A stretch of 25,076 nucleotides of DNA from Acidimicrobiia bacterium (lineage in GTDB: Bacteria > Actinomycetota > Acidimicrobiia > Acidimicrobiales > Poriferisodalaceae): the NCBI GenBank assembly GCA_026983855.1, contig JALSTE010000019.1, positions 1 to 25,076 of the forward strand. The letters run 5' to 3'. This document shows positions 1 through 25,076 of this stretch, in pieces (position 1 is the stretch's first letter; the number at the start of each line of letters is the position of its first letter). The translations under genes and the position numbers were made by a program. The notes under the pieces are model-generated. The model was not told the origin of the DNA. It saw nothing but the letters and a program-made list of their open reading frames with translations, and did no database searches.

Positions 1-657
1 GTGGGAGGCGACGTCGCCGGTGAGGAGGTCACGGGTGACTATCCCCGCCGCCCGGCCGTCCTTGACCACCAGCTCCAGCATCTCGCTTCGGGTGTGGAGG
101 GTGACGTTGCCCTGGGCGATCTGGCGGGCCAGGGCCTGGTAGGCACCCAGCAGGAGTTGCTGGCCGGTCTGACCCCGGGCGTAGAACGTACGCGACACCT
201 GGGCCCCGCCGAAGGAACGGTTGGCCAGCAGGCCCCCGTACTCACGGGCGAAGGGCACCCCCTGGGCGGTGCACTGGTCGATGATGTCCACCGACACCTG
301 GGCCAGGCGGTAGGTGTTGGCCTCCCGGCTGCGGTAGTCACCGCCCTTGATGGTGTCGTAGAACAGCCGGAAGACCGAGTCGCCGTCGTTCTGGTAGTTC
401 TTGGCGGCGTTGATACCGCCCTGGGCGGCGATCGAGTGGGCCCGTCGGGGGCTGTCGGCGTAGGTGTAGACGTGCACCTTGTAGCCGAGTTCGGAGAGGG
501 TCGCCGCCGCTGAGGCCCCGGCCAGTCCGGTGCCGACGACGATGATCTCGTACTTGCGCTTGTTGGAGGGGTTGACCAGGCGGGTGTCGAACTTGTGCTT
601 GTCCCACTTCTCGGCGAGCGGGCCGGAGGGAACCTTCGAATCGAGAACGTTGCTCAA
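1..657 (-). CDS. sdhA: Succinate dehydrogenase/fumarate reductase flavoprotein subunit, N-terminal part (truncated by the window edge)
   Basis: Not in the ORF track. Manual translation from TTG at 657 gives [61 protein letters not shown]...[26 protein letters not shown]. This contains the FAD-binding GxGxAG motif and the covalent-FAD histidine motif ([12 protein letters not shown]). An AGGAG SD overlaps the sdhC stop. Confidence 0.95.
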
Positions 658-666
658 GGGAATCTC

Positions 667-1422
667 CTAGCCGAGTGAGACGATGCCGAACTGGACCGCC
701 AGGGGGTAGCTCACGTTTATCGCCGTGACCGACAGGGCCACCGCGGCGGCGATGTAGGGACGCAGGGTCCTCACCCGCTCGTTGTTCACCCCGATGCTCT
801 GGAACATCGAGGAGGCTCCGTGGAACAGGTGCAGTCCCAGGGCCAGGTTGGCCAGGATGTAGATGATCGCCACCGGCACCCGTTCGAAACTGTGGACCAG
901 GTTGGCGTACACGTCGCCCCGCACGAAGTCGGGGTTCACCGTGCCCCAGGTCAGGTCGGCCAGGTGGAACAGCAGGTACAGGGCGATGACCACACCGGTG
1001 TAGCGCATGGTCTTGGCCGCGAAGTCCACGGCGATGTAGTCCCGGGGGGACTCGTACTTCTCCGGCCGGGCCCGGTGGTTCATGCGGGTGAGGCTGTAGG
1101 CGGAGTGGATGTGCAGGGCGAAGGCGGCGATCAGGCCGAATCTCATGATCCACAGCAGGTGGGTGCGGGGCACCAGGTGACCCCCGAGGTCACGCAGGGC
1201 CTCGCCGTAGCTGTTGATGGATTCGGGGCCGATGTACATCTTGAGGTTGCCCAGGGCGTGGACGATCACGAAGCCCATGATCATCATGCCGGTGATGGCC
1301 ATCACCCACTTCTTGCCCACGGCGGAGCGGTAGAACTGGACCACCCACGGTGCCGGTCGTCGTGGTGAGGGGTTTACCTTCGGACCTCCCCCTCCCGGGG
1401 TGGGTCTGGTGGTGACTGCCAT
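667..1422 (-). CDS. sdhC: Succinate dehydrogenase cytochrome b subunit (single-subunit b558-type membrane anchor)
   Basis: 251 aa with about 5 TM segments, the SAVGKKWVMAITG N-terminal motif and heme-ligand-like His residues in TM helices. It lies directly upstream of sdhA, with a GGAGG SD before the ATG. Confidence 0.93.
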   Translation of the reverse strand: MAVTTRPTPGGGGPKVNPSPRRPAPWVVQFYRSAVGKKWVMAITGMMIMGFVIVHALGNLKMYIGPESINSYGEALRDLGGHLVPRTHLLWIMRFGLIAAFALHIHSAYSLTRMNHRARPEKYESPRDYIAVDFAAKTMRYTGVVIALYLLFHLADLTWGTVNPDFVRGDVYANLVHSFERVPVAIIYILANLALGLHLFHGASSMFQSIGVNNERVRTLRPYIAAAVALSVTAINVSYPLAVQFGIVSLG

Positions 1423-1469
1423 CGGCGTCTGCCTCCGTGATCATGTCGGACACGCCCAGTTGGCGCGCG

Positions 1470-1497
1470 TCGGGCCGGAACGGCGGAACCGGCCCGA
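1470..1497 (-). other. Perfect 9-bp hairpin in the GH2-sdhC intergenic region (5'-UTR hairpin or terminator)
   Basis: TCGGGCCGG (1470-1478) pairs with CCGGCCCGA (1489-1497), 10-nt loop. A possible minus-strand promoter TTCGCC-N18-TACCTT (1531-1502) lies just upstream. Confidence 0.4.
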
Positions 1498-1591
1498 TCC
1501 GAAGGTACTCCCACCGGAGGGGGGCGGCGAACCGAGCGGGGTGGCGGTATCGGTCGGGTGGTGTTTCAGGTGGGGTCCGGTGATCCGGGAA

Positions 1592-3898
1592 CTAGATGGC
1601 GGGGTCGGGGTGGACAGTGGCCACGTAGGTGTTGGACACCCGGATTCGGTCGTCCCCGTCATCCACCCGTAGGGAGAGATCCAGCCTGATCCGTCCCGAG
1701 GTGGCGGGCACCTCGAAGTCCAGGACCCCAGTCCGGGTGACCGAGTCGGCGGGTAGGTCCCCACCGAATTCCCACTTCAACTCGCCCTCCCGCCACGACA
1801 GCCGGACCTCCAGCCCGACCCCGCGCAGCTCCCTTCTGAGATCCGACACCGTGTGCACCCTGAGCCTGAGCCGGGTTCGGGGGGCGATGGGGGAGGGAAT
1901 GGGATCGGCCACGACGATCACCGGCCGACAGGCGTCCCTCAGGGCGGCCCAGCCCTCCTTGGGGACCCGACGGTGATCCAGCACCGAGCATGAGATCATC
2001 GGAGCGGCGTCGGCGAACAGGAACTGGCAGAAGCCGCCGGTGGGTCGGTACTTGAGACGCCGGAGGGTCTCCACCTGTCGGCGGATGAGCTCCCCCTGGT
2101 ACTCACGGGTGGCCCGGGCCCAGCCCTCGAAGTCGGCGTGACCCTCGTGGGGTACGTAGTGGTCGAGGAGTTCGAACTGGAGTCCGTGTCGTCGGGACAG
2201 TTCCTCCCAGTCGAGTCGGGGCCATGAGGGCGGGTCCACGAAAGGGGGGTCAGCCGGCACCGCCTGGGCCCCGAACTCCCCGACGAAGCGGACCAGGCGT
2301 GGCATCCGGGCCGCGAGGGTGGCCAGATCATCCACCCGGCCCTGGAACCAACCGAAGTAGAGATGGCTGTCGGTGCCCGAGAGCTGGGGGGGATGGGGCA
2401 GGACCCCCGAGTGGGGGACCACCGGACGGGAGGGGTCGGCCTTCTCGATCGCCCGGCGGACGGTCCGGTCCAGCACGGTCCGGTTCCAGTTCGGGAGCTC
2501 CTGGGCCATGAGACCGCGACGGAAGAACCTCTTGGTCGGGTCGGCGTCGCTGCGGTGTCCGGGTCGGACATCGGTGGGCACCGGTTCGTTGTGGCCGCAC
2601 CAGATGACGATCGAGGAGTGGTGGGCCAGCATGTCGACCATGGCCCGGGCCTGGCGGGCCGCCTGTTCGCGGATACCACGGGCGTAGCCCCACTGCAGCG
2701 GGAAGTCCTGCCAGATCAGCATCCCCACCCGGTCGGCCTCGCGGTAGAACTCCGGCTTGGTGACGTGCCCGTGCACCCGGACCAGGTCCAGGCCGGTCTG
2801 GACGGCGAGATCGAGGTCCCGGGCGAAGTCGGCCGATCCGGTGGAGGCCAGGTCGGCGTCAACCGGGCCCATGTTGGTGCCCTTGAGGAACATCTGCTCG
2901 CCGTTGACCGAGGCGATCCAGTTGCGGAGCTTGAAGTGGCGCAGACCCATGCGCCGTTTCCGGACGTGACTGAGCCTTCCCGCCAGGAGGACCTCCACCC
3001 TCAGGTCGTACATCGGCTGTCCGCCGAGGGAGTGGGGCCACCAGAGTTCGGGTTCCTCCACCGCCACCCGCCATTCGATGGTGTTGGAACCGGCGGAGAG
3101 GAGATGCTCGTCACCCGTGTCGAGGATGTCGCCCGCGGGGATCGCCCCGGCGGTGTCGATGAGGGTCCGGATGGTCACCGTGTGGGTGGCCACGGAGTCC
3201 AGTTCGGCGTGGAACTGGATGATGGCCCGCTCCTCGTCGGCCTCCACGACCATGCACCGGAGCACTGACAACCTCACCGGTCCGGTCCTCTCCAGTCGGA
3301 CCGGGCGCCAGAGCCCACCGGGGTTCAGATCGGGATCGAGGCAGTCCCAGTGCTGGAGTATTCCGGTGATGTTGCGTTTGGCCCTCAGGTCGGTGGGTCG
3401 GGCGCAGGTGGCTTCCACCGCCAGCAGGTGTTCCGACCGGTCGGCCAGGGCCGGGGTGACCTCGAAGCAGTGGGGCATGAAGTAGCCCTCGGTGTCGCCC
3501 AGGTAGGTGCCGTCCAGCCAGACGTCGCCCTGGTAGCACAACCCGTCGAGGACCAGCCACCGCCTCTCCCCCGGGGCCGGGGACCCGGCCTCGAACCGGC
3601 GGCGGTACAGCACCGCCTCGGCGTCCTCGAACCCGGAGGTGCTCCGCCAGTGCGACGGGACCGCCACGTCCACCCAGTCACCGGGGGTCTCCTCCTCGGA
3701 GAAGGTCCGCCGCAGATCCTCCTCGGCCCGGGCCATGGACCAGACGCCCGACAGATCCCGGCTCGGGGGGCCGCCACCGGAGTTCCGGGCGCCGATGTCC
3801 GACGTCGGTGGTCGGTGGGTGGCCGCGGTGTCGGCTGAATGTCTTCGGGAAACCCCGTCGGGCCGATCAGGTCCGGAGGGAGGGAGGGGATCGGTCAT
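1592..3898 (-). CDS. Glycoside hydrolase family 2 (beta-mannosidase-like); start uncertain (GTG 3958 or ATG 3898)
   Basis: GH2 N-terminal domain (DLSGVW...VPSHW...LDGLCYQGDVWLDG). LWWPHSLGGQPMY, FLKGTN, GLDLVRVHGHV and GMLIWQDFP motifs are present, as are the acid/base motif WCGHNE and the nucleophile region FVGEFGAQA. Confidence 0.85.
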   Translation of the reverse strand: MTDPLPPSGPDRPDGVSRRHSADTAATHRPPTSDIGARNSGGGPPSRDLSGVWSMARAEEDLRRTFSEEETPGDWVDVAVPSHWRSTSGFEDAEAVLYRRRFEAGSPAPGERRWLVLDGLCYQGDVWLDGTYLGDTEGYFMPHCFEVTPALADRSEHLLAVEATCARPTDLRAKRNITGILQHWDCLDPDLNPGGLWRPVRLERTGPVRLSVLRCMVVEADEERAIIQFHAELDSVATHTVTIRTLIDTAGAIPAGDILDTGDEHLLSAGSNTIEWRVAVEEPELWWPHSLGGQPMYDLRVEVLLAGRLSHVRKRRMGLRHFKLRNWIASVNGEQMFLKGTNMGPVDADLASTGSADFARDLDLAVQTGLDLVRVHGHVTKPEFYREADRVGMLIWQDFPLQWGYARGIREQAARQARAMVDMLAHHSSIVIWCGHNEPVPTDVRPGHRSDADPTKRFFRRGLMAQELPNWNRTVLDRTVRRAIEKADPSRPVVPHSGVLPHPPQLSGTDSHLYFGWFQGRVDDLATLAARMPRLVRFVGEFGAQAVPADPPFVDPPSWPRLDWEELSRRHGLQFELLDHYVPHEGHADFEGWARATREYQGELIRRQVETLRRLKYRPTGGFCQFLFADAAPMISCSVLDHRRVPKEGWAALRDACRPVIVVADPIPSPIAPRTRLRLRVHTVSDLRRELRGVGLEVRLSWREGELKWEFGGDLPADSVTRTGVLDFEVPATSGRIRLDLSLRVDDGDDRIRVSNTYVATVHPDPAI

Positions 3899-3948
3899 CG
3901 GGGCGGGGATCTCCTGGTGGGGCTCGGTGGACACCGGGGGGAGGGGGG

Positions 3949-4078
3949 AGGGAGCCACCCTTGACGGTACCGGTAGCGGTGGAACGCCGGTGGGTGTGGC
4001 CGGTGCAGGGGGCAGGGAGCCACCCTTGACGGTACCGGTAGCGGTGGAACGCCGGTGGGTGTGGCCGGTGGAGGGGGC
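3949..4078. repeat. Tandem duplication of a 65-bp unit (2 copies, 1 mismatch)
   Basis: AGGGAGCCACCCTTGACGGTACCGGTAGCGGTGGAACGCCGGTGGGTGTGGCCGGTG[C/G]AGGGGGC at 3949-4013 and 4014-4078. Confidence 0.95.
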
Positions 4079-4112
4079 AGGAGGCCCCGCCGGGGAGGTT
4101 CGGGGGCGGCGG

Positions 4113-4149
4113 TTGTATGTGGTTGAGGTGCGGTTAGCCTGCGGCCATG
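4113..4149 (+). promoter_or_regulatory. Putative housekeeping-sigma promoter giving a leaderless mRNA for the AAA+ ATPase
   Basis: TTGTAT (4113-4118), N16, TAGCCT (4135-4140, TANNNT), then 6 nt to the ATG at 4147. There is no SD. This layout is typical of actinobacterial leaderless genes. Confidence 0.55.
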
Positions 4150-5547
4150 GACAGACCGGGGACCTTGGGGGAGCTGCGGAAGTCGGGATGGGAGTCCGTC
4201 CCGGTGAAGGAGGAGATCCGGCGCAACGCCGTGTCCCGCATCAGGAACGGGGAACCGCTGTTCGAGGGGGTGCTGGGGTATGAGAACACCGTCCTCCCCC
4301 AGCTCGAGAACGCGGTGCTGGCCGGTCACGACGTGATCTTCCTGGGTGAGCGGGGACAGGCCAAGACCCGCATGATCAGGTCCCTGACCGGCCTGCTGGA
4401 CGAGTGGATGCCCATCGTCGCCGGGTCGGAGATAAACGACGATCCCTACGCCCCGGTGTCCCGCCACGCCCGGAGCCTGGTGGCGGAGATGGGCGAACAG
4501 ACCCCGATCACGTGGGTGAACCGCGACGACAGGTTCGGCGAGAAACTGGCCACCCCCGACACCTCGATCGCCGATCTGATCGGCGAGGTGGATCCCATCA
4601 AGATCGCCGAGGGCCGCTACCTCTCCGATGAACTGACCCTCCACTACGGCCTGGTTCCCCGGACCAACCGGGGGGTGTTCGCGCTCAACGAGCTCCCGGA
4701 CCTGGCCGAGAGGATCCAGGTGGGTCTGCTGAACGTGCTCGAGGAGCGCGACGTCCAGATCCGGGGTCACAAGGTGCGCCTCCCCCTCGACGTCATGCTG
4801 GTCGCGTCGGCCAACCCCGAGGACTACACCAACCGGGGACGGATCATCACCCCGTTGAAGGATCGCTTCGGGAGCCAGATCCGCACCCACTATCCCCTCG
4901 ACGTCGACATCGAGATGGACATCGCCCGCCAGGAGATAACCCCCCTTCGGGCCGAGGGTCTCACCACCTCCCTGCCCGACCACATGATCGAGATCGTGGC
5001 CGCCTTCTCCCACGTGGCCCGGTCCAGTCCCCACGTGAATCACCGGTCGGGGGTCTCGGTCCGGATGACGGTGGCCAACCTCGAGGTGCTCATGGCCAAT
5101 GCCGCCCGGAGGGCCCTGAGGACCGGGGAGACCCACGCGGTGCCAAGGGTGAGCGATCTCGACTCCCTGGTGGCGTCCACCGCCGGCAAGATCGAGATCG
5201 ACACCTTCGAGGAGGGTCGGGAGTCCCATCTGGTGGAGCAGATGCTCCGTCAGGCCGTCCTGGAGGTGTTCCGGCGTCACTTCCAACCCCGTGAGTTCGT
5301 CGACGTCCTCACGGCCTTCGAGGCCGGGCGGGTGGTGCACGCCGGTGACGACCTGGCCGCCGCCGACTACGCCGGCCTCCTTTCCGACATCCCCGCCCTG
5401 GCCCCGATGGTCACCCGTCTCGTCGATGGCGAGGACCCGGCCATGGTGGCCAGCGCGGTGGAGCTGATCCTGGAGGGCCTGCACCTTTCCCAGCGCCTGA
5501 ACAAGGACGCCCTGGGGTCACGGGCGACCTACCGGGGTCGGGGCTGA
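4147..5547 (+). CDS. AAA+ ATPase, Mg-chelatase (BchI/ChlI)/MoxR-like, resembling the M. tuberculosis Rv0958 family
   Basis: 466 aa. Walker A GERGQAKT, Walker B-like VFALNE, sensor VASANPEDY, RGRIITPLKDRFG arginine-finger region. A VWA partner gene lies downstream. Confidence 0.88.
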   Translation: MDRPGTLGELRKSGWESVPVKEEIRRNAVSRIRNGEPLFEGVLGYENTVLPQLENAVLAGHDVIFLGERGQAKTRMIRSLTGLLDEWMPIVAGSEINDDPYAPVSRHARSLVAEMGEQTPITWVNRDDRFGEKLATPDTSIADLIGEVDPIKIAEGRYLSDELTLHYGLVPRTNRGVFALNELPDLAERIQVGLLNVLEERDVQIRGHKVRLPLDVMLVASANPEDYTNRGRIITPLKDRFGSQIRTHYPLDVDIEMDIARQEITPLRAEGLTTSLPDHMIEIVAAFSHVARSSPHVNHRSGVSVRMTVANLEVLMANAARRALRTGETHAVPRVSDLDSLVASTAGKIEIDTFEEGRESHLVEQMLRQAVLEVFRRHFQPREFVDVLTAFEAGRVVHAGDDLAAADYAGLLSDIPALAPMVTRLVDGEDPAMVASAVELILEGLHLSQRLNKDALGSRATYRGRG

Positions 5548-5551
5548 CCCG

Positions 5552-6190
5552 GTGCCGGGGGCATCACCGGAACCCCTGGTCCGCCGGGCCCGGGCCGCGG
5601 ATCTGGCCGGTGCGGTGGAGGCCCTCGTGGAGGCCTTCACCAACGACCCGTTCTTCGGTTGGGCCCTCGACCGTGGTACCGGCACCCGGGCCACGGCCGT
5701 GCATCGGACCCGGCTCGGCACCTGGATGCGACACGCGGTCAAGGCCGCCCACGGGATGGGACACTGCTTCTTGGTCGAGGACGAAGCAGCGGGGTCGGCC
5801 CGGGCCGCGGCCCTGTGGGCCCCACCCGACCTGAGCTTCTTCGGGCCGGAGCGGTGGAGCGCGGTCTGGTCGCTCGTCGAGGGCAGCAACGGTCCCCGCT
5901 CGGGTCTGGTCGGGGAGGGGTTCTCCCTCATCGCCGAGCAGCACCCCGAGGTGCCCCACTACTACCTCAGCACGGTCGGCGTCAGGCAGCGGCACCGCGG
6001 TGGGGGCCTGGGCTCGGCTCTGCTCGGACGGGTCCTGTCCGTGTGCGACCGGGAGGGGGTGGGGGCCTATCTGGAGTCGTCCAACCCGGAGAACGTCGGG
6101 CTCTACGAGAGGCACGGATTCAGCGTGCGGGCCGAGTTGACCATGCCGGAGGGACCACTGGTCATTCCCATGTGGCGGGATCCCCGATGA
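5552..6190 (+). CDS. GNAT family N-acetyltransferase (puromycin N-acetyltransferase-like fold)
   Basis: 212 aa. Acetyl-CoA motif A HYYLSTVGVRQRHRGGGLGSALL and AYLESSNPENVGLYERHGF. Starts 4 nt after the ATPase stop. Confidence 0.9.
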   Translation: MPGASPEPLVRRARAADLAGAVEALVEAFTNDPFFGWALDRGTGTRATAVHRTRLGTWMRHAVKAAHGMGHCFLVEDEAAGSARAAALWAPPDLSFFGPERWSAVWSLVEGSNGPRSGLVGEGFSLIAEQHPEVPHYYLSTVGVRQRHRGGGLGSALLGRVLSVCDREGVGAYLESSNPENVGLYERHGFSVRAELTMPEGPLVIPMWRDPR

Positions 6191-8199
6191 CGGGTCGGGG
6201 ACGTTTCGCCTACTCGGCGTGGGACGGAACCCAGGTGGGGTTCAGCTACGACGCCGATGGCCTGCTCGGGGAGATCACCGACGATCTTCTCTACCACGGC
6301 GACATCAACGCCGCCCTCCGCCGGCTCATGCAGGAGGGGATGACCGACGCCGACGGCAACAGGATGCAGGGCCTGAGGGAACTGCTGGAACAGCTCAAGG
6401 CGGAGAGGGCGGCCCGTCTGGACAACTACGACCTGGGCGGCATCTACGATGAGATCTCCGAGCAGTTGGACGAGGTGGTCGAAACCGAACGGGAGGCGCT
6501 GGAGGACTTCCTGGCCGAGGCCCGGATGTCCGATGACGCCCGCCGGGAGGAGATCGCCACCCGCTCCGCCGCCGACCGGCGACTTCAGCTGGACATGCTG
6601 GCCCCGGACCTGGCGGGGAAGGTGAGGGACCTCCAGGCCTATGAGTTCGTCTCCCCCGAGGCCCGGGAGAGGTTCACTGAACTGGTCGAAGAACTACGGC
6701 GGGAGCTGGCCCAGAGTTACTTCGACCAGGTGTCCGGCGCCATGTCGGACATGTCGGCGGAGGACATGGATCGAACCAAGGACATGCTGGCCGAGCTGAA
6801 CCGCATGCTCGAGCAGAGGTCCCGGGGGGAGGAACCGGACTTCGACGGATTCATGGAGCGCTACGGCGACTTCTTCCCCGAGGGGCCCGAGACCCTCGAC
6901 GAGTTGCTGGAGGCCATGGCCCGGCGCATGGCGGCGATGTCGGCGATGTTGAACTCCATGACACCCGAGCAGCGGGCCCAGCTCCAGGGTCTGGCCCAGC
7001 AACTGCTCGAGGACATGGACCTGAGATGGCAGGTCGATCAGCTGGCCGACAACCTGCGCCAGGCCTTTCCCGACGCCGGGTGGGACAACGGCTACCAGTT
7101 CTCCGGTGACAATCCCCTCGGGATGGCCCAGGGCACCCAGATGATGCAGGAGCTGGGCGAGTTGGATCAGCTCCGGCAGTTGCTGCAGTCGGCGTCCACC
7201 CCGGGGGCCCTGGCCGATGTGGACCTGGAGCGGGTCCGGAGGCTGATGGGTGACGAGGCGGCCGACAGTCTGGGTCAGATGTCGGAGATGGCCCGGGCCC
7301 TCGAGCGGGCCGGGTTGCTCGAGTCCCGGGAGGGCCGACTCGAGCTCACCCCGCTGGCCATCCGTCGACTGGGCCGCAACGCCCTCGATGAGCTGTTCTC
7401 CAAGCTGAACCGGGATCATTTCGGTGGCCACCGCATGGATTCTCTGGGTGTGGGTCACGAGAGGGCCTATGAGACCAAGCCCCACGAGTACGGTGACCCC
7501 TTCGCCCTCAACATCGAGCAGACGGTCCGCAACGCGGTGAGGCGTCAGGGGGTCGGCACCCCCGTGACCCTGGCCCCGGAGGACTTCGAGATCGAGCGGA
7601 CCGAGCGGACCACCCGGGCGTCGACCGTGCTCATGATCGACCTCTCGTTGTCCATGCCCATGAGGGACAACTTCCTGCCGGCCAAGAAGGTGGCCATGGC
7701 CCTCCACTCGCTGATCTCGGGACAGTTTCCCCGCGACTACATGGGGATGGTCGGCTTCGCCGAGTCGGCCCGAGAGCTCCGTCCCGAGGAGCTGCCGGAG
7801 GTGTCGTGGGACTTCGCCTACGGAACGAACATGGCCCACGGTTTCATGATTGCCCGGAGACTCCTCGGCCGGCAGGGTGGCACCAAGCAGATAATCATGA
7901 TCACCGATGGTGAGCCCACGGCCCACCTACTCCCCAGCGGTGAGGTCTACTTCAACTACCCCCCGGTCCGGGCCACCGTCGACGCCACGCTCAGGGAGGT
8001 GGCCAGGTGCACCAGGGACGGCATCCGGATCAACACGTTCGTCCTGGACGCCACCAGCTACCTGAGGGAGTTCATGGAGAAGCTCACCCAGCTCAATGGG
8101 GGCCGGGTGTTCTTCACCTCCAACGACTCCCTGGGCGACTACGTGCTGGTCGACTTCGTGGAGAACAGGCGTAAGCTCTCGCACCGCCGCCGGGGCTGA
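6187..8199 (+). CDS. VWA-domain protein with long helical N-terminus (Rv0959-like partner of the AAA+ ATPase)
   Basis: ATG at 6187 overlaps the GNAT stop (ATGA), giving 670 aa starting MTGRGRFAYSAWDGTQ. MIDAS elements LMIDLSLSM (DxSxS), GTN and MITDGEPT are present. The ORF track's start at 5659 is over-extended. Confidence 0.9.
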   Translation: MTGRGRFAYSAWDGTQVGFSYDADGLLGEITDDLLYHGDINAALRRLMQEGMTDADGNRMQGLRELLEQLKAERAARLDNYDLGGIYDEISEQLDEVVETEREALEDFLAEARMSDDARREEIATRSAADRRLQLDMLAPDLAGKVRDLQAYEFVSPEARERFTELVEELRRELAQSYFDQVSGAMSDMSAEDMDRTKDMLAELNRMLEQRSRGEEPDFDGFMERYGDFFPEGPETLDELLEAMARRMAAMSAMLNSMTPEQRAQLQGLAQQLLEDMDLRWQVDQLADNLRQAFPDAGWDNGYQFSGDNPLGMAQGTQMMQELGELDQLRQLLQSASTPGALADVDLERVRRLMGDEAADSLGQMSEMARALERAGLLESREGRLELTPLAIRRLGRNALDELFSKLNRDHFGGHRMDSLGVGHERAYETKPHEYGDPFALNIEQTVRNAVRRQGVGTPVTLAPEDFEIERTERTTRASTVLMIDLSLSMPMRDNFLPAKKVAMALHSLISGQFPRDYMGMVGFAESARELRPEELPEVSWDFAYGTNMAHGFMIARRLLGRQGGTKQIIMITDGEPTAHLLPSGEVYFNYPPVRATVDATLREVARCTRDGIRINTFVLDATSYLREFMEKLTQLNGGRVFFTSNDSLGDYVLVDFVENRRKLSHRRRG

Positions 8200-8332
8200 C
8201 CGCCCCTGAACAGTTACCGCCGAGGTCGCGGACGGTCGGGGATCGATTCCTAACAATGGGTCCGATCGCGGCCGACTCGAACCCCAGGTGTGGACCGCTG
8301 ACGGCCACCCGCCGCCTAGCCTGAGGAACGTC

Positions 8333-9847
8333 ATGAGTACAGCCAACGACAGCCCCGAGGACACGGGAAACCACCCGGGGAACAAGCTCTACGAACGCCC
8401 CACCTGGGTGGGCAGCGACCGGCGAATGGCCCGCTACGTGGCCCGGCCGGTGCTGAACTTCATCCACCTCGAGGTGGCCAGCGGGGTCCTGCTGCTGGCG
8501 GCCACGGCCGCCGCCCTGATCTGGGCCAACTCCCCGTGGGGCCACACCTACCACGAGTTCTGGGGATCGGTCTTCGAACTCAGGGTGGGATCCTGGAAGC
8601 TGGAGATGAACCTCGAGGAGTTCGTCAACGATGCCCTCATGGCCCTGTTCTTCTTCGTGGTCGGACTGGAGATCAAGCGTGAGCGGGTCACCGGCGAACT
8701 GAAGGACACCCGTACGGCGGCCCTGCCGGCCCTGGCCGCCCTGGGGGGGATGATCGTCCCGGCCGTCATCTACTTCAGCTTCAACGCCGGAGGTCCCGGG
8801 GCGGGGGGCTGGGGCATCCCGATGGCCACCGACATCGCCTTCGCCGTGGGGGTGGTGGCCCTCCTCGGCTCGCGGGTGTCCCCCCGTCTGAAGTTGTTCC
8901 TGTTGACCCTGGCGATAGTGGACGACATCGGCGCCATCGCGGTGATCGCCATCTTCTACAGCGATGGCCTGGACTTCGTGTGGTTGGGCGTGGCGGCCGC
9001 CGCCCTGCTGCTGACCCGGTATCTGACCAGGTCGGGTGTGTGGGCCACCGCCATCTACGCCGTGATCGGTGTGGTCGCCTGGTACGCCATGTTCCGATCG
9101 GGCGTGCACGCCACCATCGCCGGGGTGAGTCTGGGGCTCCTGGCCCCGGCCAAGCCCCTGCTGAGCCGGGAGCAGGCCGAGGACCTGGCCGACGAGCTGC
9201 CCGAGGACCCCGAGCCCGAGGAGATCCGCCACATGGCGTTTCTCCTGCGGGAGCGGATCCCGGTGGGTCAGCGCCTGGAGACCCTGCTGCACCCATTCAC
9301 CAGCTTCATCATCATCCCCATCTTCGCTCTGGCCAACGCCGGTATAGAGCTCAGTGGGTCGGCCTTCTCCGACGCCATCTCCTCACCGGTCACCCACGGT
9401 GTGGTCCTGGGTCTGGTCGTGGGCAAGCCCGTGGGTATCACCCTGTTCAGCTTCATCGGGACCCGCTTGGGACTGCGTCTGCCCAAGGGGGTCACCTGGC
9501 TGCAGTTCATCGGCATGGGGGCGGCGGCCGGTATCGGTTTCACCGTGTCCATCTTCGTGACCGGGTTGGCGTTCCCCGACAGCATCGTCAACCAGGACGA
9601 GGCCAAGATCGGGATCCTGGCCGCCTCCTTCATCGCCTCGTTGATCGGCATGGCCATGCTGTCCCGCAAGGACGTTCCACCGGGGGTCACCGAGTTCGAT
9701 GACGAGGAGCCGGCGGGGACCCCGGTTCCAGCGGCGGCATCGGGTGGTCGTCAAGCCGTGCCCCAGCCCGACGGACCACCTTCGGCTCCCCGGGACATCG
9801 CCGATTCGGAGAGGGTCGGTCCCCCGAACATGGCCCCCAAGGTCTGA
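8333..9847 (+). CDS. nhaA: Na+/H+ antiporter NhaA
   Basis: Motifs VNDALMALFFFVVGLEIKRE, GWGIPMATDIAFA, LAIVDDIGAI (catalytic DD), SGVHATIAG, VGKPVGI and GIGFTVSIF. A GAGGA SD precedes ATG 8333. Pro/Ala-rich C-terminal tail. Confidence 0.95.
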   Translation: MSTANDSPEDTGNHPGNKLYERPTWVGSDRRMARYVARPVLNFIHLEVASGVLLLAATAAALIWANSPWGHTYHEFWGSVFELRVGSWKLEMNLEEFVNDALMALFFFVVGLEIKRERVTGELKDTRTAALPALAALGGMIVPAVIYFSFNAGGPGAGGWGIPMATDIAFAVGVVALLGSRVSPRLKLFLLTLAIVDDIGAIAVIAIFYSDGLDFVWLGVAAAALLLTRYLTRSGVWATAIYAVIGVVAWYAMFRSGVHATIAGVSLGLLAPAKPLLSREQAEDLADELPEDPEPEEIRHMAFLLRERIPVGQRLETLLHPFTSFIIIPIFALANAGIELSGSAFSDAISSPVTHGVVLGLVVGKPVGITLFSFIGTRLGLRLPKGVTWLQFIGMGAAAGIGFTVSIFVTGLAFPDSIVNQDEAKIGILAASFIASLIGMAMLSRKDVPPGVTEFDDEEPAGTPVPAAASGGRQAVPQPDGPPSAPRDIADSERVGPPNMAPKV

Positions 9848-9869
9848 CCGAGCCCCTCGGGTAGTCGGT

Positions 9870-9917
9870 GAGAATCCCGAAGGCCGACCCCACCGGGGTC
9901 GGCCTTCAGGGGTTTTC
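9870..9917. terminator. Probable bidirectional intrinsic terminator between convergent nhaA and acyl-CoA dehydrogenase
   Basis: Perfect 13-bp stem GAAGGCCGACCCC (9879-9891) / GGGGTCGGCCTTC (9895-9907), extendable by GAGAATCCC / GGGGTTTTC with G-U pairs. Confidence 0.8.
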
Positions 9918-9950
9918 GGTCGGCACCGTGACGGAACACGCCCTCGGGGT

Positions 9951-9995
9951 CCGGTTCAGGTCACACCGGCTCAGGTCACATCGGCTCAGGTCATA
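9951..9995. repeat. Three tandem 15-bp imperfect repeats spanning the acyl-CoA dehydrogenase stop codon
   Basis: CCGGTTCAGGTCACA / CCGGCTCAGGTCACA / TCGGCTCAGGTCATA. Confidence 0.85.
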
Positions 9996-11215
9996 CGGAA
10001 GTCGGGATCGTGTTTCTTGATCTCCCGGCGGGCGATGGTCATCTTGTGCACCTCGTCGGGACCGTCGGCCAACCTCAGGGTGCGTTGGTGGGCGTACATG
10101 TTGGCCAGGGGCGTGTCCTGGGAGACCCCCATGGCCCCGTGCACCTGGATGGCCCGGTCGAGGACCTTGAGCGAGAGGTTCGGCGCCGCCACCTTGATGG
10201 CGGATATCTCGGTGGCCGCACCACGGTTGCCGACCGTGTCCATCATGTACGCGGCCTTCAGGCACAGCAGCCGCACCTGGTCGATCTCGATGCGGGCCTC
10301 GGCGATCCAGTTCTGGATGACACCCTGCTGGGCCACCGTCTTGCCGAAGGGTTCGCGGACCAGGGCCCGGTCGATCATCAGACCCAGGGCCCTCTCGGCC
10401 ACCCCGATCGAGCGCATGCAGTGGTGGATCCGTCCCGGACCGAGGCGGGCCTGGGACATGGCGAAACCCCCGCCCTCCTCTCCCAGTAGATAGTCCACCG
10501 GGACCCGGCAGTCGGTGAAGCGGACCTCGGGGTGACCACCGCGGTCCTCGTACCCGAACACCTTCATGGTGCGGACGATCTCCACCCCCGGGTGGTCCCT
10601 GGGCACGAGGATCATCGACTGCTGACGGTGGCGACTGGCCTCGGGATCGGTCTTGCCCATCACGATGAACACCTTGCAGCGCTCGCCCTCGGCCCCGGAG
10701 ATGAACCACTTGCGACCGTTGATGACGTACTCGTCGCCCTCGCGCACCATCGAGGTCTGGATGTTGGTGGCGTCGGAGCTGGCCACGTCGGGTTCGGTCA
10801 TGGCGAACGAAGAGCGGATCTCGCTCTCCAGGAGTGGGTACAGCCATCTCTCCTTCTGCTCGGGGGTGCCGAACAGGTGCAGGAGCTCCATGTTCCCCGT
10901 GTCGGGGGCCGCACAGTTGAACACCTCCGAGGCGAAGGACACCTTGCCCAGTTCCTCGGCCACGTAGGCGTAGTCGACGTTACTGAGACGGGTTCCCGGC
11001 TCATCGGGATTCAGGTGGGGCAGGAACATGTTCCACAGGCCCTTCTCGTGGGCCTTGGCCTTCAACTCCTCGAGTATGGGGGGGAAGGCGTGGGGGCTCC
11101 CCGCCTCGCGGAGCTGGTCCCTGAAGGTGTCCTCGTTGGGGTAGATGTGCTCGGCCATGAACTCCCGGACCTGTTCCAGGAGGGCCTGTCCTTCCGGGCT
11201 CGGGCTGAGTTCCAT
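9986..11215 (-). CDS. Acyl-CoA dehydrogenase (ACAD10/11-like FadE family)
   Basis: 409 aa from MELSPSPEG (ATG 11215, SD AGGGGGA). Motifs [54 protein letters not shown] and [10 protein letters not shown]. Confidence 0.93.
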
Positions 11216-11325
11216 GTGATTCCCCCTGTGGTGGACGAGGACTGTTCCCTGGTCGGTCAACCTAGCCCCGTCCCCCGTTCGGGCACCAAGTTCGGGTGGG
11301 CGTCACCGGTCCGCGGCGGTCAGGG

Positions 11326-11355
11326 TTGAACCACGGTGGGTGGGGGGCGTAGCTT
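11326..11355 (+). promoter_or_regulatory. Putative housekeeping-sigma promoter of hppA
   Basis: TTGAAC (11326-11331), N18, TAGCTT (11350-11355). The predicted TSS is about 11361-11362. Confidence 0.6.
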
Positions 11356-11360
11356 TGCTG

Positions 11361-11424
11361 GGTCCCGGTGCCCCACCGCAGTAGGTCGCGCCCCGGGACC
11401 CCACCGCCGTCCGGTGGGTTCTTC
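11361..11424 (+). promoter_or_regulatory. Structured 5' leader of hppA (candidate riboswitch/attenuator)
   Basis: Stem GGTCCCGG (11361-11368) / CCGGGACC (11393-11400), followed by hairpin CCCACCG (11400-11406) / CGGTGGG (11412-11418) and TTCTTC. A second CCCACCG (11372-11378) sits in the first loop. Confidence 0.4.
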
Positions 11425-11443
11425 ACCGTCAAGAGAGGATCCC

Positions 11444-13555
<2,112 letters not shown>

Positions 13556-13577
13556 GCCCGGAACCGAACCTCACCCG

Positions 13578-13606
13578 GAGGGGTCGGGCCCACGGTCCGG
13601 CCCCTC
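13578..13606 (+). terminator. Hairpin downstream of hppA (probable terminator)
   Basis: GAGGGGTCGGG...TCCGGCCCCTC stem with G-U pairs, 22 nt after the stop. The U-tract is weak. Confidence 0.5.
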
Positions 13607-13755
13607 GCCGCGTTTGACGTGGCCGGGGAGGCGATCATCCCGAGGTCCGCGGGCATCGGGTCGGGGTTCGGCGGTGGGCCGCGGTGCTCCGGCGTGGCAG
13701 GCTGATCGGGCCGGACCCCGATTGGGGTACACGAGCGGACGCCGAAGGGGGAGAG

Positions 13756-14565
13756 ATGAGTGGTTTCGATCCAGGGGGTGCCCGGGTGCTGGTCACCGGG
13801 GCCTCCCGGGGTATCGGTGAGGCCATCGCCAGGGAGTTCGCCGCCGGCGGCTCCGAGGTGGTGCTGGCCGCCCGGTCCGAGGACCGGATCGGGGAACTGG
13901 CCCGGGAACTGGGAGGACACGCCTTTCCCCTCGACGTGTCCGATCCCGATCGGCTGTCGGGTTTCGTCGACAGGGTGGAGGCGCAGGTGGGCCCGCTCGA
14001 CGTGTTGGTGAACAACGCCGGGGTGGAGTCCAGCCACTACCTGGAGAGGACCGACGAGAGCGAGATCTCGCGCATCGTGGCCATCAACCTGGTGGCGCCC
14101 ATGAGGCTGTCCCGCCAGGTCCTGCCCGGGATGGTCGACCGTGGGCGGGGTCGAATCGTGAACATCTCCTCCCTGGCGGCCATGACGCCGACCCCGGGGC
14201 TGGTTGTCTACGGGGCGACCAAGGCCGGACTCACCCAGTTCTCCGACGGTCTGCGCTTCGAGCTGAAGGGCTCGGGGGTGGGGGTCACCGTCGCCCACCT
14301 GGGTCCAATCGACACCGAGATGTGGGACAAGGTCGTGGACATCAAGGGTCTCGACGCCGCCCAGGCCCGCCTGCGGCGCATGGGGTTGCTGGTCACGGTG
14401 AGCCCGTCGAAGGTGGCCCGGGACGTGGTGAGGGCGGTGAGGGACGGCCGGCGCGAGATCCGGCATCCGAAGCGGCTGTGGTCGAACATGGCCCTGGCCG
14501 CCTCTCCCAAGAGGATCACCGAGGCCCTGCTCGCCGGGTTCGATCCCCGCCCCTACGTCGATTGA
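13756..14565 (+). CDS. Short-chain dehydrogenase/reductase (classical SDR)
   Basis: 269 aa from ATG 13756 (SD GGGGGAG). TGASRGIG, LVNNAG, IVNISS and YGATK (YxxxK) motifs. Confidence 0.93.
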   Translation: MSGFDPGGARVLVTGASRGIGEAIAREFAAGGSEVVLAARSEDRIGELARELGGHAFPLDVSDPDRLSGFVDRVEAQVGPLDVLVNNAGVESSHYLERTDESEISRIVAINLVAPMRLSRQVLPGMVDRGRGRIVNISSLAAMTPTPGLVVYGATKAGLTQFSDGLRFELKGSGVGVTVAHLGPIDTEMWDKVVDIKGLDAAQARLRRMGLLVTVSPSKVARDVVRAVRDGRREIRHPKRLWSNMALAASPKRITEALLAGFDPRPYVD

Positions 14566-14631
14566 GATCACCCGGGTCGGATCGAGGTCACCGATCCCCC
14601 GGGGCCCGACCAGACTCCTGATTCCGTCGGT

Positions 14632-14736
14632 GAAACACGCCCGAAACGCTCACGTGACCCTCCCGTCTTCCCCGGGGGGCAGGAAACAGACTCGTCACAT
14701 TCAGGGAACGGCGGCGACACCTGGATTTCCTAGTTT
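14632..14736 (+). promoter_or_regulatory. Two GlnR-type box arrays and a -10 element upstream of amtB
   Basis: GAAAC-n6-GAAAC-n6-GTGAC (14632-14658) and GAAAC-n6-GTCAC-n6-GGAAC-n6-GACAC (14683-14720). The 11-bp period fits the actinomycete GlnR consensus gTnAc-n6-GaAAc. A -10 TAGTTT lies at 14731-14736. Confidence 0.72.
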
Positions 14737-14801
14737 CACCATCACGGGACCGCGGTCGACCCATCGGCCGGTACACGAGGCGGTTCGGAGAGGGAGAATC
14801 A

Positions 14802-16232
14802 GTGAGACACGGGATCGCACGGAAACTGATGGTGGCCATCCTGGCCACGGTCACGGCGGTGTTCATATTCGCCAACCCCGTAGGGGCGCAGACCGCCGAC
14901 ACCCAGTACGTCCTGGACAACCTGTGGGTGTTCACGGCCGGGGTGCTGGTCTTCTTCATGCAGGCCGGGTTCGCGCTGGTCGAGGCGGGAATGACCCGGG
15001 CCAAGAACGTGTCCAACATCATGGCCAAGAACATCGCCGACGCCGGGGTCGGGATCCTGGCCTTCTGGGCGGTCGGTTTCGCCTTCGCCTACGGCGGCGA
15101 CCACTGGTTGATCGGCACCAGCCGGTTCTTCCTGTCGGGGGAGAGTCTCTTCGGGTTCACCCAGGGGCTGAGCCCGGCCACGGAGTTCTTCTTCCAGTCG
15201 GTGTTCGCCGCCACCGCGGTCACCATCGCCTCGGGGGCCATGGCCGAGAGAACCAAGTTCTCCTCCTACATAGCGTTCAGCCTGCTGATGACCGCCGTGA
15301 TCTACCCGGTGGCGGTCCACTGGACCTGGGGCGGGGGGCTGGTGTCCCGCATCAACATCATGGGGGCGACGTACTCGGACTTCGCCGGCTCCTCGGTGGT
15401 GCACGGTGTGGGCGGCATGGCGGCCCTGGTGGGGGCCTGGAAGCTCGGTCCCCGGATCGGTCGGTACAACGAGGACGGCTCGGTCAACGAGATACCGGGG
15501 CATTCGATGGCCCTGGCCGTGCTGGGTGTGTTCATCCTGTGGTTCGGCTGGTTCGGGTTCAACCCGGGTTCGGAGCTGGCCGCCGATGACTTCGTGGTGT
15601 TCGTGGCTGTGAACACCCTCCTGGCCGCCTGTGCCGGGATGGTCGCCGCCACCGCCCTCAACTGGTACCGGACCGGTGTTCCCAGTATCGCCATGGCCGC
15701 CAACGGCACCCTGGCCGGCCTGGTGGCGATAACCGCCGGGGCCGGAACCGTGAACACCTTCGGGGCGGTCAGCATCGGATTCCTCGCCGGACTCCTGGTG
15801 GTGCTGGCCATCGCCTTCTTCGACCGCATCCGCATCGACGATCCGGTCAGCGCCATCTCCGTCCACGGTGTGTGCGGAGCGTGGGGAACGCTGGCCATCG
15901 GTCTGTTCGCCCGCTACGACGACGCCTTCCTGGGTCGGGACAACGCCGGGCTCTTCTACGGGGGAGGGGTGGCCCAGCTCATCGTTCAGGCCCTGGTCGT
16001 GCTGATCCTGTTCAGCTTCGCCGCCGGCGCCTCATGGGTGGTGTTCACCGCCATCGACCGTCTGATGGGGCTGAGGGTTCCCGCCGAGGACGAGGTCATC
16101 GGTCTGGACATAACCGAGCACGGTGGTCCCGGCTATTCCCTCGACCAGACCGTCCTGGGACTGGGGGCCCCGGCCACCACCGTGGCCACGACGATCAGCC
16201 TGGAGACCCAGGAGACGCTCACCGTCACCTGA
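14802..16232 (+). CDS. amtB: Ammonium transporter (Amt family) with predicted N-terminal signal peptide
   Basis: FFMQAGFALVEAG, FFFQSVFAATAVTIASGAMAERT, DFAGSSVVHGVGG, WFGWFGFNPGS and DDPVSAISVHG motifs (twin-His pore). SD GGAGAGGGAG. Confidence 0.95.
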   Translation: MRHGIARKLMVAILATVTAVFIFANPVGAQTADTQYVLDNLWVFTAGVLVFFMQAGFALVEAGMTRAKNVSNIMAKNIADAGVGILAFWAVGFAFAYGGDHWLIGTSRFFLSGESLFGFTQGLSPATEFFFQSVFAATAVTIASGAMAERTKFSSYIAFSLLMTAVIYPVAVHWTWGGGLVSRINIMGATYSDFAGSSVVHGVGGMAALVGAWKLGPRIGRYNEDGSVNEIPGHSMALAVLGVFILWFGWFGFNPGSELAADDFVVFVAVNTLLAACAGMVAATALNWYRTGVPSIAMAANGTLAGLVAITAGAGTVNTFGAVSIGFLAGLLVVLAIAFFDRIRIDDPVSAISVHGVCGAWGTLAIGLFARYDDAFLGRDNAGLFYGGGVAQLIVQALVVLILFSFAAGASWVVFTAIDRLMGLRVPAEDEVIGLDITEHGGPGYSLDQTVLGLGAPATTVATTISLETQETLTVT

Positions 16233-16255
16233 GGCCAGGAGTACCTATCGAGTCG

Positions 16256-16294
16256 GCCCGGGACCCGGAGAATTCCGGGTCCCGGGCGGTTTTC
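16256..16294 (+). terminator. Intrinsic terminator after amtB
   Basis: Perfect 14-bp stem GCCCGGGACCCGGA (16256-16269) / TCCGGGTCCCGGGC (16274-16287), loop GAAT, followed by GGTTTTC. Confidence 0.85.
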
Positions 16295-16352
16295 GGATTT
16301 GAACCGGTTCGCGGCTCTGCCCGGGGGGTGGGGAAGGAGTTGGACTCCCGGG

Positions 16353-16379
16353 GCGCGACCCGACCCCAGTTCGTGCGTA
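16353..16379 (+). promoter_or_regulatory. Candidate ECF-dependent (autoregulatory) promoter
   Basis: GCGCGACC-N13-TGCGTA. The same motif and spacing occur upstream of asp23. SD GAGGTGA and ATG 16397 follow. Confidence 0.6.
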
Positions 16380-16396
16380 CATGGATGAGGTGACTC

Positions 16397-16996
16397 ATGA
16401 ATGACGCTCGTCCAGAGGGGACCTCCAATATCACGGCCAGCCCGGATCGGGAAGAGCAGTCCTCGGTTGTCGGTGGCGCGGACTCCGTATCGGAGACCGC
16501 GGCTTCGGACCGGCGGCTGGAAGATCTGATCGCCCTGCACGGTCGTGCTCTGTACCGCTTGGCCCTGGCCATAACCCGCAGCAACGCGTTGGCCGAGGAG
16601 GTGGTGCAGGAGACTCTGCTCGTGGCGTGGAGGTCCATGCCGCCGATGGATCTTCAGGGTGAGACCCGATGGATCAGGCGCGTGGCCCGGAATCGTGCCA
16701 TATCGGTGGTTAGGCACGAATCCCATTCGGTGACATCCAGCGACTGGGAGTTCCTCGTAGCCGGTGGCCCCGACACGGAGAGGGTCGTGGAGGGTCGGCA
16801 TCTACTGTCGAGGATGCTGGAGGCTCTAGCGGATCTGGACGAGACGGCTAGGGCGATGCTCATTCTGCGTGAGACGGAGGAGTTGACCTACGTGGAGTTG
16901 GCCGATCTGTTCGGACTGACCGCCTCGGCGGTGAAGGCTCGTCTGTACCGGGCTCGCCACCAGCTCAAGACGACTCTGAGGGACTGGGAGGTCTGA
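16397..16996 (+). CDS. ECF (group 4) RNA polymerase sigma factor
   Basis: Region 2 (LYRLALAITRSNALAEEVVQETLLVAW...WIRRVARNRAIS) and region 4 (LADLDETARAMLILRETEELTYVELADLFGLTASAVKARLYRAR). Confidence 0.93.
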   Translation: MNDARPEGTSNITASPDREEQSSVVGGADSVSETAASDRRLEDLIALHGRALYRLALAITRSNALAEEVVQETLLVAWRSMPPMDLQGETRWIRRVARNRAISVVRHESHSVTSSDWEFLVAGGPDTERVVEGRHLLSRMLEALADLDETARAMLILRETEELTYVELADLFGLTASAVKARLYRARHQLKTTLRDWEV

Positions 16997-17373
16997 TGAG
17001 AATCCCAAGGATGAGAATCTCCGACCGCACACTGCGCAGATGGCTCCGGACCGGCCGTCCCCGCAGGGTGACCCAGCGGCTGGAGGCGGACGAGTCGGTG
17101 GTCAGCCGTCTGGAGGCACTCAGCCGTTTAGCGCCTGGTCAGACGACCACCCTTTCGCGGTTGACCACTCCGGCTCCGGAGTTCGAGACGAGGGTGCGGG
17201 AGCAGGTTCTGTACCTGGAGGCCAAGTCGGGTGTGTCCTCCATTCTCGTCGATCTGGTGGCCCTGGGGATCCATGTGGGTCGTACTCTGGCTCCCGGCGA
17301 GGGCAGCCGCCGTGGTTTCGCCGCTGGTGCCGGGTCCATCGCCTCGGAGACGTCGGAAGAGCGGTCTGAGTGA
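16996..17373 (+). CDS. Small hypothetical protein translationally coupled to the ECF sigma (candidate anti-sigma); start 16996 or 17011
   Basis: TGATG stop/start overlap, 125 aa. No HxxxCxxC motif. One short hydrophobic stretch (GVSSILVDLVALGIHVG). Confidence 0.65.
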   Translation: MRIPRMRISDRTLRRWLRTGRPRRVTQRLEADESVVSRLEALSRLAPGQTTTLSRLTTPAPEFETRVREQVLYLEAKSGVSSILVDLVALGIHVGRTLAPGEGSRRGFAAGAGSIASETSEERSE

Positions 17374-17504
17374 TGATGCGGCGTGGGGTGAGCCGGGTGG
17401 TCGGTGGCGCTTGGAGAGTGATTCGGGAGTCGTCGGGCCATGACCGTGGCGGTGCGGACCGGGGGAATCGAGAACGGCGTCGGGAGATTGATTCCTGAGA
17501 AGCT

Positions 17505-17531
17505 GCGCGACCACGGGCGACGCCATGCGTT
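17505..17531 (+). promoter_or_regulatory. Candidate ECF-dependent promoter of the asp23 operon
   Basis: GCGCGACC-N13-TGCGTT, matching 16353-16379. SD GGGAGGT and ATG 17578 follow. Confidence 0.6.
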
Positions 17532-17577
17532 GTTGGGATGAACCTGATCGAGGCAGACCCACACCGGGAGGTGTCCA

Positions 17578-18006
17578 ATGACCACGGCGACCGATGATCA
17601 CACGCCGATTCAGACCCATGCTCCAGCTGGGCTGACCCTGCAGACCGACAAGGGAATCACCACGATCTCCGACGCCGTGGTGGCGAAACTGGCGGGACAC
17701 GCCTGCCGGGAGGTCGAGGGGGTGGCCTCATTGGGCAAGACCTTCAGAAGGCTCCTGGGTAGAGTTCGCCCGGGTGAGGAGTCACTCACCCAGGGGGTGA
17801 ATGTCGAGGTGGGTCGCAAGGAGGCAGCGGTGGATGTGGTGCTCGTGGTCCGGTACGGGTTCTCGATTCCGACATTGGCCCAAGAGGTACGCGAGAACGT
17901 GATCGCTACGGTTGAAGCGGCCACGGGCCTGATCGTCAAGGAGGTCAACATAGAGGTCGACGATCTGGAGTTCGACTCAGAACGGTCCACCAGCAGAGTC
18001 GAATAG
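17578..18006 (+). CDS. Asp23/Gls24 family envelope stress response protein
   Basis: GITTISDAVVAKLAGHACREVEGV...GVNVEVGRKEAAVDVVLVVRYGFSIPTLAQEVRENVIATVEAATGLIVKEVNIEVDDL is typical of the family. Confidence 0.93.
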   Translation: MTTATDDHTPIQTHAPAGLTLQTDKGITTISDAVVAKLAGHACREVEGVASLGKTFRRLLGRVRPGEESLTQGVNVEVGRKEAAVDVVLVVRYGFSIPTLAQEVRENVIATVEAATGLIVKEVNIEVDDLEFDSERSTSRVE

Positions 18007-18008
18007 GA

Positions 18009-18605
18009 GTGCTGTGCTCAGCCCGCCGCCGGCTCGCACCTCTGATGTCGATTGCGGCCGGGGTGTTGGCGCCGCTGCTGGCGATCGGCCTCGGCGCGTT
18101 CCTCATTGCCCTTTCCGCCAACTATCTGGCTCAGTCGATGGGGGGAGCCGGCCCCGTGGGACCGGAAGGCATCGAAGTGGTGGTGGACCGGTTGCGGCGG
18201 GGATGGACAGAGGGTGCGGAGGTACTGGTGGGGCTCGCTCTCCTTCTGACGGGGTTGGTCGTGACCGTGGCGGTCCTGGTGAACCGCCCGGGTGCTTCCC
18301 CGCGGTGTCTGAATCTGACCGCGACCAGATCTGACGTCCTTGCGCTCGGTGTGGAGCTGGCCAGCATGGAGGCCATGCTTGCTCACCGGGCGGCCAGTGA
18401 GGCCGGGGTTGTGCGGGCCCGGGTGAGGATCGGAGGACGGGGACGGATGGCGGTGCGTGCGGTCGTCGATCGGCCTGCGGATCCAGCTCTGGTCGAGGTT
18501 CTCACCGTGAGCCTGGAGAGGCTGTGCGGGGAGATGGGACTCCCCTGCGGAGTGGCACGGGTGGAGATCATCGAGCGGGGGCGGGAGCGGGGGAGGGTGA
18601 GGTGA
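18009..18605 (+). CDS. Two-TM membrane protein with C-terminal alpha/beta domain (DUF6286/AmaP-like); start uncertain (18009 or 18045)
   Basis: Two hydrophobic helices, then ...EAGVVRARVRIG...AVRAVV..., the architecture seen for genes following Asp23. Its stop overlaps the next start (GTGA). Confidence 0.6.
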   Translation: MLCSARRRLAPLMSIAAGVLAPLLAIGLGAFLIALSANYLAQSMGGAGPVGPEGIEVVVDRLRRGWTEGAEVLVGLALLLTGLVVTVAVLVNRPGASPRCLNLTATRSDVLALGVELASMEAMLAHRAASEAGVVRARVRIGGRGRMAVRAVVDRPADPALVEVLTVSLERLCGEMGLPCGVARVEIIERGRERGRVR

Positions 18606-19147
18606 GGGCCCTGCGTCTGGCGGCGCGTCTGCTGGTGGGTCTGGCCCTCGCGGCATTCGGGCTGGCTCTGGTTCTGGAGGCCACCGGAACCCTGGACAGG
18701 GGCTGGCGTCTGGATCTGGCCACCGTCTTGTGCCGAGTGGCCGCTCCTGGTCTGGACATGTGGGTACTGGGGTTGGTCTCACCGGTGCTGGCGTTGATCG
18801 GTCTGATGGTTCTGCTGTCCCAACTGCTTCCTTCCCCGAGTGGAAACCGACGGATCTACGAGGTCGCTGTCGGGGAGGACGGCCGAACCCTGCTCTCGGG
18901 ACGAGTGGCCAGGGCGGCGATCGAACACGAGGTATCCCTCATCCCTGGAATCAGGTCGATCTCAGCTCAGATGGGTAGACGCGCCGTTCTACTGCGAGTG
19001 GAAACCGGTGAGGAGGCGAATCCCACTGAGATCGCATCCGAGGTCGAGCTACGTCTGGGAGCTGAGTTCTGGTCCAGGTTGGGGATGGAGCCCCTGTTCC
19101 TGAGGATCCTGATGGTCTACGCGGTAGAGCCGCTCAAGTTGAGGTAG
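18602..19147 (+). CDS. AmaP-like membrane anchor (alkaline shock response)
   Basis: 181 aa from GTG 18602. Two TM segments followed by GRTLLSGRVARAAIEHEVSLIPGIRSISAQM. Operon context with Asp23 supports the call. Confidence 0.65.
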   Translation: MRALRLAARLLVGLALAAFGLALVLEATGTLDRGWRLDLATVLCRVAAPGLDMWVLGLVSPVLALIGLMVLLSQLLPSPSGNRRIYEVAVGEDGRTLLSGRVARAAIEHEVSLIPGIRSISAQMGRRAVLLRVETGEEANPTEIASEVELRLGAEFWSRLGMEPLFLRILMVYAVEPLKLR

Positions 19148-19154
19148 GTAAGGC

Positions 19155-19343
19155 ATGAGATCAGAACGAAAGGCGGTGGCCGGAGGGCTCATCGGTTCCA
19201 TGGTGGGTCTGGTGTGGGTCACCCTTGGTGGGTGGGCGGTGTTGGCCATGGTGTCATTGGGGATCCTGGGGGGATTGATCGGATGGATGCTGGACCGTCC
19301 GGAAACGGTCATCACCTGGTTGGAGCGTCTGAAGCAGGGGTGA
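19155..19343 (+). CDS. Small membrane protein, DUF2273-like
   Basis: 62 aa, GGLIGSMVGLVWVTLGGWAVLAMVSLGILGGLIGWMLD. DUF2273 is a usual neighbour of Asp23/AmaP. Confidence 0.7.
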   Translation: MRSERKAVAGGLIGSMVGLVWVTLGGWAVLAMVSLGILGGLIGWMLDRPETVITWLERLKQG

Positions 19344-19458
19344 GATCCCCGGCTCACCGGGCTCGGGATGTGAGGACCCACCTTCGTGGCCCAGTTCTCC
19401 GTCGTGTCATCGGTGACAGGGCCCGGCCGGGGCTTCAGGCGATACCTCCGAGGGTGGC

Positions 19459-20190
19459 TCAGCTCTGCTGTGGGTCGGGCTTCGACCGGACCACGAAGGG
19501 GTGGTCATGAAGTTCCGCGAAAGGGACGAAGAGATGGCCCTCCTCCACCTCGAGGACCACGTGGGTGGCGTGCATGGCTCTCAAGGTTCCCTCCCGTCCC
19601 GCCACCCTGACCACCGCACCCAGGCTCAACAATGGGCGAATCGAGCGGCCGGCCGCGATCTGAGCGGCCACGTGCCGACCTCCGAGCACCGAGAGCCCGC
19701 CCAGGGCGATGGTGAGCGTCGCGACGAGCCCGGAGGTCAGGAGATTGATGAGGGTGGTGTCGATACCGAGTTGTCCGAAGGCCAGAATGGCGGCGGCGGC
19801 GGGCACCGCGACCCTGACGACCTGCTCCAATCCGTGGTTCCGGTGGCCCGAGACCCTTTGGAGGGTTTGGCCCAGAGCGGCAGCGGCCGTGACACCCAGT
19901 GCATATCCACCGATCACGAGCAGTCCGGCCACCGCCAGGTTGGGGAGCCACTGGAGTAGGTCGCCGGGGATGTTCTCGAGACGATCGGGGCTTCCGACCC
20001 CAACGGCCAGGAGAACACCGGCAGCGAAGATCAGCCAGAAAACGAAGACACTCAGTGGGGAGGAGATCTCTCGTAGGGCGGTTCGGCGGTCGGGACGGTC
20101 CAGTCCCCGACGTATCACGAGTCCGAGCAGCGCTCCGACCACCAGGCCGGACAGCACCGCCACCGCAGCGAGGATCAGTTTCTCGTCCAT
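19459..20190 (-). CDS. Short MscS-family (CmpX-like) mechanosensitive channel protein
   Basis: Several TM helices, ...LGQLGIDTTLINLL...LGGRHVAAQIAAG, then the MscS beta-domain-like LGAVVRVAGREGTLRAMHATHVVLEVEEGHLFVPF. Start ATG 20190 or TTG 20193. Confidence 0.7.
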   Translation of the reverse strand: MDEKLILAAVAVLSGLVVGALLGLVIRRGLDRPDRRTALREISSPLSVFVFWLIFAAGVLLAVGVGSPDRLENIPGDLLQWLPNLAVAGLLVIGGYALGVTAAAALGQTLQRVSGHRNHGLEQVVRVAVPAAAAILAFGQLGIDTTLINLLTSGLVATLTIALGGLSVLGGRHVAAQIAAGRSIRPLLSLGAVVRVAGREGTLRAMHATHVVLEVEEGHLFVPFAELHDHPFVVRSKPDPQQS

Positions 20191-20243
20191 CAACCAATCA
20201 TCCCACCGGAGCTCGGCCCGCGGTACCGCAGATATCGAGCGCG

Positions 20244-20387
20244 TCAGTCGTCGCTGGACGAGGCGGCGTTCCTCAGTTCCTTCTGGGCCTCACCGAGGGA
20301 ACGGGCCAGCTTGGGGAGCCGGGACCCTCCGAAGAGCAACAGCACGACTACGAGGATGATGAGCAGTTCGGGGGCTCCGAGGTTCAT
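20244..20387 (-). CDS. tatA: Twin-arginine translocase TatA/TatE family subunit (47 aa)
   Basis: Not in the ORF track. Manual translation gives MNLGAPELLIILVVVLLLFGGSRLPKLARSLGEAQKELRNAASSSDD: TM helix, FG hinge and amphipathic helix. SD GGAG. Confidence 0.9.
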   Translation of the reverse strand: MNLGAPELLIILVVVLLLFGGSRLPKLARSLGEAQKELRNAASSSDD

Positions 20388-20648
20388 GGCTCCGTACTTT
20401 CGCTGGGGGTTGATTCGATGGACGTCCGATGACGGTCCGCAGCCACAGTCTGCCCCCGATCGGTGCGTCGGGCCCGTCAGCTCGGAAGCTGCGCTTGACT
20501 GGTCATCGGAAGGTTCGATCTCGTACCTGAGTAGACCATCGACACGGTGAAGTTCAGGTGAAGACCCGATCCGAGGTGGGTACGGGCCCCGGCCGGGTGT
20601 GGATCCACACGGTTGGGAATGAAGATCGCCCCGGTGGTGGGGGCCGGC

Positions 20649-21227
20649 TCAGCGGCCCATGGTGAAGAATTCGTCGTTGGGTCTCATGGAGGTGAGGTGC
20701 GCCATCCGATTGGAGAGGGCGAAGAACGAGGTGATGGCTCCGATGTCCCAGATGTCCTCGGGGCTGAATCCGTGACGGGCCAACTCGGCGTGATCCTCGG
20801 GGCCCACCTCGGCGGGCCGCAGGGCCAGTTTCACCGCGAAGCCGAGCATGGCCCGCTGGCGTTCGGTGACATCGGCCTTGGCCCAGTCGATGGCGATCTG
20901 GTCGGCTATGAGGGGGTCGCGGGCCCGGATCCGCAGGATCGCCCCGTGGGCCACCACGCAGTACATGCAGTCGTTGGCGGCGCTGGTGGCCACCACCACC
21001 ATCTCCTTCTCGGCCTTGGTGAGGCCGCTCTCGCGGTCCATGAGGGCGTCGTGCATGGCGAAGAAGGCCCGGAACTCGTCGGGACGGTGGGCCAGGACCA
21101 GGAACACGTTGGGCACGAAGCCGCTCTTTTCCTGAACGGCGATGATGAGGTCCCTGATGTCGTCGGGAAGGTCCTCCAGGTCCGGAACCGGGAAGCTGCT
21201 GACTGGGTGCTGGGACGGGTCTGACAT
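20649..21227 (-). CDS. Peroxidase-related AhpD/carboxymuconolactone decarboxylase-like protein
   Basis: 192 aa from MSDPSQHP (ATG 21227). EKSGFVPNVF, SGLTKAEKEMVVVATSAANDCMYCVVAHGA (CxxC...H) and SNRMA motifs. Confidence 0.9.
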   Translation of the reverse strand: MSDPSQHPVSSFPVPDLEDLPDDIRDLIIAVQEKSGFVPNVFLVLAHRPDEFRAFFAMHDALMDRESGLTKAEKEMVVVATSAANDCMYCVVAHGAILRIRARDPLIADQIAIDWAKADVTERQRAMLGFAVKLALRPAEVGPEDHAELARHGFSPEDIWDIGAITSFFALSNRMAHLTSMRPNDEFFTMGR

Positions 21228-21294
21228 GGGATCCTGCCTGGCTGTCGACGACGGGTCGGCGCGGGTCGAGGGTCCGCTGAACCAATGACACCGG

Positions 21295-22236
21295 GTGCAG
21301 CCGGTACCTTCGAGCCTCGTGCCGAGAAAGATTCTGGCCCAGATCGGGCGCGGGTTCGCCATGGGAGCGGCCGACATCGTCCCGGGGGTGAGTGGCGGGA
21401 CGGTCGCCCTGCTGTTCGGGATCTACGAATATCTGATCGAGCAGATTCGGGACGGTGCCGCCGCCCTGAGCCTGTTGGTCCGTGGTCGTCTCGCCGACGG
21501 ATGGGAGAGGATCCGTTCCATCGACTGGGTGTTCCTGGTGGCCCTCCTGGGGGGAATCGGTCTGGCGGTGGTCACCCTCGTGGGGTGGCTGAGGAACCAG
21601 ATCGAGACCAATCCGGTCATGGTCTCCGCCGTGTTCTTCGGTCTGGTGGCCGCCTCGGCCCGGGTCGCCTGGGGCGAGGTCAGGGAGAAGGACCGTCTGA
21701 GGGCGGTGGTTCTGGCCGCGTCGACGGTCGTGTCCTTCTTCGTCCTCGGTCTCCGATCGGGACCCGTGGACAATCCGCCCCTACCGGTGGTGTTCGCGGC
21801 CGGGGCCCTGGCCATCTGCGCCATGATCCTGCCCGGGGTGTCGGGTTCGTTCATCCTGCTGATGCTGGGTCTCTACGACCATGTGACGGCGGCCGTGGAC
21901 GACCGGAACCTGTCGGTGATCGCCACCTTCGGAGTGGGGGCGGTCGTCGGGCTGGCGTCGTTCTCAACCCTGCTCCACTGGCTCCTGCGCCACCACCGGG
22001 ACACGGTGCTGGCCGTGCTGGTGGGGGTTATGGCGGGCTCCCTGAGGGTGCTGTGGCCCTGGCCGGCGGGGGAGAAGGGGATCGACAACGTGGCTCTCGG
22101 GGTGCCGGTGGGAGGCGAGGTGATCGGGGCCCTGATCGGGGCCGTGGTGGCCGGGGTGATAGTGATGGTCGTGGCCGAGATGAGTCGTCGTCGGGCCCTG
22201 ACCGAGGCGGGCCTCCCCGTCGACGGGGTCGGATAG
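21295..22236 (+). CDS. DUF368 family membrane protein (predicted undecaprenyl-phosphate translocase/recycling)
   Basis: Two repeats of the family motif: MGAADIVPGVSGGT and CAMILPGVSGSFILLMLGLY. Highly hydrophobic. Confidence 0.9.
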   Translation: MQPVPSSLVPRKILAQIGRGFAMGAADIVPGVSGGTVALLFGIYEYLIEQIRDGAAALSLLVRGRLADGWERIRSIDWVFLVALLGGIGLAVVTLVGWLRNQIETNPVMVSAVFFGLVAASARVAWGEVREKDRLRAVVLAASTVVSFFVLGLRSGPVDNPPLPVVFAAGALAICAMILPGVSGSFILLMLGLYDHVTAAVDDRNLSVIATFGVGAVVGLASFSTLLHWLLRHHRDTVLAVLVGVMAGSLRVLWPWPAGEKGIDNVALGVPVGGEVIGALIGAVVAGVIVMVVAEMSRRRALTEAGLPVDGVG

Positions 22237-22395
22237 AGGCTGAAGTCCTGTACCGTCCGGCCGAGAAATACGAATCGGAGAACTCCGAATCGCGCCGGTC
22301 CGCCGCCCCATCGGTGAGACCGGACCGTGGTTCGCCCTCCATCCCGTCCGCCGCCCGCCACATCATGATCCAGAGCGATCCCCGGAGAGACCACC

Positions 22396-25076
22396 TTGGG
22401 TAAGCCACTTGTAATCGTCGAGTCCCCGGCCAAGGCCCGGACCATCGCGGGCTACCTCGGGAATGACTACATCGTCGAGTCCTCGGTCGGCCACATCAGG
22501 GACCTCCCCCGCTCGGCCGCCGATGTCCCCAAGACGTACAAGGGCGAGAGCTGGGCCCGGCTCGGTGTGGACACCGACAATGACTTCAAGCCCCTGTACG
22601 TGGTCACCGGTCGGGCCAAGGAACAGGTGCGCCGGTTGAAGGCACTTCTCAAGGAGGCCGACGAGCTCTACCTGGCCACCGATGAGGACCGCGAGGGGGA
22701 GGCGATCGCCTGGCACCTACAGGAGGTCCTCAGCCCGCGGGTACCGGTGAAGCGGATGGTGTTCCACGAGATCACGCCCCGGGCCATCCGGGACGCCATC
22801 GAGAATCCCCGGGATCTGGACCGTCGCCTCGTCGACGCCCAGGAGGCCCGTCGGATACTCGACCGGCTGTACGGCTACGAGGTCTCGCCGGTGCTGTGGA
22901 AGAAGGTCATGCCCAGGCTGTCCGCCGGGCGGGTGCAGAGCGTGGCCGTCCGCCTCATCGTCGAACGTGAACGTGAACGCATGGCGTTCGTCTCGGCGGA
23001 GTACTGGGGTGTCGAGGGCAGTTTCCGGCGTGGCTCCGACCGGCCCTTCGGTGCCTCCCTGGTGGCCCTGGATGGGGCCCGGCTGGCCACCGGCAAGGAC
23101 TTCGATCGCCGGGGACAGGCCCGCGACGGGGTGGTGGTCCTGGATCGTCCGGGGGCCACGGGACTGGTGGAGGACCTCCAGGGTCGTTCCCTCGAGGTGA
23201 GCTCGGTCGACTCCAAGCCCTACCGCCGTCGTCCCGCCGCTCCGTTCATGACGTCCACCCTCCAGCAGGAGGCCGGTAGGAAGCTGGGGTTCTCCTCATC
23301 GCGCACCATGAGAGCGGCCCAGAGGCTGTACGAGAGCGGCTACATCACCTACATGAGGACCGACAGCACGACACTGTCCGGTGAGGCCATCAGTGCCGCC
23401 CGCAAGCTGATCGCCGGTCGATTCGGATCGGAGAACATGCCCGATTCCCCCCGGCGGTACTCCCGCAAGGTGAAGAACGCCCAGGAGGCCCACGAGGCGA
23501 TCCGGCCCGCCGGGACCACCTGGAAGAGTCCTGATCAGGTGGCGGCGGAGGTGCAGGGCGACGCCGCCCGGGTCTACGACCTGATCTGGCGGCGCACGGT
23601 GGCCAGCCAGATGATCGACGCCACCGGCCGCACGGTGACCATTCGCCTGGTCGGCGACACCTCGGGGGGACACCGGGTTGAGTTCTCCACCAGCGGCACG
23701 GTCATAACCACCCCGGGGTTCCGCCTGGCCTACGTGGAGGGCGAGGATCAGTTCGACGGTGACAGTCAGCAACTTCCGGATCTGGCCGAGGGAGACCGGG
23801 TCGACATAGAGGGACTGGAGCCCAAGGGTCACGAGACGACGCCCCCCTCCCGCTACACCGAGGCCTCCCTGGTGAAGAAACTGGAGGAACTGGGCGTCGG
23901 CCGTCCCTCCACCTACGCCTCGATCATCGAGACCATCCAGGACCGCGGGTACGTGTGGAAGAAGGGTTCGGCCCTGGTGCCGGCCTTCACCGCCTTCGCC
24001 ACCGTCACCCTCCTCGAGCAGCATTTCCCCCACCTGGTCGACTATGCGTTCACCGCCGAGATGGAGGACGACCTGGATCAGATAGCCGCCGGGGACCGCG
24101 AGGCGGTGCCGTGGTTGAGGGACTTCTACTTCGGCCCTTCGGGTCCGGGGGAGGGCGAGGGGACCGGAAACGGCGACACCGATCACCGTGGCCTCAAGTA
24201 CATGGTCTCCGAGCAGCTCGGTGAGATCGACGCCCGCCAGATCAACTCCATTCCCATCGGGGTGGACGCTGAAGGCACACCGGTGGTGGTGAGGGTGGGA
24301 AGATACGGCCCCTACGTCCAGAGGGGTGACGACAAGGCCGGAATCCCCGACGACATCGCCCCCGATGAACTCACCATCGACCGGGCGGTGGAACTCCTCG
24401 AGGCCCCCTCGGGCGACAGGGTCCTCGGTGTCGATCCCGAGACCGGGGTGGAGGTGGTGGCCCGGGCCGGACGCTTCGGTCCCTACGTGACCCTCGGGAT
24501 GCCCTCGGACGACAACCCGAAGCCCAAGACGGCGTCGCTGTTCAAGGACATGGATCTCGAGACCGTCAGCCTCGAGGACGCCCTGAAGCTCCTGAGTCTC
24601 CCCCGGGTCGTGGGTAGCGACGACGAGGGGGTGGAGATCACGGTCCAGAACGGCCGCTACGGCCCCTACCTCAAGAGGGGCAAGGACACCCGGAGTCTCG
24701 AGAGCGAGGACCAGTTGTTCACCCTGGACCGGGAGGGGGCCCTGGCCCTGTTGGCCCAGCCCAAGCGGGGCCGGGGTGCCGTGGCCAAACCCCCGCTCAG
24801 GGAACTGGGCCCCGACCCGGTCAGCGGAGGTCAGATCCTGCTCAAGGACGGCCGATTCGGTCCCTACGTCACCGATGGGGAGGTCAACGCCTCACTCCGC
24901 AAGGACGACGACCCCGAGACGATCACCCCCGAGAGGGCGGCCGAGCTCATCCAGCTGCGTCGCGAGCGGGGCCCGGTCAAGAAGAAGGCCCGAAAGAAGA
25001 AGGCTCCGGCCAAGAAGAAGGCCACGGCGAAGAAGAGCGCGACCAAGAAGAAGGCCCCGGCGAAGAAGAGCGCGAC
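22396..25076 (+). CDS. topA: DNA topoisomerase I (type IA), actinobacterial type with C-terminal repeats and Lys/Ala-rich tail; no stop within the window
   Basis: Not in the ORF track. Starts at TTG 22396 (SD GGAGA): MGKPLVIVESPAKARTI. Also LATDEDREGE (TOPRIM), SAGRVQS, GYITYMRTDS (catalytic Tyr), GRPSTYASI, repeated GR(Y/F)GPY units and the tail KKKARKKKAPAKKKATAKKSATKKKAPAKKSA. Confidence 0.97.
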   Translation, partial: MGKPLVIVESPAKARTIAGYLGNDYIVESSVGHIRDLPRSAADVPKTYKGESWARLGVDTDNDFKPLYVVTGRAKEQVRRLKALLKEADELYLATDEDREGEAIAWHLQEVLSPRVPVKRMVFHEITPRAIRDAIENPRDLDRRLVDAQEARRILDRLYGYEVSPVLWKKVMPRLSAGRVQSVAVRLIVERERERMAFVSAEYWGVEGSFRRGSDRPFGASLVALDGARLATGKDFDRRGQARDGVVVLDRPGATGLVEDLQGRSLEVSSVDSKPYRRRPAAPFMTSTLQQEAGRKLGFSSSRTMRAAQRLYESGYITYMRTDSTTLSGEAISAARKLIAGRFGSENMPDSPRRYSRKVKNAQEAHEAIRPAGTTWKSPDQVAAEVQGDAARVYDLIWRRTVASQMIDATGRTVTIRLVGDTSGGHRVEFSTSGTVITTPGFRLAYVEGEDQFDGDSQQLPDLAEGDRVDIEGLEPKGHETTPPSRYTEASLVKKLEELGVGRPSTYASIIETIQDRGYVWKKGSALVPAFTAFATVTLLEQHFPHLVDYAFTAEMEDDLDQIAAGDREAVPWLRDFYFGPSGPGEGEGTGNGDTDHRGLKYMVSEQLGEIDARQINSIPIGVDAEGTPVVVRVGRYGPYVQRGDDKAGIPDDIAPDELTIDRAVELLEAPSGDRVLGVDPETGVEVVARAGRFGPYVTLGMPSDDNPKPKTASLFKDMDLETVSLEDALKLLSLPRVVGSDDEGVEITVQNGRYGPYLKRGKDTRSLESEDQLFTLDREGALALLAQPKRGRGAVAKPPLRELGPDPVSGGQILLKDGRFGPYVTDGEVNASLRKDDDPETITPERAAELIQLRRERGPVKKKARKKKAPAKKKATAKKSATKKKAPAKKSA

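Follow-up and report, generated by a model that had tools for sequence, protein, structure and literature searches.

The 25,076-nt stretch analyzed here (the window) is contig C19 of an Acidimicrobiales MAG of 821 contigs and 68.8% GC. It carries hppA, which encodes a membrane pyrophosphatase (Table 1); enzymes of this class couple the hydrolysis of pyrophosphate (PPi) to the export of Na+ or H+. The hppA product matched PF03030 end to end in a Pfam search (E = 6e-257), passed the NCBIfam equivalog NF001960 for sodium-translocating pyrophosphatases with 894 bits against a cut-off of 546, and contains GNTTAA at residue 481 and DLFESY at residue 230, which we take to be the K+-dependent and Na+-type signatures of membrane pyrophosphatases. 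Because the equivalog cut-off is passed and both signatures are present, it is fair to read HppA as a K+-dependent, Na+-type enzyme with Na+ pumping as a predicted activity, in agreement with the initial annotation, which had named the downstream gene a Na+-pumping pyrophosphatase. The N terminus aligns with all family orthologues, and the start codon is the GTG at 11444.

An intergenic gap of 225 nt separates hppA from a divergent acyl-CoA dehydrogenase gene. Elsewhere in the neighborhood, a gene for an NhaA-type Na+/H+ antiporter (8288-9847) lies on the same strand 1.6 kb upstream of hppA, and a short-chain dehydrogenase gene (13684-14565) followed by an Amt ammonium transporter gene (14802-16232) lies on its 3' side. 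No regulator gene adjoins hppA in the window, its neighbors being the acyl-CoA dehydrogenase, short-chain dehydrogenase, and Amt transporter genes.

Table 1. Features of the hppA locus in the window and examples of the leader motif of sister genera (G001 is the reference relative described in the text; L-numbers denote other leader sequences)
Feature	Position	Strand	Basis or remark
Acyl-CoA dehydrogenase gene, divergent, start at 11218	9986..11218	-	Pfam
Acyl-CoA dehydrogenase upstream region, conserved	11219 to about 11291		Gapped alignment with G001
-35-like hexamer TTGAAC	11326..11331	+	Read from sequence; hexamer and preceding 6 nt identical in G001 (12/12)
-10-like hexamer TAGCTT	11350..11355	+	18-nt spacer from -35; hexamer and next 4 nt identical in G001
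Stem-loop 1	11361..11400	+	8-bp stem, 24-nt loop, weaker inner pairs
C-rich box copy 1, CCCCACCGC, inside loop 1	11371..11379	+	Proposed antiterminator or pseudoknot strand
Hairpin 2	11400..11418	+	7-bp stem, loop CCGTC
Pyrimidine-rich linker TTCTTCACCGTCA, 13 nt	11419..11431	+	Weak U-tract or partial anti-SD
Shine-Dalgarno (SD) region AGAGAGGA	11432..11439	+	12 nt up to the start codon identical in G001
hppA, membrane pyrophosphatase gene, 703 aa, GTG start	11444..13555	+	PF03030, NF001960, sequence signatures
Sister-genus leader motif (four examples, with 21 more)	L192:60-132 (-), L011:3589-3661 (-), L008:1428-1500, L202:57-129 (-)

The initial annotation had proposed a promoter of the form TTGAAC-N18-TAGCTT; both hexamers and the spacer are present, and transcription of hppA probably starts near 11361-11363 from a housekeeping-type actinobacterial promoter, a start site predicted from these elements. 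A simple consensus scanner called neither a promoter nor a terminator in the leader region. With this start site, the leader ahead of the start codon would be about 83 nt long. Beginning 6 nt after the -10-like hexamer, the arm GGTCCCGG (11361-11368) pairs with CCGGGACC (11393-11400) to form the perfect 8-bp stem, closed by a 24-nt loop, that had been described. Hairpin 2 pairs CCCACCG (11400-11406) with CGGTGGG (11412-11418) and has C11400 in common with stem 1. Folded alone, the two elements reach -23.7 and -11.6 kcal/mol, respectively. The linker opens with TTCTTC (11419-11424) and then runs seven bases to the SD region, also as first reported. The exact copy of CCCACCG noticed in loop 1 (11372-11378) proved to lie within a longer 9-nt direct repeat, CCCCACCGC (11371-11379 and 11399-11407), the second copy of which includes the 5' arm of hairpin 2; in the minimum free energy (MFE) structure, most of copy 1 is taken up by inner pairs of stem-loop 1.

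Two further arrangements were considered and rejected. Sequestration of the SD by the UCUUC tract (11420-24 with 11435-39) appeared in the short-context MFE structure only; in a longer-context fold the SD pairs instead with codons 4-6, and two of the UCUUC-SD pairs are lost in G001. A leader peptide would have to begin at the GTG at 11368, the one start codon within the leader, which has no SD and is too distant from the predicted start site for leaderless translation.

Conservation of the leader within the genus

The reference relative G001 (record DRKF01000341, isolate HyVt-434) is another species of the genus (g1), with an HppA 97% identical to that of the window and the same divergent acyl-CoA dehydrogenase neighbor (96% amino acid identity). 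A scan of genome and metagenome contigs with HppA returned, besides G001, nothing between 97% and 83% identity, and a protein search found four more genus-level HppA proteins (P0002, P0004, P0005, and P0006). One of these, the 97%-identical P0006, is annotated 37 residues too long, and its N-terminal extension reads the codons of the leader. The evidence on this leader type consists of two full sequences (window and G001) and one codon-level inference (P0006).

Over the 83 nt of the leader, G001 agrees with the window at 74 positions (89%), compared with 67% identity at the four-fold degenerate sites of hppA, 145 of which differ among 440. In the promoter, 12 of 12 positions are shared across the -35 element with its flank, 10 of 11 across the -10 element with its flank, and 12 of 18 in the spacer. 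A gapped alignment of the whole intergenic region shows both ends conserved around an unalignable center with a 23-nt indel. Because the leader is 89% identical against 67% at four-fold sites, the whole of it is, on this comparison, under purifying selection, diverging about three times more slowly than those sites and evidently functional as sequence. At the other end of the gap, the ~70 nt beside the acyl-CoA dehydrogenase start (11219-11291) are about 88% identical to G001, with TTGACC in reverse complement at about 11257-11262; they probably serve as promoter and leader of the dehydrogenase gene itself.

The nine leader changes in G001 fall in loop 1 (two), the 3' arm of stem 1 (two), loop 2 (two), and the linker (three, at 11423-11425), and none of them breaks a pair. 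Both stem 1 changes are C to T (11394 and 11399), each turning a G-C into a G-U pair, and hairpin 2 has an unchanged stem with CC replaced by TT in its loop. RNAalifold, run on the two species, kept both hairpins and counted zero compensatory double changes, so that the covariation by which the initial annotation proposed to judge the leader did not appear within the genus. The inferred P0006 codons point the same way for the fold: G-P-G and P-R-D-P fit the arms of stem 1, and T-H-R-H-P-V-V is compatible with a hairpin 2 that would have a third 5-nt loop and lack its outermost pair. Loop 1 itself is identical at 22 of 24 positions in G001, as conserved as the stems.

Conservation in orthologous leaders, the other expectation attached to the original proposal, held within the genus (89%) and failed beyond it, where leader sequences are unrelated despite proteins that are ~82% identical.

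Chance expectation and database searches

Over positions 11358-11450 the MFE is -40.8 kcal/mol (z = -1.77), a value equaled or bettered by 9 of 200 shuffles. Perfect hairpins with 7 bp or more and a 3-8-nt loop number 5,533 in the genome, or roughly one in every 1.3 kb of strand. The stem 1 arrangement GGTCCCG-N3-40-CGGGACC occurs 43 times against about 33 expected, and the CCCACCG palindrome of hairpin 2 occurs at 4 sites, near expectation. Neither hairpin is remarkable taken alone; because both are conserved in the sister species, both rise above chance. No second copy of the leader was found in the source genome, and a regulon of the hairpin was discarded as an idea on that result and on the chance frequency of the stem 1 words and the CCCACCG palindrome. 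A look-alike on contig C792, with the same stem and a GCCCCACCG loop box between two divergent ORFs, was likewise set aside, as a chance occurrence, since it is not conserved at the orthologous locus of G001.

These numbers bear on the simplest alternative, that the leader has no specific function, its hairpins being chance products of GC-rich sequence and its conservation a consequence of genome closeness or of promoter and ribosome-binding-site constraints. The modest z score of -1.77, the abundance of such hairpins at 68.8% GC, and the unconserved C792 look-alike are all what this alternative predicts. It is harder to square with a leader that changes at a third of the rate of four-fold sites and is also slower to change than the promoter spacer, with nine changes that leave every pair intact, and with the recurrence of related stems in genus g4. 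We consider it quite improbable.

A search of the whole window against Rfam 15 at gathering thresholds, which covered the Na+ (DUF1646), Li+ (nhaA-I/II), and fluoride (crcB) riboswitches, gave no match. The initial annotation had been unable to fit the leader to any of those models by eye, and the covariance-model scan bears it out. A permissive search of 11200-11520 (E up to 10) returned only two microRNA models, at 15 bits against thresholds of 80-85, with a best E value of 2.3. No relevant account connecting a riboswitch or leader with hppA turned up in a literature search.

The proposed switch

The leader had been read at first as a compact switch, in which CGGUGGG pairs in a mutually exclusive manner either with the adjacent arm of a terminator-like hairpin or with the CCCACCG copy in loop 1. 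The loop copy, however, reads CACACCG in G001 and is a still weaker match in P0006, where the box inferred from the over-extended ORF is GCC-GAR-CC. Its first three positions are CCC in the window, CAC in G001 (11373 = A), and CGA in P0006, which makes it the least conserved part of loop 1, and the predicted duplex with CGGUGGG weakens from -12.5 kcal/mol in the window to -7.5 in G001. Because this copy, the sole basis of the switch, is not conserved, the idea fails to gain support. Competition by an antiterminator fares no better on energetic grounds, since its nested form requires stem 1 to be melted and reaches only -32.6 kcal/mol, about 9 kcal/mol less stable than the two-hairpin fold at -41.9. 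The topology would allow an H-type pseudoknot that leaves stem 1 intact (loops of 3, 14, and 11 nt), but conservation lends it no support. Conserved unpaired nucleotides, covarying helices, and distant carriers, the hallmarks of riboswitches, were not found here, the sequence being kept only in genus g1. On the sequences compared, the CCCACCG element is not conserved, and a new riboswitch seems unlikely. What survives of the original reading is a promoter-proximal, constrained, structured leader of ~83 nt without an Rfam match; the switch element does not.

The terminator-like character assigned to hairpin 2 was also not borne out. By the criterion of a GC-rich hairpin directly followed by a U-tract of at least 5 U in 8, the tail TTCTTCAC, with only 4 T in 8, falls below the scanner threshold; the G001 tail, TTCTGTTC, has 5 T in 8. 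Genome-wide, tails of at least 4 T follow perfect hairpins 103 times, compared with 135 expected from base composition, and 20 kb of the window contains 6 terminator-like sites against a shuffle mean of 6.1. Since T-rich tails are not enriched and terminator-like sites occur at the shuffle level, the source organism shows no sign of canonical hairpin plus U-tract terminators.

An attenuator governed in trans, by a protein, a small RNA, or ribosome or RNA polymerase kinetics, would do without the loop copy: RNA polymerase would halt or pause at hairpin 2 and its U-rich tail, short of hppA, unless formation of the hairpin were prevented. The hairpin 2 stem is invariant and its loop variable in the two sequenced members of the genus, with P0006 compatible apart from the outermost pair, and the tails, at 4 of 8 in the window and 5 of 8 in G001, are T-rich for a genome in which the base frequency is 0.156. 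Yet the window's tail is under the threshold, such tails are unenriched, the window's terminator-like sites stand at the shuffle level, and there is neither a conserved alternative pairing (the nested antiterminator having the energetic handicap given above) nor a plausible leader peptide, the GTG at 11368 having no SD. We regard attenuation as unlikely.

hppA leaders across the family

The gene itself is nearly universal in the family, present in all but one of 78 other genomes. Upstream regions were collected from about 60 family genomes and from contig collections. Although the HppA proteins are about 82% identical, these leaders cannot be aligned with that of the window; promoter and GC-rich hairpins recur, and the sequence does not. 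Of the 31 leaders scanned, 28 have TTGNNN-N17/18-TANNNT at 75-100 nt before hppA, and in 27 of these 28 with a recognizable promoter the first predicted pair falls 6-9 nt after the -10 element, a count made without a shuffled control and thus suggestive only. GC-rich RNA pairs early in any case. In most family leaders, GAGAGGA or GTGAGGA stands at the same distance from the hppA start. The GGTCCCG/CGGGACC stem was also found in hppA leaders of genus g4 (L006, L016, and L037) and in L045, with other loops and at a different position in the leader. Taken together, members of the family consistently have a structured hppA leader of about 75-100 nt close to its promoter.

Several other upstream arrangements were observed. 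Ilumatobacteraceae hppA leaders (L056, L073, L170, L128, L063, L065, L062, and L127) share a TAGCCT- or TAACCT-like box about 60-75 nt upstream. After the box comes CCGCCGACCATCATGGTCC, within which lies the 13-bp palindrome GACCATCATGGTC; a variable hairpin and CGTATCGCCCTCAGGAGGC come next. With a center of 1 nt, the palindrome looks more like a DNA operator than an RNA hairpin. In L112 (1-681, +), a gene for a DtxR/IdeR/MntR-family metalloregulator (PF01325, PF02742, and a FeoA domain) ends a few tens of nucleotides before hppA on the same strand, an arrangement that hints at a connection of the pyrophosphatase with metal sensing in several more distant Actinomycetota. Similar same-strand coding ends occur upstream of hppA in L045, L043, L116, L117, L071, and L189; the Pfam check covered L112. 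One Poriferisodalaceae hppA leader (L211 = G042:C1, about 100 nt before hppA; L091) contains tandem repeats of ~21-22 nt of the type ACTATCACTCCACCGATTACTCC. Apart from hppA, a ~65-nt unit that includes the apparent start region of a membrane-protein gene (L235:1260-1800, G001:C159; alignment A3) occurs three times in tandem in G001 and once in G000.

Control of hppA by a DNA-binding protein must be weighed for the window as well. In that case the perfect 7-5-7 palindrome at 11400-11418, perhaps together with the 8-bp repeat at 11361-11400, would act as an operator, and a factor bound at about +40 to +58 would block elongation or initiation. Invariant half-sites around a spacer of variable sequence and fixed length are typical of operators, and here the half-sites are invariant while the 5-bp spacer varies in sequence, not length, in three relatives; the stems are conserved rather than covarying; and protein control of hppA is indicated elsewhere by the DtxR-family gene before hppA in other Actinomycetota and the 13-bp palindrome at the Ilumatobacteraceae start site. 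The stem 1 changes in G001 nevertheless keep RNA pairing, through G-U, at the expense of DNA symmetry, the 24-bp gap between the half-sites of stem 1 is atypical, the palindrome is about as frequent as expected (4 sites), and the window has no regulator gene adjoining hppA. An operator here is, in our estimate, decidedly unlikely.

A leader motif in seven sister genera

A different motif emerged from the leaders of sister genera. In 25 distinct hppA leaders, an invariant C-rich box, YCRGCCC, lies in a hairpin loop and is complementary to GGGCUGA, located 4-5 nt upstream of the SD; the stem bearing the C-box differs completely between lineages. The nine proposed C-box/G-box pairs are formed in 92% of cells, with covariation in the form of G-U, A-U, and G-C alternating at one pair and U-A versus C-G at another. 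For the whole 19-pair structure, 83% of cells pair, a share that falls to 22-46% once the 3' partners are shifted by 1-3 columns, and the first hairpin covaries as well (GGUGC/GCACC versus GGCGC/GCGCC). The motif is not listed in Rfam.

A covariance model built from the 25 leaders (model R1; alignments A1 and A2) found one strong match per genome in 28 of 79 family genomes, representing 7 genera, each match abutting the hppA start, and found none in 147 genomes from 82 other families of the order. The motif is a candidate pseudoknotted cis-regulatory RNA. With E up to 10, R1 matched neither the window leader nor those of G001 (L002) and genus g4, and in the window's own genome it gave chance-level matches only. 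The window leader was rejected as a member of the motif, R1 giving it no score.

The two leader types have the same gene, a similar promoter and leader length, and a first hairpin at the 5' end, and each presents, in a hairpin loop, a C-rich box with complementarity to a G-rich box that precedes the SD. They differ in the boxes themselves (CCCACCG/CGGUGGG in the window and YCRGCCC/GGGCUGA in the sister genera) and in the distance from G-box to SD (14 nt versus 4-5 nt), and the window G-box, unlike that of the sister genera, has a second, adjacent partner with which it forms a local hairpin.

Two alternatives draw on this resemblance. The window leader could be the genus's version of an undescribed cis-regulatory RNA family of Poriferisodalaceae-like Acidimicrobiales, in which a loop C-box competes or pseudoknots with a G-box near the ribosome-binding site in response to an ion, PPi, or a trans-acting factor. 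Were this so, the duplicated C-box of the window would make it a true two-state switch, but we hold the proposition to be highly doubtful. The narrower version, the small ion- or PPi-responsive riboswitch first proposed, in which ligand would shift CGGUGGG between the adjacent CCCACCG and the loop copy by pseudoknot or antiterminator, finds encouragement in the 7-nt complementarity of the window and the feasible H-type topology, in purifying selection on the whole leader including loop 1, in the broadly similar layout conserved in seven sister genera, and in the kind of gene served, since hppA encodes a Na+ pump and nhaA lies 1.6 kb from it. Known cation riboswitches control genes of this Na+-pump and cation-transport class. 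Aptamers are normally conserved across wide phylogenetic distances, and this leader has no sequence conservation beyond its genus, no compensatory changes, no match to R1, and no Rfam match at gathering thresholds (only the microRNA models, best E = 2.3, at permissive ones), and its loop copy, the part of loop 1 that varies most, starts with CCC, CAC, or CGA depending on the relative. We put the probability of such a riboswitch very low.

The sister-genus motif is the better experimental candidate of the two leaders. Because family leaders are structured and an unlisted motif is found in seven genera, it is possible that post-transcriptional control of the hppA ion pump is a recurring theme.

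A working interpretation of the leader

Our preferred reading, which we advance tentatively and short of even confidence, is that the hppA leader is a genus-specific structured 5' untranslated region with a stabilizing or translation-tuning role, the first hairpin sitting at the 5' terminus and the second tying up the adjacent segment. The very start of the transcript would be a GC-rich stem-loop of 40 nt, with a hairpin of 19 nt immediately behind it; the pyrimidine-rich linker of 13 nt and the ribosome-binding site would complete the leader. The stem-loop at the 5' end may protect the mRNA against RNase E, RNase J, or RppH-type pathways of decay that depend on that end, and the two hairpins, by locking up G/C-rich sequence, may give the ribosome-binding site a defined accessibility. 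Such a role would most likely be constitutive. The start site, in vivo folding, and the stabilizing or translation-tuning effect are what we infer from sequence and predicted structure, and stem 1 would not be 5' terminal if transcription started upstream of 11355 or downstream of 11368.

A plain stabilizer has no need of a conserved loop. Because the 24-nt loop 1 is as conserved as the stems, its conservation hints at recognition by some partner. If the leader only stabilizes the message, it would be ordinary, one more example of its kind from an uncultured, sponge- and vent-associated actinobacterial lineage.

Comparison with known systems

Like the leaders controlled by the Na+ (DUF1646), Li+ (nhaA-I), and fluoride (crcB) riboswitches, the window leader precedes a gene for a cation-translocating membrane protein; unlike them, it has no Rfam match or shared consensus and is conserved only within one genus. 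It resembles attenuators and riboswitch expression platforms in two respects: a GC-rich hairpin leads into a pyrimidine-rich stretch immediately before the ribosome-binding site, and a sequence further upstream could pair with the 3' arm of that hairpin. It departs from them in its weak U-tract (4 of 8), its unconserved competing strand, an antiterminator ~9 kcal/mol less stable than the two-hairpin fold, and a genome in which canonical terminators are not enriched.

Stem-loops at the 5' terminus are established mRNA stabilizers that protect from 5'-end-dependent decay (Emory, Bouvet and Belasco 1992, as cited in PMC3997798). A stabilizer of this type should begin within about 0-4 nt of the transcript's 5' end; stem 1 begins 6 nt after the -10-like hexamer. 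The host in the present case is an uncultured Acidimicrobiales MAG, in contrast to the E. coli systems, the start site is predicted from sequence alone, and loop 1 of the window is conserved within the genus, which a pure stabilizer would not require. The E. coli ompA and papA stabilizers are nonetheless like the predicted hppA leader in placing a stable hairpin at or within a few nucleotides of the 5' end of a long-leader mRNA and, like hppA leaders, do so without a conserved ligand pocket; across the family, the promoter-adjacent position is kept while the sequence changes.
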